Of a DNA stretch of 64,000 nt, positions 1 through 64,000 are shown piece after piece. The stretch covers positions 1,600,001 through 1,664,000 of the forward strand of contig OY970355.1 of assembly GCA_963718525.1 (NCBI GenBank). Reading direction: 5' to 3'. The notes under the pieces are model-generated. The model saw nothing but the letters and a program-made list of their open reading frames with translations. It was not told where the DNA came from and made no database searches. This stretch comes from Candidatus Dormiibacterota bacterium. Lineage in GTDB: Bacteria > Chloroflexota > Dormibacteria > Aeolococcales > Aeolococcaceae. The position numbers and the translations under genes are program-made. The stretch's first letter is position 1. Every line of letters begins with the position of its first letter.

Positions 1-2
1 CC

Positions 3-287
3 CGCACCATCGACCGCTGGCATCGCTCGGACGACCTGCTCAGCGCCGAGCGATTCGTGATCGTCAACCGGACCGGTACGCCGCCGCTCCACCTTGACGA
101 GATGAGGCGGCTGGGCTACGACACTTCCCGTACGACCGTGCTTGCGGTGGACTCGCCGGATATCAGCGCCTCCGAGGTGCGCGCTCGCTGCGCCCGGGGA
201 GAGTCGCTCACCGGGCTGGTCCCTGAGGCGGTCGCCGCGCTCATCGAGAGGAAAGGAATGTACCGCGAGAATCGTGACGATGCATAA
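3..287 (+). CDS. nadD: nicotinate-nucleotide adenylyltransferase, C-terminal part (5' truncated by window)
   Basis: DISASEVRAR...SLTGLVPEAVAALIERKGMY matches the NadD C-terminus; directly upstream of rsfS, the usual synteny. Confidence 0.85.
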   Translation, partial: RTIDRWHRSDDLLSAERFVIVNRTGTPPLHLDEMRRLGYDTSRTTVLAVDSPDISASEVRARCARGESLTGLVPEAVAALIERKGMYRENRDDA

Positions 288-297
288 TGCGAATCGG

Positions 298-639
298 ATG
301 ACCTCAACGGATCTTGCCGGCGTCATCGCCGCTGCAGCCACTGACAAGAAGGCGCGCGACGTGGTCATCCTCGACATCCGCGGCAAGACGACCATCGCCG
401 ACTATTTCGTCATATGCGAGGGCGACACCGACCGTCAAGTTCGCGCCATTACTGACAATATCACCGACGTGTGCAAGCAGCATGGTATCCGAGCGCTTGC
501 GGTCGCCGGTCTCAAGGATGCCTCGTGGGCGTGCGCCGACTTCGATGCGGTGATCGCGCATGTCTTCCTTCCTGGAGAGCGCACGTTCTATGATCTCGAG
601 GGCTTGTGGGGAGACCCCGCCGGAGAGCGCGCGGTCTGA
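298..639 (+). CDS. rsfS: ribosome silencing factor RsfS (Iojap)
   Basis: DKKARDVVILDIRGKTTIADYFVICEG..RQVRAI and W...DFDAVIAHVF....RTFYDLEGLWGD motifs; start may be ATG 280 or 298. Confidence 0.95.
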   Translation: MTSTDLAGVIAAAATDKKARDVVILDIRGKTTIADYFVICEGDTDRQVRAITDNITDVCKQHGIRALAVAGLKDASWACADFDAVIAHVFLPGERTFYDLEGLWGDPAGERAV

Positions 640-665
640 TTCCGGAACTCCGCTGACCCGACGTC

Positions 666-2045
666 CTACCCGGTGAACGCCGGCAACGGATGCGCCACCG
701 CGGAGGCGAGATTGAGGACCGCAAACAGCAGGGCGACGCCGCTGAACGCGATCGCGCCCCAGAGCACGATCTTCTCGACGATGTTGATATCGCGGCCACC
801 GATCGACATGATCGGCGGAATGACGCAGCCCAGGAGCGCGCCGGCGATCAGGCCGCCGACGTGGGCGTAGTTGTTGATGTCGAGCGTCGGACCGAACACG
901 AATGTCAGCACGACATTGAGGACGATCACCGTCACCGCGTAGTTCCGCACCGTGTGTGCGATTCCAACCGGTACGTTCTTGCCCTGCAGTCTTCCAACCA
1001 TGAGGAGAAGGCCGATGAGACCCGCGATACCGCCTGACGCACCAAGCGAAAGGCTGGTCGGGGTGATTCCCGGAAGGCTCGGCGCGAAGGTGCTCGCCGC
1101 CACCCACAGGAGACCGCCGGCGATGGCAGTGATGAGGAATGCTCCGAGCAGGACCAGGCGGCCGTAGAGTTGCTCGACGAGCCTGCCGATGAACAGCATC
1201 GCGATGCTGTTGAAGAGGACGTGATACACGTTGGTGGGGTCGTGCAGAAACGCGCTGCTGACAAGCCGCCACCACGCGACCCCGCAGGCGGGACTCTGGC
1301 CGAAGGCGGGGTAGAACTCCCCGTTGGGAAGCGCACCCCACGAGCAGATGTCGGGTCCGGTCGTCGACGTGTGGAGCGATAGCGTGGTGTACTCGAGGAC
1401 CCAGATCACGACGAACACCGCGATCAGCCCGTATGTCATATACGGCTGCGTGACCATCGCGCGGCGCACCGGGGCGACGTAGCCTCCCGCAACGGCCTGG
1501 CGCTCCGCGAGGTCGACCGCCGCCAGTGTCGGCACAGGCGCCCCCTCGTGCACCGACCGTGCCCGGGCACGCAATTCGCTCACCGACGGCATGCCCGGCG
1601 GGATCGGCAGCACGGCTCCGGCGTTGCCGAGCGAAGGATCCACCCACGCGACCCCGAGGCGCACGGGGTCGCCCGGCGTGGTCTTGACGGAGAGCGTGCC
1701 GGCGAGCGGGCCGAGCGCGATCAGGAGGATGTCGCACACCTGGGCACCCTGCTGCCGGATGCGCTCCAGCCCCCATCGACGTGCCGCTTCGCAGCGCGCT
1801 GCCAGGTCGCGGCCGGCTTCGGCAGGGTCGGGCGGCGGCTCGTACATCGCGACCAGCGCCGCCCTCGGACCGTTCCACATCGCCGTGGCGAGCGCATAGT
1901 GACCCAGCAGCTCGCCGAGCCGCGCGTCACGAGGGTCGGCGAGCCTGAGCCGGTAGCGCGTCACGAGGTCGTACGCGATCGCAAGTGCGACCGGGCTCGG
2001 CCCCGGAGGCGGCGCGGCGTAGGTAGGTGGAGCCGCGTCCGTCAC
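666..2045 (-). CDS. rhomboid-family intramembrane serine protease with long N-terminal soluble domain
   Basis: WWRLVSSAFLH, HVLFN, GASGG (catalytic Ser), AHVGGLIAG (catalytic His); GTG start preceded by TAGACT 7 nt upstream. Confidence 0.9.
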   Translation of the reverse strand: MTDAAPPTYAAPPPGPSPVALAIAYDLVTRYRLRLADPRDARLGELLGHYALATAMWNGPRAALVAMYEPPPDPAEAGRDLAARCEAARRWGLERIRQQGAQVCDILLIALGPLAGTLSVKTTPGDPVRLGVAWVDPSLGNAGAVLPIPPGMPSVSELRARARSVHEGAPVPTLAAVDLAERQAVAGGYVAPVRRAMVTQPYMTYGLIAVFVVIWVLEYTTLSLHTSTTGPDICSWGALPNGEFYPAFGQSPACGVAWWRLVSSAFLHDPTNVYHVLFNSIAMLFIGRLVEQLYGRLVLLGAFLITAIAGGLLWVAASTFAPSLPGITPTSLSLGASGGIAGLIGLLLMVGRLQGKNVPVGIAHTVRNYAVTVIVLNVVLTFVFGPTLDINNYAHVGGLIAGALLGCVIPPIMSIGGRDINIVEKIVLWGAIAFSGVALLFAVLNLASAVAHPLPAFTG

Positions 2046-2155
2046 TCGGTTCAGTCTACCGATCGCACCCTTCGACACCCCCGTGCCCTGGCTGCACTTT
2101 GGGCTATGGTCACGCCGTGCCCCCGGGCAGGAGCGCCGCGACGATCCAGCCGAAG

Positions 2156-2911
2156 ATGACCCTCGGCGCTCTCTACCGTTGCCTGCTCGACCGCCTGGAC
2201 ATGCGGCTCGGCATGCGTGTGGGCATCCATTTCGAGGAGCGCACGTCGATCGTTGCGGAGCATGCCGTTGCCGGGTCCGAGCCGGCGCGCATCGAGCAGC
2301 GGACGTTCGACGCCGACCTCGCCGTCCGCGATGCGCAGGTGGTGGAGGCGACACTGAGCGCGGGCGCAACAGGAGCGGAAACGCTCGTCGTACGCGTCGC
2401 CGAGGTCGATGGCGGAAGCCGGTACTCGATCGCCGGCGAGGGTTTTGGAGTCCTGCTGGTACGCCCCGATCTCTTCCATCTCGCCGCGTTCGGCACCAAG
2501 CTCGAGAGCGTGCCCGTGAACGACGCGGTCATCGATCAGGAGACTCCGGACGGCTCCGGCCGGATCGTCGTCGACGCCGAGATCGACACCGATGCGTTCG
2601 CGCGGCTCCTCCATGTCTTCGACGGTGGTCAGTCGGAGAACCCGGAACTGCCGTTGCTCTCGCATTCGACCGTGCTGTCCGCCGCAGCAGACGTGACCCT
2701 CGACTACTGGTGGTCGCTCCTCGGCCTCGACGAGGTCGAGGGCCGGCCGGCACGCCACAATGTCGTCGTCGGCCACGTGCACGCGTCCTTTGCCCCGCTG
2801 ACGGATGCCGGCTCCGGCGCGACCCCGCTCGACCCGGACCCCGGGCTACCGACCCTCGAGGATCTCGATGCCGTATGGGAACGCGCCCGCCAGCACAGGG
2901 TCGGAAGCTGA
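2156..2911 (+). CDS. hypothetical acidic protein
   Basis: ORF with protein-like composition filling the gap between rhomboid and PBP; no motif recognised. Confidence 0.6.
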   Translation: MTLGALYRCLLDRLDMRLGMRVGIHFEERTSIVAEHAVAGSEPARIEQRTFDADLAVRDAQVVEATLSAGATGAETLVVRVAEVDGGSRYSIAGEGFGVLLVRPDLFHLAAFGTKLESVPVNDAVIDQETPDGSGRIVVDAEIDTDAFARLLHVFDGGQSENPELPLLSHSTVLSAAADVTLDYWWSLLGLDEVEGRPARHNVVVGHVHASFAPLTDAGSGATPLDPDPGLPTLEDLDAVWERARQHRVGS

Positions 2912-2915
2912 CGCG

Positions 2916-5438
2916 CTAATGCGGCGGTAACGTCGGGAGGGGCGTCGGGGTCGGGCTCGGTCCCGGTGACGGGTTGGGCGACGGATTGGGATTGGCCGGC
3001 GGAGGAGGCGGCGCCTGGGACGGCCCCGCGTAGGTGCAGGTCTGGGTGGGGAGCGGAGTCGGGCCGTAGTACGTGCAGTTCGTCGATGCGCCGGGCTGGG
3101 TGCCGGGCAGGTAGAAGTCGGAATTGTCGCCCTGGCCGCCGATCGAGATGACGTCGGCGGGCTGCTTGTACCAGGTGAGTGGAGCGCCCTTGGTCGCCGC
3201 CGTCATGTACGCGTGCCAGATCGGAGCGGCGCCGCTGTACCCGGAGACGATGCCGTCGAGGTGGCCGCAGTCGGGGTAGCCGGGATGCAGCGGCTTCAAA
3301 CCGTAGTGAGCCAGGTCGCGCGGGCTGAACGGATACGTGTAGTCGACCTCACCGGCCTCGATGACGTTCCCCCTTCGGATCTGCGATTCCATGTAGCCGT
3401 AATCCTTGGGCTGGAGACAGCTGCGCTGCGCGTTGCCGACCCAGACCGCGGTCAGCAGGTTCGGAGTCCAACCCACGGTGAGGTTGTCCATGAAGAAGTC
3501 CGCGGTGCCGGTCTTGGCGCTCACCCGGCGCGCACCCAGGGTCAGGTAGCCGTTGCGCCCGAACTCCCTGATCCGGTTGTTGTCGTTGCTGGTGATCTCA
3601 TCCATGATGTAGGCGACGTTCGCCGGGATCACCTGGTGGCCCGCCGCCGCGGCGTTGTACGTCCAGATCGTCTGGTTGGTGGCCTGCGCGGTGATGCTGG
3701 TGACCGGCATGGGGTTGTGCTGGACACCGAGATCGCCGAGGGTGGCGGCGCCGTCCGCGAGGTCCAGCAGGGTGATCCCGCAGGTGAGCGATCCGAGGGT
3801 CGCCGCCCACTGGGTGGGGGTCGGCCAGTTCACGTACTGCCCGTTGGGCCCGCAGTTCTGGTCGAGTGACTTCACGCCCATCGCCAGCTCGGTGTTCGCG
3901 ATGTACTGCGTGCCGGTTGCATATTCGGTTTTGACCGCCGGGATGTTGAACGAGTTTCCCAGGCACAGCTTGAGATCGCACGTGCCGTGGAGATGGCGGT
4001 CATCGTCATACGGCGAATACGGTGCAGCGCCGGGGATCGGGAACTTGTAATAGCTATCCAGGATTGGAGTGGTCATCGTGAACTTGGTCGACGCGATGGC
4101 GGCCGTATACGTGAACAGCTTCGTGGTCGAGCCCATGTTCAGCTGGACGGCCGCCGCCTCGTTGACCTGCCCGAAGTACGGGTCGGCGTAGTTCCACGTC
4201 CCGACCATCGCCAGCACCTCCCCGTTCTGCGGGTCGAGGCTCACCAGGGCGCCGTCGCCCATGTTCTCTTTGACGCGTTGCGCAGCGATGAGGTTGTGGA
4301 CGGTGCTGTACGCCAGGTTCTGCTTGGTCTGGTCGAGGGTGGTGTGGATCTCGTACCCACCGGGATTGGCGTACTGCGGAAAGTTTGCGTTCAGGTAGGT
4401 CTCGAGGTAATTGACGAAGTCGAGGTCGAGGTTGGGCTCCAACTCGGTCCACACGTGGAAGGTGAGCGGCTCGGCGAATGCGGCAACACCCTCTGCCTGG
4501 GTGATGTACCCGCTCGCCTGCATGGCCTGGAGCACCGCCTTCTGACGGGACTTCGCGAGTGGGTTGACTGTCTCACCGGGGTCACGAAGGAGCGGGTTGT
4601 ACGCCGAGGGGGACTGGGGCAGACCCGCGAGCATTGCTGCCTGGGCGAGATCCAGCTGGCTCGCGGGCTTGAGGAAATACAGCTCCGCCGCACTCCCGAT
4701 ACCGACCGAGTAGTTCCCGTAAAAGATCCGGTTGACATACATGTCGAGGATCTCGTTCTTCGTGAAGTTGAGCGCGAGCTCGTTGCCGAGCACGATCTCC
4801 TTGATCTTGTAATCGATGCTCTGGGGTGGATCGGCGCCGCCGTAGAGGCTGATCTTCGCGAGCTGCTCGGTGATCGTCGAGCCACCCTGGAGCGACGCGC
4901 CGTGGTGGGTGACGTCGGCGATGCCGGACTCGACCAGACGGGCGAGGTCCCACGAGCCTTCGTTGTAGAAGTTGTGGTCCTCGATGGCGACGATCGCCTC
5001 CTTGAAGTACGGCGAGATCTGCGTGAGGTCGGCGTGGATGTGTCGATAACCCTCGTTGTGGAAGACGTGGATGAGCCCGCCCTGTGCGTCGTAGACGCTG
5101 GTGTCGATCTGCGGCTCCATGTTGGCGACGGTCACCGCGTCCGGAAGCTGGCCCTTGTAGGCGTTGTAGCCCGCGAAGACGGCGCCGACAGTCCCGGCGC
5201 CGATCGCGGCGAACACAGTGATGGCAATCAGCACGACACGGAGCACGCGTCCGCGCTTGCGTGGCGTGCGCAGATGCCGGTACGCGCTGGCCCGACGGCG
5301 GCGCAGTTCCGCTCGCGCGGCGGCCTCGGCGGCCCCGATTCCCGGGTTGTTCGAGGCGGTGGCGCGAGCCGGTGTCGTCGAACCGTTCGGCAGGCCTGCC
5401 CGGCGGCGGCGGACCTCTGGGGTCTGGTCGAGGCTCAC
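2916..5438 (-). CDS. class A penicillin-binding protein (transglycosylase/transpeptidase)
   Basis: N-terminal TM; EDHNFY, GGSTITEQLAK and KIKE transglycosylase motifs; STTK, SFN, KTGT transpeptidase motifs; Pro-rich tail. Confidence 0.95.
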   Translation of the reverse strand: MSLDQTPEVRRRRAGLPNGSTTPARATASNNPGIGAAEAAARAELRRRRASAYRHLRTPRKRGRVLRVVLIAITVFAAIGAGTVGAVFAGYNAYKGQLPDAVTVANMEPQIDTSVYDAQGGLIHVFHNEGYRHIHADLTQISPYFKEAIVAIEDHNFYNEGSWDLARLVESGIADVTHHGASLQGGSTITEQLAKISLYGGADPPQSIDYKIKEIVLGNELALNFTKNEILDMYVNRIFYGNYSVGIGSAAELYFLKPASQLDLAQAAMLAGLPQSPSAYNPLLRDPGETVNPLAKSRQKAVLQAMQASGYITQAEGVAAFAEPLTFHVWTELEPNLDLDFVNYLETYLNANFPQYANPGGYEIHTTLDQTKQNLAYSTVHNLIAAQRVKENMGDGALVSLDPQNGEVLAMVGTWNYADPYFGQVNEAAAVQLNMGSTTKLFTYTAAIASTKFTMTTPILDSYYKFPIPGAAPYSPYDDDRHLHGTCDLKLCLGNSFNIPAVKTEYATGTQYIANTELAMGVKSLDQNCGPNGQYVNWPTPTQWAATLGSLTCGITLLDLADGAATLGDLGVQHNPMPVTSITAQATNQTIWTYNAAAAGHQVIPANVAYIMDEITSNDNNRIREFGRNGYLTLGARRVSAKTGTADFFMDNLTVGWTPNLLTAVWVGNAQRSCLQPKDYGYMESQIRRGNVIEAGEVDYTYPFSPRDLAHYGLKPLHPGYPDCGHLDGIVSGYSGAAPIWHAYMTAATKGAPLTWYKQPADVISIGGQGDNSDFYLPGTQPGASTNCTYYGPTPLPTQTCTYAGPSQAPPPPPANPNPSPNPSPGPSPTPTPLPTLPPH

Positions 5439-5546
5439 GCGGGAACCGTCGGATGCATTGGCGAAATGGTCTCCTGACTCCCGTGCGCTGTGGCGCGCCG
5501 GGAGTGCTGTCGAGTTCCTGGGTGAAACGCCACGGTGGGGGCCGGG

Positions 5547-5699
5547 TTACGCCGGGCGCATCGCGACGGCGAGGATGAAGAGGGCGGCGAACACCAGGAT
5601 GATTGCCGCGCCGCCGGCGAGCGCCGCCGGACCTTCCTCGATCCAGAAGGCGGCGACCCGGCGGCGCCCCGGAAAACCTTCATCCAGTGGTACGGCCAT
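5547..5699 (-). CDS. small (50 aa) single-pass membrane protein
   Basis: MAVPLDEGFPGRRRVAAFWIEEGPAALAGGAAIILVFAALFILAVAMRPA; TACGGT 7 nt before the ATG, matching the window-wide leaderless pattern. Confidence 0.55.
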   Translation of the reverse strand: MAVPLDEGFPGRRRVAAFWIEEGPAALAGGAAIILVFAALFILAVAMRPA

Positions 5700-5796
5700 T
5701 GGGCCAACCGTACCAGCAGGGTCCCTGGAACGGTCGTATGACAATCCGTCACGCGCGCCGGAACGTCAAACCAGCCCATGACACAATCGGACGCCG

Positions 5797-7113
5797 ATGG
5801 CAGTCACAGCGCCTGTTTCCGCGCCCGCCTCCAGTCCGATCGCGCTCCCTCCCGCCCCGAGGACCGCCGAGGAGACGGGGCTCCCCTTCAGCTTTGTGTG
5901 CGACCTCGTCCTCAAGGTCCTCTATTTCAACGGCAGCATGCTGGGTCGCGACATCGCCAACCACCTCTGCCTGCCGTTCTCATTTGTCGAGACCACGTCG
6001 CGGTTCCTCGCCGACGAAGGCTACTGCTCGTCGACCGGTGTGCACACCGCCACGCTGGACCCGGGCGAGCCGATCAACGCCGGCATGCAGCACATGATCT
6101 CGACCACGGGCAGGCAGCGTGCTCGCGAGCTGCTCGAGATCAACCAATACGCCGGCCCCGCCCCCGTGCCGATCGCCGACTACACCGCGATGGCGGAGCG
6201 CCAGTCGCACGTCGACGGACAGGTCAACCGCGCACGCCTCCACGATGCCTTCAGCCACCTGGTCCTTTCGGAGGTCGTGCTCGACCACCTCGGACCGGCC
6301 CTGAGCGCGCGCCAGGCCGTGTTCCTGTACGGGCCGCCGGGCAACGGCAAGACCACCATCGCCGAGGCCGCCGCGTCGCTGCTGGGCGCGCCGATGTTCA
6401 TCCCTCGGGCGCTCTACGTGCACGGCGAGGTGATCCGCTTCTACGACCCGATCCATCACGAGCCCATCGACCGCGAGCTGCCGCCCCACGACCGCCGCTG
6501 GCAGCTGGCCAAGCGTCCGGCCGTCAAGGTCGGTGGCGAGCTGACCCCGCGGATGCTCGAGCTCGGTTTCGACCACACGCTGGGGTTCTACGAGGCCTCG
6601 ATGCAGCTCAAGGCCAACGGTGGGCTGTTCCTCATCGACGACTTCGGCCGTCAGCAGAACATGTCTCCCCGCGACCTGCTCAACCGCTTGATCGTGCCGC
6701 TGGAGAAGAAGGTCGACTACCTCAACATCCCTCGCGCCGGGTCGAGCATCCCGGTGCCGTTCACCTGCCTGGTCATGCTCTCGACCAACCTGCGTCCGCA
6801 GAATCTCATGGACGAGGCATTCCTTCGCCGGGTGCGCTTCAAGGTGCATGTTCCCGACCCGACCGTCGACGAGTACAAGGAGATCTGGCGGCGCAACTGT
6901 GTCGACAACAACCTGCGCATGGACGAGGGACTGGTCGACCGGTTGCTCGAGAAGCACTACCACGCCAAGGGCCGTCCGCTGCACGGCACGCACCCGCGTG
7001 ACCTGCTCAACCACGTGATCCACGCCGCGCTGTACCTGGGCAAGCCCGTCGAGCTCAACAGCGAGCTGCTCGAACTCGCGTGCGAGACCTATTTCGTCGA
7101 CTTTGACGAGTAG
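5797..7113 (+). CDS. AAA+ ATPase with N-terminal winged-helix-like region
   Basis: Walker A YGPPGNGKTT, Walker B FLIDDFGRQ, sensor STN, DEAFLRR Arg finger. Confidence 0.85.
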   Translation: MAVTAPVSAPASSPIALPPAPRTAEETGLPFSFVCDLVLKVLYFNGSMLGRDIANHLCLPFSFVETTSRFLADEGYCSSTGVHTATLDPGEPINAGMQHMISTTGRQRARELLEINQYAGPAPVPIADYTAMAERQSHVDGQVNRARLHDAFSHLVLSEVVLDHLGPALSARQAVFLYGPPGNGKTTIAEAAASLLGAPMFIPRALYVHGEVIRFYDPIHHEPIDRELPPHDRRWQLAKRPAVKVGGELTPRMLELGFDHTLGFYEASMQLKANGGLFLIDDFGRQQNMSPRDLLNRLIVPLEKKVDYLNIPRAGSSIPVPFTCLVMLSTNLRPQNLMDEAFLRRVRFKVHVPDPTVDEYKEIWRRNCVDNNLRMDEGLVDRLLEKHYHAKGRPLHGTHPRDLLNHVIHAALYLGKPVELNSELLELACETYFVDFDE

Positions 7114-7172
7114 GCGGACCCCGCACGGCGGTGCGCGCGGCCGGATTGGCGAGAATAGGGACGAGCGCTGAC

Positions 7173-7649
7173 ATGCCGAAGTCACATCACTACGAGCTGA
7201 CCGTGAGCTGGACCGGGAACACCGGTACCGGAACCAGTTCGTACCAGGCGTTCGAGCGCGCACACGATGTCAGCATCGCCGGCAAGCCGACCATCCTCGG
7301 CAGCGCGGATCCGGCGTTTCGCGGCGCACCGGATCGTTGGAACCCCGAGGAGATGCTGGTCGCGTCGCTCGCTCAATGTCACATGCTCTGGTACCTCGTG
7401 CTCTGCGCGAAGGAAGGCATCATCGTGACCGGTTACGTCGATCACCCATCGGGGACACTCGTGGAGACGCCGGATGGCGGCGGGCACTTCGAAGAGGTGG
7501 TGCTGCAGCCCCAGGTCACGATCACCACGCCCGGCAAGGTGGATCGCGCCATCGCGTTGCACGAGCGAGCCCACGACCTGTGCTACGTCGCCAACTCCGT
7601 GAATTTCAGCGTGCGCGCCGAACCTACGGTTGTGACTGCGCCGGCCTAG
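7173..7649 (+). CDS. OsmC-family protein
   Basis: GSADPAFRG....WNPEEMLVASLAQCHMLWYL and AHDLCYVANSV with two conserved Cys. Confidence 0.9.
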   Translation: MPKSHHYELTVSWTGNTGTGTSSYQAFERAHDVSIAGKPTILGSADPAFRGAPDRWNPEEMLVASLAQCHMLWYLVLCAKEGIIVTGYVDHPSGTLVETPDGGGHFEEVVLQPQVTITTPGKVDRAIALHERAHDLCYVANSVNFSVRAEPTVVTAPA

Positions 7650-7670
7650 GGAGCACCGACCCTCTGCCCG

Positions 7671-8672
7671 TCATCGGCCTCGCTGCAGCGCCGAGCGCAC
7701 ACGCGCGGACGTCCACCGCTTGACGTTCAGCAATCTCCGCTCGAGCTCGCTGACCTCCATCGGTACCAAAGGGGTACCACGCGAGGTCACGTTCGGATCC
7801 CGCGCGCGGGCGCGAGCCCGGGCCACGGACGCAAGCTGCTGCTGCAGAACCGATTGACTATCCGCCCGCGGATCGAGCAACCGCAGGCTCACATGGAATT
7901 CAAAGGTGTCTCGTTGGGTAGGAGCGAAGTCACCGATCTCGAACTTGACGAGGCGGAGACGCGCCAGCTTCTCGAACAAGCCGAGGAACGAGTTGGGCGT
8001 GAACACGTGAGCATGCACGTCGACGAACTCGTCCGAGTGCTGCATGTCGATGCACCGCTTGTACGCGAAAACATCCGGGTCGTCGACGTCGGTGCGCACC
8101 GTCGAGCTGTAGTCGACGTTGTCCGCCCACACAGCCGGCGTGTCGATCATGTCGAGGAGGGCCTTTGCAGAGAAGTCGTAGACCTGCCGGTAACTCGGTT
8201 GCCTGAGTCGACGCAGGTTCGCATCCACGAGGTCGCTGATTTCGGTCAGCGAGCGATTGATGTCGAAGCAGTAGCGCTTGTCGGGAATGACCAGCGAAAG
8301 GATGCCGCCGGGTCGAAGAATCCGAGCGACATCATCCATCCAGTCGATGGGATCGGGGATGTGTTCGATCACGTGGCACGCGATCACGTAATCAAACGGC
8401 GCGTCCGCAATGACGGCGTCGGCGATGGTCTGCTTGTCGCCGATGACGTAGTCCACGTCGACGATCTCATCGAGCCGTCCATGCATGCCCACATCCGTCG
8501 CGTACTTGCGCTTGAGCTCATCGGCCGTGGCATGGTCGAGATAGCGAATTGGACCTTCGCTCTTGCGAACTCTCGGGGATGCCAGTGGACCGATCTCGAG
8601 CCCGCGCATGCTCGAGACATCGATGCCGGCTAGCTCAGGGCGCAAGGATTGGGAAACCTCAGGGGACACCAC
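7671..8672 (-). CDS. class I SAM-dependent methyltransferase (glycan-associated type)
   Basis: GLEIGP motif I, FDYVIACHVIEHIPD, LRPGG. Confidence 0.85.
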   Translation of the reverse strand: MVSPEVSQSLRPELAGIDVSSMRGLEIGPLASPRVRKSEGPIRYLDHATADELKRKYATDVGMHGRLDEIVDVDYVIGDKQTIADAVIADAPFDYVIACHVIEHIPDPIDWMDDVARILRPGGILSLVIPDKRYCFDINRSLTEISDLVDANLRRLRQPSYRQVYDFSAKALLDMIDTPAVWADNVDYSSTVRTDVDDPDVFAYKRCIDMQHSDEFVDVHAHVFTPNSFLGLFEKLARLRLVKFEIGDFAPTQRDTFEFHVSLRLLDPRADSQSVLQQQLASVARARARARDPNVTSRGTPLVPMEVSELERRLLNVKRWTSARVRSALQRGR

Positions 8673-8753
8673 CGGGAATTCGCGAAGCGTACCGCCTCGA
8701 GTCGCCCTGACGAATTCGGGCGCTGCGAGCGGGGTCCGGCCGGCGGTTGGTGG

Positions 8754-9410
8754 CTACTGGTTGTGACCGCTGCCGACCGCGACGGATTCGCGCTCCGAGG
8801 CTTCCTTCGCGACGACCGACCCCGCCGGACGCCGCTCGATGATCTGATCAATCATCCCGTACGCAAGCGCCTGCTCCGCCGTCATGTGGTAGTCGCGTTC
8901 GATGTCGCGGGCGATCTGCTCCGAGTCCCGTCCGGTGTGCCGGTGGTAGAGCTCGACGAGCAACGCTCGCTGGCGGAGGATCTCGCGCGCGTGCACGTCG
9001 AGGTCGGTCGCCTGACCCTGCATGCCCTGCGCCCATGGTTGGTGGATGACCACCAGTGAGTTGGGCAGTGCGAGCCTGCGCCCCGGTGCGCCTGCGGAAA
9101 GCAGCAACGACGCGCCGCTTGCGGCCATCCCGAGGCACGTCGTCTCCACCTGCGGGCGCACGTACTGCATCGCGTCGTACATCGCGAGCGCTGCTGTCAT
9201 GGAGCCGCCGGGGCTGTTGATGTACAGGTGCACGTCGCGCTCGGGGTCCTCGCCCTCGAGGAAGAGGAGCTGCGCGGTGACCAGGTTGGCCAGATCGTCG
9301 TCGATGACCCCGCCGACGAAGATGATCCGGTCGCGGAGCAGGCGCGAGTAGATGTCGTACGAGCGCTCACCGCGAGTTGTGCTCTCGACGACGGTGGGGA
9401 CCAGGGTCAT
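8754..9410 (-). CDS. clpP: ATP-dependent Clp protease proteolytic subunit (paralog)
   Basis: [25 protein letters not shown] (Ser), HQP (His), ERD (Asp): intact catalytic triad. Confidence 0.97.
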
Positions 9411-9844
9411 CGCGAGCCCTCCGCTGTTGGTGGAACGAAGCCGATGCGGCGGCGGGTTGGCTCCGCCTGGTTCATCGCGAGGAATGCGCCGAACTGCGCC
9501 ACGGTTCGGAGTGAGGCGGCGTCCAATCCCGACGCCACAACACGAAGCTGGCGCCGAGGGTCTGCCGGCCACGCGGGCTCCTCCTGAGGACCGCCTTCGA
9601 GGCGTCGCCCGAGGTCGGTGTAGAGCGCCGCGATCGGCACCGAGAGCGCATAGGTGATCGCGACCAGCAGATCGGCGGAGACATCCTTGAGCCCACGCTC
9701 GACCTCGGACAGGTACGCGGGCGAGCAGCCGGCCTCGCTCGCGAGCTCGCCGAGACGCCGTCCTTGAGCCTCGCGGTGCCCGCGAAGGATGCCGCCCAGC
9801 TCGCGGCGGATCTCGTCGGCGGTTACGCTCAGAGCAGAACTCAC
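9407..9844 (-). CDS. XRE-family HTH regulator, ClgR/PopR-like
   Basis: [43 protein letters not shown] resembles the ClgR HTH; 4-bp overlap with the clpP start. Confidence 0.85.
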
Positions 9845-9857
9845 AACGCTCAGAGCA
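9825..9857. promoter_or_regulatory. tandem ClgR-like operator boxes
   Basis: ACGCTCAGAGCA at 9825-9836 and 9846-9857 (21-bp period); fits CGC-N5-GC(G), core GCTC-A-GAGC is palindromic. Confidence 0.6.
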
Positions 9858-9928
9858 TATCACCGACGCAGAGGTCCGCCGCGACACCGGGGTGGCTCCA
9901 GCCGCTCGCGGCTATCCTTTGCCTCGTG

Positions 9929-10579
9929 ATGGCAACCCTGCTCTCTGTCAACACCGGCCGGCTGGCGGGCAGCAGGCACACCAACTCCGGGGTCACAGGG
10001 ATCGACAAACGGCCCTCGCCCGAGCCCGTCATGCTCCATGACCCCGGGCCGGGAACCGGCCGCAGCGGTGCAGCCGGCGACGCCATCGGTGATCCGCGAT
10101 CTCATGGCGGGACGGATCAGGCGGTGTATGCCTATGCACGAGAGGACCTCGACGTCTGGCAGGCGGACCTCGGACGTCCACTCGGCAACGGTGTGTTCGG
10201 TGAGAACCTGACCACCGCCGGGCTCGACGTCACCGGAGCCCTGGTCGGTGAGCGGTGGCAGGTCGGCCAAGTTTGCGTGCTCGAGGTCACCGCGCCACGC
10301 ATCCCGTGCCGCACCTTCGCCGGCTGGCTCGAGGAACGGCTGTGGGTCAAGCGCTTCACCCAGCGTGGCGTGCCCGGCGCCTACCTCCGAGTGATCACAC
10401 CGGGGTCGGTGAGCGCCGGCGACGCGATCACGGTGCTGCACCGGCCGCCGCACGAGGTGACCATCGGGTTGATGTTCCGAGCGATGACGACCGACAAGGC
10501 GCTGCTGCCTCAGCTCGCGGCGGCGGGCGACGCGCTCCACGAATCCGTTCGGCGTCTCGTCATCCCCAACGGGGGATAG
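9929..10579 (+). CDS. MOSC-domain protein (YiiM-like)
   Basis: HGGTDQAVYAY, FGENLTT, PRIPC, GAYLRVITPG. Confidence 0.92.
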   Translation: MATLLSVNTGRLAGSRHTNSGVTGIDKRPSPEPVMLHDPGPGTGRSGAAGDAIGDPRSHGGTDQAVYAYAREDLDVWQADLGRPLGNGVFGENLTTAGLDVTGALVGERWQVGQVCVLEVTAPRIPCRTFAGWLEERLWVKRFTQRGVPGAYLRVITPGSVSAGDAITVLHRPPHEVTIGLMFRAMTTDKALLPQLAAAGDALHESVRRLVIPNGG

Positions 10580-10675
10580 TTCGGCCCGCGCCCAGGGTCA
10601 TGCGCTCAGCGCCGCGTTGTTACTCGAGGTCCGAAAAACAGGCAGAAGTGGGGATACGATTCGGGTCGCCCCTTC

Positions 10676-11686
10676 ATGCTCAGACTGCCCCCATACGCCC
10701 GACTCGGTCTGGTCGCCCTGGTGGCCGCCGTCGCATTCGGCACGCTGGCGACAGCGTCGCATCTGCCCATCGCCACAGCCGGCGTCGCGGCGGCTGCTCG
10801 ACCAGCTGCCCAGACACCCGCGGCCCCGTGGTTCGACATGCGCATCGCGAGCGCTGGGATCAACTTCTGGGCGCCTGCGAGCACGCCCGCGGGCACACCG
10901 CCGGTCAAGGGGCGCGCTGGAATCCTGGTCGACATGGACACGGGCGAGATCCTCTGGGAGAAGCAGCCGACCCTCGAGCTGGCACCCGCGAGCCTGACCA
11001 AAGTGCTGACCGCGCTCGTTGCTCTCGAGAACCTCAGTCCCGACCAGCGGGTGACCGTCACCGCCGCCGCGCTTGGTCAGTCGTCAGCGGACACGCTGAT
11101 GCACATCAGGGCGGGGGAGACGCTGACTGTTGAAGAGCTGCTCGACGGCATGCTGCTTGCGAGCGGTGACGACGCCGCGAGCGCGATCGCGGTGGACACG
11201 GTCGGAATGTCGCGCTTCGTTGCCGCGATGAATGCGCAGGTCGCTGCGCTCGGCCTCGACCACTCGCACTTCACCGCCACCGCCGGGCTCGACGATCCGG
11301 GGCTCTACGCGTCCGCTTACGACCTTGCGGTCATCGCGGAGTACACCTACGAGCAGTTCCCCCTGTTCGACCAGATCGTCGGCAGCCGGACGATCAACTT
11401 GCCCGCCAGCATCGACCACCCGGCGTTTCACCTGCACAACCTCAACTCCCTGCTGCAGGCCTACCCGGCGTCGGTCGGCATCAAGCCCGGCTGGACCGGC
11501 GATGCCGGCGCCTGCCTCATCGGCATGGCAGTCCGCAACGGCCACCACCTGCTTGCTGTGCTTCTGAGCGCCAACTACCCGGCGCGCATCGCAGGCCGGC
11601 TCTTCGACTGGGGGTTCCAGCTCGACGGTCTGGCTCCCTTGCTGCCACCGACCCCGGCTCCGAAGGCAGTGATCAAAGCTACTTGA
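10676..11686 (+). CDS. D-alanyl-D-alanine carboxypeptidase (peptidase S11)
   Basis: signal peptide; PASLTK, SGDD and IKPGWT as variant SxxK/SxN/KTG motifs. Confidence 0.88.
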   Translation: MLRLPPYARLGLVALVAAVAFGTLATASHLPIATAGVAAAARPAAQTPAAPWFDMRIASAGINFWAPASTPAGTPPVKGRAGILVDMDTGEILWEKQPTLELAPASLTKVLTALVALENLSPDQRVTVTAAALGQSSADTLMHIRAGETLTVEELLDGMLLASGDDAASAIAVDTVGMSRFVAAMNAQVAALGLDHSHFTATAGLDDPGLYASAYDLAVIAEYTYEQFPLFDQIVGSRTINLPASIDHPAFHLHNLNSLLQAYPASVGIKPGWTGDAGACLIGMAVRNGHHLLAVLLSANYPARIAGRLFDWGFQLDGLAPLLPPTPAPKAVIKAT

Positions 11687-13820
11687 CGACGGCGAAGCCC
11701 GCGGCCATGGTGCCATCCCAAGGCGCCGAGGCGATCAGGCGCAGGTTGGGAAGGCGGGCGATGCAGCTCACGTTCCATGGAAACAGGGGCGAGGCGTCCC
11801 GCAGCGATCCGACGAATACCGCGTCTGCGCGGGTGACGGCTGCCTCCGCGGCTGCGGGATCGGTGCACGCATTCGCGAGCGCGGCCTCATAGGGGACGTC
11901 CAGCGCACCGAACGAATAGCCGTCGGGAACGAGGGGGGTGAGGTCGGTCAAGCCTGCCATCCACATGCCCGCATCATTGCCGCCATTGGTCAGGACGAGC
12001 GTCCCCTTGGGGAGTGTTTTGGACATGGATGACAGCACGCTCAGATCGGCCGGCGTCACCAGCGAACGTGTTGCCACCTCGTGCTTGTAAACGCCGACCT
12101 CGGTGGTCGCGCCAACCACGACCGCGACCAGCGCAATCATCCCCAGGACAGCGCCGGTGCCGTCAAGCTTCTGCGCCACGCCGCCGAACTTCGCTCGAAT
12201 GGTGGCAGGAACGGTGACGCGACCCAACGCGCCCATCCACGCGACAACCAGCAGAATCGCGGTGACTCCCACCGCCGGAACCCACTGGCGAAAGTTGGCC
12301 ATCTGATTGAACACTCCCAGCGGGTAGAGGACGACAGAGTTCGGCTCCCAGAAGTTGGTCCAGCCGGTTTCGAGCGGACGGCGGATGACGTAGACCAGCG
12401 CGGCGATCACCACTGCGCCGATCGAAACGCCGACCCAGATGCGGCGTGTCCGCGACAGCGACCGCACCACGTCGGCGAGTGCGAACAACCCAAATGCAAG
12501 CACCAGCGGTATGAGCCAGTACTGCACACCAAGAACCCGGTCCGTGTCACCCCAGGGATAGATCGCAACCCAGAGGCGATGCAGGTAGTGCAGGTAGAGG
12601 TCGTCGGCCATGATGAGAAAGAGCAGCACCTGTGCGACGAGCACCCAGAGCATCCTCCGACGGATGAGCATCGCGACAACCCCGACGCCATACAGCGCGA
12701 GAAACACAGGCCCGAGGAGGTCGGTTTGTGCGATGAGCACCAGGATGTGATGGGGCTTCAGCGGCGAATGGGCGGTCGCAACGACGTACTGCGCCGGCTG
12801 GGTGTGCGTAGCGGGTGGGAGCTTGGGAATCCGCGTCAGGACGGTCACGACCACGGCCCCCGCAAGCGCGGCGCCGAGTGCGATCGCGAGCCGGATGAAA
12901 CCCGTCCGTTGCGAACCTCGAACCGCGTGGACCACAGCTATCGCAAGCAACCCGCATGCGACCACCAGAGCGGTGACCACCTCCAGCCCATGGATCACCC
13001 AGATTGACGTCGTGATCGCTCCAAGCAGGAGCGCGTTCTCCGTGGTACTTCGCCCGCGTATGACGCGCAGTGCCGCGACGATGAACGGAACGATGAGAGT
13101 CGAGTCGACGATCTCGGGAAAGCGTCCGATGATCGCCTGACCCGAGGGGAAGATCAGTCCGAGCGCGAAGAACGGAACGATCGCTGCGAGCGCCACCAAC
13201 TCGGTGGCCTCCAGCGTGAGCAGGGTGAGCGACAGTGGGAGGACGACGAGGGTCGCGGTGACGATCGGCGCCATGGCACCGGCGGGCGACGGCGACCCGA
13301 GCCACGAGACAACCGCCGCCGTCGCCTCGAAGCCGGGCCGCGCTCGCACGTAATCGGACCCTTCGAGTGGGATCGGAAACAGCGGCAGCACATCATGCGT
13401 TCGCACGATGCTGTTGACGACAGCCGCGTGGGTCGGGGTATCCCAGTCGGGCGGCAGGACCTGTCCGTGCAACGCCCAGGCGAAGGTCGCGGCACCAATC
13501 ACACCGACGGCGAGCGCTGGGATGGGGAGCCACCACGGGTGGGCCGGCGCGGCCTGTGGTTCGGTGCGCCGCCAGCGCCACAGAGCGGCGATGCCGAGCA
13601 CCAGCAACGCCGGCAGGACGCTGATGGCCTCGAAGGGGATGTGCACGTCGTGCAACACCAATCCGTACACGCCGATGACGCCCGCGGACAGTCCCGGGGC
13701 CATGAGCAGTCGCTGCCATGCCCGCCATGTCGGAGCAAGCAGCGTGACGAGCGCGAAGCCGGGGAGGAAAGCAACGGCCACCACCCCTGGCAGGGTTTGC
13801 GCGAAGTCCTGGAACGGCAA
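11679..13820 (-). CDS. polytopic membrane protein, DUF6541/GT-C-like
   Basis: many TM segments; PPDWDTPTH acidic loop after the N-terminal TMs; C-terminal extracellular domain (LVLTNGGNDAGMWM); follows the sugar transferase. Confidence 0.65.
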   Translation of the reverse strand: MPFQDFAQTLPGVVAVAFLPGFALVTLLAPTWRAWQRLLMAPGLSAGVIGVYGLVLHDVHIPFEAISVLPALLVLGIAALWRWRRTEPQAAPAHPWWLPIPALAVGVIGAATFAWALHGQVLPPDWDTPTHAAVVNSIVRTHDVLPLFPIPLEGSDYVRARPGFEATAAVVSWLGSPSPAGAMAPIVTATLVVLPLSLTLLTLEATELVALAAIVPFFALGLIFPSGQAIIGRFPEIVDSTLIVPFIVAALRVIRGRSTTENALLLGAITTSIWVIHGLEVVTALVVACGLLAIAVVHAVRGSQRTGFIRLAIALGAALAGAVVVTVLTRIPKLPPATHTQPAQYVVATAHSPLKPHHILVLIAQTDLLGPVFLALYGVGVVAMLIRRRMLWVLVAQVLLFLIMADDLYLHYLHRLWVAIYPWGDTDRVLGVQYWLIPLVLAFGLFALADVVRSLSRTRRIWVGVSIGAVVIAALVYVIRRPLETGWTNFWEPNSVVLYPLGVFNQMANFRQWVPAVGVTAILLVVAWMGALGRVTVPATIRAKFGGVAQKLDGTGAVLGMIALVAVVVGATTEVGVYKHEVATRSLVTPADLSVLSSMSKTLPKGTLVLTNGGNDAGMWMAGLTDLTPLVPDGYSFGALDVPYEAALANACTDPAAAEAAVTRADAVFVGSLRDASPLFPWNVSCIARLPNLRLIASAPWDGTMAAGFAVVK

Positions 13821-13832
13821 GCTTGATCGAGC

Positions 13833-15209
13833 TCAGCGGCCCTTGAGCGTGGCCACTGCAAAGACCGTGCGCGCCATGATGAGAAGGTCGAGAGCAACCG
13901 ACTGTCGCTTGATGTAGTAAAGGTCGTACGAGAGCTTGATCGTGGATCCGCCAACATCGCCGGCATAGCCGTAGTTCACCTGCGCCCACCCTGTCAGGCC
14001 GGGACGCACCGACAGCCTCGTGTTGTAGTACGGGATGCTCTCGCGCAGCGTCTCGACGTACTGAGGTTGCTCGGGACGGGGACCCACCACGCTCATGTCG
14101 CCACGAAGGATGTTCCACGCCTGTGGCATCTCATCGAGATGCAGGCGGCGGAGCACCCCGCCGACCTTGGTGATGCGCGCATCATCTGCGGCGGTCCAGT
14201 GCAACTCCTCGCGAGTAGGAACGCGCATCGTTCGCAGTTTGACGATCTCGAAATGCCTGCCGAAATGGCCGACCCGGACCTGGCGGTGAAAGACCGGCCC
14301 GCGGTCCTCCATCGTGATCGCCAGCCAGACAAACGGCAGCAGGATCCCGAGCAGCACCAATCCGATCAGACCGGCGACGATGTCCACGACCCGCTTGAAA
14401 AGTGCGTACACGCGTGAGGTTTCCCCGCGCTGCTGCAACGAGAGCAGCCATGTCTGGCGGAGTCGCTCGACGAGGAGCCGACCCGTCAACTCCTCATACA
14501 CGTCCGCGACCGATCGCACCACCATTCCCCGGTCGTAGCACTCGACGAGCCCCTTGAAGAGGTCCGTGGGGAGGTCCTCCTCGGCTCCGAGCACGATCTG
14601 ATCCGCTGCGCGTCGCGCCGCCGCCGTGGCCAGCAGCGTGCCTGCGTCCGGGTCGGCCGGATGGATGGTCCCGACCACGCGGTACAGCCCGGCCATCTGC
14701 GCGTCGACATCCGCCCAGACACGATCGAGGATGTCTGCGTCGGCGACAAGGAGGATGCGCCCGGCAAAGATTGCTCGAGCGAACACGCGCCGGTAGAAGA
14801 GCCGCCAGCAGAGGATCGTGAGGGCGGCGACCGGAACCCAGATCAGGATCGTCGGGCGGGTCACCCCATAGGGCACTGCGAAGAACACCGCGAGCAGAGC
14901 AATCGTCTCGAGCGTCACGGTGGTTGCGACGACCCGGAAGATGCCGCGTACGCTGACGGCCGCGTGCAGATCGTAGGCATCGACCATCAGGGCGGCTGCG
15001 AGCCAGATCCCCGTGACGGTCCCGACCCCGGCCCAGGGAATGGTCAGGGCGGCGTGCTGGATCGGCCCCGAGTGGAGGTTGAAGGCGAGAATCAGCGACG
15101 CCGCGACCAAAATGGAGTCGCCCGCTGCAAGGAGCAACTTCCGTTCAGAAGCGAGGATTCCCCGCCGGCCGGCCGCAACTGTGGCGCCCGGAACGTCCTG
15201 GGCGATCAT
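13833..15209 (-). CDS. polyprenyl glycosylphosphotransferase (WcaJ/WbaP-like initiating sugar transferase)
   Basis: FKRVVDI, KLRTM, D.RITKVG..LRRLHLDEMPQ, GDMSVVGPRPE, RPGLTGWAQV, DLYYI. Confidence 0.95.
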   Translation of the reverse strand: MIAQDVPGATVAAGRRGILASERKLLLAAGDSILVAASLILAFNLHSGPIQHAALTIPWAGVGTVTGIWLAAALMVDAYDLHAAVSVRGIFRVVATTVTLETIALLAVFFAVPYGVTRPTILIWVPVAALTILCWRLFYRRVFARAIFAGRILLVADADILDRVWADVDAQMAGLYRVVGTIHPADPDAGTLLATAAARRAADQIVLGAEEDLPTDLFKGLVECYDRGMVVRSVADVYEELTGRLLVERLRQTWLLSLQQRGETSRVYALFKRVVDIVAGLIGLVLLGILLPFVWLAITMEDRGPVFHRQVRVGHFGRHFEIVKLRTMRVPTREELHWTAADDARITKVGGVLRRLHLDEMPQAWNILRGDMSVVGPRPEQPQYVETLRESIPYYNTRLSVRPGLTGWAQVNYGYAGDVGGSTIKLSYDLYYIKRQSVALDLLIMARTVFAVATLKGR

Positions 15210-15278
15210 CGAAGCTAGCCTACACGCTGAAGCTCCGCTCAACACCGGCGGACGAGACGGTACCGTGCCGGAGACACG

Positions 15279-16340
15279 ATGACTCCCACGAGTGCGCCGC
15301 CCGTGCCCGACGCCCCCTTCGTGAGCGTGGTCCTCCCGGTTCTCAACGAGGAGCGCTTCATCGAGGCGTGTCTGACCTCGGTGCTCACCCAGGACTATCC
15401 GCCCGATCGGTACGAGGTGATCGTCGCGGATGGTGGTTCGACTGATCGAACTCGAGAGATCGTTGCCGCCATCGCTGCACGAGACGCTCGGGTGCGCCTC
15501 ATCGACAATCCGGGCCGGATGCAAGCCGCGGGGTTGAACCGAGCCATCGCAGCGAGCAGCGGCGACATCATCGCGCGTCAGGACGGTCACGCCGAATGGG
15601 CCTCTGATCACCTGCGCCGATCGGTGGCACTGCTGCTCGCGACCGGCGCCGACAACGTGGGCGGGCGCCAGGAAGCGATCGGCGACGGGGCGTCCGAACG
15701 TGCAATCGCACACGCGATGGGCTCGCCATTCGGCGTCGGCGGCGCTCGCTTCCGGTACTCGGAGGAGGAGGAGGAGATGCCGACCGTCTTCCTCGGCACG
15801 TTCCGCCGCAGTGCCTTCGAGCGAGTCGGTCTCTTTGACGAGGCGTACCCGCCGCACGAGGATTACGAGCTCAACGAACGCATCCGGTCGACGGGTGGTC
15901 GGATCATCTTCAGCCCGGAGATCCGAACTCGGTACCACGTACGCAGCGGGCTCACGGCCCTGGGCCGCCAGTACTACCGGTACGGGCGCGGCAAGGTGCG
16001 GGTGGCTCGCGCAAGCCCGGGCGTCATCCGTCCGTATCACCTGGCGGCACCGGCGCTGGTCCTGGCGATCCCGGTCATGGCCGCAATGGCGGTGACCGGT
16101 CAGGGTCGCCGTCTCGCCATCACGGGGGTCGGGGTCTACGCCACCGCCTGTGTGATCGCCGGCCAGCTGGCGGCTCGAACCGAGCCCCTCGGAGTACGCG
16201 CACGCACGTCCGCTGCCTTCGCGGTGATGCACGTCGGATGGGGATCGGGGTTCTGGGCGGGCGTCCTGGAGGGTGCCGCCGGCATTGCAACCGGTGGAGG
16301 CGCGCCGCCGAGCCTCGGCAGTCGCTCGGAAACGGCATAG
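15279..16340 (+). CDS. glycosyltransferase family 2 (ExoA-like)
   Basis: VSVVLPVLNEE, ADGGSTDRT, RQDGH, EDYELNER; C-terminal TMs. Confidence 0.92.
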   Translation: MTPTSAPPVPDAPFVSVVLPVLNEERFIEACLTSVLTQDYPPDRYEVIVADGGSTDRTREIVAAIAARDARVRLIDNPGRMQAAGLNRAIAASSGDIIARQDGHAEWASDHLRRSVALLLATGADNVGGRQEAIGDGASERAIAHAMGSPFGVGGARFRYSEEEEEMPTVFLGTFRRSAFERVGLFDEAYPPHEDYELNERIRSTGGRIIFSPEIRTRYHVRSGLTALGRQYYRYGRGKVRVARASPGVIRPYHLAAPALVLAIPVMAAMAVTGQGRRLAITGVGVYATACVIAGQLAARTEPLGVRARTSAAFAVMHVGWGSGFWAGVLEGAAGIATGGGAPPSLGSRSETA

Positions 16341-16372
16341 GCCGGCGCCGCGACCCCGTATTGTTGGAGGCG

Positions 16373-17770
16373 ATGGCACCCAGCACCACGGCGTGGACGA
16401 CGGATCGACCAAACCCGCTCTGCATGGTGGGTGCCGGCTACGTCGGTCTCGTCACCGCCGCATGCCTGGCCGACGCCGGCGTCGACGTCAGGCTGCTGGA
16501 TATCGATGCCGCCCGGCTCGACATGCTCCGGAAGGGGAGGGCACCGATCCACGAGCCGATGCTCGACGAACTCCTCATGGAGGTCCTCGGAAACGGCAGG
16601 TTGGAGCTCCATCAGGATGCCGCGGTTGCCATGGACGGGGCTCAGATCATCATGCTCGCGGTCGGAACCCCGCCCCTGAGTGACGGCCGCGCGGACCTGA
16701 CCCAGGTGCGCGCGGCGTTGAGTCAGGCGGTGCAGCACGCCGGCCCCGAGACGGTGATCGTGATCAAGAGCACGGTCCCGCCGGGCACCACGGCCTCGCT
16801 CCGAGCCCTCTGCCGCCGCAATGGGCGGAGCGTGCCCCTGGCGGTGTGCCCTGAGTTCCTCGCCGAGGGCAGCGCAGTGCGCGACTTCCGCCAGCCTCCG
16901 CAGGTGGTGATCGGTGGTGACGATCACGACGCCTGCGAGCGCGTGGCGCGGCTCTTCGGCCATCTTGATGCCCCCATCCGGATCACCGACTCGACGAGCG
17001 CCGAGCTCATCAAATACGGGGTCAACGCATTCCTCGCTTTGAAGATCTCGTTCATCAACGAGATGGCGCAGCTCTGCGAGTTCACCGGCGCCGACGTCAG
17101 CTCGGTGGCGGACGGGATCGGCACCGACGAGCGCATCGGGCGTGCCTTCCTGGGCGCCGGCCTCGGTTTTGGGGGCTCGTGCTTCCCCAAGGACGTCCGC
17201 GCCCTCGACCAGGCGGCAAGCTATCACGGGCAGAACTTCCAGCTGCTCCGCGCCGCGGTCGAGGTCAATCAGCAGGCGCGAAGCCGCTTCGTGGCCAAGA
17301 TCCAGCGCGCGCTCAACGGCAAGCTCGCCAAACGCCGGATCGCAGTGCTCGGGCTGTCCTTCAAGCCCGGAACGGACGACGTCCGCCAGGCCGCCTCGAT
17401 CGACGTCATCCGCCATCTCGAGGACCTCGGCGCGTCGGTGGTGGCGAGCGACCCGGTGGCCATGGACAACGCGCGGCCGCTGCTCCCGCGTACCGAGCTG
17501 GTCGATGACCTCTATGCCTGCGTCACCGGGGCAGACGCGGTGGTTGTGGTGACCGAGTGGCCGGAGTACGTCGGCCTTGACTGGGGCCGGGCGGCATCCC
17601 TCGTGCGGCGCCGGCTGGTCGTCGACGGCCGGAATTGCCTGCCTGTGGATCAGCTGGTCGACCTCGGCTTCACCTACATCGGCGTCGGCCGGCCAATCCG
17701 TAAGCCGCGGGCGGTCCGGACCTCGAAGCCGGGTGCGACGCCCGAGGCGGAGCTCGTCGCCGTTCCATGA
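16373..17770 (+). CDS. ugd: UDP-glucose 6-dehydrogenase
   Basis: [41 protein letters not shown]. Confidence 0.95.
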
Positions 17771-18720
17771 CCTGGGCCCCATCGCGTGTCGTCGTGACCG
17801 GCGGCGCGGGATTCCTCGGGTCGCACCTCGTCGACCGGCTGCTCGCCGCCGGCGCAGAGGTGATCTGTGTCGACAACCTGATCACCGGGAGCAGGCGCAA
17901 CAACAGTCATCTCGTGGGAGATCCGCGCTTCTCGTTTCACGCCGAGGACGTCTCCGGCAGCTGGAGCGTCGACGGTCCGGTCGACGCGGTCCTCCATTTC
18001 GCCTCGCTTGCATCTCCCGTCGATTACCTGCGCCATCCCCTGGAAACGCTGGAGGTGGGCACGCTCGGGACGCTGAACGCGCTTCGCATCGCCCAGGACA
18101 AGGGAGCTCGGTTCCTGCTCGCATCCACCAGCGAGGTGTATGGCGACCCCCTCGTCCATCCCCAGCCCGAGACGTACTGGGGCAACGTCAACCCGGTGGG
18201 TCCGCGCAGCGTCTACGACGAGTCGAAGCGCGCTGCCGAAGCGTTTGCGATGGCATTCAGCCGTGCGCGCGGCGTCGAGGTACGCATCGCGCGCATCTTC
18301 AACACCTTTGGTCCACGAATGCGGGAGCAGGACGGTCGCGCCGTCCCGCAATTCGTGACGCAGGCGCTTGCGGGCACGCCGATCACGGTGTACGGCGATG
18401 GTTCGCAGACACGAAGCCTGTGTTACGTCGACGACCTGATGGAGGGGTTGATGCGCCTCCTCGGCTCGGACTACCCGATGCCGGTCAACCTGGGCAATCC
18501 CCACGAGGTCACCATGCTCGAGCTCGCCGAGCTGGTGCGGGAGATATGCTCGAGCAAGTCGGTCATCGAGCTGCAGCCCCTGCCTGTGGACGATCCCAAA
18601 CGACGCTGCCCCGACGTGACGGTGGCTCGGCGTGAGCTTGACTGGCAGGCGGCCGTCTCGCTCGACGACGGCCTGCGTCGCACGGTGTCGTGGTGGTGCG
18701 GCGAGCGCGTCCCCGACTGA
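17767..18720 (+). CDS. UDP-glucuronate decarboxylase (UDP-xylose synthase)
   Basis: [51 protein letters not shown]. Confidence 0.93.
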
Positions 18721-18723
18721 AGG

Positions 18724-19386
18724 TCACGATGCTGCGGATGCCGCGTCGGGCGCAGGCTTCCGAGCGACGGTTACGGTGTCGAATGCGATGGTCAGGGGGT
18801 ATCCGATCGTCGCCTTGACCCGGTTGAGCGCACGCCCCCGCGGGCCTCGCCCGGCGTCATATGACTTGCCCGGGTACCACGCGCGCGGTCGTGGTTCAAG
18901 GCTGTCGAAGAGCGACAGCTCGACGACGAGCCCCACGTCCTCGCAGAGCGCGCGCATGCCATCCGGGTAGATGCGCCAGCAGTCGATCGGCGCCTCGTGG
19001 TACGGCCAGCTCACCGGGTTGACCGTCAACACCAGGCCGCCCGGCTTGCAAACGCGTGCCAGCTCGCGAACCCAGCGCCATGGCTTGCGGACGTGCTCGA
19101 TCACCTGTCCGGAGACGACGATGTCGAAGGTCGCGTCGGCCGCCTCGATCTCGTACTCGGACGTCATCCGGTAGGTCAGCTGGTTGCCGCTCCCGGTTCC
19201 CCACAGGCGTCCGCCGTGTGCGTCGACCTCGGTTGCCAGGTCGGCGGTCGACCAGGTCACCGGCACAGTGACCTCGCGTTGATACGTCGAGGGGTCGCCA
19301 TCCGGGCCAAGTTCGAGCACATGGCTGCCTGAGGTGAACAGTGGCAGCAGGTGCCGGCGGAATATGAGCACGCTGTTCAGGTGCAT
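18724..19386 (-). CDS. class I SAM-dependent methyltransferase
   Basis: VLELGP, FDIVVSGQVIEHV, KPGG, YHEAPIDCWR. Confidence 0.85.
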   Translation of the reverse strand: MHLNSVLIFRRHLLPLFTSGSHVLELGPDGDPSTYQREVTVPVTWSTADLATEVDAHGGRLWGTGSGNQLTYRMTSEYEIEAADATFDIVVSGQVIEHVRKPWRWVRELARVCKPGGLVLTVNPVSWPYHEAPIDCWRIYPDGMRALCEDVGLVVELSLFDSLEPRPRAWYPGKSYDAGRGPRGRALNRVKATIGYPLTIAFDTVTVARKPAPDAASAAS

Positions 19387-20684
19387 GCGCGATGTGCTCC
19401 GGGACCCGGCCCTGCGTCGCGGCCACGGACGGCACGGGATCCTCGACGACGCCGGCGCTCGAGCAGTGACGCGTACAGGCGCCGGTACGCGTCGACGAAC
19501 CGTTGGGGTGTGTACGTCGCCTCATATCGAGCGCGTCCGGCTTTGCCCATCGCGGCGCGCTCATGCGCGTCACCAAGCACATGCGCGAGCGCTTCGGCGA
19601 GAGCTGCAGAGTTGCCGGGGGGAACCAGGCGGCCCGTCTCCCCGTCGACGACCTGCTCGGGAATGCCCGCCACGCTGCTTGCCACGACGGGACGTCCGGC
19701 GGCCATCGCATCCAGGATGACGATGGGCATGTCCTCGTGACTGATGGAAGGAAGCACGATGACGTCAGCGGCGTCATACAGCGACCAGCGATCATCGCGT
19801 TGACCGAGAAACTGCACGCTGCCGGTGAGCCCCGTCGCCGCTCTCTGCGCTTCCAGCGCAGCCTGTTCAGGGCCGGTGCCGGCCACCAGGACGGACACGT
19901 GATCACGGATGTGTTGCGGAAGCTGCGTCACGGCATCAAGCAGGTAGGTGAGCCCCTTTCGCTTCTCGAGCCGTGCCATCACCAGCACGATCAGGCGGTC
20001 GCTCGAGAGTCCCAGGTCGTTTCGGGTGCGCTCACGAGTTGCGGTGGCCACGCCTGACTCGGTGGCGTTGGGGATCACCGTGTGCCGGCTGTCGGCGAGT
20101 TGCAGCACGGAGGCGAGGGCGCTCGACGCGACCGTCGATGCCGTTACGAACGCGTCGACCGAGCGTACCACCAGCCGGTCGACGGGGTAGTCGAGCACGC
20201 GACTCGGCCGGTTGTACGGGATCGCGATGTTGTTCACCACGTACACAACCACTGGAACGCGAGCGGCCCGAGCCGCAATTGCGGCGGCACTGCACGAGAT
20301 CGCTCCGGGATATCCACCATTGTTGATGTGAACAACATCGGGCTTCTCGTTGCGAAACGCCGCGTACATGCGGCCGATGTCCCAGGCCATGCACAGCTGC
20401 CTGAGCGGCAGCAGTGACACGCCGCCGCGAAGCGCCCTGGCAACTCGGGCAGAGCGGCCGCGAGACAGCGCCTGCTTCAGGTCGGCTGGATCCGGAAGCC
20501 GAAGCCGTGTGGCTCTGATGCCGGATATCGCCTGGGCGTGCAGGCCGGCCTCGTACTCTGACCCGGCTCGATACGTGAAGATCGGCTCAACATCGCCACC
20601 TTCGAAAGCGGCTTTGAGGTGGACGAGCAGCGCGATCTCGCTGCCCCCGAACCAGTAGCAATCAGTGTGGTAGTGAACGCGCAT
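19377..20684 (-). CDS. glycosyltransferase family 4
   Basis: GGSE, ARLEKRKG, EDMPIVILDAMAAGRPVV, GIPEQVVDGETG. Confidence 0.92.
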   Translation of the reverse strand: MRVHYHTDCYWFGGSEIALLVHLKAAFEGGDVEPIFTYRAGSEYEAGLHAQAISGIRATRLRLPDPADLKQALSRGRSARVARALRGGVSLLPLRQLCMAWDIGRMYAAFRNEKPDVVHINNGGYPGAISCSAAAIAARAARVPVVVYVVNNIAIPYNRPSRVLDYPVDRLVVRSVDAFVTASTVASSALASVLQLADSRHTVIPNATESGVATATRERTRNDLGLSSDRLIVLVMARLEKRKGLTYLLDAVTQLPQHIRDHVSVLVAGTGPEQAALEAQRAATGLTGSVQFLGQRDDRWSLYDAADVIVLPSISHEDMPIVILDAMAAGRPVVASSVAGIPEQVVDGETGRLVPPGNSAALAEALAHVLGDAHERAAMGKAGRARYEATYTPQRFVDAYRRLYASLLERRRRRGSRAVRGRDAGPGPGAHRACT

Positions 20685-20706
20685 CACGCCTAGGTTGCCT
20701 CTCGGA

Positions 20707-21513
20707 TCAGCCTGCCCTGCGCAGCACAAAGTGGGTCAGGTGCGCGGGGCGGCGCGACGGCTGCTTGTAGCTGCTCAGCCCGGTCCGAATCACCCGGTAT
20801 GACCAGCGCGTCTGCCTGAACGCCGATCGCCACTGGTTGAACGAGTAGACGATGTCACCGAGATACGGGTCGTAGAGAATCCCACTGCTGGAGATGGACG
20901 GGGACCAGGCAACGTAGCGACCCCGAACGGATTTGAGCGCGATGTCCATGCCGATGCGAGTCATCTTGTACAGGTATCGACCGGTCTCGAGCGGGGTTTC
21001 ATTGAGCAGCACCATCGCACCCGACGGCTTGACAACGCGGCGGCATTCGTCAAGAACGTCGGTCAGGCGCGGGGCGTGGTGGAGCGCGGAGCTTGCGACG
21101 ATCAGGTCGTAGGTTCCGTCCTCGACGAGCAATGGCGTGAACAGGGCGCGGATGGGCCGGATCTTGGATGCGACGCCGCCCATTCGCTCGACCACACCCG
21201 GAAGCATCATCTCGAGATTGCTCCGGCTCGAATCGAGCGCATCGATGCTCGCAACCTCGTCGAATCTCGACAGGTACGCTGCGAGCCAGCCCGTGCCGGC
21301 CGCGAGGTCGAGCACACGGATTCCATGCCCGCGCATCAGAGTTCGCCACGGCACGAATTCGAGTGCGTCGAGAAAGTTCCACTCGTGCGTGACGGCATTG
21401 ACCTGCTTCTCCGGGTCGCTCCATACTTCGGCGTGTTGCGGATAGAAGCGTGCGATGGCTGTCTCCCAGCTGCTCGCTTCACTGTCGGCCTGTTGCGCTA
21501 TCCAGTCATCCAC
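20707..21513 (-). CDS. class I SAM-dependent methyltransferase
   Basis: VLDLAAGTGW, YDLIVASSALHH, VKPSG; start uncertain. Confidence 0.85.
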   Translation of the reverse strand: MDDWIAQQADSEASSWETAIARFYPQHAEVWSDPEKQVNAVTHEWNFLDALEFVPWRTLMRGHGIRVLDLAAGTGWLAAYLSRFDEVASIDALDSSRSNLEMMLPGVVERMGGVASKIRPIRALFTPLLVEDGTYDLIVASSALHHAPRLTDVLDECRRVVKPSGAMVLLNETPLETGRYLYKMTRIGMDIALKSVRGRYVAWSPSISSSGILYDPYLGDIVYSFNQWRSAFRQTRWSYRVIRTGLSSYKQPSRRPAHLTHFVLRRAG

Positions 21514-21589
21514 CGATGCGTCGGTCCTCCATCGAGATGGCGACGAGCACGCACTGCGCCCGTTCGTTTTCAGGTTAGCATTCGATGCA

Positions 21590-23371
21590 ATGGCCGTACC
21601 CGCCATCTTCGTTCACGACGCTGGCGATTCCCGGCTCACGGATCCCGGAAGTGTGGTCGCGCTCACGGCGACAGCCTTCGAGGCATGCTGCCGCGCCGGC
21701 CGGACGCCTGCGGTGCTGGCTGATTACACGCAGCAGCCCGAGCTCTGCCGCAATCCCGACGCGTATCAGCGCTGGCAGATGGACTGGCTTGTACGTCTCG
21801 ATGAGGCCTGCGGGCTCGGCGGCGTTGCTCGCTCGTGCGCGCAGCTGATCGTGCCGTCGGTCAACTCACTAGTGGTGACCGCGCGAATGCTGGCGGAAGC
21901 AGTCGACGCGCTCGCGCCGGACTCGATCACATACGTGGGCAGGGTCGGTCCGGTGGAAGCGACCGGTTACCACAATGGCCATCTGCAGTTCTGGCCGAGC
22001 CTCGGCGACGTCCCACTTGCGAGCCGCCTGCTGCCGTTGATAGCCGCAGCCCGGGGGTTGCGCTTTACGGCGTCCTCGGCGGGGGTAGTGCAGCCCGCGG
22101 CAATATCGACGGCGCCGCTGGCCGCCCGCCTCCGCCGCGCGCTGTCGCGCTCGCTTGGACCGTATCGCCGCGTCTATCGCGCGCACGGCGGCGGACAAGC
22201 CGGTCGCACCACGACACTGATGACGTGGTACGCGGGCTACGGTGCAGAGCAATTCGCGGCCGATGAGCACACCACCGGACGCGACACCGCGTTCATCACG
22301 CGAGGTGCCACGTCGTTCCGGATCCTCGACCCCGGACTCCCGCCGCACCACGCACCGAGTCGTCGCATCGATCTGACGGTCCGGCCCGTGAGCGAGATTG
22401 CTCCCGCAGCAGCGGCGTTGCTCGCTGAGCTGGACGAATGGACGGAAGTCCCCGGTGCCGCACGCTTGCTCACGACCCGGCTGGCGGTCTACCTGCAGGG
22501 CATCTGCGTCGCGGTGTCGCGTGCCGTGCCTCGAGTACGCCGAGAGTTCGCGCGTTTCCGAGTCAGCCGGCTCGCGGCCGCGAATCCGAGCTCGCCCGAG
22601 GAGTTTGCCTGCCTGATAGCAGCGAAATCCGCCGGCATCCCTCGCGTGCTGGTGCAGCACGGTGACCATCTCCTCTCGTACGCATCGTGGTTGGTCACGC
22701 AGACGGTGGACTTCGACGAGTTTGCGGCGAGTGACCCCACCATGGAGGAGGAGTTCAACGCGGCTGCGGGCCGCCTCGGTGTTGTTGCCCCGAGGGTGAC
22801 GTACTACGCACCCCGGATCGCCTCGCTTCCCAAGGGGTCGCAGCCGCGACACGCTGCGTCGGAAGCTGGGCGAGCGATCTGCTATGTGCCCTCGTTTCTC
22901 CTCGGCAACTCGAGATACGTCGGAGGGTGCAATTTCGACGATGCCTGGTACCACCGCTGGCATCTCCAGATCCTCGACCTGATGTGCTCGAGACCCGATC
23001 TCCGATTCATCTGGAAGGGGCTGCCGTCGAGCGACCAGGCCGTCGATCCCATACCCGCGCTCATCGCCGAGCGCAACGCCAGCAACATCGTTTTCGAAAC
23101 GCGCCCGTTCATTGAGGTCATCGGCGAGGTGGCCCGGGTCTTCACCAACTCTCTGAGCACTGCGTTGTACGAGACGGTGCACATGGGTAAGCCGTTGCTG
23201 GCATTGACGTTCACGCGCTTCTGCGTGATTCGACCGTCGGCGGCCGGGCGCTTCGCGCCGGTGCTCCGTGCGTGTGATACGGAGCAGGAGGCGCTTGCGC
23301 GGCTCACCGAGTTTCTGGACGCGGACCCCGACGCGTGGACGCTCCCGAAGAGCAGCCTGACTATTCCTTGA
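21590..23371 (+). CDS. uncharacterised glycan-locus protein, possibly a GT-B fold transferase
   Basis: 593 aa soluble ORF with AKSAGIPRVLVQHG and STALYETVHMGKP segments reminiscent of GT-B/capsule-modification proteins. Confidence 0.6.
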   Translation: MAVPAIFVHDAGDSRLTDPGSVVALTATAFEACCRAGRTPAVLADYTQQPELCRNPDAYQRWQMDWLVRLDEACGLGGVARSCAQLIVPSVNSLVVTARMLAEAVDALAPDSITYVGRVGPVEATGYHNGHLQFWPSLGDVPLASRLLPLIAAARGLRFTASSAGVVQPAAISTAPLAARLRRALSRSLGPYRRVYRAHGGGQAGRTTTLMTWYAGYGAEQFAADEHTTGRDTAFITRGATSFRILDPGLPPHHAPSRRIDLTVRPVSEIAPAAAALLAELDEWTEVPGAARLLTTRLAVYLQGICVAVSRAVPRVRREFARFRVSRLAAANPSSPEEFACLIAAKSAGIPRVLVQHGDHLLSYASWLVTQTVDFDEFAASDPTMEEEFNAAAGRLGVVAPRVTYYAPRIASLPKGSQPRHAASEAGRAICYVPSFLLGNSRYVGGCNFDDAWYHRWHLQILDLMCSRPDLRFIWKGLPSSDQAVDPIPALIAERNASNIVFETRPFIEVIGEVARVFTNSLSTALYETVHMGKPLLALTFTRFCVIRPSAAGRFAPVLRACDTEQEALARLTEFLDADPDAWTLPKSSLTIP

Positions 23372-23891
23372 TCACGCGGAGCACGAATGTCAGCTCGTCG
23401 AGCGGAAGCAGTGACGAGACGTGCTGCTCGTAGCGTTCCGGCCAGCGGTTCGCGGCACGCGCCAGCATGCCGCGCATTCCCGTGGCCGGGAAACGCTCGT
23501 TGAACGTCGCGCGCTCCACCGAGAATCGTGCGCTCGAATAACGGTACTGATTGAAGAAGACATGGCCCGGATCGAAGTACCCAAGCGAGTCGAGCGCAAA
23601 GGCATGGCGGTGGGTGGGATCGACCGCGGCCCAGCGCGAGCGGAAGTACGGGACGTCGATGCGCACCAGACAACCGGGTTTGCCGATCCGGTGGATCTCC
23701 TCGAGGGTAGCGACAACGTTGTCGAGGTGCTCGAGCACATTGTCGAGATAGATCTCGTCGGCTGTTGATGCCTCGAAGGGATAGGGGCGAACATCGAGGT
23801 CGTGAATCACGTCGGCGCCGGAAGCCGGATTGATGTCGACCCCGATGGCGCCGGGCCGCTTCTTCGAGCCACAGCCGAGATCGAGAATCAT
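23361..23891 (-). CDS. class I SAM-dependent methyltransferase (type 11)
   Basis: ILDLGCG, NVLEHL, KPG, DPTH. Confidence 0.88.
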   Translation of the reverse strand: MILDLGCGSKKRPGAIGVDINPASGADVIHDLDVRPYPFEASTADEIYLDNVLEHLDNVVATLEEIHRIGKPGCLVRIDVPYFRSRWAAVDPTHRHAFALDSLGYFDPGHVFFNQYRYSSARFSVERATFNERFPATGMRGMLARAANRWPERYEQHVSSLLPLDELTFVLRVIKE

Positions 23892-23926
23892 TCGAGACCG
23901 CCGGTCACCGGGGCGGACTTGCCATC

Positions 23927-25307
23927 ATGGCCGCCGATGAGCACTGCGGCGTGAACGGCGCGCACCGGCGTGCTGACGGCTCGGCGAGGATCCGGATCGG
24001 CTTCTACAGCCATGCTTCTCGCATAGGCGGCGCTGAGACCTACGTTCGCGACGTGGTGCGCGGGATCGACACCGATGTCTTTGACGTACACGTCTTCGTT
24101 CCCCCATGGCGGGAGTTCATCGATTTCCTGGGCATTCGTGAGCGGCGAGATCTGCACTTGCACGTGGTGAGGATAGTCGAGCCTGCAACCGCGTTTCCCG
24201 TACCGAGATCGGGAGCCGCTGTCGCGCCACGTCATCCCAGCTTCGGCACCGAGTTCGACTCCGTCGAGGATCCGCAGCCTCGCGCTTGCCATGCGTCTTC
24301 CGCCCTCGGCGTTGCGGCTCGGGCACGATGCCCTGCGCTACGCGAGCCTCCCGGTGAACCGTCCCCGGCTCGAAGGCGCGTTCAAACGGTATGACCTGGA
24401 CATCCTCCATGCCATCAACGGCGGCTATCCGGGAGCAACGAGCGCTCTCGCCGCGGTGCTTGCGGGGCGGACGACCGCCAGACACCGCATCATGACCGTC
24501 TGCAGTACGGCCATGCCCCGAAGCATCCTGGAGCCGGTGGAGCGGCGCGTTGATCGAAGCCTGGCCGCCTCCCTCGACGCCGTGGTGGTACCGGCCGAAC
24601 GGCCGGCAGGCGCGATGACGGCACGCGGCTTTCCTCGAGAGATCATGGAGATCATCCCGTGGGGAGCGCGGTCCATCCCATACGACGTCGACGCCGATGC
24701 CCGCAGACGGCTGGGACTTCCGGAGACGGCACCGGTGATCGTCTGCCTGGCGAACTTCACTCCCACCAAGGGGCAGGCAGTGATCGTCGACGCGATGGCA
24801 GTCCTTACGGAGCGATTTCCCGGGATCCGGGCGGTCCTTGCCGGGGATGGTCCCGAGCTGGCGGCCCTGCGCAAGCGCGCTGCCGCCCACGGGGTCGCAG
24901 GCAGCGTGCTGTTCCCCGGGTCCTTCAAGGAGCCATGGGATCTCCTCCGAGCGGCGGACGTGTTCGTGCTGGCCTCGGAGATCGAAGGCCTCCCGCTGGT
25001 GGTCCTCGAAGCCATGAGCCAGGGAGTGCCGGTCGTGGCGACGGACGTCGGCGGGATGCCTGAGGCAGTCATCGACGGCGTGACCGGGTTGCTCGTGTCA
25101 CCTGGCGACCCGGCAGCCCTGGCCGCTGCGATCACAAGTATCCTGAGTGACCCCGCCGTGGCGTTGCGGATGCGACACGCCGCACTGGCTCGATTCGAGC
25201 AGCGATTCACCATGGAGCGAATGCTCGAATCTCACGCCGATCTCTACCACAGGCTCACGGGGAGCAGCGCCGGACCGCGGTCGCCGCGCCTAGACTGCCC
25301 CGGATGA
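23927..25307 (+). pseudogene. glycosyltransferase family 4, split by a frameshift (real or assembly error)
   Basis: N-terminus RIGFYSHASRIGGAETYVRD (ORF 23927) and remainder with HAINGGYPG and EGLPLVVLEAM (ORF 24291) lie in different frames; junction about 24190-24290. Confidence 0.8.
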
Positions 25308-26137
25308 GCTCGATCCCCGAACCGGACGCAGCAGCGACCGTCGAGGCCGCTGCTGCCCACGAAACGCACTGGGCCGCGTATGACGCGGCGGGCATCCAAC
25401 GGCTGCTCGCGGTCGAGGATCGCCACTTCTGGTTTCGTGCACGCAATCGCATCATCGCCGCATTGGTGAGCGACCCGATCAACAGCCTGCCCGACGGATT
25501 TCGGGTTCTCGAGGTGGGGTGCGGGAGCGGCAACGTCCTCCGGGTGCTCCAGCACGCCGCTGTCGGCCGGGGCAGCGTCGAAGGCTTGGAGGTGAGCGTT
25601 CCCGCATCCGAGGCCGCGCGCAAGCGGACCGGGCTGACCGTCACCAATGGACATCTCGCGGATCTTCGAAGCCCGGAGCCGTTCGATCTCATCGCCGCCT
25701 TCGACGTCCTGGAGCACATCAGCGACGAGGCCGGGGTGCTGGGTCAGATGCACGCCCGACTCAAGCCCGGCGGCCGTCTCGTCCTCACGGTACCCGCACA
25801 TCCGAAGCTGTGGAGCGCCTTCGATGAGGCCTCCGAGCACATGCGGCGCTATACCCGGTCGAGCCTGACGGCGGCGCTGAGATCGTCCGGTTTCGACATC
25901 GAATATCTCAGCTACTTCATGTTCCTGCTCTACGCGCCCATGCTGCTGCGCCGTCGCCTGTCACTCAGGGGCCGGAACGATTTCGCGGGTGTGTTCGACT
26001 CGGAGTTCCAGGTGATTCCAGGGATCAACGAGGTGGCCTACCAGGTGTTGCGTCGTGAGGCTTACATGATCAAACGCAGGCGGAGGCTTCCCATCGGCAC
26101 CTCGCTGGCGGTGATTGCGCGCCCCCGAAAGCGTTGA
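25304..26137 (+). CDS. class I SAM-dependent methyltransferase
   Basis: EDRHFWF..R, VLEVGCGSG, FDVLEHI, LKPGG, TVPA. Confidence 0.9.
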   Translation: MSSIPEPDAAATVEAAAAHETHWAAYDAAGIQRLLAVEDRHFWFRARNRIIAALVSDPINSLPDGFRVLEVGCGSGNVLRVLQHAAVGRGSVEGLEVSVPASEAARKRTGLTVTNGHLADLRSPEPFDLIAAFDVLEHISDEAGVLGQMHARLKPGGRLVLTVPAHPKLWSAFDEASEHMRRYTRSSLTAALRSSGFDIEYLSYFMFLLYAPMLLRRRLSLRGRNDFAGVFDSEFQVIPGINEVAYQVLRREAYMIKRRRRLPIGTSLAVIARPRKR

Positions 26138-26153
26138 TGCGCAAGCCGTGGTC

Positions 26154-27134
26154 TCAGGAGGTCAGGATCTCGCTCGGAGCGGTCGCGCGGCCACGCAGCG
26201 TCTTGGAGTATGCGTCGGCGGTGAGCGCGAGCCCGCGGGCAAAGTCGGTCGGTTCATAGGGCATGAATGACCTCAGCCGGGTGACATCGAGGATCACGCC
26301 ACGCACATCGAAATCGCGCTGCGGGGCCCAGTCGATGTGCGCCGGCCTGCCGGCCGCGTCGCTGATCGCTCGCACGATCTCGAGAACGGTGAGACCACGC
26401 CCGGAGCCGAGGTTGACGACCCCGACATCGAGTCCATCGAGGACGATTCGTGCCACGACATTCGCGACGTCGGCAACGAAGACGTAGTCGCGGAGCGCTG
26501 ACCCGTCGCCGAAGATGCGAATCGGCATGTCCCGGCTGATTCGGTCGAGGAAGATCGCCACTGCCCCCTGATCCCTGTCGTGTGCCTGATTGGGGCCGTA
26601 CACGTTGGCGCAGCGGACGACATGCAGGGTGGCACCCCACCTCCGCGCATACATCTGCGCGTAGCCTTCCGCAGCCAGATGTGATGCTCCGTACGGGGAG
26701 ATCGGTCGCGTCGCATCCGATTCGCTCACCGGAAGACGGATGGGATCACCGTACACGGCGCCACCGGACGATATGTAGGTGAGCGAAACGTGGGGCCGGT
26801 CACGGAGCGCTTCCAGCACGGCGAGCAATGGCAGCAACATCCCCGTCGCCGCCTCGAGTGGATTCGCCTCGGCGGACGGAGGCGTGAGCCCGCCCGCGGC
26901 GAAGATGACGTGATCCACGTCGCGCATTGCGTCTGCGATGACGCCGGGTGCACGCGCATCAGCCACGACCATTCGGGCACCATCGGCGTTCCCGGCTTCC
27001 GTGCGCCACGTGCGTGAGCGGGTCAGCCCCGTGACGCTGACTCGCTCGGCGAGCAACGTGCTGCCGATGGAGGCGCCGAGGAAGCCCCAGCCGACGACCA
27101 GGACGCGCGGCGCGGCCTTCCCCGATCCTGCCAT
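26154..27134 (-). CDS. NAD-dependent epimerase/dehydratase
   Basis: GWGFLG, SSGGAVYG, YGASH (YxxxK Lys replaced by His), NVYGP, RDYVFV. Confidence 0.88.
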   Translation of the reverse strand: MAGSGKAAPRVLVVGWGFLGASIGSTLLAERVSVTGLTRSRTWRTEAGNADGARMVVADARAPGVIADAMRDVDHVIFAAGGLTPPSAEANPLEAATGMLLPLLAVLEALRDRPHVSLTYISSGGAVYGDPIRLPVSESDATRPISPYGASHLAAEGYAQMYARRWGATLHVVRCANVYGPNQAHDRDQGAVAIFLDRISRDMPIRIFGDGSALRDYVFVADVANVVARIVLDGLDVGVVNLGSGRGLTVLEIVRAISDAAGRPAHIDWAPQRDFDVRGVILDVTRLRSFMPYEPTDFARGLALTADAYSKTLRGRATAPSEILTS

Positions 27135-27166
27135 CGGGGGAGTATAGCCTCGGCCCGTCAGGTGGT

Positions 27167-28135
27167 TCACCGAACGGCGCCCGTTTCGGAAGAGTCCTCA
27201 TCGCTATCGGTTGTCTCGGCGACGACGTATGCCGGTCGTTCCATCAGACGGAAGTGCATGCGAGCCACGTACTCGCCCATGATGCCGAGGATCAGCAGCT
27301 GGACGCCCGAGAAGATGGCGATGATCGATGCGAGAAACGGGAATCCCGGTACCGAGTTTCCACCGATGAAGAAACGGATCACCACGATAAGGAAGACGAC
27401 GATCCCGAAGAGGGTGAACAGGAAACCGACCATGCTGGCGACCCTGAGCGGGCGGCTGGTGAACCCCGTCATCATGTTGAGCGCGTGCTGCACGAGCCGT
27501 CCGAATGTGTAGTTCGATCGGCCTTCGGATCGAGGCTCCTGCCGCACGTCGATCGCCGCGAATCTCACGGTGGCCCAGGTCAGCAGCACGTCGACTGAGA
27601 TGTCGGGGCTCTGAAACCGTTCGAACGCCCGCCGAAGATCCGTACGGAAGACCCGAAACGAGCTCACGCTCCTCGCCGCCGGCGCTCCCATCGCCTCCTG
27701 CAGCGCGAACTTGGTCACGCGTGAGGCAGCTGATCGCCAGAGGCTGTGCCTCTCCGAGATCGGTGACCCGTACACGACATCGACGTCGTCGGTGAGCTCC
27801 TCCAAGAGCGCAGGAATCTCCTCGGGCGGATTCTGCAAATCGTCATCGAGCGTCACGATGATCTCGTAGCGCGCAGCCCGAATCCCCACCAGCAGCGCGT
27901 TGTGCTGACCGAAATTGCGCATGAGGCGCACCCCACGGACCCGGCTGTCAGCGTGCGCCGCCGAGGTGATCGCATCCCAGCTCCGGTCGGGACTGCCGTC
28001 ATCGACGAGGATGATCTCGTGTGCCGGAGCGACGCTTTCGAGCACCGCGGTGAGACGCGGGATGAGCATCGGGAGCGACTTCTCGGAGCGGTGTACCGGA
28101 ATCACGGCGGAGATTCCGGGAGCAAGCGGGGACAT
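27167..28135 (-). CDS. polyprenol-phosphate glycosyltransferase, GT2 (GtrB/ArnC-like)
   Basis: VDDGSPD, RNFGQHNAL, TLDDDLQNPPEEIP; two C-terminal TMs; LGIMGEY. Confidence 0.92.
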   Translation of the reverse strand: MSPLAPGISAVIPVHRSEKSLPMLIPRLTAVLESVAPAHEIILVDDGSPDRSWDAITSAAHADSRVRGVRLMRNFGQHNALLVGIRAARYEIIVTLDDDLQNPPEEIPALLEELTDDVDVVYGSPISERHSLWRSAASRVTKFALQEAMGAPAARSVSSFRVFRTDLRRAFERFQSPDISVDVLLTWATVRFAAIDVRQEPRSEGRSNYTFGRLVQHALNMMTGFTSRPLRVASMVGFLFTLFGIVVFLIVVIRFFIGGNSVPGFPFLASIIAIFSGVQLLILGIMGEYVARMHFRLMERPAYVVAETTDSDEDSSETGAVR

Positions 28136-28146
28136 CGGCACCGGTT

Positions 28147-28928
28147 CTAGCTCACCGCCACGATCGTGGCGTCCGGGTTCGTCAACACGATTCTGCCGAG
28201 GCGCAGCTGCGCTCGATCTGCATGGATGCAATCGTCGGGGTTGCACGCTTCGACGAAGACGTGCCGCTCCGAAAAAGCTGAGTAGTAGTAGTGGCGCCCG
28301 TCGGTCATGCCCGGATTGACCCAGTGGTTGCTGACAGCGAAGATCGTGTCCACCGGCGTATTGTCCTGCAACCAATTGAGCGCCACCACGAGCCCTTGGG
28401 TCAGGCCGCGCACCGCCTGAGGATCAGGCTGGGTCACCGTGATCGGCTTGCCGGTCAAGACCCTCTCGACGGTCGAGACGAGTTGGATCGGTGAGGTCAG
28501 CAGACTTGCGGCCACAAGCGGAATGAGTTCGAGCGCCACGACGCCCGAGAGCGGTGCGCGGCGAGCCCGCAGCGCGATCGCGCTGGCCACGATGAACAGC
28601 AGCCCGAGCAAGCCAAGCGCGGCATATCGGACCAGCAGCCCGGCTGGATGCGCCAGCGTCGGCGCCGTCACGACGACCAGAATGATCAGGCAGATCAAGC
28701 CCGCCAAGAGCAGCAGGACGGTTCCGGCCGTCACGGAGATTGCTTTTCGGAGGCCGGTTCCGAAGCGCCGTTCGCGGAGGGCGCAGAACAGCGCTGCGCC
28801 TGGGATTAGCACAAACCGACCTCGTATCCCGTGAACCTCGCGATGTCCACGACGCCGACGCAGGACACGTCCCAGATAACGAGGACTACCAGCAGGACGA
28901 ATATGAATGGCGCAAATCCGCGACGCAT
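28147..28928 (-). pseudogene. degraded polytopic membrane protein gene
   Basis: ATG at 28928 (AATACT 6 nt upstream) gives MRRGFAPFIFVLLVVLVIW..DIARFTGYEVG, then a frameshift near 28815 into FVLIPGAALFCAL; C-terminal WLQDNTP...YYYSAFSERHVFVE; short for this architecture. Confidence 0.6.
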
Positions 28929-28975
28929 CGTGGGAGTATTGCCCAAGGCTGGGCGCATCTCCTCGGAAGCGGTGC

Positions 28976-30496
28976 TCATGCAACGGCGGGGACGTTAGCG
29001 CCTCGGCGCAGCAGCACGAGGGCGAGGAGTGCCCAAACAACCGCTGTGCCGGCGCATCGCAACAGGAGCGCGGCGACGTCGAGGTGGCCCGGACGCAAAC
29101 CGCTCACCCCCATGTCGAGCACCACGGTGACCGCGACGGCGACCAGCAGCACCAGCGTCATCTTCAGATACAGCGCACCGCGCTCGCGGACATGCCGATC
29201 CCAGATGTGCGGGGCGGCGGTCTCGAAGATGACCACTGCCACGAGGAACTGCACCCACACGTCATTCATCGCGACTGCCTGCGCGCCCCAACCGGTCCGC
29301 AGGGCGATCACGTTCGCGACAATGTTGACGACAAGTGCGCCGGTCCAGATGGACAGGTGCCGCTTCTGGCGATTCACCCGTTTCGAGTTGAGCACGAGCG
29401 AAGGGACGGTGGCGATGGGAAGGAGCAGGATGGTCAGCGCAAGGATGTCGAACAGGCGGATGGAGGGCGCGAAGCTCGGCGTGAACGCCATGACCAGCGG
29501 GGCAAATCCTGCCTGGCCAAGCCCGGCGATGGTCGCGGCGATGAGCGCCATCGCGATGGTGATTCGCTCGGCATGCCGAGCCCAGAGCGGTCCGCTCGCT
29601 CCGCGGCCGAGCTCGCGCCAGATGGTCGGCAGCAGGACCGCCTGGATACCGCCGATCGCGTTTGTGGCCACCGCGATGGGCGCGGCCGCGAACGTGTACA
29701 GGCCCAGCACGAACGACGACGACGCGATGGCGACCGACGAGCTGCCCACGAGGCGGTAGGCCCAGTAGACCTCCGCGAGCAGGCCGAGCGGGAATCCGAC
29801 GCGCAGGAACGGGCGCGCAGCCCGCGTATCGAACGATGGTCGCAGTTGCAGGGGTGGGCGGAACACGAAGTAGATCGCGGCCGTCAGCAGGGATGCGAGC
29901 GCGGGCGCGACGAACATGCCGGGAGTTCCGATGGCTGCGACCAGCGCCACCAGCAGCACCGGCCCGAGGATCGCCTGCACCACGGCCACCTTGCCGACAA
30001 CGTCGAATCGCGACCGGGCCGACCACAGCGTGGAGAGGAAGCTGCTGCCGCTCGATGCGATCACCGCGACCGGCGCGAGGAAGAGCCCGAGCCGAAGCAC
30101 CCCGGACGAAACGAAGAGCCCGACAACCGCGAGTGCGATGCCGGGCAGCGCCGACACCACCAGCTCGAAGGAGAACCCGACGTTCTGGGCATGACGGGCC
30201 TCGCGCACCTCGCCGTGCGCGAGGTGGTCGATGACGGCGCGGATCGATCCCTCGAAGACCCCGCTGCGTATCAGCGTCGCATAGAGATAGATGAGCAGCA
30301 CGAACTGGCCGTCGCCGTATCGAGACGGTCCGAGCCAGTGCGCGGCAAGGAATCCCGCGCCGACGGCGAGCACCGAGCCGATCAGCGATGCTCCCGACAA
30401 TCCCGAAGCGGAGCGCAGGATCCTCCGCAGACCGAGGCTCTCGAGCGGATCCGGCACGCCGGCCTCCACCGGGAGCTCGTCCGTGGTGGTCACCAT
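28976..30496 (-). CDS. Wzx-type oligosaccharide flippase
   Basis: roughly 12-14 hydrophobic segments, AHWLGPSRYG, LRVGFPL, LGLYTFA; inside the glycan locus. Confidence 0.82.
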   Translation of the reverse strand: MVTTTDELPVEAGVPDPLESLGLRRILRSASGLSGASLIGSVLAVGAGFLAAHWLGPSRYGDGQFVLLIYLYATLIRSGVFEGSIRAVIDHLAHGEVREARHAQNVGFSFELVVSALPGIALAVVGLFVSSGVLRLGLFLAPVAVIASSGSSFLSTLWSARSRFDVVGKVAVVQAILGPVLLVALVAAIGTPGMFVAPALASLLTAAIYFVFRPPLQLRPSFDTRAARPFLRVGFPLGLLAEVYWAYRLVGSSSVAIASSSFVLGLYTFAAAPIAVATNAIGGIQAVLLPTIWRELGRGASGPLWARHAERITIAMALIAATIAGLGQAGFAPLVMAFTPSFAPSIRLFDILALTILLLPIATVPSLVLNSKRVNRQKRHLSIWTGALVVNIVANVIALRTGWGAQAVAMNDVWVQFLVAVVIFETAAPHIWDRHVRERGALYLKMTLVLLVAVAVTVVLDMGVSGLRPGHLDVAALLLRCAGTAVVWALLALVLLRRGANVPAVA

Positions 30497-31473
30497 CGCC
30501 GCCGGCGCGTGGCATCGCCGATTCTCGCCGCCAGAGAGGGCGAGGCCAGGATGAGCGCTGCCTCGAGAACGAAGCGAGGCGATCCCGGCAGGCAAGCGAG
30601 CGCGGCGCCGCGCGCCTTCCACGGCCGGTTCGCCCGTGCATGCGCATAAGCCGCCGCCAGTGCCCTGCGGCGCCTCATCCAGCTGAGAGTCGCCGCCGCG
30701 ACCTCCCGCTGCTGATCGTCACCGGCTTCCAGTACCGCGCGTTCGAGGACGCGCGAATACGTGTCGTAGATATCGGTGCGATGGCTGAGCCCTGTCGACT
30801 CCACCCGGTAGAGCAGGGTCGGCGCCGCGACCCCGTGCACTCTCAGGCCGGCCCGGATCATCCGTATCCACAGATCCCAGTCCTCCGCGCCCGAGACGCC
30901 GTCGCGAAAGCCGCCGGCGTCCTCATATGCCGCGCGCGGAAAGAGCGCGCCGATCGAGACGAAGTTGTGCCGCAGGATGTCGAGCATCTGATGGTCAGGC
31001 GCCGGAATGGGAAAATGATCGTGCTGCGTCGCGCGACGCACGCCTTCGCCCGGATGCCATCTGAGCGCATCCGCGCACACTATTCCACCGAAGCGCGCCT
31101 GGAGTGCAGCCAGTGACGCGAGGTGATCGGGGAGCCAGACATCGTCGGCGTCGAGCAGTGCGATCAACGGCGTCTCGATGCGTGCGATCGCGGCGCGTCG
31201 CGCCGCAGCGGGGCCGGAGTTCCGCTCGAGGCGGACGACCTCGACCGGGAGCAGTCCCTGCCAGCGTCGGGCGAGCGCCGGCGTGTCGTCGTCGGAGTGA
31301 TCGTCGCCGACCACAACGGCCGTGGGGGATAGCGTCTGAGCCGCGACTGATGCCAGCGCAGCGCCCAGCGTCCGCGTCGAGTTGTATGCGGGGATCACCA
31401 CGGCGATGGGGCTGACGGGGCTCTGGGAGGCGATGCCGCCGGCGCGAGGCTGCCGTTGCGGCTCCGTCGTCAC
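30490..31473 (-). CDS. glycosyltransferase family 2
   Basis: VVIPAYN, DDHSDD, LDADDVW, EDWDLWIR. Confidence 0.92.
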   Translation of the reverse strand: MTTEPQRQPRAGGIASQSPVSPIAVVIPAYNSTRTLGAALASVAAQTLSPTAVVVGDDHSDDDTPALARRWQGLLPVEVVRLERNSGPAAARRAAIARIETPLIALLDADDVWLPDHLASLAALQARFGGIVCADALRWHPGEGVRRATQHDHFPIPAPDHQMLDILRHNFVSIGALFPRAAYEDAGGFRDGVSGAEDWDLWIRMIRAGLRVHGVAAPTLLYRVESTGLSHRTDIYDTYSRVLERAVLEAGDDQQREVAAATLSWMRRRRALAAAYAHARANRPWKARGAALACLPGSPRFVLEAALILASPSLAARIGDATRRRRW

Positions 31474-31537
31474 GGCCCCAGGGTACCCGTAGGAATCCGC
31501 CATGGGTTGCAGCCGGCGATCTCTATCATCTCCGGTC

Positions 31538-32617
31538 GTGAGCGCCCATAGCTATGGAAGCCAGGAGTTCCGGATCGGCGACCGGCCGGTCGGACCGGGC
31601 CATCCGACCTATGTCATCGCCGAAGCGGGCTCGAACCACAACCGAGACCTCGACACGGCCTTCGGGCTCATCGACGCCGCGGCGAATGCCGGCGCCGATG
31701 CTGTCAAATTCCAGACCTACACCGCCGAGGGCCTGTACTCGCGCCGCACACCGGACATGTCCTACCTCAAGGACCAGGGGCTCGTGGGTGAGCGCGAATC
31801 GGTCTGGGACCTGATCAAGCGGGTCGAGATTCCCTGGGAATGGCATGGTGATCTGGCCGCCCACGCCAGGAAGGCCGGGGTCGCGTTCCTCTCGACGCCG
31901 TTCCAGGAGGAGGCCGTCGACCTCCTGGACCAGATCGGCGTTCCCGCTTTCAAGATCGCCTCGTACGAGGTCAACCATCTTCCGCTCATCGAGCGTGCGG
32001 CTCGCACCGGAAAACCTCTGCTCATCTCCACCGGGATGGCATCGCTCGGCGACATCGAACGCGCCCTCGACACCGCGACCGCCGCCGGGGCGCGCGACCT
32101 GATGGTGCTGCACTGCGCGGTGAACTACCCGCCGCGCTTCGAGGATCTCAACCTCCGCGCCATCCCCACGCTCCGGGCAGCCTTCCAGATACCGATCGGA
32201 TGGTCCGATCACACTCGCGGGCACACGGCAGACGTCGTCGCGGTCGCCCTCGGCGCATGCGCGATCGAGAAGCACTTCACCCTGAGCAGGAACCAGGAGG
32301 GACCGGACCATCCTTTCGCGCTCGAGCCGGACGAGCTCACGGCCATGGTGCAGGCCATCCGCGAAACCGAGGCATCGCTCGGGTCAAGCGTGAAGCGTGT
32401 GACCAAGGCGGAGGCCGAGATGTTCCGGCTCGGACGTCGCAGCATCGTCGTGAGCCGAGACGTTGCCGCGGGCGCCGCACTGACGCGAGCGGATCTTGCG
32501 ATCAAGCGTCCCGGTTTCGGCATCCCGGTCCACGACATCGATCAGGTGGTCGGCAGGCACGTCACCCGCTCCATGGAGGAGGACGAGGTGCTCCAGTGGG
32601 ACGATCTCGTCCGGTAG
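31538..32617 (+). CDS. pseI: nonulosonic acid (pseudaminic acid) synthase, NeuB family with SAF domain
   Basis: IAEAGSNHN, ADAVKFQT, KIASYE, STGM, SDHT, EKHFTL, KRPG; clustered with pseBCGFH-like genes. Confidence 0.85.
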   Translation: MSAHSYGSQEFRIGDRPVGPGHPTYVIAEAGSNHNRDLDTAFGLIDAAANAGADAVKFQTYTAEGLYSRRTPDMSYLKDQGLVGERESVWDLIKRVEIPWEWHGDLAAHARKAGVAFLSTPFQEEAVDLLDQIGVPAFKIASYEVNHLPLIERAARTGKPLLISTGMASLGDIERALDTATAAGARDLMVLHCAVNYPPRFEDLNLRAIPTLRAAFQIPIGWSDHTRGHTADVVAVALGACAIEKHFTLSRNQEGPDHPFALEPDELTAMVQAIRETEASLGSSVKRVTKAEAEMFRLGRRSIVVSRDVAAGAALTRADLAIKRPGFGIPVHDIDQVVGRHVTRSMEEDEVLQWDDLVR

Positions 32618-32640
32618 CGACCGGTCGTGATCGCCCCCGC

Positions 32641-33093
32641 GTGACGCTGCGCGCGGCTCGCGGGGACGATGCCAGCCTGGTCAGGGCCTGGCGCAACGAC
32701 GCCGACGCGGTCCGCTTCAGTGTGAGCGCCCGCCCCGTGTCGGAGGGCGAGCACGCTCGCTGGTTCGCAACAGCGCTTGCCGATCCTCGGATACAACTCT
32801 GGGTCGCGGAGGAGAACGGGGTCCCGGTGGGTCAGGTGCGAGCCGATCTCGTCGGCGATTCGGCGGTCTTCTCGATCGCCGTTGCGGCTTCCGCGCGAGG
32901 CCGTGGGGTAGGTCAGCGGATGCTCCGGCTCGCCCTGGAGGAGATCGAGCGGCAGCACGCTGTCACCACCATGACGGCCGTGACGCACCCCGACAACCTG
33001 GCCTCGATACACGCCTTTGAGCGGGTGGGGTTCCGCCGCCGTGAGGCGTCCGAGGGGGGCTTTGTCGTCCTCGAACTGACGTTGGACTCGTAG
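32641..33093 (+). CDS. pseH: GNAT N-acetyltransferase, PseH-like
   Basis: WRND..AVRFS, EHARWF, PVGQVR, RGRGVG, NLASIHAFERVGF. Confidence 0.75.
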   Translation: MTLRAARGDDASLVRAWRNDADAVRFSVSARPVSEGEHARWFATALADPRIQLWVAEENGVPVGQVRADLVGDSAVFSIAVAASARGRGVGQRMLRLALEEIERQHAVTTMTAVTHPDNLASIHAFERVGFRRREASEGGFVVLELTLDS

Positions 33094-33111
33094 CGCGAGC
33101 GTCGAGCGCGC

Positions 33112-33897
33112 TCACGTGGCCGCGGCAGGGTCCTCGCCACGGCGCGCAGCGTCTCGCTGGGCGCGATACCGCTCATCTCTCGCGGGCAGTCCACTCTGAT
33201 CCCACAGCGTTGGATCAAACTCGAAATACGCGACCACAGCCGCAAGATGGGGCGGTGGTGCGGCCGGAAGCGCCATGAGGATCGTCCGGATCCGCTCGAG
33301 GTCTTCCGGCACATCCACGGTCAGGCGCATGGACGAAAGATCTCGGTCGTTGACCATGTTGACGGTGCGGTACTCGCCGGAATGCTCGCGCAGCCGTGCG
33401 GTCACGTGTTCACGGTGGTAGTCGAGGACCGACTCGACGTCGAGCCGCCGCAGACATTCCGCGGTGAGCACCTCGACGTCGTAACCCTGCGGGTAGGTCG
33501 GTGGAAGCTCGTTGCTGGCGTAGTCGGCGTCGGCCGAAGTGCGCATGCGCACCAGACCGTCGACGAGCTCCGGGTCGACGAGGGGGCAGTCCGACGTGAC
33601 CCGGATCACCACGTCCGCGCCGTGCTCTTCCGCGGCAAGCACGTACCGGCTCAAGACGTCGGCGACCGCACCTCGGGTGACCCTGGCTCCCAGTGCACCC
33701 GCGAGGTCCGCGACAACGTCATCCCCGGGTTCGACGGTGGTCGCAACCACGACGTCGTCGATCGTCTCCGCCATCGAGACGCGCTCGATGACGTGCGCGA
33801 GCATCGGCTTGCCGCAGAGGTCGGCGAGGACCTTGCCCGGGAACCGGGTCGATCCCACGCGAGCCTGGATCACCGCAACATTTCGGAGCGCGGACAT
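33112..33897 (-). CDS. CMP-nonulosonate cytidylyltransferase (SpsF/PseF-like)
   Basis: IQARVGSTRFPGKVL, RVTSDCPLVDP, REHVT, RLTVD. Confidence 0.9.
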   Translation of the reverse strand: MSALRNVAVIQARVGSTRFPGKVLADLCGKPMLAHVIERVSMAETIDDVVVATTVEPGDDVVADLAGALGARVTRGAVADVLSRYVLAAEEHGADVVIRVTSDCPLVDPELVDGLVRMRTSADADYASNELPPTYPQGYDVEVLTAECLRRLDVESVLDYHREHVTARLREHSGEYRTVNMVNDRDLSSMRLTVDVPEDLERIRTILMALPAAPPPHLAAVVAYFEFDPTLWDQSGLPARDERYRAQRDAARRGEDPAAAT

Positions 33898-34880
33898 CAG
33901 GCGGCGTCGACGCGCGCGAGGCGCCGCACCGCCTCTGCGACCCGCCACGCGCCGCGACCGTCCACCAGCGCGCGTCCCCGTTCCGCCATCACATCGCAGC
34001 GTGCCGGGTCGTCGAGGAGCTTGATGCACTCAGCGGCGAGATCCTCCGAATCGACCACGACTGCACAACCGGCTCGGCCAAGAGCGGCCGCTTGAGCGGA
34101 TTGGTTTGGCACGGCGTCGTTGATCACCGCGGGGATGCCGACACACGCGGCCTGCACGGCGGTGGTGCCGGCCGCACCGACATAGATGGTCGTTTCAGCG
34201 AGCGCCTCGGCCAGGCTTGGCGGCGCGACCAGCAGGTGCAGACGCGGCTGGTCGACCGGGGAGGCGCCCTGCGCGTCCGGTCCGACAACTCTGAGGACCT
34301 CGAGGGACGCGTCCTCGTTGAGCAGCCGGGTGCTGACGTTCGCTGCCATGCCGTCGATGTCGGTCGCTCCAGTCGATACCAACACGGTCCTTCGAGCTCG
34401 CCCGCGGCGCAGCACCGTCTCGCGGGCCTCCGCGAACGCTGAGCGAATCAGCGCATAAGCGGCGCCACCCAGGAAGGCGGTCGCGCCCGCGGGACGCAGG
34501 CTCTCACCGCCGGGCGATGGGTTGATGCCGAGGTCGCAGTCGGCGGTGTGGCCAAGATCGTCAACCACAGTCAGGGGGACGCGCCGGCGCAGCCGCTCCT
34601 GCATACCGGCATCGAAGACGTACCCGTCGAGTACGAGGAGATCCGGTGCTCGACCCGCAGCGAGCACGGAGGCGACCCGATCCGGCGCTGCGCCGCGAGC
34701 CGCCACCACAGCATGGCCTCGATCCTCGACACGTCTGCGCAGCTCGACGTCGTCGTCTGGAAGCACCACGGATACCGAGGTGTCCGGTCGCAGTGCATCA
34801 GCGAGGGCGAGCATCCGCTCGAGGTGGCCAAGTCCGACGCCGGATCCGCAATCCGGAGCCAGCAGGGCTCGCAGGATCAT
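33897..34880 (-). CDS. pseG: UDP-sugar hydrolase, PseG/SpsG-like
   Basis: GLGHLERMLALA, VLDGY, VVDD, GATD, AAGTT, NQ. Confidence 0.82.
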   Translation of the reverse strand: MILRALLAPDCGSGVGLGHLERMLALADALRPDTSVSVVLPDDDVELRRRVEDRGHAVVAARGAAPDRVASVLAAGRAPDLLVLDGYVFDAGMQERLRRRVPLTVVDDLGHTADCDLGINPSPGGESLRPAGATAFLGGAAYALIRSAFAEARETVLRRGRARRTVLVSTGATDIDGMAANVSTRLLNEDASLEVLRVVGPDAQGASPVDQPRLHLLVAPPSLAEALAETTIYVGAAGTTAVQAACVGIPAVINDAVPNQSAQAAALGRAGCAVVVDSEDLAAECIKLLDDPARCDVMAERGRALVDGRGAWRVAEAVRRLARVDAA

Positions 34881-36079
34881 GGAACGATCTGATGCGTCGA
34901 CGCCCATGCCTGGATCCGGCGCAGTGCAACCACGACGTCGTCCTGGTCGGATGCCGTCATCGTTGGGAAGAGCGGCAGCGTCACCAACCGTTCGCACATC
35001 GCCTCGGCTCGAGGCGCCGTGCCGGGGACGCCGCCGCGTGCCCGATAGAGCGACAGCAGGTGCACCGCCGGGTAATGCAGCGTTGCCTCGATACCCTCCG
35101 CCCGCAGCGCGTCGATGATCCAGTCGCGCTCACAACCGAACACCTCCGGGTCGATCTCGACTGGATAGATGTGCCATGCGCTTCTGCGACCCTCTGGACG
35201 CGGTGGGAGGCCGATGCCCGGAATCTCGCTGAGCATCGCGTCGTACCGATCGGCCATCTCGCTGCGTTCAGCGACGACGTCGTCGAGGCGATGCAGCTGC
35301 GAGATGCCGAGCGCGGCTTGCAGCGTGGTCATACGGTGGTTGTCGCCGAGCATGATGACGTCGTATTTCCAGAGCGTGCCGGTCCGCTCGTCCGCGGTGC
35401 TGGTCATCCCATGGTTGCGCAGCTTGCGAATGCGGTCCGCCACTGCGCCGTCCGAAGTCAGGCAAGCGCCACCCTCTCCGGTGGTGATCTGTTTCACCGG
35501 ATGAAAGCTCAGCGTGGTGATGTCCGCAAGCGATCCCACGGGCCGTCCGTTGTGGCTTGCTCCGAGCGAGTGGGCGCTGTCGGCGACCACCGGGAGCGGC
35601 CGCGGCAGCGCCGCCTTCAGCGCACCGATATCCGACGGAAGTCCCGAATAGTCGACGGTGATCACAGCCTTGGTCCGCGGAGTCACGTTGCGCGCCACCG
35701 ATTCAGGATCGAGGCATCGATCCTCACCGACATCGGCGAACACCGGAGTCCCACCGGCACGGAGCACAGCGTTGGCTGTCGCGACGAACGTCAGCGGCGT
35801 CGTGATCACCTCGTCCCCTGGTCCGATGCCGAGTGTGAGCACCGCGAGGTCGAGCGCCGCGCTGCCGTTGGTGAGCGCGATCGCGTGGTCGGCTCTGCCC
35901 CGTGCCGCGAGCGCGTGCTCGAAGTCGGCGATGGCCGCACCACCGGTGAGCGTGCCCGAGCGAAGTGCCGCGACCACGGCGTTGACGTCGGCGTCGTCGA
36001 GCGCGTGACGGCCGTAGGGGAGGGGGTGAAGCCGGATCGGCGTGCCCCCGGCGATCGCCGGGGGACTCGTGATGCTCAC
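34877..36079 (-). CDS. pseC: DegT/DnrJ aminotransferase, PseC-like
   Basis: LPYGRH, TFVATANA, DSAHSLG, SFHPVKQITTGEGG, LRNHG. Confidence 0.88.
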   Translation of the reverse strand: MSITSPPAIAGGTPIRLHPLPYGRHALDDADVNAVVAALRSGTLTGGAAIADFEHALAARGRADHAIALTNGSAALDLAVLTLGIGPGDEVITTPLTFVATANAVLRAGGTPVFADVGEDRCLDPESVARNVTPRTKAVITVDYSGLPSDIGALKAALPRPLPVVADSAHSLGASHNGRPVGSLADITTLSFHPVKQITTGEGGACLTSDGAVADRIRKLRNHGMTSTADERTGTLWKYDVIMLGDNHRMTTLQAALGISQLHRLDDVVAERSEMADRYDAMLSEIPGIGLPPRPEGRRSAWHIYPVEIDPEVFGCERDWIIDALRAEGIEATLHYPAVHLLSLYRARGGVPGTAPRAEAMCERLVTLPLFPTMTASDQDDVVVALRRIQAWASTHQIVP

Positions 36080-37077
36080 CCCGCGTCGGCCGGCGCCTCG
36101 GCCGGCCATTTGGCCAGGAGATCGCGAAGTTCGCCGACGTCGAGCCACTCCGTGTTGCTGTCGCTGCTGTAGTGGAACTCCTCGGCGACCCGCGCCCCTT
36201 CAGTGGTTGCGCGAGCGCCCCAGAAAGGATGTTCGGGAACGACGACGTAACACCAGCCCATGTCGAATGTATGCCTCGCCTCGTCCGATGTGATCAGGAC
36301 CTCGTGCAACTTTTCGCCCGGCCTGATGCCGGTGTAGCGGATCGACACTCCGGGCGCGATCGCTTCCGCAAGGTCAACGACGCGCGTGCTGGGGATTTTG
36401 GGGATGAAAACCTCGCCACCCGCCATCGTTGCGACGCAGTCGGCGACAAGTTGCACCGCCTGATCAAGCGTGATCCAGAAGCGGGTCATGCGCTCGTCGG
36501 TCACCGTCAGTTCGCCGGTGTCCGCCTGGCTGCGAAAGAGCGGCACCACGCTGCCGCGGGAACCGACCACGTTGCCGTAGCGAACGCACGAGAGGCGTAC
36601 GTCATTCGGACCGGCGTACACGTTGGCCTGGACGAACAGCTTTTCAGCACAGAGTTTGGTGGCGCCGTACAGGCTCGCAGGACTCACCGCCTTGTCGGTG
36701 CTGAGCGCCACAGCGCGCGAGATACCTGCCTCGATGCACACCTCGGCAACGTTCTGAGTCCCGAGGATGTTGGTCTGCACCGCCTCAAACGGGTTGTATT
36801 CGCAGGCGGGCACCTGCTTCATGGCGGCGGCGTGGATGACGATGTCCACGCCGTCGACGGCTCGCCGCAGCCTTTGGTGATCGCGTACGTCGCCGATCAG
36901 GAAGCGGAGCCGGTCGTCGCCGAATGATCGCTGCATCTCCGACTGCTTGAGCTCGTCGCGGCTGAAGATGCGGATCGTCTTGGGATTCCATCGGGACAGC
37001 GCGGTGCGCGTGAAGTGATGGCCAAAGGAGCCGGTGCCCCCGGTCAGCAGGATTGTGCGCCCCTCGAAATAGTTCAA
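36076..37077 (-). CDS. pseB: UDP-N-acetylglucosamine 4,6-dehydratase (inverting)
   Basis: TGGTGSFG, SRDELKQ, HAAAMKQVPACEYNP, STDKA, YGATK, RYGNVVGSRGSV, GIRPGEKLHE; TTG start. Confidence 0.95.
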   Translation of the reverse strand: MNYFEGRTILLTGGTGSFGHHFTRTALSRWNPKTIRIFSRDELKQSEMQRSFGDDRLRFLIGDVRDHQRLRRAVDGVDIVIHAAAMKQVPACEYNPFEAVQTNILGTQNVAEVCIEAGISRAVALSTDKAVSPASLYGATKLCAEKLFVQANVYAGPNDVRLSCVRYGNVVGSRGSVVPLFRSQADTGELTVTDERMTRFWITLDQAVQLVADCVATMAGGEVFIPKIPSTRVVDLAEAIAPGVSIRYTGIRPGEKLHEVLITSDEARHTFDMGWCYVVVPEHPFWGARATTEGARVAEEFHYSSDSNTEWLDVGELRDLLAKWPAEAPADAG

Positions 37078-37258
37078 AGTCGATCCTCATTCTCAGGCAA
37101 TACGGTCGCGGGTAGCCTACGGGAGCCCACTGCGGTGACGTCGCCGCGATCAGCCAGTGGTTGTGGCGTCTCCGTCTAAACTCGCTTGTTGCACCGAGTC
37201 GTCCCTGGTGCGTCACTCACGGCACTGCGCCCGCCACACCGCTCGCAGGAGACACTCG

Positions 37259-38131
37259 ATGGAACTCGCGCTCCACTTCATGAACTTCACCCTCCCGGGT
37301 GGGAGCAAGGCGCTCGGCCCAACCCTTGCAGAGACTGCTCAGGCTGCCGAGGAGGCCGGCTGCTCCACCTTCACGATGATGGACCACTGGTTTCAGATGG
37401 AGGGGTTCGCGACCGCCCAGGATCCGATGCTCGAGGGCTATACCTCGCTCGGCTTTGTGGCCGGGAAGACCGAGCGCATCACCCTGTCGCTGATGGTCAC
37501 CGGGGTCACCTATCGGTATCCGGGCCTCCTTGCAAAGATCGTGACCACGCTCGACATCGTCTCCGGCGGACGCGCCATGCTCGGCATCGGGGCCGCCTGG
37601 TACGAGCGCGAGCACCGTGCGCTCGGCGTGCCCTTCCCGCCCATTTCGGAACGCTTCGAGATGCTCGAAGAGGCGATTCAGATCTGCAACCAGATGTGGA
37701 GCGACAACGACGGTCCCTACGACGGGAAGCACTACCACCTGGCGGAAACCCTGTGTCACCCGCAGCCGGTGCAGCAGCCGCGCCCCCCGATCCTCATCGG
37801 CGGCGGCGGCGAGCGAAAGACACTCAAGCTCGTCGCTCGCTACGCGGATGCGTGCAACCTGTTCGCCCTCGGGCCCGAGGAGGTGAAGCGCAAGCTCGAC
37901 ATCCTCGCGCAGCACTGCGAGAACGAGGGCCGGGACATGGCCACCATCAAGAAGACCATTCAGGGCGGCGCCGATCCCGTCAAGGACACGAACGGGTTCC
38001 TCAGGGACATGGAGGCGTACGCAAAGCTGGGCATCGCTATGGTGGGCGTGCGGAATACCTCGCCCGACCCGGTCACGACGGCAAGGGAGCTGTCCAAGAT
38101 CGTGCCGCTGCTCGCTCAGATCGGCCCCTGA
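37259..38131 (+). CDS. LLM-class F420-dependent oxidoreductase
   Basis: MDHWFQ, PMLEGYTSLG, VTGVTYRYPG, LGIGAAW, GGGGERKTL. Confidence 0.92.
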   Translation: MELALHFMNFTLPGGSKALGPTLAETAQAAEEAGCSTFTMMDHWFQMEGFATAQDPMLEGYTSLGFVAGKTERITLSLMVTGVTYRYPGLLAKIVTTLDIVSGGRAMLGIGAAWYEREHRALGVPFPPISERFEMLEEAIQICNQMWSDNDGPYDGKHYHLAETLCHPQPVQQPRPPILIGGGGERKTLKLVARYADACNLFALGPEEVKRKLDILAQHCENEGRDMATIKKTIQGGADPVKDTNGFLRDMEAYAKLGIAMVGVRNTSPDPVTTARELSKIVPLLAQIGP

Positions 38132-38229
38132 GCCCGCAGCGACAGTCGAGGTCGGGAATCCCCGTGGCACCTGGTAGCCGAGGATAGCCAGAAGAGCCGC
38201 ACGGCAGCTAAACTGAATGACGGATTTAC

Positions 38230-38238
38230 TGCTATACT
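38230..38238 (+). promoter_or_regulatory. extended -10 promoter of the TA operon (leaderless)
   Basis: TGC-TATACT ending 6 nt before ATG 38245. Confidence 0.6.
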
Positions 38239-38244
38239 GCAATC

Positions 38245-38532
38245 ATGGCAGAGGATCACTCGTTCGTGACCGTGCAGGGCCGAGGCCTCATCGCCATCCC
38301 TACAGCCATCAGGCGCCGCTTCGGTTTGGACCAACCCGGAGCGCAGGTCGAGGTCATCGAGCGAGAAGGGGAGATCGTGCTGCGCCCGCACGTGGCCGTC
38401 CCGGCCGACCAGGCGTGGTTCTGGACCGAGCGATGGCGGCAGATGGAACGCGAGGCGGACGACGCCATCGCCGCTGGGCGTATCACCAGCGTTGCCGGTG
38501 TCGAGGAGCTCCTGACCAATCTCAACTCGTGA
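38245..38532 (+). CDS. AbrB/MazE-type antitoxin
   Basis: VTVQGRGLIAIPTAIRRRFGL swapped-hairpin domain; DQAWFWTERW..MEREAD..IAAGR tail. Confidence 0.88.
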   Translation: MAEDHSFVTVQGRGLIAIPTAIRRRFGLDQPGAQVEVIEREGEIVLRPHVAVPADQAWFWTERWRQMEREADDAIAAGRITSVAGVEELLTNLNS

Positions 38533-38855
38533 GGTTCGAGCTGACCGAACCGTTCAAGGCTGATTACCAGCAACTCGCCGAGGACGAACGCGAGAAGTTC
38601 CGCACCGCGGCCCGCACGTTCAACACGGCCTGCGATCACTTCGTCGACACCAAGGACCCGTCGTCATGGCCGGGCAACCTGCGCGTGAAGGCGGTCGCCA
38701 ATGCCCAAGGCATCTTTGAGATGACCTGGAGCTTCAGCGGGCCTGACGGCCGAGCCACCTGGGAGTGGACCATGGTCATCGACGCGGATGGACGCCACTG
38801 GCCGGCGGTGCGCTGGCGCCGGCTGGGAACTCACCGAATCTTCCACGAACCGTGA
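38529..38855 (+). CDS. putative RelE/ParE-superfamily toxin
   Basis: 4-bp GTGA overlap with the antitoxin; FKADYQQL N-terminal helix, GIFEMTWS, C-terminal RRLGTH. Confidence 0.7.
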   Translation: MRFELTEPFKADYQQLAEDEREKFRTAARTFNTACDHFVDTKDPSSWPGNLRVKAVANAQGIFEMTWSFSGPDGRATWEWTMVIDADGRHWPAVRWRRLGTHRIFHEP

Positions 38856-38956
38856 CCGCCCCACGTCACTCGTCATTGCAGCGATTCGACCTCTGCCCTC
38901 GTAGGCAGAGTTGACTGCCGCTCCCAAGGCAGCGGTCACCCGCTGATTAGCGAATT

Positions 38957-39031
38957 TGGTGGAGCGGGGGGACTCGAACCCCCGACCTCTGCCGTGCGAG
39001 GGCAGCGCTCTCCCAGCTGAGCTACCGCCCC
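38957..39031 (-). tRNA. tRNA-Ala(CGC)
   Basis: GGGGCGGTAGCTCAGCTGGGAGAGCGCTGCCCT-CGC-ACGGCAGAGGTCGGGGGTTCGAGTCCCCCCGCTCCACCA; encoded CCA; one C short in the T-stem/acceptor run. Confidence 0.93.
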
Positions 39032-39085
39032 GGGACCAGGGTCACGCCGAGGCGTTCTGCAGTATAGGGCGGGCGCTCGGAGCGC

Positions 39086-39463
39086 CTACGAAGCCGTCCG
39101 GGTTGCGAAGAACGTTTTCACCGCCTCGGCCAGCGCCGGCAGGTTGAACGGCTTGGGGAGCATGCCGTCTGCCCCGGCGAGCCTCGCTGCTTCAGCCTCC
39201 TCGGAAAGGGCGCTGAACATGAGGACAGGGGTCTGCGCGGTCGCTGCGTTCGCTCTGATGCGCCGGCAGGCCTCGATGCCGTCGATGCCCGGCATCATGA
39301 TATCGAGGATGATCAGGTCGGGGCGGTCGGCAGCGGCGATCGCGACAGCCGCCTCGCCGTCGGAAACCGTCGACATCTCGTAGCCCTCGAGATCGAGATA
39401 ACGGGACACCACCGACAGTACGCGCGGGTCATCGTCGGCGAGCAGAACGCGCGGCCGGGACAT
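39086..39463 (-). CDS. single-domain response regulator receiver
   Basis: VLLADDD, DLIILDIMMPGIDG, SA, KPF. Confidence 0.92.
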   Translation of the reverse strand: MSRPRVLLADDDPRVLSVVSRYLDLEGYEMSTVSDGEAAVAIAAADRPDLIILDIMMPGIDGIEACRRIRANAATAQTPVLMFSALSEEAEAARLAGADGMLPKPFNLPALAEAVKTFFATRTAS

Positions 39464-39594
39464 TGCCCCCATGGTACGGAGGCGCCGTCGAAACGGGTGG
39501 CTGGTGTCCATTCCTTTACAGCCTGGATTCCCGGCGGATGAAACGCCCGCCGGGGCGGCCCCGGCACGACCGGTGGCTATACTCGCCGGCAGGC

Positions 39595-40548
39595 ATGTCG
39601 AGCACCCCGGCGTCCCTGGTTCTCTTCGGGATAGCGGTCGCCGCGTACACACTTGCCGTGGTTGCCTTCGTGCTGCACCTCGCCTTCCGCAAGCGGATCC
39701 TCGGCGACATCGGCATGGCGCTGGTGCTGATCGGCTGGCCCCTCCATTTCGCCTCGATCTTCACTCGCGCGCTCGAGGCCGGCCACTGGCCTCTCGGCAA
39801 CATGTACGAGTACTCGACCGGGATCGCATTCGTGATCGTCACCGTCTCGGTGATCCTCATGGTCCGGGCTCGCATGCGGCTCATCGGGCTGCCGGCGATG
39901 ATCGTCACGGTCGCGCTGATGGGTGTCGCATACATGCTGTACGTGCCCCCCGGGCAGCTGGTCCCGGCGCTCCACAGCTACTGGCTGACGATCCACGTGA
40001 CCTCGATGGCCACGTCCTCAGCGGTCCTGAGCTTCTCGTTCTTCTTCGGGATGGCGTACCTGGCGCGGCGCTGGGCCGACAACCGGCTGCTCGCCGTTGC
40101 GCCCGCGGCCGTACCGGCGAGCGTCAGCAGCGGCGGCGTGGCGACGATGACCATGGGGGGCGGCGGCTCAGGCGGCGGGTTCAGCACCGGGGGCGGCAGG
40201 CACCCGATGGCATCCTGGGTGCAGCGGGCGCTGCCGAATGCGGGAATGCTGGACGGCTGGAGCTACCGCTTCGTGATGATCGGATTTCCCATCTGGACGT
40301 TCGGGGTCATCTGCGGAGCCATCTGGGGCGAGCATGCCTGGGGCCGCTACTGGGGATGGGATCCAAAGGAGACGTTTGCGTTCATCACGTGGGTCGTGTT
40401 CGCGATCTACCTCCACGCGCGCGTGACCTACGGGTGGAAGGAGAAGCGGGCGGCGATCATCACGGCGTTCGGGTTCGCCGCCATCCTCTTCACGCTGTAC
40501 GCCGTCAACCTCTGGATCGCGGGGCTGCACTCGTACGCTCGCGCCTGA
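39595..40548 (+). CDS. ccsB: cytochrome c biogenesis protein CcsA/CcsB (ResC), system II
   Basis: GHWPLGNMYE, PALHSYWLTIHV, GAIWGEHAWGRYWGWDPKET (WWD domain), GLHSY. Confidence 0.93.
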   Translation: MSSTPASLVLFGIAVAAYTLAVVAFVLHLAFRKRILGDIGMALVLIGWPLHFASIFTRALEAGHWPLGNMYEYSTGIAFVIVTVSVILMVRARMRLIGLPAMIVTVALMGVAYMLYVPPGQLVPALHSYWLTIHVTSMATSSAVLSFSFFFGMAYLARRWADNRLLAVAPAAVPASVSSGGVATMTMGGGGSGGGFSTGGGRHPMASWVQRALPNAGMLDGWSYRFVMIGFPIWTFGVICGAIWGEHAWGRYWGWDPKETFAFITWVVFAIYLHARVTYGWKEKRAAIITAFGFAAILFTLYAVNLWIAGLHSYARA

Positions 40549-40551
40549 CAC

Positions 40552-40662
40552 GGCGTCACGGCCGGTCGGGTCCCAGGGTTCTCCGCCGTTGGTCTGGGGT
40601 CGAAACGTAAGGGAGCGCCGCATCAGCGCCGGACGATCCCGTCGAGTTGCAGGCGTGACGCC
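40552..40662. ncRNA. candidate structured RNA (long irregular hairpin)
   Basis: GGCGTCACG/CGTGACGCC terminal stem plus nested TCCG/CGGA and CGTTGGT/ATCAGCG stems; family not assigned. Confidence 0.3.
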
Positions 40663-40716
40663 ACGTTGTAGCGTGAGTGCCCAGCGCGCAGCGAAGAGGA
40701 AAAGACAGCGACGCGG

Positions 40717-40809
40717 CTAACCGCGGCGCGCCCACCTCGTCTTCTTCAGCATCTTCTTATGCTTGTGCTTGCGCATCTTCTTGCGCCGCTTCTTGATTAC
40801 CGAACCCAT
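40717..40809 (-). CDS. AURKAIP1/COX24-domain peptide (ribosomal protein bS22-like)
   Basis: MGSVIKKRRKKMRKHKHKKMLKKTRWARRG. Confidence 0.9.
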   Translation of the reverse strand: MGSVIKKRRKKMRKHKHKKMLKKTRWARRG

Positions 40810-40819
40810 CTGCCAACGA

Positions 40820-41314
40820 CTATAGCGGTCCGAGCCGCGCAAAGGCCTCCCGCAGATGCGCGGCGGTGGTCTCGAGGGCCTGGGGCAGCACCTTGACGTC
40901 GCCCAGCACAGGCATGAAGTTGGTGTCTCCGGACCAGCGCGGCACGACGTGGACATGGACGTGCTCGGCGCTCGCGCCCGCGGCGCTCCCCTGATTGACG
41001 CCGATATTGAAGCCGTCCGGGTGCATCACCCCGGTCAGCGCGCGGACGGCGCGTTGCGTTGCCGCAAACATCGCCCCTCCCTCCTCGGGCGTCAGCGTGA
41101 GCACTCCCGCCGCATGCCGTATCGGCACGACCATCAGATGTCCGCTCGTGTACGGATAGCGGTTCATCAGGATGAAGGCGAGATCGCCGCGGTCGACCAC
41201 CAGCGATGCATCGCCGGTGCCACTCGCTGCCGCACACAGGAAGCATCCTTCGCCGCTCTCCTGTGGGGTGCTCGACACGTAGGCCATTCGCCAGGGCGCC
41301 CAGAGATGCTTCAC
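40820..41314 (-). CDS. HIT-family protein (Ap4A phosphorylase/hydrolase-like)
   Basis: LWAPWRMAY, CFLC, NRYPYTSGHLMV, HVHVHVVPRW. Confidence 0.93.
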   Translation of the reverse strand: MKHLWAPWRMAYVSSTPQESGEGCFLCAAASGTGDASLVVDRGDLAFILMNRYPYTSGHLMVVPIRHAAGVLTLTPEEGGAMFAATQRAVRALTGVMHPDGFNIGVNQGSAAGASAEHVHVHVVPRWSGDTNFMPVLGDVKVLPQALETTAAHLREAFARLGPL

Positions 41315-41336
41315 GCCACGACGTTCGCCGACCGTC

Positions 41337-41783
41337 TCACGGTGAGAGCAGGGTCAGGGTCACGACGACATTGCCGCGAACGGCGTTCGAATACGGGCAG
41401 CGCTGTTCCGCCTCTTCGATCAGCGCCAGCGCCTGCTCCCGGTCGGCGAGCGAGGGAAGCGTGATCAGCAACTCGACCGCCAGGCCGAGACGCCCCGCCT
41501 CGATCCGTCCGATGCCGACGCGAGCAGTCACCGTCGCATCCTCGACCTCCAGGCCCTTGCGACGCGCGATCCCGAGCATCGCGTTCTCCCAGCACGCCGC
41601 AAAGCCGAGCGCGAAGAGCTGCTCCGGGTTCGTCCCGCGAGCTCCGTCGCCACCCATCTCCTTCGGCGACGTGAAGTCGACCTCGACGACGCCGTCGGAG
41701 GTGACTCCGTGGCCGCGACGCCCGCCTTTGACGGTTGCCTCGGCGGTGTAGAGGATTCGTGGACTGTGCTCGCTGTCGCTCAT
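41337..41783 (-). CDS. ohr: organic hydroperoxide resistance protein
   Basis: GGRRG, PKEMGG, TNPEQLFALGFAAC, CPYSNAVRGN. Confidence 0.92.
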   Translation of the reverse strand: MSDSEHSPRILYTAEATVKGGRRGHGVTSDGVVEVDFTSPKEMGGDGARGTNPEQLFALGFAACWENAMLGIARRKGLEVEDATVTARVGIGRIEAGRLGLAVELLITLPSLADREQALALIEEAEQRCPYSNAVRGNVVVTLTLLSP

Positions 41784-41872
41784 GATTTCTCCGAATCACC
41801 GCGGACGTGATCAATCCATCTTATGGATGGCGGTCCCCACGATGATCGCTCGGTCCCACCGGACCCAGATGG

Positions 41873-42907
41873 TCAGACGGTGACCGCGATCTTGGTGCGC
41901 ACCTGGTCCGAGAAATGACAGGCGGCGAGATGCCCGGCGGCTTTGAGCTCGAGCGGCGGTTCGACGTCGGCGCACACGCCCGGAACCTGCGCGATGGGAC
42001 AGCGGGTGTGAAAACGACATCCCGACGGCGGGTTCAGCGGCGACGGGATCTCGCCCGAGAGCTCGACCAGCCTGCGCTTCGATTCAATGCGCGGATCGGG
42101 GACGGGAATCGAGGAGAGCAGTGCTCGCGTGTACGGATGTTCCTGCGAGGTGTACAGATCCTCGCTCGGCGCCACCTCGACGATCTTGCCGAGGTACATC
42201 ACCATGACTCGATTGCTGATGTGCCGGACCACGGAAAGGTCATGCGCGATGAAGAGATACGTGAGTTGGAACTCGCGCTGGAGATCCTCGAGCAGGTTGA
42301 TGATCTGCGCCTGGATGGAGACGTCGAGCGCTGACACCGGCTCGTCGCAGATGATCAACTTTGGGTTCAGCGCCAATGCGCGGGCGATCCCGATGCGCTG
42401 TCGCTGACCACCACTGAACTCATGCGGATAGCGGTTGTTGAAGTAGGGGTTCAGCCCAACGGTGCGGAGCAGCTCCTGCACTCGCGCGTCCTTCGCTCGC
42501 CCGCTGATCATCTTGAAGTTGACCAGGGGCTCGGCGATGATGTCGCCAACCGTCATGCGCGGGTCGAGTGATGCATACGGATCCTGGAAGATCATCTGCA
42601 GCTGCTTGCGCTGCTGGCGCAATTTCTCGCTGCGCAGCTTGGTGATGTCGACGCCGTCGAGGTAGACCTCGCCTGAGGTCACCGGGAGGAGTTGAGTGAT
42701 CAGTCTGCCGAGCGTCGACTTGCCACATCCGGACTCGCCGACGAGGCCGACCGTCTCGCCCGGGAGGATGTCGAAGCTCACTCCGTCGACGGCTTTCACC
42801 GACGAACCAACTCCTGCGCCGAAATACTTCACCACGTTGACCACACGGAGCAGCGGTTCGACAGCGGGCACGACGCGCGCCGCCGGGGCGGCGACCGTGT
42901 CAGTCAT
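41873..42907 (-). CDS. oppF: oligopeptide ABC transporter ATP-binding subunit
   Basis: GESGCGKST, FSGGQRQR, DEPVSALD, PSGCRFHTRC. Confidence 0.93.
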   Translation of the reverse strand: MTDTVAAPAARVVPAVEPLLRVVNVVKYFGAGVGSSVKAVDGVSFDILPGETVGLVGESGCGKSTLGRLITQLLPVTSGEVYLDGVDITKLRSEKLRQQRKQLQMIFQDPYASLDPRMTVGDIIAEPLVNFKMISGRAKDARVQELLRTVGLNPYFNNRYPHEFSGGQRQRIGIARALALNPKLIICDEPVSALDVSIQAQIINLLEDLQREFQLTYLFIAHDLSVVRHISNRVMVMYLGKIVEVAPSEDLYTSQEHPYTRALLSSIPVPDPRIESKRRLVELSGEIPSPLNPPSGCRFHTRCPIAQVPGVCADVEPPLELKAAGHLAACHFSDQVRTKIAVTV

Positions 42908-44003
42908 TGACAACATCGCCTATCGCCGCGGGCACCTCGGCGGCGGGGAGGGTGCGCCTACCCGGATGCACACCGCTTGCAGCGCCGGGGCTCGTGTCCG
43001 TGATGGTGCCGGCGCCCATCTCCGCGTACGCGCGCTCCATGGTCACCCAGCAGGCTGCGTGCTGCGCGGGGGCGACCTGTTCGATCGGCGGCGATTCGCT
43101 GAAGCAGCGCTCGACGCGGAACGGGCAGCGCGGGTTGAACTTGCAGCCTTGAGGCAGGTCGATGAGATCCGGTGGAAGTCCCTCGATGGAGAGTAGACGA
43201 TGCCCACGACTTGCATCGATGCGCGGTACCGAGCGCAGCAGCGACCACGTGTAGGGATGCTGCGGCCGCTCGAAGATCTGCTCGGCTGTTCCTTCCTCGA
43301 CGATCTCGCCGGCGTACATGACGAGCACGCGCTTGCACAGACCGGCCACAACGCCGAGGTTGTGCGTGATGAGGATGATCGCGGCGCCGGTCTGCTCGTT
43401 GAGGTCGCGGAGTAACTCGAGGATCTGTGCCTGCACGGTCACGTCGAGCGCGGTGGTCGGCTCATCAGCGATCAACAGGTCGGGCTTGTTGGAGAGCCCC
43501 ATGGCGATCATGGCGCGCTGGCGCATCCCGCCACTGAACTGGTGGGGGAAGTCGTTGATACGGCGCTCGGCATCCGAAACGCGCACCTGTCTGAGCAGAT
43601 CGATGCCGCGCCGCCGGACATCATCTTTGGGGATCTTGTCGTGGGCGTACATCGCCTCGTCGATCTGGTAGCCGACGCGCAGCACCGGGTTCATCGAGCT
43701 GAGCGGATCCTGAAAGATCATCGCGATGTCACGCCCACGGATGTTGCGCAACTCTTCCTTGGTGAACTTCAGCAGATCGCGTCCCTTGAACATGATCTCG
43801 CCGCCGACCACCTTGCCCGGTCGCTGGACGAGACCGAGGACCGACATGGCCGTGACGCTCTTGCCGCAGCCGGACTCACCGACGATGCCGAGGGTTTCGC
43901 CCGGCGACACACTGAAGCTGACGCCTCGAACGGCCTTGACCTCCCCGTCATCGGTGAAGAAGTGCGTGCTGAGGTTGCGAACCTCGAGGATCGGATCCGT
44001 CAC
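42900..44003 (-). CDS. oppD: oligopeptide ABC transporter ATP-binding subunit
   Basis: GESGCGKS, FSGGMRQR, DEPTTALD. Confidence 0.93.
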   Translation of the reverse strand: MTDPILEVRNLSTHFFTDDGEVKAVRGVSFSVSPGETLGIVGESGCGKSVTAMSVLGLVQRPGKVVGGEIMFKGRDLLKFTKEELRNIRGRDIAMIFQDPLSSMNPVLRVGYQIDEAMYAHDKIPKDDVRRRGIDLLRQVRVSDAERRINDFPHQFSGGMRQRAMIAMGLSNKPDLLIADEPTTALDVTVQAQILELLRDLNEQTGAAIILITHNLGVVAGLCKRVLVMYAGEIVEEGTAEQIFERPQHPYTWSLLRSVPRIDASRGHRLLSIEGLPPDLIDLPQGCKFNPRCPFRVERCFSESPPIEQVAPAQHAACWVTMERAYAEMGAGTITDTSPGAASGVHPGRRTLPAAEVPAAIGDVVND

Positions 44004-44905
44004 CGACGCTGTCGCGGGTCGAAGGCGTCTCGCAGGCCGTCGCCGAGGAAGTTGAACGCAAGCAGAGTGATCGAAAGCGCAATCGCCGGCCAGAGCATCA
44101 TGTATGGCTCCAAGGGGAGTGCAGCATACCCCTCAGAGGCGATCGATCCCCAGGAGGCAAGCGGGCTCGGGATACCCAGGCCGAGATAGCTGAGGAAGGC
44201 CTCGGTCAGGATCGCGATCGGGATGACGAAGGTCGCCTGCACGATGATCGGCCCGAGGGCGTTCGGGAGGATGTGCCCGAACAGGATCTTGCCCGATCTG
44301 GCGCCGCTCGCCCGTGCCGCCTCGATGTATTCCCGTTCGCGGATGCTGAACGCCTGCCCGCGCACCAACCGGGCCATGTCCATCCAGGCGGTGGCGGAGA
44401 TGGCGATCATGATGTTGAGCAGGCCGCGTCCAAGGACGAGGTACAGGATGATGGCGACGAGAATGCCGGGGATCCCGTAGAAGATGTTGATGAAGACGCT
44501 GATCACGTTGTCGATCCATCCCCGAAAATAGCCGGCAACGAGGCCGACGACGACCCCGACCGTGAGCACGATCAACGACGTCCCGACGCCGACGATCAGG
44601 GAGATCTGTGCTCCCTGCATCATGCAACTCAATAGGTCGCGTCCCAGGTCATCGGTGCCGAGCAGGTGCGCCGCCGAAGGGGCCTGGAAAGTGAGCGTAT
44701 CGGGAAGGATGGTCGCAGGGTTGTACGGCGTCCAGAAGATCGCGACCACTGCGAATAGCAAGAGGGCCGTCAGATAGACGAGGGCCACGAGGGCGAGCCG
44801 GTTGCGGCGGAGGCGCCGGAAGCCGTCGCGCCAGAGACCCACCTGTTCCCGGGCGATGGTGCCGCCAGCATATTCCTGGAGGATCGGAGCCTCGATCGTG
44901 GCCAT
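44000..44905 (-). CDS. oppC: oligopeptide ABC transporter permease
   Basis: LLGTDDLGRD, EYIEAARASGA (EAA motif), GDGLRDAFDP. Confidence 0.93.
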   Translation of the reverse strand: MATIEAPILQEYAGGTIAREQVGLWRDGFRRLRRNRLALVALVYLTALLLFAVVAIFWTPYNPATILPDTLTFQAPSAAHLLGTDDLGRDLLSCMMQGAQISLIVGVGTSLIVLTVGVVVGLVAGYFRGWIDNVISVFINIFYGIPGILVAIILYLVLGRGLLNIMIAISATAWMDMARLVRGQAFSIREREYIEAARASGARSGKILFGHILPNALGPIIVQATFVIPIAILTEAFLSYLGLGIPSPLASWGSIASEGYAALPLEPYMMLWPAIALSITLLAFNFLGDGLRDAFDPRQRR

Positions 44906-45862
44906 CAGTATCGAATCCTTGGATCAACGACTGTATAGAGCAGATCGACAACGAGGTTGGCGATGCCGATCAGGAGCGCATAGACCGTGAACACCGCCAC
45001 CGTGATGTTGTAGTCGGCCTGAAGGATGCTCTCCACGAACTCCTTGCCCAGCCCGGGAATGCCGAAGATGTTCTCGATGATGACGCTGCCGGTGATGATG
45101 CTGATGACCAGCGGTCCGAGGATGCTGATCACCGGGATCAGCGCGTTGCGCAACGCATGCCGGACGGTGACGACGCGGCTCTTCAGACCCTTCGCCCTCG
45201 CAGTGCGGATGTAGTCCTGCTGGAGCACCTCGAGCATGGCCGCCCGGGTGATCCTCGTGACCTGGCCCGAGGTGTAGAAGCCAAGGATGATCGCGGGCAA
45301 CGACAGCTCGAGGATCGTCCCATACGTTCCTGACCATTCGGCGGGGTACGAGATCACACCGTTCGTGACCGTCGGCAGCCAGTAGCTGAAGATGAGAACA
45401 CCCAGCCCGGCAAGTACGAAGCTCGGCACACTGTAGCCCACGACCGCAATCGAGGTGAGCGTGTAGTCAACCCAGCTGTTCTGGCGGATTGCGGCGAGAA
45501 CCCCAAAGGTCGTTCCCAGGCCGATCGTGATCAGAAGCGCCGTCCCGCCGAGCTCGGCGCTGACACTGAGCTCGCGCATGACGACGGGCGTGATGGGCAA
45601 TCCGCGAATCTGAAATGAGAACTCCGAGATTGCCGTGGATGGCGTTGGTGAAGAAGCTCCAGTACTGCACCAGGATCGGTCTGTCAAGACCGTACTCATG
45701 CAGCACCAGTTGCAGCGCCTTGCCGTGGACCTTCTCACTCTCGAACGCGCTGCCGGGAAGGCTGTGGACGGTGATGAAGACCAGAAACGACACGACGATC
45801 AGCGTGAACAGGATCAACGCCAATCGCTGCGCGATGTAGATCAGAGTTCCCCGGGTCAGCAT
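44905..45862 (-). pseudogene. oppB: oligopeptide ABC permease OppB with a single frameshift near 45622 (possibly assembly error)
   Basis: N-terminus ...YGLDRPILVQY...HGNLG continues as FSFQIRG in another frame; C-terminal DYIRTARAKG, DPRIRY. Confidence 0.85.
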
Positions 45863-45891
45863 CTGCTGCTCCTCCGTCCGAGGGAAAGGCG

Positions 45892-45922
45892 TAAGGCGCC
45901 CGGCTCGGTGCCGGGCGCCTTA
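45892..45922 (-). terminator. intercistronic stem-loop after oppA
   Basis: TAAGGCGCCCGGC-TCGGT-GCCGGGCGCCTTA, perfect 13-bp stem. Confidence 0.75.
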
Positions 45923-45946
45923 TATTCAGGTTGTGTCGGGAACCTC

Positions 45947-47737
45947 TCAGTGAGAGAGGATCTTGATCCCGTCCCAGTAGTGGTCGAATGCGGCGTTCGA
46001 ACCGGCTCCGCTGACATACGGCTGAATCAGGAAGTTGCTTACCGAGTAGTACAGCGGGATGTAGACGACGTTGCTCTGAAGGATTTGCCCGAGCTGCATG
46101 TACAGCGGCAGCGCGGTGGTGACCGACTCGGCGTCCGCCGTCTTCAGGGTGCTGTCGTATGTGGCGTTGTCCCATCCGGTGGCGTTGAGACCATCTGCTG
46201 TCGAAATGGATCCCCAGAGGTTGTCGTACCAGTCCTGCGGATGGTTGTAGTCGAATTGCCACCCTTCGCGTGACATCATGTACTTGCCGGCCAAGTAGCT
46301 GCTGATGAAGATCGACGCGTCCGAGACAGAGTTCAGCGTGACGTTGACGCCCAGGTTGGTCTTCCACTCGTTCTGCAGATATTCGGCTGCGCTCTCGTTG
46401 AGGCTACCGGCGTTGTACGAGTAGATGATGTGCGCCGTGAGCGATCCGGTGGGATCGTACTGCTTCAGCAGTGACTTCGCCTGGACCGGGTCGAATTTCG
46501 CCAGCGGGTCGCTGTTCGCCCCGCCGTTGCCGATCAGGCCGGCGGTGATCAGGCCGCCGGTTGCCGCCGAGCAGATCAGGTTGTGGCACACGGTGGTTGC
46601 CAACCCCTGCTTATCGACCGCGAGGTCGAAGGCCATGCGCAGACCTGTTGCCGCAGCCCCCGTGCCGAGGAACGGCCCACCCGTCGCCGGATAGCCGATG
46701 TTGAAACCCACCCATGTGGTGCGCCCCTTGGCCTTGGTGAGCAGGTCCGGCGCTTCCCTCGAGTTCGCTTTGACCGCAAGGATATTGGCGAGCGGTATGA
46801 GTGCGCTGTCGCCGCCGTATCCGATGATGTCGTAGCCCTTCTGGAAGAAAGCGTCCACGGTCGTCGGAGCCGTCGACGGATCCTTGATATCGATATTGAT
46901 CGTCTGCAGCGTCGGCTTCGGAGAACCCCACCAGTTCGGCACCACGGAGAACGTCATCGATTGCTTGGGGACGTAGGAGGAGAGCTTGTAGGCACCGGTG
47001 CCGACGAGATTCGCGGGCGTCTGCCACCAGTTCACGGGGTCGACGCCAGGCGCCTCGATGGCCTTCTGATCAACGATAGCGCCGGACGTGCTCTCGAGTG
47101 TCCACGCGGTGAGGCACCAGCCGCACGCTCCGCTGAGCTTGATCTGCACGGTCTCAGGGTCGATGGCGGTCAAGCCGCTCATCATGAAAGCGGGGTTACC
47201 CGCCTTGAGTTGCGTCTCAATGTTGCCCTGGAACGTCGTCGGCGTACCCGATGTTGGTGCGGCGCCTGCGGCCTTCTGCACCGCCGAGTAGCCCTGAACC
47301 TTGGCCAGGTTTGATGCGTATCCGCCTTGAAGCGCTGCGGCACGGTTCCAGGAGTACAGCACGTCCTTGGACGTGACCGCATCTCCGTTTGAGAACTTCG
47401 CCGCCGGGTTCAGATGGACGGTATATGTCAGACCATCGGCTGAGATCCCGCCGTTGGCCTGCGTCGGCACCGCAGTCGAGATGTCGGGAACGATGTTCAG
47501 GTTGTTGTCGAAACGCCAGAGATTATCGAACACGTTTTGCATGAGCTCGGAGTCGACCTCGGCAGTGATCTCACCGGGATCGAATGTTCCAGGGTCCTGG
47601 AACACGGGGAAATGCAAGACCTGTGCACTCGCTAGAGTGCTCGTGGAGGGAGTGCTCGTGCTCCCGCACGCGGCGGCGGTGAGCAGGCCCAGCACGCCCA
47701 ACCCAATGCCACCGATGGTGAATTTGTTGACTCGCAA
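45947..47737 (-). CDS. oppA: oligopeptide ABC transporter substrate-binding lipoprotein
   Basis: lipobox TAAAC, ISADGLTYT, FSNGDAVTSKDV.YSW, GTGAYKL. Confidence 0.92.
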   Translation of the reverse strand: MRVNKFTIGGIGLGVLGLLTAAACGSTSTPSTSTLASAQVLHFPVFQDPGTFDPGEITAEVDSELMQNVFDNLWRFDNNLNIVPDISTAVPTQANGGISADGLTYTVHLNPAAKFSNGDAVTSKDVLYSWNRAAALQGGYASNLAKVQGYSAVQKAAGAAPTSGTPTTFQGNIETQLKAGNPAFMMSGLTAIDPETVQIKLSGACGWCLTAWTLESTSGAIVDQKAIEAPGVDPVNWWQTPANLVGTGAYKLSSYVPKQSMTFSVVPNWWGSPKPTLQTINIDIKDPSTAPTTVDAFFQKGYDIIGYGGDSALIPLANILAVKANSREAPDLLTKAKGRTTWVGFNIGYPATGGPFLGTGAAATGLRMAFDLAVDKQGLATTVCHNLICSAATGGLITAGLIGNGGANSDPLAKFDPVQAKSLLKQYDPTGSLTAHIIYSYNAGSLNESAAEYLQNEWKTNLGVNVTLNSVSDASIFISSYLAGKYMMSREGWQFDYNHPQDWYDNLWGSISTADGLNATGWDNATYDSTLKTADAESVTTALPLYMQLGQILQSNVVYIPLYYSVSNFLIQPYVSGAGSNAAFDHYWDGIKILSH

Positions 47738-47826
47738 GACGCGATCCTCCCGTTATGGCTGACGCCGCCCTGGTTCAGGTTTAGCCTTTTCTTCTGAACC
47801 AGCCCCACATCGCGTGAGGCGACCGG

Positions 47827-47921
47827 ATCATAACAACTCGCAGGAGCCGATGCCGCCGAAGCGACCGTTTTTCATCCCGTTGGGGGACGCCTTTCAGCGA
47901 AACTCGTCCCGCTGGGGGATG
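47827..47921 (-). promoter_or_regulatory. oppA promoter with two upstream palindromic boxes
   Basis: extended -10 TGT-TATGAT (47827-47835); CATCCC-N5-GGGACG at 47873-47889 and CGTCCC-N5-GGGATG at 47905-47921. Confidence 0.5.
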
Positions 47922-47970
47922 CCGCGCCGGCTCGCGATCGCCGCGGGCGGTTCGCCCGGGACGCTCCCGG

Positions 47971-48043
47971 TGGAGCCAGGGGGGCTCGAACCCCCGACCT
48001 CTTGCATGCCATGCAAGCGCTCTTCCAGCTGAGCTATGGCCCC
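47971..48043 (-). tRNA. tRNA-Ala(GGC)
   Basis: GGGGCCATAGCTCAGCTGGAAGAGCGCTTGCAT-GGC-ATGCAAGAGGTCGGGGGTTCGAGCCCCCCTGGCTCCA; CCA not encoded. Confidence 0.96.
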
Positions 48044-48215
48044 GCGCCATGGTACCGGGCACACGCTGCTCGCTGCGAGTGACACGACTGTGGGATTGCA
48101 GTCCGTGAATGGGTCGATTGCGGCTGCGAGCTTGAGTATCGGACAATGACTGCGCCAGGATGGCGCTGCGATTTTGGTCGCAGTGACTGCCGCAGCCTTA
48201 TCTCCAGGAGACCTC

Positions 48216-48719
48216 ATGCCCGACGCAGCGGCCGCACTCGACAGAGACCCGGCGTCGGGCCCCAATTCGCCAATCGTCCAGGCGGCCCAGCGGCTCGTGA
48301 CCAGGATCGAGGCGCTCGTGACCCAGGTCGCGGAACTGAAGGCGGACAACGCCGCGCTCCGGCGCGAGGTGCGCGAGGCGCTTGTCCTGATCGATCGAGC
48401 CGGCGACGCCGCCGCCCCGCCGAGAGTGCCGCGGCGAGCGGCTGCTCCCGCTGCAAGGCACGCCAAGGGGCGGCGCCGGGGACGGGGGCCGAAGGGCCGG
48501 GCCACGCCCGCTTCGGTGACTCCCGACATCGTGCTGGCCACCATCGGCAAGCTCGGGTCGGCGTCGGCTTCGGAGATCGCCAAGGAGTTGAGCGGTCTCG
48601 GTGACCAGGTGTCCGGCCGCGCAGTCCGCTGGCTTGCGGAGCGGGCGGGTGCGGCGACGGTTGTCGGCGACGACGGACAGCTGAGGTACCGGCTGCCGAA
48701 CACGCCGCGTCCTCGCTGA
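48216..48719 (+). CDS. hypothetical coiled-coil plus winged-helix DNA-binding protein
   Basis: heptad segment LVTRIEALVTQVAELKADNAALRREV; basic linker KGRRRGRGPKGR; HTH-like SASASEIAKEL..VSGRAVRWL with beta-wing. Confidence 0.7.
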   Translation: MPDAAAALDRDPASGPNSPIVQAAQRLVTRIEALVTQVAELKADNAALRREVREALVLIDRAGDAAAPPRVPRRAAAPAARHAKGRRRGRGPKGRATPASVTPDIVLATIGKLGSASASEIAKELSGLGDQVSGRAVRWLAERAGAATVVGDDGQLRYRLPNTPRPR

Positions 48720-48801
48720 CGCCTCGCCGACATAGGCGCGATCCGCGAAATGACTTCGAAGTGGCTTGCTTTAGTGACCTGCTGGAGCTACACTTCCGTG
48801 A

Positions 48802-49377
48802 ATGTTTGCAAGAGATAACATACAGTTCGGAATTACTCCTCGAAGGCTTCTGGTTGCGGTGGCGGGCACGCTCGTCCTCGCCGGGGTGGCTGGTTGGTCG
48901 GTCCTCCACCAGGCATCAGCTGCGGCGCCCGTGCCGGTGGGTGAAACCGTCGACCCACCCGCGCCACCTACGGTCCTTATCTTTGTCAGTGGCGCGGTCG
49001 CGCACCCCGGTCTGTATGAGCTGAGCCCCGGGGCGCGGGTCGCGGATGCAATCGCAGCGGCCGGCGGGATCACGTCACTGGCCGATCCGAGCCATCTTCC
49101 GAACATGGCGCAGCGGGTGAATGACGGTCGCCAGGTCAACGTCCCCTATATGAAGAGTGGGACCACCTCCGCCAAGCTCGACATCAACACCGCCGCGGAA
49201 ACGGACCTTGATGCGGTGTCCGGCATGCCTCCCGGTCTCGGTGGCGAGATCGTCCAGTACCGCAACGAGTGGGGGCCGTTCACCTCGATGAGCCAGCTCC
49301 ACGCTGACCTGGGCGTTGATTCGGCGACGGTCACCGGCCTGGAGCACTACCTGAGGGTTGTGCTTCCCCAGCAATGA
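48802..49377 (+). CDS. comEA: ComEA-like protein (TM + SLBB + divergent HhH)
   Basis: VSGAVAHPGLYEL...RVADAIAAAGG, DGRQVNVP, LDINTA. Confidence 0.85.
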   Translation: MFARDNIQFGITPRRLLVAVAGTLVLAGVAGWSVLHQASAAAPVPVGETVDPPAPPTVLIFVSGAVAHPGLYELSPGARVADAIAAAGGITSLADPSHLPNMAQRVNDGRQVNVPYMKSGTTSAKLDINTAAETDLDAVSGMPPGLGGEIVQYRNEWGPFTSMSQLHADLGVDSATVTGLEHYLRVVLPQQ

Positions 49378-50870
49378 GCCGTCTCGCCGGCTCTCGGGCC
49401 GGGCGCTGGGCGTCCTGCACGTGGGGCGGCTTTGCCGGGGGCTGCGGCGTCGGATTTGCCGCATCGCTGTCCGGCGCAGCGTTCCTCCCACTGATCTGCG
49501 CGCTTGCCGGCTCGTCTCTGCTCTGCGCGACACTGGCACCCCGTCGATTGCTTCCTGCTGCTCTGGTCGGCGCCGCCGTCGTGCTGGGGGTGCTCCGGGG
49601 AACGGCGGCGGTCGCACCGCCCGGCCCCGGGACCGTCGATGGCCACCTCGGTTCGCGCCCGATCGTGATCATCGGCACGGTACGGAGCGCCGATCCGGGC
49701 GCCGGATCCACCGCGATCATCGATGCGAGTCACCTGTCGGATGCGGACACCGACGGGCACGTCTCCGGCGGGGTGCTCGTCAGCGGCCCGCTCATCCCGG
49801 CGCTGTCCCCCGGCGACCAGGTCGAGGTCGACGCCTCAGGTCTGCGTCCGTTGAATCGGCGCCCCGGTCCCGATTCGGCCGCAACCCTCGAACGCGAGGA
49901 CGTCAGAGCGATAGCGACGTCTCCGCAGGTCTTCGTTCTCGCTGCCGGCAGGCCATCGCTTGCCCGCGTCATCGCGTGGGCTCAGGGACGACTGCGGAGC
50001 GCCGTTGACAGCGCGCTCTCGGAACCGGCCGCCGCTCTTGCCCTGGGCATTGCCTTCGGGATCCATGAGCCGCTGACCGCAGGGGTCCGGTCACCGCTCC
50101 AGGACGCCGAACTCATTCACGTGGTGGTCGTGAGCGGTTTGAAGGTCGTGCTGATCGTCGGCCTCGTCTGCGCGGTTGCCCGAGTGTTCGAGTGGTCGCA
50201 CCGGCGAACCCTGTTGGTGGCCCTGCCCGCGGTTGCGTCCTATGTGCTCATCAGCGGGGCGGGGCCTGCGGCCATCCGAAGTGCGTTCATGGCCGGTGCA
50301 GCGATGCTCGCCGCCACCGGCGCTCGGCGCACCGATCCGATCCCAATGCTCGCGCTGGCCGCGGCGATCCTGCTCGCACTCAGCCCCCAGCTCATCGAGG
50401 ACCCTGGTTTCCAGCTCTCGTTCCTCGGTACGGCAGGAATCCTCCTGCTCGCGGCGCCGATCGCCGCGTGGCTTCCGGGACCCCGGCTCATCGCCGAACC
50501 CTTTGCCGTCACCATCGCTGCGCAGGTGGCGACGGTGCCGATCATGGCGGGGACATTCGGCGTGATCTCACTCGGTGGCCCGATTGCCAACGCGCTCGTG
50601 CTCCCGATCCTCCCGGTCATGATCGTCACCGGTGGCGCGGGCGCGATCCTGAGCACCCTGAACCCGGCCTTCGGCTGGGTGCTTCTCCAGCTCACGGGTC
50701 TCGGGACATCGGCGGTCACGACTGTGGCGCAGGTCACGGCCGCGATTCCCGGCGCGACGGTTCAGGTGGGGAACTGGCCGGTCGCGTGGACCATCACCGA
50801 GGCGGCGGGGATCGTCACGGGGTTGGTGACTTTAGCTGTGGTGACTCATCGAACGACACCACTGCGGTGA
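49374..50870 (+). CDS. comEC: ComEC/Rec2 membrane channel (OB + Competence domains)
   Basis: HVVVVSGLKV, PAAIRSAFM, DPGFQLSFLG, ANAL. Confidence 0.87.
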   Translation: MSRLAGSRAGRWASCTWGGFAGGCGVGFAASLSGAAFLPLICALAGSSLLCATLAPRRLLPAALVGAAVVLGVLRGTAAVAPPGPGTVDGHLGSRPIVIIGTVRSADPGAGSTAIIDASHLSDADTDGHVSGGVLVSGPLIPALSPGDQVEVDASGLRPLNRRPGPDSAATLEREDVRAIATSPQVFVLAAGRPSLARVIAWAQGRLRSAVDSALSEPAAALALGIAFGIHEPLTAGVRSPLQDAELIHVVVVSGLKVVLIVGLVCAVARVFEWSHRRTLLVALPAVASYVLISGAGPAAIRSAFMAGAAMLAATGARRTDPIPMLALAAAILLALSPQLIEDPGFQLSFLGTAGILLLAAPIAAWLPGPRLIAEPFAVTIAAQVATVPIMAGTFGVISLGGPIANALVLPILPVMIVTGGAGAILSTLNPAFGWVLLQLTGLGTSAVTTVAQVTAAIPGATVQVGNWPVAWTITEAAGIVTGLVTLAVVTHRTTPLR

Positions 50871-51656
50871 ACATTCGAGCGCTGTTTGCCGCAGGGCTTG
50901 CCGCTCTGCTCGCTGCCGGCGTCGCCTGGGCAATCGGATCGCGCCCCGATGGCCGGCTCCGGGTGACCGTATTGAACATCGGATCGTCACCCGCGGTGCT
51001 GGTACGCACTGGGGATGGGCACACGGTCCTCGTGGACGGCGGCTCATCGCCGGCCGAACTTGACGCGGCGCTGGGACGAGTTCCTCCCACCAGCCACCGC
51101 CCACCTGGACATGGTCGTGGTCACGGGGGGTGAGCGCGCGGCGGTCAACGGGCTCGGTGGTCTCCCGGGCCACTACAGCGTCGGGACGGTGGTGACGTCC
51201 GGCGGACTCAACCCCGGCGGCAACACCATTGTCGCCGCACTCGAGAGTGGGGGTGCCAACGTCCTCGAGGCCGCCGGCGGCGCCTGGTCGTTCGGTGGAG
51301 CGACGTGGCGCTGTCTCGGCTTCATCGCCCTCGCCACCGGACGCACCATGTGCGCGCTGACCGTCGACGATCCGAGCGGCCGTGTGCTCCTGCTCGGTGA
51401 TACCGGAACCGCGGATCAGGAGAACCTGTGCGCCGTCTACGGCAGCGCCCTTGACGCGGACCTCATTGTCACACCGCCCGGTGGAGCCATCTCTCCTGTG
51501 CTGCTCGCCACCGCTCATCCGCTCCAAATCGCCGTCCCGATCGCACAAGGCGTAGCGGCGGTTCCAGCACCGCAGGGTTATCTCACCGATCGCACCAGTG
51601 CTGACGGCGATCTCGTGTACACGGGTGGCAGCGCCGGTCTGCGGGAGGGCACGTGA
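50867..51656 (+). pseudogene. stand-alone ComEC beta-lactamase-like domain, degenerate, frameshift near 51083
   Basis: DGRLRVTVLNIG..AVLVRT..GHTVLVDGG continues, after one extra C, as LPPATAHLDMVVVT...VLLLGD...DGD. Confidence 0.75.
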
Positions 51657-51678
51657 CGACGCTTGCCATACTGCACCG

Positions 51679-52689
51679 GTGGCTTCGATTCAGCCCTTGA
51701 ACCAGCTGACTCTCATCCATGGTGAGGATCGCTTCCTAGTCGATCGATCGGTCAAGCAGTGGCGCGACCGCGCGCGACCGCCCGAGGTCGATGTCGAGGT
51801 GTTCGAGGCCCCCGGCAGGCTCAACGAGTTCCGCAACGCCGTCGCTGAGATGCCATTGTTCGACCCCGAGCGCGCGCTGCTGCTTCGCGACCCGCCGCAG
51901 CTGACCGGTTCCGCGAAACGGGGCGGCGCCGACCCGCCGGAACGGCTGGTCGCGATTCTCAGCGAGCTGGCACCCACCACAATCCTCTGTCTGGTCGCGC
52001 ACGCGAAGGTGCCCGACCGCAACCCTGTCCTCAACGCGGTGAAGTCGAAGGGCGGGTCGATCATCTTCCACCCCGCAGTCAAGGGTCGTGAGCTTCGATC
52101 GTGGATCGAGCGCGAGATCGGCGCCCGGGGATTGCGGCTCGGCGCCGGTTCGGTCGATCACCTGATTCGGGTGGCCGGGCCCGATCTCGGCAGTATCGCC
52201 TCGGAGCTCGACAAGCTGGTCGCCTTCGCATCCGGCCGGCCGCTCTCGATCGGCGAGGTTCGGATGGCCGTCGCCGGCGACGAGTTCACCGGCCTCTACG
52301 ACACGCTCGGTGAGCTGCTCGGCCCGAACCCCGCCAAGGGGGCCGAGTCAGTCGACCGGCTCCTCTCCGAGGGGCGGGCGGGCCAGTACCTGCTGGCGAT
52401 CCTCGCCGGTCAGATCCGCGACCTGGTGATGACCCAGGGGTATGTCAAAACTCACGGCTCGTCGTCCGGGCTCGCAGCCGCGCTTGGAAAACCCGACTGG
52501 CAGGTCGATCGCCTGGCACGCCAGGCGAGGAGCGTGTCCCCCGCGGTCGTGGCCGGCTGGCTCGCAGCGCTGCATGATGTCGACCGGAAGCTCAAGACGG
52601 GCGAGATCGCAGAGACGGACGGGCTCCGGCTCGCTGTGCTGAGAGCCGCCGCGGAAGTGACCGCCGAGCGCGGTCAGCGTCACCCCTAG
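51679..52689 (+). CDS. holA: DNA polymerase III delta subunit
   Basis: LIHGEDRFL, MPLF, ASELDKL, DRKLKTG; comEC-holA-rpsT synteny. Confidence 0.9.
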   Translation: MASIQPLNQLTLIHGEDRFLVDRSVKQWRDRARPPEVDVEVFEAPGRLNEFRNAVAEMPLFDPERALLLRDPPQLTGSAKRGGADPPERLVAILSELAPTTILCLVAHAKVPDRNPVLNAVKSKGGSIIFHPAVKGRELRSWIEREIGARGLRLGAGSVDHLIRVAGPDLGSIASELDKLVAFASGRPLSIGEVRMAVAGDEFTGLYDTLGELLGPNPAKGAESVDRLLSEGRAGQYLLAILAGQIRDLVMTQGYVKTHGSSSGLAAALGKPDWQVDRLARQARSVSPAVVAGWLAALHDVDRKLKTGEIAETDGLRLAVLRAAAEVTAERGQRHP

Positions 52690-52705
52690 GTCGGGGGCTC
52701 GCTCG

Positions 52706-53182
52706 CTATTTGGTCTTGGCGGTCCTGGCGGGTGACTTCGCGGTCGTGGTCGCCTTGGGGGCGGTGGCAGTGGCCGCGGCCGTCTTCGCTGCGGGCGCCT
52801 TGGCACTGGATTTGGTGGTCTTCGCCGCAGCGGCACGCGCGGGCTGCTTGGCGCTGCGTCCCTTGGCACCGCCGGCTGCAGCGGACCGCACCGCCGCGCC
52901 CTCTGTTCCCTCGGCAACGTTCGTCAGGCGTGCGGCCATCGAGGCCAGCCGCGATTTGCGACGGCGGACATTGTTCCGGTGGAGCACGCCCTTCTCGGCA
53001 GCGCGGTCGAGCGCGCGGATGGCGGCGTGCAACTCGGCGTCGCCGGTGGCAGCGCCCTCTTCGAGAAGCGCGTGGCGCGCTTTGATCACCTTGGTACGCA
53101 CGGCCGACTTCACCGCGCGGTTGCGGATGTGCTTCCGCTCGCTGGACCTGATGCGCTTGCGCGCGGATCGGGAGTTGGCCAT
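52706..53182 (-). CDS. rpsT: 30S ribosomal protein S20 with Ala/Lys/Thr-rich C-terminal extension
   Basis: MANSRSARKRIR...NRAVKSAVRT...LDRAAEKGVLHRNNVRRRKSRL. Confidence 0.96.
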   Translation of the reverse strand: MANSRSARKRIRSSERKHIRNRAVKSAVRTKVIKARHALLEEGAATGDAELHAAIRALDRAAEKGVLHRNNVRRRKSRLASMAARLTNVAEGTEGAAVRSAAAGGAKGRSAKQPARAAAAKTTKSSAKAPAAKTAAATATAPKATTTAKSPARTAKTK

Positions 53183-53272
53183 GCTCGCTCTTCTAGATCA
53201 CTCGATAACTGGGCGCGCCCCCCGGGCAGGTACGAGCCAGGGACGCACGAAGCCAGCAGTATATCAGCGACT

Positions 53273-54157
53273 GTGTCTCGCCTCTCCACTCGGGTTGTTC
53301 CCGCATACGCAAAGCTGAACCTGTCGCTGGCCGTGGTGGCTCGCCGCGTAGACGGCTGGCATGACATCGACAGCGTCCTCGTCCCGGTCGACTGGCACGA
53401 CCTGGTCGGGCTGAGCCTGGAATTCGCCGACACTGACAGCCTTGCGCTCACAGTTGGCGGACCGGCCGCGGATGGCGTCCCGACCGGCGACAGCAACCTG
53501 ACGGCGCGCGCCGCCAAGGCGCTTCGCAGCCTGGCGGGCCGGCCGCTGGCCATGCGGGTGTGGCTTTCCAAGGTTGTCCCGCACGGCGCCGGGCTCGGCG
53601 GCGGTTCGGCCGATGCCGCGGCCGTCCTCCGCGCCGGGACGAGCCGGCTCGCTGACCTGGGCGTGACGACTGATCCTGAGCAGGTCGCCGCAGCCGCGCT
53701 GGAAATCGGCAGCGATGTGCCGGCGCTGCTCCCGGTATCCACCCAGCGCGTGCGCGGTCGGGGCGATCGGCTCGAGGCACTCGCCACCCCGGCACTCTGT
53801 CTTGTGGTCGCATCCACCACGCCGAGCTCCACGGCGGACACGTATGCGGCCGTGGCCCCGGACGAGATCCGCGACGACGGCCGCTCTGAGCGTCTGGCGC
53901 AGCTCATCAACGCAGGCCACGCGCCCGACCCGAGCCTGATGGGGAGCGCCCTTGAAGCAGCCGCGTGCCGGGCCAACCCGGCGCTGGCAGACGCTCTGCA
54001 TCGAGCGCGTCGAGCGGGGGTCGGCGCCGACTGGTATCTGACCGGCAGTGGCGGTGCGGTTTTCACGATCACCCATGGACATCCTCAAGCGGAGCAGCTT
54101 GCCGGCGTGATGCGCGCTGCCGGCTTCAATGCCCGCGCATGCCGGACCGTCGGCTGA
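53273..54157 (+). CDS. ispE: 4-diphosphocytidyl-2-C-methyl-D-erythritol kinase
   Basis: AYAKLNLSL, DGWHDI, GAGLGGGSADAA, GSDVP, LTGSG. Confidence 0.93.
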   Translation: MSRLSTRVVPAYAKLNLSLAVVARRVDGWHDIDSVLVPVDWHDLVGLSLEFADTDSLALTVGGPAADGVPTGDSNLTARAAKALRSLAGRPLAMRVWLSKVVPHGAGLGGGSADAAAVLRAGTSRLADLGVTTDPEQVAAAALEIGSDVPALLPVSTQRVRGRGDRLEALATPALCLVVASTTPSSTADTYAAVAPDEIRDDGRSERLAQLINAGHAPDPSLMGSALEAAACRANPALADALHRARRAGVGADWYLTGSGGAVFTITHGHPQAEQLAGVMRAAGFNARACRTVG

Positions 54158-54185
54158 GGCTCACAGCACTACAATCCGATCCCCA

Positions 54186-55064
54186 GTGACTGTGGCTGAT
54201 GCACCTTCTGTCACGCCGCCGACGCCGGAGACCTGTGACCATCCCGCGCCGGTCACCGGGATCCTCGCGCATGAGTTCGCCCACTACGAGGGCGCAATCG
54301 GCCCCGAGGGGCTTCGCCGCACCGTCACGTACTACGGGCCGATCGTCGGTGGACTGCCGATTCGCGCGTGGCACTGCGAGAAGTGCGGGCTGCTCCGCCT
54401 GACCTACCCAGACGGTCGCACCGAGGAACGGCGGCTCTATCCGGGTCCGCAGCCGGGACTGCTCGCCGAGGCATCGCCGGTCGCCACCGAACGCGTTCAC
54501 TACGGCATGCAGGCGCGCGTTTCCGGGCTCAGCGCGCAGCCCGCGTTCATCGATCAGCTCACCGGTGGCGCGTCGATCGTCCGGCCCATCCAGTTCCCGA
54601 CCGTGACGCTGCCCGCCTGGGACGCGATCACCTGGCTGACCGTGCTCGGCATGATCTCGGTGCTTGTGGGGCTGCTCTTCGCGGGGTTGTTCGCGGCGCT
54701 GTCGTACAGCACGCCGAGCGTCGAATTGCCCCTCGTGCTGACCATCGTGTTCATCTTTGTCGGGGTGATCGCCCTGCGCCTGATCGTCCTGGTGATCCAG
54801 CATTTCGCACCTGCCGACAAGCTCAGTCCCAGCGTCGCCGAGACGATGCGGGGGACGCCCGAGCTGGACGTGGCAACACGCGCCGTGGTGGTGCTGCTCG
54901 CGGTCTGCGTGATGGGTCTCTTCGCGAGCGCCGTGCTCGCGACATACACCTACTCGACCCCGGGCGCCGAGCTGCCGGTGGTGGTCCTCACCCTGTCGAG
55001 CGCGATCATCGCGGCGGTGATCAAGGTTGTTTCCGTCATCGTGCGTCACTTCTCCGGCCGGTAG
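54186..55064 (+). CDS. hypothetical protein: N-terminal Cys/His domain plus duplicated TM hairpin
   Basis: CDH, HEFAH, HCEKCG; two related 2-TM repeats. Confidence 0.7.
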   Translation: MTVADAPSVTPPTPETCDHPAPVTGILAHEFAHYEGAIGPEGLRRTVTYYGPIVGGLPIRAWHCEKCGLLRLTYPDGRTEERRLYPGPQPGLLAEASPVATERVHYGMQARVSGLSAQPAFIDQLTGGASIVRPIQFPTVTLPAWDAITWLTVLGMISVLVGLLFAGLFAALSYSTPSVELPLVLTIVFIFVGVIALRLIVLVIQHFAPADKLSPSVAETMRGTPELDVATRAVVVLLAVCVMGLFASAVLATYTYSTPGAELPVVVLTLSSAIIAAVIKVVSVIVRHFSGR

Positions 55065-55084
55065 CGGGCCTGCTCCCGGAGTCG

Positions 55085-56515
55085 ATGCCGCTCCACGCGC
55101 CGCCCGACCAGGACATCGTCATCGTCGGCGCCACCGGTGACCTCGCACAGCGCAAGCTCATCCCCGCCCTCTACAACCTCCACCGTCAGAAGTTGTTGCC
55201 AGCCAAGGGCGAGATCATCGGGGCCGCGCCGTTCGACTGGGACGATCGGCGTTTCCGCGACCTCGCCGAATCATCGGTCAAACAGTTCTCGAGAACGCCG
55301 TTGCGGGCGTCGATCTTCGCATCATTCGCCAAGCGGCTTCGTTTCGTCCCGCTTCCTCCCAACGACGATCTCTCACCCATACGCGCTGTCTCGAAGCTCG
55401 ATCACCGCATCGCGTACCTGGCCGTTCCACCGTCGGCGTTCACATCCCTCATCGAGGGGGTCAAGACGGCGGGCCTTGTCGAGGGAACGTCGATCATCAT
55501 CGAGAAGCCGTTCGGTCACGACCTGAGCTCCGCGATGGAGCTGAACAAAACCCTCCACGATGTGGTGCCCGAACAGCGAATCTTCCGCATCGACCATTAC
55601 ATGGGCAAGGAGACCGTCCAGAACCTCCTCGTGTTTCGTTTCGGAAACTCGCTGTTCGAGCGGATCTGGAATCGCGAGGCGATCTCACGTGTTGAGATCA
55701 CCGTCGCCGAGTCGATCGGTGTCGAGGGCCGCGGCAAGCTCTACGAGGAGATTGGGGCCATTCGTGACATCGTCCAGAACCACATGTTCCAGGTCCTCTC
55801 GCTGATTGCGATGGACCCGCCGCTCTCGTTCGATGCGGAGGCCATCCGCAACGAGAAGGTGAAGGTCCTCGAATCGATTCAGCCGATCCGCCCGCACGAC
55901 GTGGTCCGCGGACAGTACACGGGCGGAACCATCGATGGTGAGAAGGTGGTCGGATATCGGGAGGAGCCAGGCGTCTCGCCCGCGTCCACCACGGAGACCT
56001 ACGCGGCGCTGCGCCTCCACCTGGAGTCGTGGCGCTGGTCGGGCGTGCCCTTTCTGCTGCGCACCGGCAAGCGGCTGCCGACGCGAGATACTCGCGTGGT
56101 CATCACGTTTCACGATGTCCCGCTCCACCTGTTCAAGACAGCCGGCGTGCACGCCCTGAACCGCAACCGTTTGGTCGTGCGCATTCAGCCGGATGAGGGC
56201 ATCGCGCTTTCATTCGTCGCCAAGCAACCGGGACCGGAGGTCACCGCGCAGTCGGTCGACATGAATTTCAAATACGGCGACTTATTCAAGACCTCGCCCC
56301 CCGAGGCATACGAGCGGCTGCTGCACGACGCGCTCAATGGCGACCACACCCTGTTCATCCGTGAGGACGAGGTCGAGAGCGGATGGCGGGCGGTCGAGCC
56401 GGTCATCGAGGCGCCCCCGCCGATCACCTTCTACCAGGCGGGAGCGTGGGGACCGTCCGACGCCGAGCGGATCGCGAGTCCAGGACATTGGGACGAATCG
56501 GTCGGCGCCGTATGA
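55085..56515 (+). CDS. zwf: glucose-6-phosphate 1-dehydrogenase
   Basis: GATGDLAQRKL, EKPFG, RIDHYMGKETVQN, RTGK, YERLL. Confidence 0.97.
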   Translation: MPLHAPPDQDIVIVGATGDLAQRKLIPALYNLHRQKLLPAKGEIIGAAPFDWDDRRFRDLAESSVKQFSRTPLRASIFASFAKRLRFVPLPPNDDLSPIRAVSKLDHRIAYLAVPPSAFTSLIEGVKTAGLVEGTSIIIEKPFGHDLSSAMELNKTLHDVVPEQRIFRIDHYMGKETVQNLLVFRFGNSLFERIWNREAISRVEITVAESIGVEGRGKLYEEIGAIRDIVQNHMFQVLSLIAMDPPLSFDAEAIRNEKVKVLESIQPIRPHDVVRGQYTGGTIDGEKVVGYREEPGVSPASTTETYAALRLHLESWRWSGVPFLLRTGKRLPTRDTRVVITFHDVPLHLFKTAGVHALNRNRLVVRIQPDEGIALSFVAKQPGPEVTAQSVDMNFKYGDLFKTSPPEAYERLLHDALNGDHTLFIREDEVESGWRAVEPVIEAPPPITFYQAGAWGPSDAERIASPGHWDESVGAV

Positions 56516-57480
56516 CCGCTTCCCCCGTTCTCATCGGGGTCGACCTGGGCGGGACGAGCATCCGCGCCGCGGTGGCGATCGGCGACGTGACGCACGGCGA
56601 GCCGGTGGTACGCGATACCCCGTCACGGGAGGGGCCTGCCGCCGTGCTCGATGCCGTCGCGGAGTGCGCTCGCGAGGCCGCCGACTCCGCGCACATTCGC
56701 GGGCTCGCGATCGGCATTCCGGGTCCACTCGATCCCGGTTCGGGTGTGGTCCACAATGCGCCGAACATGACCGGCTGGAACGAGGTTCCGGCTGCCGCGA
56801 TGCTCTCGGAGCGAGTTGGGTGTCCCGTGGTCATCTGTCATGACGCGGCTGCGGCCGGATACGCGGAGCTCAAGGCGGGCGCGGGGCGCGGTGCCCAGTA
56901 CCTGCTGTTCATCACCGTGAGCACCGGTATCGGCGGGGCGCTGTTCACCGGCGGTGATCTGTACGCCGGCGCAACCGGGTCGGCCGGCGAGGTCGGCCAC
57001 ACACCCATCAGCGATGACGGCCCGCGCTGCGGCGAGGGTCATCCGGGATGCCTCGAGGGGACATCGTCCGGCACCGCGATCGCGGCTCGGGCTCGCGCCG
57101 AGCTCGCCGCCGGCCGCGTCTCGTCGCTCATGGGTGTCGACCCCGCCTCGATCGACGCACGGGCGATCGCCACCGCCGCGAACGGGGGTGACGAGCTCGC
57201 GCTCCAGGTCTTCAACGACGCCGGCCATGCGCTCGGCCGCGCGATTGGTGGGTTCATCAATGTGCTCGCCCCCGACGTACTCGTCATCGGAGGCGGGCTG
57301 ATTCGAGCGGGCGACCTGCTGCTCAAACCGGCGCGTCTCGCAGCCACGGAAATTGCGTTCGAGATCCCGTACCGGCGCTGCAAGATCGTCACCGCGGCGC
57401 TGGGGACCGACGCCGGCCTGATCGGCGCCGTGGCATGGGCGGTGCGCAGCTTTGGCGGCGTTCCCGCGGGGATGCGTTAG
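56512..57480 (+). CDS. ROK-family sugar kinase (glucokinase-like)
   Basis: GVDLGGT, STGIGG, GEVGH, C..GHPGCLE, AGLIGA. Confidence 0.92.
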   Translation: MTASPVLIGVDLGGTSIRAAVAIGDVTHGEPVVRDTPSREGPAAVLDAVAECAREAADSAHIRGLAIGIPGPLDPGSGVVHNAPNMTGWNEVPAAAMLSERVGCPVVICHDAAAAGYAELKAGAGRGAQYLLFITVSTGIGGALFTGGDLYAGATGSAGEVGHTPISDDGPRCGEGHPGCLEGTSSGTAIAARARAELAAGRVSSLMGVDPASIDARAIATAANGGDELALQVFNDAGHALGRAIGGFINVLAPDVLVIGGGLIRAGDLLLKPARLAATEIAFEIPYRRCKIVTAALGTDAGLIGAVAWAVRSFGGVPAGMR

Positions 57481-57501
57481 GCGCGAAGGGCGGCGGAGAC
57501 G

Positions 57502-58176
57502 CTACGACCAGGTCTGGGCGTCGCCGTCGCGCTTGCGTCTCGCCATGAATGCGGCCACCTCGGCGCGCCGCGAAAGGTCGAGCTTCATGAGGATGTTGCT
57601 CACGTAGTTCTTCACGGTCTTCTCGGCGAGATGGACCTGTTCCCCGATCTGGCGATTGGTCATCCCTTCGGCGACCAGGCCGACGATGCGCCGCTCTTGC
57701 GGTGTCAACTGCTCGGCGCCGGCGTCAGTGCTTCCGCCGAGGACGTCGCCGCGAATCCGCGCAAGCACCTGGCCGGTGACCGAGGGGTCGAGAAGTGATT
57801 CGCCCTTGGCGACCCGATGGATCGCGTCGAGCAGTTCGTTGCCGTGGATCTGCTTCAGGACGTATCCGGACGCACCGGCCATGATGGCGCTGAAGAGCGC
57901 TTCGTCATCCGCGAAGGAGGTGAGGATGAGCACTCGAGTCTCCTCGCGATGCGCGCGGATATCCCTGCATGCCTCGACGCCGGAGCGCCCCGGCATCCGC
58001 ACATCCATGACCACCACGTCCGGCGTGGATTCGGCCGCAGCGCTCACCGCCTCATCGGCAGAGCCCGCCTCGCCGATGACGTCGATGGTCAGATCGGACT
58101 CCAGCAGCGAGCGGAGCCCGCGACGCACCAGCTCATGATCGTCGCAGAGCAACACGCGAATGCGGGTGGCAGGCAT
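57502..58176 (-). CDS. NarL/LuxR response regulator, DosR/DevR-like
   Basis: DDHELVRRG, MDVRMP, LTSF, GYVLK, LAEKTVKNYVSNILMKL. Confidence 0.92.
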   Translation of the reverse strand: MPATRIRVLLCDDHELVRRGLRSLLESDLTIDVIGEAGSADEAVSAAAESTPDVVVMDVRMPGRSGVEACRDIRAHREETRVLILTSFADDEALFSAIMAGASGYVLKQIHGNELLDAIHRVAKGESLLDPSVTGQVLARIRGDVLGGSTDAGAEQLTPQERRIVGLVAEGMTNRQIGEQVHLAEKTVKNYVSNILMKLDLSRRAEVAAFMARRKRDGDAQTWS

Positions 58177-58250
58177 TGCTCCAGTGTAGGGGGCCATTGG
58201 TCACATGGATCCAAGCCCAGAGGCTCTGTTCAGCGTCGAGAGATCACCCG

Positions 58251-58745
58251 ATGCTCGTTGGTGAGATGCTGATCCAGGATTTCGTGCAGATCGACCGCAA
58301 CTACGACGCGGTGAAGGCGCGCGTGCGCGCCGATCCACGTGGTTTGATCGCGGACAGCGCCGGCGCAGCGTACCGGCAGGGGGAGCACCTGTCCCTCCGC
58401 CTCGCACCGCTCAAGGGCATGCCGCGTCTCGTCAAGACGATCGACGTGGATCTCGCGGAACCCTACGAGCGTGAGGACCGTCTGGTGGTTCCGATGCACT
58501 GGTGGGCACCCGGTGCGACCCGATTCTTCCCGCACCTCGACGGCGACCTCGAATTCGCGCCACTGGGGTCGACAACCTGTCAGATCACCCTCATGGGAAG
58601 CTACGACCCGCCGCTTGGCTTCGTCGGCCGGCACGCAGACACCCTGCTGCTCCACCGCGTCGCCGTCGCGAGCATCCGCTCCTTCCTCGTCAACGTGTCG
58701 CGCAACGTCGAGCGGCCCGCTCGGGCTGCTCAGAGCGTTCGCTGA
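58251..58745 (+). CDS. hypothetical protein (possible SRPBCC/START-like fold)
   Basis: FPHLDGDLEF.P....CQITLMGSYDPPLG..G...D..LLHRVA..SIRSFL pattern. Confidence 0.65.
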   Translation: MLVGEMLIQDFVQIDRNYDAVKARVRADPRGLIADSAGAAYRQGEHLSLRLAPLKGMPRLVKTIDVDLAEPYEREDRLVVPMHWWAPGATRFFPHLDGDLEFAPLGSTTCQITLMGSYDPPLGFVGRHADTLLLHRVAVASIRSFLVNVSRNVERPARAAQSVR

Positions 58746-58750
58746 GGGGC

Positions 58751-59881
58751 TCAGCGCCTTCGGTGTCTCTCTCGGGGCACGGACCACACCGCACGAACGC
58801 CGCGCGATCCAACGGTTTCGAGCGTGAATGAGCCGCCAAGTTTCCGAGCCCGTTCTGACAGGTTGGCACGGCCAAGCCCCGCGCTGCGATCGTCGCTCAA
58901 CCCGACGCCGTTGTCCTCCACGGTCAGTGTCACCTCGATGCCGGCGCGGACGCGGACCTCGACGCCGGTGGCGTGCGCGTGGCGTACGACGTTGCTGAGG
59001 AGCTCCCGGAGTGCGGCGAGCAGGTGCTCCGCGAGGTCCGCACCGACGATGGTGTCGACTGGGCCGTCAAATCGCACACGCGGCTCGAATCCCAGCGCAG
59101 GGGTCATCTCGGCGGCAACCGCGAGGATGCGAACGCGGCAGCCGGACGGTCCCCGCTCGTTCGCCTGCAACTCGAAGATCACGCCGCGGATCTCGCGTAT
59201 CGTCGCGTCAAGATCGTCGACCGCCGCCTGGATCCTGTCGGCGACCGTGCTGTCGCCGACCACGCGCGAGAGTCCCTGCAGGCCGAGGCCGGTCGCGAAG
59301 AGTCGCTGGATCACCGTGTCGTGCAGGTCGCGGGCGATGCGTTCGCGATCGTGGAGCAGCGCGAGCTCCTGGACCCGCTCATGGAGTTGCGCGTTCTCGA
59401 TGGCGACACCGGCCGCGCTGGCAAGCGCGACCGCGAGGGTCTCGTCGTTGGTGGTGAACGGGCCGCCACCCGCCTTCTCGGTCACGTAGAGGTTGCCGAA
59501 GACCTCATTGCGAATCCGGATCGGCACACCGAGAAACGTGCGCATGGCCGGGTGGCCGGCGGGAAACCCCACCGAGTCCGGGTGGGCACCGAGGTCGTCC
59601 AGGCGCAGGGGGCGTGGCTCATGGATGACCAGGCCGAGGATGCCGAGTCCCCGCGGCAGATGCCCGATGTGGCGCCTGACGGCGTCGTCGATGCCCTCGG
59701 TGATGAACTCATCCAGCAGCATCTCGCCCTGAGCCGATTCGGCCCCGAGGACTCCGAGCGCGCCGTACTGCGCGCCCGTCTGATCGCAGGCGACCTGGAC
59801 GATTCGCTGGAGCACTGCGGGCAGCTCCAGATCGGACGAGATCGCAAAGATCGCATCGAGAATCCGCTGCACGTTGCTCAT
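58751..59881 (-). CDS. GAF sensor histidine kinase, DosS/DosT-like (single GAF)
   Basis: AQYGALGVL, SVGFPAGHPAMRTFLGVPI, ERIARDLHDTVIQRLF H-box, NVVRHA, DNGVG. Confidence 0.92.
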   Translation of the reverse strand: MSNVQRILDAIFAISSDLELPAVLQRIVQVACDQTGAQYGALGVLGAESAQGEMLLDEFITEGIDDAVRRHIGHLPRGLGILGLVIHEPRPLRLDDLGAHPDSVGFPAGHPAMRTFLGVPIRIRNEVFGNLYVTEKAGGGPFTTNDETLAVALASAAGVAIENAQLHERVQELALLHDRERIARDLHDTVIQRLFATGLGLQGLSRVVGDSTVADRIQAAVDDLDATIREIRGVIFELQANERGPSGCRVRILAVAAEMTPALGFEPRVRFDGPVDTIVGADLAEHLLAALRELLSNVVRHAHATGVEVRVRAGIEVTLTVEDNGVGLSDDRSAGLGRANLSERARKLGGSFTLETVGSRGVRAVWSVPRERHRRR

Positions 59882-59934
59882 ACCACCAAGCGTAGCCTGC
59901 TCGAGCGACCGATGCGGTCTTCGCTGCGGTCGTG

Positions 59935-59956
59935 ATATTCTGAATTTACTGAATAT
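59935..59956. promoter_or_regulatory. inverted-repeat operator upstream of the GbsR-like regulator
   Basis: ATATTCTG-AATTTA-CTGAATAT, one mismatch, AT-rich. Confidence 0.6.
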
Positions 59957-59969
59957 AGGCAGGCGATCC

Positions 59970-60416
59970 ATGAACCAGGCGCAGATGACCTTCATCGACG
60001 ACATGGGCCAGCTCATGGCCGGCTGGGGGATCCCTCGGACCACCGGCCGGATCTACGCATACCTGCTGCTCCAGCGCGAGCCCGCGACCCTCGACGACAT
60101 CGCAGCCGATCTCAGCATCGCCAAGAGTGGCGCAAGCGTCGCATCGCGGCAGCTCGCACAGCTCGGATTGGCACGGGCTGTGGGCCAGCCAGGCAGCAGG
60201 CGGGTGCTGTACGAGGCGCTGTACAACATCGAATCGATCATCGCCGCGCGCACCGGGCAGATGAATGACCTGATCGTCCGGTTGCGCCAGGGTGCGCGCG
60301 TCGCACCCGGCGGCCAGGGGCGCCGGCGGCTGCAGAACATGGCGGAGTGGTGCGAGGCGTGGGTCCAGCAGTTCCCCATCGTGATGCGGCGCCTGGAGAA
60401 GCAGAGGAAGAGATGA
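59970..60416 (+). CDS. GbsR/MarR-family transcriptional regulator
   Basis: WGIPRTTGRIYAYLLL, TLDDIAADLSIAKSGAS, GSRRVLY. Confidence 0.88.
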   Translation: MNQAQMTFIDDMGQLMAGWGIPRTTGRIYAYLLLQREPATLDDIAADLSIAKSGASVASRQLAQLGLARAVGQPGSRRVLYEALYNIESIIAARTGQMNDLIVRLRQGARVAPGGQGRRRLQNMAEWCEAWVQQFPIVMRRLEKQRKR

Positions 60417-61297
60417 CGAGCGCCATCGCGACTCACGCGCTCACCAAGGACTACGGTTCAGGACACGGACTCTTCGAACTGGATCTGGAGATCGCGGAAG
60501 GCGAGGTCTTCGGATTCCTTGGGCCCAACGGTGCGGGCAAGACCACCACCATCCGGCTGCTCATGGGCCTCATCCACGCGACTGCCGGAACGGCCACGGT
60601 CTTCGGTCTCGACTGCGATCGCGATTCGGTTGCGGTGAAACGCGAAGTCGGCTACCTCCCGGGTGACCTGCCCCAGTTCGGCGGGATGCGCGGGAGCGAG
60701 GTGGTGGCATATCTCGGAGGCATGCGCGGTGGCATCGACAGGGAGCGAGTGAAGGATCTCGCGGAGCGGTTCGAGCTCGACCTGGGGCGCCGCTTTCGAG
60801 AATATTCGCGCGGCAACAAGCAGAAGCTCGGCCTGGTGCTTGCGTTCATGCATCGCCCGCGCCTGCTCATCCTCGATGAGCCGACGGGCGGTCTCGACCC
60901 GCTCAACCAGCAGACGTTCCATCGGCTCGTCGGCGAGGTGAGCGCATCCGGCGCGACGGTCTTCCTCTCATCGCACGTGCTGTCCGAGGTCGAGGAAACG
61001 TGCTCCAGAGTCGGGATCATTCGCGACGGCGGTCTCGTGTCCGACATGACCATGGACAGAGTTCACGAGCTGCGTTTTCACGAGGTGGTCATCGAATTCA
61101 ATGGTGAGGTGCCGGAAGCCGCTGTGCGCGCTGCCGCGGGGGTCGAGGACGTCAAGGTTGACGGTGCGAAGCTCACCTGCAGGGTGCACGGGGGATTCGA
61201 CGCACTCCTGGCAGCCATCAGCGGCCACTCAGTGGTCGACATGGTCAGCAGGGAGCCGAGCCTCGAGTTGATCTTCCTCAGCTACTACACCAGCTGA
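60413..61297 (+). CDS. ABC-2 type transporter ATP-binding protein
   Basis: GPNGAGKTT, YSRGNKQK, LDEPTGGLD, SSH. Confidence 0.93.
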   Translation: MTSAIATHALTKDYGSGHGLFELDLEIAEGEVFGFLGPNGAGKTTTIRLLMGLIHATAGTATVFGLDCDRDSVAVKREVGYLPGDLPQFGGMRGSEVVAYLGGMRGGIDRERVKDLAERFELDLGRRFREYSRGNKQKLGLVLAFMHRPRLLILDEPTGGLDPLNQQTFHRLVGEVSASGATVFLSSHVLSEVEETCSRVGIIRDGGLVSDMTMDRVHELRFHEVVIEFNGEVPEAAVRAAAGVEDVKVDGAKLTCRVHGGFDALLAAISGHSVVDMVSREPSLELIFLSYYTS

Positions 61298-62916
61298 TGT
61301 CTCCCCGGCTGCTGCTGCGGCTGCATCGCATCGGGCTGATCGCGATGGCGTACTTCGGAATCTTCTACGCGCTGGTCAACAGTGCTGCGTTTCCGATCTT
61401 TGCCGGCAGAACGCACGCCACGCAGGCTGCGTTCGGACACTCCGTCAGCGTGCTCGGCGCTCAGCTCACCTGGCTGTTGCCGGCGCCCGTGCGACCCGAC
61501 ACCGCCGCGGGGTACCTGCAGTGGCGCGGCTATGGTTTCTTCGCGATCGTCTTCGCCGCGTGGGGCCTGATGAGCGCGTGCGGTGCAGTGCGCCGTGATG
61601 AGGATCGCGGCCTGGTCGAGGTGTGGCTCGCAGCGGGGAGCTCGCGCCTCCGTCTGCTGGTCACCAGGAGCGCATTTTTCGCGGTGCTGAGCGTGGAGAT
61701 CGTGACGCTGGCCGGAGCCGCCGGGTGGTTGGGTTGCCTGATCGCGGGGAGCTCTGTTGACGTTGCCGGTCTGGTGGGGGAAAGCGCGGCGCTCTGGGGG
61801 CTCACCCTCGCGTGCTTCGGGATCGGGCTGCTGATCTCGCAACTGGCGGCCGACTTCCGCGCGGCCGCTTCGGCCGGGAGTGCATTGCTGGTGCTGATGT
61901 TCCTGCTCGACGGCATCGGGCGGTCAAGCCTCCATCCCGCGCCGTTCACGCGCATCTCGGTGTTCCATCTGTTCAACCAATCCAACGCAATCGCTCCGGG
62001 CGGAAGCTTCGACCTCAGCGCGACGCTGCTCCTGCTCGCCGTCGCCGCGGCCGCGACGGTCATTGCCTCGGTCGCTTTCGTCCGGCGCGACGTCGGTACC
62101 GGGCTCATCGGGTCGCGCCGTCGGGGTGCCCACGAAACCCACGAGGTATCGGCGAACCCGTTGCTGCGCATCCCGGTCGTGCGCGGGCTCTGGATCCGGA
62201 GGGTCACAGCCCTCGCCTGGACCGGCGGCATCGCGGTTGCCGCTGCCGCCGTGGTGCTGCTGGTGAATGTCACCGCGACATTCTTCGCATCGACACCGTC
62301 GCTGGCCCCCTACCTGCGCGGCCTCGCGGGCGATGTGCACACCGTGCTCCTCGCCTTGATCTGGCTGAGCTTCGCGCAGGCGCTCGTCGCCATCTTCGCG
62401 ATTGCGTCGGTGTCGCGCTGGGCGTCAGAGGACTCGTCCGGCGTCCTGGAGATGGAGCTCGCCGAGCCATGGTCGAGGTGGGCAGTGCTGAGGGAGCGGG
62501 CGGCCGAGCTCACGGTGACACTCGCTGTCATGGCGTTCGCCGCCATGGCGGTGATCCTTGCGCTTGCTCCCGCGGAGTCGATCCCCCTCGATGTGGGAAA
62601 GCTGCTCAACGCGACCGCGCTGCTGATCCCCTTCGCGCTCACCTTCGCGGCGGTCGGAGCACTGCTCGCAGGCTGGCGGCCGCGGGTCGCCGTGGTTGTC
62701 CTCTCGACCATCACGGCGATCTCATATTTCGTCTTCGAGCTCGCACCGCTGTTCAAATGGCCGGCGTGGGCGGGGAACCTGTCAGTGTTTCAGCTGTATG
62801 GGACGCCCCTGATCACGCCCGTATTCGTCGGCGGGCTGATCGCCATGCTCGCCATCGCGGTCGTGGGGTTTGGATCCGCCGGCTTCGCGCTGACGCGGCG
62901 GGACGTCGCTGCATAG
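61297..62916 (+). CDS. ABC-2 type exporter permease (internally duplicated)
   Basis: about 12 TMs; two halves ending in RRD motifs; EDRGLVE/EDSSGVLE repeats. Confidence 0.85.
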   Translation: MSPRLLLRLHRIGLIAMAYFGIFYALVNSAAFPIFAGRTHATQAAFGHSVSVLGAQLTWLLPAPVRPDTAAGYLQWRGYGFFAIVFAAWGLMSACGAVRRDEDRGLVEVWLAAGSSRLRLLVTRSAFFAVLSVEIVTLAGAAGWLGCLIAGSSVDVAGLVGESAALWGLTLACFGIGLLISQLAADFRAAASAGSALLVLMFLLDGIGRSSLHPAPFTRISVFHLFNQSNAIAPGGSFDLSATLLLLAVAAAATVIASVAFVRRDVGTGLIGSRRRGAHETHEVSANPLLRIPVVRGLWIRRVTALAWTGGIAVAAAAVVLLVNVTATFFASTPSLAPYLRGLAGDVHTVLLALIWLSFAQALVAIFAIASVSRWASEDSSGVLEMELAEPWSRWAVLRERAAELTVTLAVMAFAAMAVILALAPAESIPLDVGKLLNATALLIPFALTFAAVGALLAGWRPRVAVVVLSTITAISYFVFELAPLFKWPAWAGNLSVFQLYGTPLITPVFVGGLIAMLAIAVVGFGSAGFALTRRDVAA

Positions 62917-62926
62917 GAGGTATCTG

Positions 62927-63733
62927 GTGGCCAACAACTCGGAGACGAAGGATGCGATCCGCTGGATGTGGTCGCTCGGAGACTATGGCGCGATCGCCAC
63001 GCACCTCGAGCCCCACGCGATCGAACTGGCCCAGCGGAGCCGCCTCCAGGCCGGCTCGGAAGTCCTCGATGTCGCCGCCGGCAACGGGAACTTCGCGATA
63101 GCGGCGGCTCGTCTCGGGGCGACCGTCGTGGCCACCGACCTGACCCCGGCCATGGTCGAGCTGGGCCGTGCACGAAGCGCCCCGCTTGGCCTCGCCATCG
63201 AGTGGCGCGAGGCGGACGCGGAGCAGCTTCCCTTTCCCGATGACCGCTTCGACGTCGTGGCGTCGGTGTTCGGTGCGATGTTCGCTCCTGACCCGGAGCG
63301 CGTCGCGGCCGAGCTGTTCAGAGTCGCCAAACCAGGCGGCCTGGTGGCGATGGCCAACTACGGGCCGAAGGGATTTCTCGGACGCTTCACGGCGATGCTG
63401 GCCGAGCGTGGACCCGCGCCACCTCCGGGCATGCACTCCCCATTCGAATGGGGCGTCACCGACGAGGTGCACCGGCGCTTCAAGGGCCTCACCTCATCGA
63501 TCGAGATCTATCCGCAGGCGCTGACCTTCGAGTTCGAGTCGCTCGATGCCGGATCCGACTTCTGGGAGCACACCAACCCGCCGATGATGGCGATGCTCAG
63601 CATGCTCGACGAACAGCAGACTGCGGCGCTGCATCAGGACCTGAGAAAGCTCATGACCGAGCTCAACCAGGTCTCCGGTGGGGGTCTGACGCTCGAGTCA
63701 GACTACCTCCAGGTGCTCGCCCGCAAGGCGTAG
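62927..63733 (+). CDS. class I SAM-dependent methyltransferase
   Basis: VLDVAAGNG, ADAEQLPF, FDVVASVFGAMFAP, KPGG. Confidence 0.92.
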   Translation: MANNSETKDAIRWMWSLGDYGAIATHLEPHAIELAQRSRLQAGSEVLDVAAGNGNFAIAAARLGATVVATDLTPAMVELGRARSAPLGLAIEWREADAEQLPFPDDRFDVVASVFGAMFAPDPERVAAELFRVAKPGGLVAMANYGPKGFLGRFTAMLAERGPAPPPGMHSPFEWGVTDEVHRRFKGLTSSIEIYPQALTFEFESLDAGSDFWEHTNPPMMAMLSMLDEQQTAALHQDLRKLMTELNQVSGGGLTLESDYLQVLARKA

Positions 63734-64000
63734 CTTGTTCAGCTCGCCTGACTGCTCCCGGCTCGCGATGATCGCGAACTCGAAGGCATCAGCGAGCGCG
63801 CTCCACGACGCCTCGATGATGTTGGTGCTGCACCCCACCGTGCTCCAGCGCCGGTGGTGGTCGCCGCTCTCGACGAGCACCCGGACCCCGGCGGCGGTGC
63901 CGTCACGCCCGTCGAGCACGCGCACCTTGTAATCGAAGAGCTGGGTGGCGCCGATCTCGGGATAGCTCGGCGTCAACGCCTTGCGCAGCGCGGCGTCGAG
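63698..64000 (-). CDS. cimA: citramalate synthase, C-terminal regulatory domain (5' truncated by window)
   Basis: LDAALRKAL, DYKVRVL....GTAAGVRVLVES, WSTVGCSTNIIEASW.AL. Confidence 0.88.
   Translation of the reverse strand, partial: LDAALRKALTPSYPEIGATQLFDYKVRVLDGRDGTAAGVRVLVESGDHHRRWSTVGCSTNIIEASWSALADAFEFAIIASREQSGELNKLRLAGEHLEVV

Follow-up and report, generated by a model that had tools for sequence, protein, structure and literature searches.

On its reverse strand, the window (the whole stretch of DNA analyzed here, 64,000 nucleotides long) carries a compact pair of genes that encode a ClgR-like regulator of the XRE type and a ClpP peptidase (Table 1). The ORF coordinates place the TGA stop codon of the regulator gene at 9407-9409 and the ATG start codon of clpP at 9408-9410, giving a 4-bp ATGA overlap between the two genes. 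A sequence-only reading of this DNA had pointed to an IGF-tailed XRE protein overlapping an intact clpP gene by 4 bp, and the ORFs, translations, Pfam matches and an alignment of the catalytic triad confirm this arrangement. As that reading had also reported, neither clpX, nor clpC, nor another clpP adjoins the regulator-clpP pair. The neighboring genes, as assigned by Pfam, encode a methyltransferase, an OsmC-like protein, a divergent and otherwise unclassified P-loop ATPase, a MOSC protein and a D-Ala-D-Ala carboxypeptidase.

Table 1. Positions of the regulator-clpP pair and of its candidate functional elements in the window
Feature	Coordinates	Strand	Basis
Operator-like box 1, TGCTCTGAGCG	9847..9857	minus	Conserved in Dormibacteria loci and group A; overlaps the -10-like hexamer
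Operator-like box 2, TGCTCTGAGCG	9826..9836	minus	21 nt downstream of box 1, in regulator codons 3-7
ClgR-like XRE regulator, 145 aa, GTG start	9407..9844	minus	ORF and translation; Pfam HTH_31/HTH_3; NCBIfam ClgR
HTH domain, residues 15-70, ClgR-type signature	9635..9802	minus	Pfam range (HTH_31, E 2.5e-9); alignment
Conserved amphipathic segment, residues ~106-124, probably a helix	9473..9529	minus	L107, A116 and F118 invariant in 20 representatives
RRRIGF, ClpX-loop-like motif proposed to dock in ClpP pockets, 9 residues from the C-terminus	9437..9454	minus	Alignment; codon versions; clpP association
Second ClpP paralogue, 218 aa, triad intact	8754..9410	minus	ORF; Pfam; NCBIfam; alignment

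The actinobacterial setting in which the sequence-only reading had placed such regulators does not apply here, as the host is a Dormibacteria (Chloroflexota) metagenome-assembled genome of 3.34 Mb. Relatives of the locus in public genomes are likewise labeled Dormibacteria or Dormibacterota, except for two labeled Saccharimonadales. In the set of genomes surveyed, this lineage forms a class of a large phylum whose behavior is that of Chloroflexota. In 32 of the 34 Dormibacteria loci clpP lies downstream of the regulator gene, and in this lineage the two genes form a single, tightly coupled unit.

Two other roles suggested by the surroundings of the pair were considered and set aside. The P-loop ATPase gene at 5797-7113 might have encoded an unfoldase partner or another part of the same module, but although it is syntenic in 26 of 34 close loci, it is so in none of the 80 loci of metagenome group A (see below) and in 3 of 21 other loci of the same subfamily. 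The extra clpP might also have been the self-resistance gene of a biosynthetic cluster, an idea taken from the available portion of PMC13243586, but its neighbors are non-biosynthetic. RNA data for the locus come from two runs, as contigs only, which contained 0.11 and 0.09 of the words sampled, both small shares. One 151-nt metatranscriptome contig of depth 2 equals positions 9603-9753 with zero differences; it says nothing on transcription, start sites or strand.

The regulator and its IGF motif

Among NCBIfam models, ClgR (NF041677) matches the regulator best, at 63.4 bits and over residues 12-89 only; the protein did not reach the ClgR equivalog cut-off of 170 bits and failed the whole-protein match. 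It shares with ClgR an XRE HTH bearing the ...YLSE(V/I)ERG(R/L)K... signature, palindromic CGC/TGC-N5-GCG boxes at the level of sequence, and a tie to Clp protease control. The best-matching model and the ClgR-type boxes at the regulator's own promoter bear out the ClgR-like identity that it had been given from sequence alone. Unlike ClgR, however, the window regulator has no C-terminal Ala-Ala (ssrA-like) degron; it ends in ...AEGSR and carries instead the amphipathic helix and the RRRIGF tail, and its host belongs to the Chloroflexota. Its boxes also differ in location, lying on its own -10 element and start codon rather than before the canonical clpP, clpX, clpC, clpB or lon genes.

Regulator homologues of equal length were recovered. 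A regulator profile compared with 1.84 billion representatives gave 7339 matches at E<=1e-3, just 16 of them at E<=1e-30, and among the best 150 of the 7339 there are 23 with IGF in the last 40 residues. The nearest ESM Atlas clusters are HTH proteins of Dormibacterota/Chloroflexota.

Three lines of evidence show that the IGF tripeptide is extremely conserved. First, in an alignment of 20 representatives of 50% clusters (39-63% identity), just six columns are invariant, namely L107, A116, F118, I134, G135 and F136. IGF is therein better conserved than the HTH, and the basic residues next to IGF are less conserved than IGF itself. Second, I, G and F are kept in all 76 distinct DNA versions even as their codons vary (Ile, ATC in 72 and ATT in 4; Gly, GGA in 51, GGC in 23 and GGT in 2; Phe, TTC in 68 and TTT in 8), and five different Arg codons occur at position -2 relative to IGF. 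Because the residues are constant while the codons vary, selection acts on the protein, not on the RNA or on a ribosome-binding element for clpP. Third, the motif recurs in more distant relatives. The tail reads RR(R/P)IGF in 31 of the 34 Dormibacteria loci, and of the other three, L033 and L034 are disrupted in frame and L036 is truncated at a contig end. Metagenome group A comprises 80 loci whose regulators are ~48% identical to that of the window; IGF is visible in 79 of them, in a tail of the form (K/R)RRIGF(T/N/M/I)(V/L/F)(D/E)(R/G), and clpP begins 7-20 nt past the regulator gene in 78, the remaining 2 stopping at a contig end.

The motif resembles the loops by which unfoldases contact ClpP. 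The corresponding loop is LGKRVIGFNSKP in the ClpX and NMSLGFQPAVPDE in the ClpC of the same genome, and the ClpX loops of the four genomes compared read GKRVIGF, IGHKQIGFGSE, VGRRAIGFGAP and GGRRTMGFKAE. Tails of the window's own subfamily, such as TRRRIGF, PKRRIGF, RRRPIGF and KPKDRIGF, share with these ClpX loops a [KR][KR]x flank at the sequence level. A hydrophobic-Gly-Phe tripeptide within a stretch rich in Pro, Gly and charged residues is the top conserved feature of the regulator outside the HTH, and its presence there is no chance occurrence.

Distribution of the motif and of linked clpP genes

The sequence-only reading had proposed, as a comparative check, that the motif should be tied to clpP adjacency. 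We applied the regulator profile (E<=1e-10) to 401 genomes of the phylum, which gave 111 places in 103 genomes; the window itself and the unpublished G173 and G136 were left out, leaving 108 loci with 3-kb flanks. The motif was scored as [ILVMF]GF located more than 22 residues past the ERG signature, and ClpP was scored by tblastn (E<=1e-20) within the locus. A clpP gene is present within 3 kb in 58 of the 61 loci with the motif, 3 having no clpP, versus 1 of the 47 loci without it, 46 having neither feature. Fisher's test on this 2x2 table gives 1e-25, with related genomes counted as separate loci despite their non-independence. Across Chloroflexota, ClgR-like regulators bear the motif almost exclusively beside clpP, and the regulator-clpP pair spans seven GTDB families (f1, f2, f3, f5, f22, f25 and f45). 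The proposed association thus passed this check.

The few loci that depart from the rule are of different kinds. Among the three with the motif and no clpP, L185 offers just 382 nt of sequence on the side that matters and L222 encodes a 223-residue cupin-type XRE protein with a chance IGF, which puts chance motifs at 1 in 47 for ClgR-like loci that have no clpP close by. The third, L188, is a true exception, with no clpP within 3 kb. The single locus with clpP and no motif, L202, has AIGI instead of IGF, and the contig end truncates its ORF. Of the 46 loci that lack both features, five offer less than 1.5 kb of room. One further locus with neither feature, L142, belonged to a first, smaller sample, came from a genome that is 66% complete and was absent from the second sample; it was dropped from the table.

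Loci with the motif fall into two subfamilies. In the first (S1; 21 of the 108 loci, plus the window), the regulator is ordered as HTH, helix, [KR][KR]x-IGF and C-terminus, and clpP is co-directional and downstream, joined either by the ATGA overlap or across gaps of 5-22 nt that indicate translational coupling. In the second (S2; 37 loci), the motif lies between the HTH and the same helix, and clpP is divergent. S2 motifs include TSAIGFTLP, TRAIGFTVPDR and GLGFGFG, the last with the variants AGFGFG and AFGFG. One S2 branch, family f25, is missing the helix and combines IGF with a ...LVA or ...AVA end. Two elements of the sequence-only reading therefore stand for S1 and fall for S2: the basic R/K-x flank, which is missing from S2 motifs such as TSAIGFTLP, and translational coupling to clpP, which a divergent gene order precludes.

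Could the motif serve some other partner or function, such as dimer or tetramer packing, contact with RNA polymerase or a DNA-binding arm, and track clpP merely by inheritance within one clpP-regulating family? We consider this quite unlikely. The loci with the motif do belong to two related subfamilies of one phylum, making the 2x2 table phylogenetically non-independent, and the amphipathic helix occurs also in XRE proteins that have no IGF (P0177, P0210 and P0212). However, a linear motif rarely equals exactly the ClpP-docking tripeptide by coincidence, and a DNA arm would depend on the basic residues, which are less well conserved. Moreover, the motif is kept despite changes in its position relative to the helix, in gene order (downstream versus divergent clpP), in the C-terminus and in the clade of the linked ClpP, a persistence that argues for more than shared ancestry.

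The same comparisons bear on the possibility that the motif acts as a degron or tether and is recognized not by ClpP but by an adaptor or an unfoldase, either ClpX or ClpC. The regulator would then be a substrate of the PopR/ClgR type in which the Ala-Ala tag has been replaced, and feedback would run in the usual way, through ATPase-dependent degradation. ClgR and PopR are indeed Clp substrates, degraded by ClpXP1P2 or ClpCP solely with the ATPase, the unfoldase being required, according to the part of PMC9765437 available to us. In addition, 49 of the 129 one-domain ClgR-like representatives whose tail is 12 residues or longer have an [AV]A end, versus 24 with [ILVMF]GF after the HTH, and the f25 proteins possess such an end along with IGF. 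The RRR flank of S1 likewise resembles basic C-terminal ClpX signals. This explanation nevertheless seems to us rather unlikely. It is I-G-F that is invariant, and not the basic residues or the C-terminus; the motif lies anywhere from 2 to ~45 residues from the C-terminus and is internal in S2; and it matches the ClpP-docking loops of the ATPases themselves. We know of no unfoldase degron of the hydrophobic-Gly-Phe form.

The window ClpP is a full member of its family. It matches Pfam CLP_protease at 244.7 bits (E 7.5e-73), exceeds the 249-bit cut-off of NF001368 with 292.9 bits, and has many relatives with solved structures. An alignment of 28 ClpPs shows no variation at the catalytic Ser98, His123 and Asp173. 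In the aligned linked ClpPs, L24, L25, L48, L49, F50, Y63, Y83 and L115 are also invariant, positions that may correspond to the pocket-lining residues of E. coli ClpP. In a tree of 22 ClpP sequences, the linked ClpPs fall into at least three well-supported clades: the co-directional ones, including the window copy, form one clade (support 96/98), four divergent-linked ones form another (100/99), and two more join a clpX-linked ClpP (100/99).

These peptidases are additions to a canonical set. The host genome encodes two full ClpPs, of which the higher-scoring one (C1:1585614-1586150) is followed by clpX and lies beyond the window, 23 kb upstream of the pair; clpC is ~156 kb away, and there are one ClpB, which has no IGF-type loop, and two Lon genes. 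At least two ClpPs are present in each of the five genomes checked, the linked copy is never the top-scoring one, and clpX follows the top-scoring copy in three of these genomes. The 20 published Dormibacteria genomes with an S1 regulator all hold 2-3 ClpPs, versus 1-2 in genomes without the regulator. The underlying tallies also counted the unpublished G173, G136 and G269, which support none of the statements made here. Extra ClpPs unaccompanied by this regulator occur in G164 and G221.

Operator-like DNA at the regulator promoter

Just ahead of the regulator gene is a conserved -10-like sequence, TGnTATGCT (9854-9862), which ends 9 nt before the GTG start. A strict scan for the two sigma-70 hexamers found no promoter, and no terminator was found either, so the -10 assignment draws only on conservation. 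The two operator-like boxes of the window have the form TGC-N5-GCG, repeated at a spacing of 21 nt, and L035 and the group A loci show CGC-N5-GCG at the same place. The layout is also the same in group A, with boxes (A/G)CGCTCA(C/A)(A/G)GC and ACGCTCACAGCGAA, and the L035 boxes read CGCTCTCAGCG and CGCTGACAGCG. The core motif of ClgR is given as CGC-N5-GCG in the accessible text of PMC3613350. S2 loci have a different arrangement, in which TATGCT-N3-AGCATA palindromes, two or three in number and spaced by 29-30 nt, lie 30-134 nt upstream of the regulator ATG. These palindromes are absent from L135, which has neither the motif nor clpP.

Within the host genome, the 10-mer core of the box occurs 15 times versus ~15 expected and the 11-mer pattern 498 times versus ~379 expected. 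Looser single boxes are therefore indistinguishable from chance, and only tandem pairs are informative. Tandem pairs at exactly 21 nt occur only here and at genome position 2074712, the latter inside a transposase-like ORF and judged to be a chance pair; a box pair spaced by 27 nt, inside a coding region, was judged likewise. No [CT]GCT-N3-AGCG box was found in the scanned regions upstream of the canonical clpP, clpX, clpC, clpB and two lon genes of this genome.

The tandem boxes of ClgR type coincide in part with the promoter of the regulator itself, which makes autoregulation likely. From the position and conservation of the operator, we conclude that the regulator probably controls its own synthesis, and that repression and a leaderless mRNA are each probable. 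Actinobacterial ClgR is an activator, whereas the repressor role proposed here is read only from the operator position.

A proposed contact between the regulator and ClpP

The hydrophobic pockets of ClpP are the docking sites of AAA+ unfoldases and the target of ADEP-type antibiotics. The I/LGF loops of these ATPases dock in pockets at ClpP subunit interfaces, and ClpX fills six of the seven, as described in the available excerpt of PMC7112952. Considering all the features above together, we propose that the locus may be a self-contained, autoregulated module that pairs an HTH regulator of the ClgR family with an additional, catalytically intact ClpP, and in which the motif docks in the ClpP pockets; we regard the chances of this as evenly balanced. 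The fuller version of this proposal is that a transcription factor plugs into the ATPase pockets of ClpP, whose occupancy then sets clpP transcription, or tethers itself via the pocket that ClpX leaves empty, and that such proteins make up a widespread, unrecognized ClgR-like class in Chloroflexota. We hold this broader statement to be plausible, at somewhat short of an even chance.

Under this proposal, the motif would insert into the apical hydrophobic ClpP pockets normally taken by the ClpX/ClpC I/LGF loops, and the activity or stability of the regulator would depend on the number of free ClpP pockets. An operator positioned over the -10 element and first codons suggests a repressor, for which negative feedback would be the most economical circuit. 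ClpP rings with empty pockets could bind the tails of dimers seated on both boxes and so stabilize repression, and ATPases loaded on ClpP would displace the tails, causing clpP expression to rise. In a variant of this mechanism, the motif would tether the regulator to the pocket left empty by the ClpX hexamer and thereby speed degradation of the regulator, substituting for the C-terminal Ala-Ala degron of classical ClgR and PopR. Occupancy-sensing negative feedback appears to be the likeliest circuit, and tethering of the regulator for its own degradation is nearly as plausible. The tethering variant fits the f25 branch because these proteins join IGF with an ssrA-like end.

The same docking evidence would serve equally for a tail that activates or inhibits the co-encoded ClpP independently of ATP, by opening its gate in the manner of ADEP or by blocking ATPases, with transcription control secondary. 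The ATGA overlaps and 5-22 nt gaps of S1 are what would be expected for partners made in a fixed ratio. We find this improbable, however, since the divergent genes of S2 enforce no fixed ratio and since the conserved HTH and operators mark DNA binding as a core function. Constitutive gate opening is, in addition, toxic in known systems, at least in those treated in the consulted part of PMC8182300.

Several observations weigh against docking itself. The association with clpP may have been inherited with one regulator family and would then not require contact; S2 has no basic flank; L188, L202 and the extra ClpPs of G164 and G221 break the pairing of motif, clpP and regulator; and a dimer would offer two tails for seven pockets. 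Single IGF peptides bind ClpP weakly. To our knowledge, the ClpP pockets have no natural protein ligand other than ATPases and are used by no transcription factor, and full-text literature searches likewise found none; docking of a transcription factor on ClpP would be, as far as we know, without precedent. Furthermore, degradation of classical ClgR and PopR depends on an ATPase in the available portion of PMC9765437.

Known systems offer partial parallels. Like the ClpX, ClpA and ClpC loops and their ADEP mimics, the window motif is a hydrophobic-Gly-Phe tripeptide in a flexible stretch. Unlike those loops, it is carried by a 145-residue DNA-binding protein that has no ATPase, in two copies per presumed dimer versus six per ring. 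Adaptors that tether in the SspB manner and the HbYX/GQYL activators of the proteasome also use a short terminal peptide to dock a non-ATPase protein on a protease machine. Their peptides bind the ClpX N-domain or pockets of the 20S alpha-ring, respectively, and we know of none among these proteins that is a transcription factor or uses ClpP pockets.

PopR offers a parallel in genetic organization. Reportedly, it is an activator degraded via ClpX/ClpC, for which its C-terminal alanines are required. This Streptomyces ClgR paralogue serves the back-up clpP3clpP4 operon and, in the portion of PMC9765437 at hand, is likewise a dedicated regulator beside extra clpP genes that is subject to Clp feedback. 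As with PopR, the window regulator adjoins a non-housekeeping clpP while the genome keeps its canonical copy. It differs from PopR, compared here by description only, in having IGF, an operator position probably of the repressor type and a single clpP. We place the regulator with the ClgR/PopR kind, and the mechanism itself would be new if docking is confirmed; a full-text literature search found no ClgR-like or other transcription factor described as having a ClpP-docking motif.

The IGF hook suggests that the protease may report its own state directly to its regulator. If the motif does dock on ClpP, the cell would have a new kind of gauge of free protease capacity, by which the supply of ClpP could be matched to unfoldase demand, the pocket would have a natural peptide ligand, and a ClgR-type circuit that operates without an Ala-Ala degron would be explained. 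The module is small, comprising two genes, a six-residue motif and an 11-bp box, which makes a direct test with recombinant proteins feasible.

Outside the Chloroflexota, a 2.8-Mb Streptomyces record contains a classical ClgR that ends in VVAA, with no motif and no adjoining clpP, and a lone clpP with no XRE gene beside it. Representatives bearing a PVGF motif do exist, and it is possible that relatives elsewhere in the Actinobacteria combine this motif with an Ala-Ala end.

Palindromic boxes and the start of the regulator gene

The downstream member of the two tandem ClgR-type operator-like palindromes (box 2) falls within codons 3-7 of the regulator gene, and a box is found at the equivalent position in loci L004-L117. 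Because of this overlap, conservation of the N-terminal peptide of the regulator (SALSV in the window and YAHSE in group A, a set of 80 metagenome loci) may reflect constraint from the DNA rather than from the protein. The start codon resides 9-13 nt past a -10-like hexamer, which suggests that the regulator mRNA is leaderless or near-leaderless.

Another tandem pair of CGCT-N3-AGCG palindromes, again with 21-nt spacing, exists elsewhere in the same genome. We judged this pair, located inside a transposase/integrase-like ORF, to be a chance occurrence.

Coordinates of features near the regulator-clpP pair and at other loci
Feature	Location	Strand	Remarks
Box 2	window 9826-9836		operator-like
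Second tandem palindrome pair	C1:2074712-2074743		same genome
P-loop ATPase	window 5797-7113	+	438 aa
S2 regulator without clpP	L188 (G390:C14:313442-319828)		VIGFTQP
Small XRE gene	L246 (G333:C29), 2050-2364	-	
Second clpP	L246 (G333:C29), 2429-3106	+	
S2 intervening ORF	L132:3675-3953		
S2 intervening ORF	L171:2526-2753		
S2 intervening ORF	L212:3475-3732		
S2 intervening ORF	L136:2249-2512		
S2 intervening ORF	L190:2588-2863		

Regulator tails and their variants

The amphipathic segment L-R-x-V-x-x-F-x-x-F-L also terminates XRE proteins that carry no IGF motif (profile-search representatives P0177, P0210, P0212 and P0246), as well as IGF-less multi-HTH proteins (P0158, P0165, P0170 and others). 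Therefore, this segment is a module separate from IGF. The clpP-linked regulators of GTDB family f25 (L137, L197, L199, L204, L205, L209, L212, L214, L219 and L221) lack the amphipathic helix, and they combine an internal AIGF motif with a C-terminus ending in LVA or AVA that resembles an ssrA/ClgR-type degron. Four additional proteins (P0180, P0181, P0201 and P0225) carry (A/R)PVGF(A/V) approximately 10 residues past the HTH, which is the position of the motif in S2 regulators, where IGF precedes the helix and clpP is divergent. These four look like classical ClgR in their MVLLRRLLG... start and -AA end, and offer a lead toward the PopR-like proteins of Actinobacteria.

The sole clear exception to the pairing of motif and clpP is L188, whose S2 regulator has one upstream box and no clpP within 3 kb. 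At L246, a small XRE gene and a divergent second clpP are neighbors; the XRE protein is unrelated to the regulator, is not ClgR-like and has no IGF, and was left out of the counted ClgR-like set. The regulator frame is broken in two MAG assemblies (L033 and L034; a 485-aa read-through and an altered tail), and these disruptions are probably assembly frameshifts.

Neighboring genes and a third ClpP type

The P-loop ATPase encoded near the pair matches AAA families at the Walker-A level only, and its top NCBIfam match, the anti-phage ATPase IteA, scores 33 bits versus a cut-off of 510 bits. It is syntenic in 26 of the 34 close Dormibacteria loci and in none of the 80 group A loci.

Divergent (S2) loci contain a conserved small ORF between regulator and clpP, on the strand of clpP, both at the five tabulated loci and at 18 further ones; none was found in the genome of the window. 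As called, this ORF spans 76-175 aa with a core of about 60 residues, and its N-terminal xPxV(Y/F)E resembles the N-terminal VPxVxE of ClpP. Matches to DUF4177 were weak for all five ORFs tested, with one exceeding the cut-off.

Finally, a third type of ClpP occurs in Dormibacteria of GTDB family f3 (for example, L149, L248 and L249). No regulator gene or clpX lies next to its gene, and the ClpP tree places this type as sister to the S2-linked ClpP clade.
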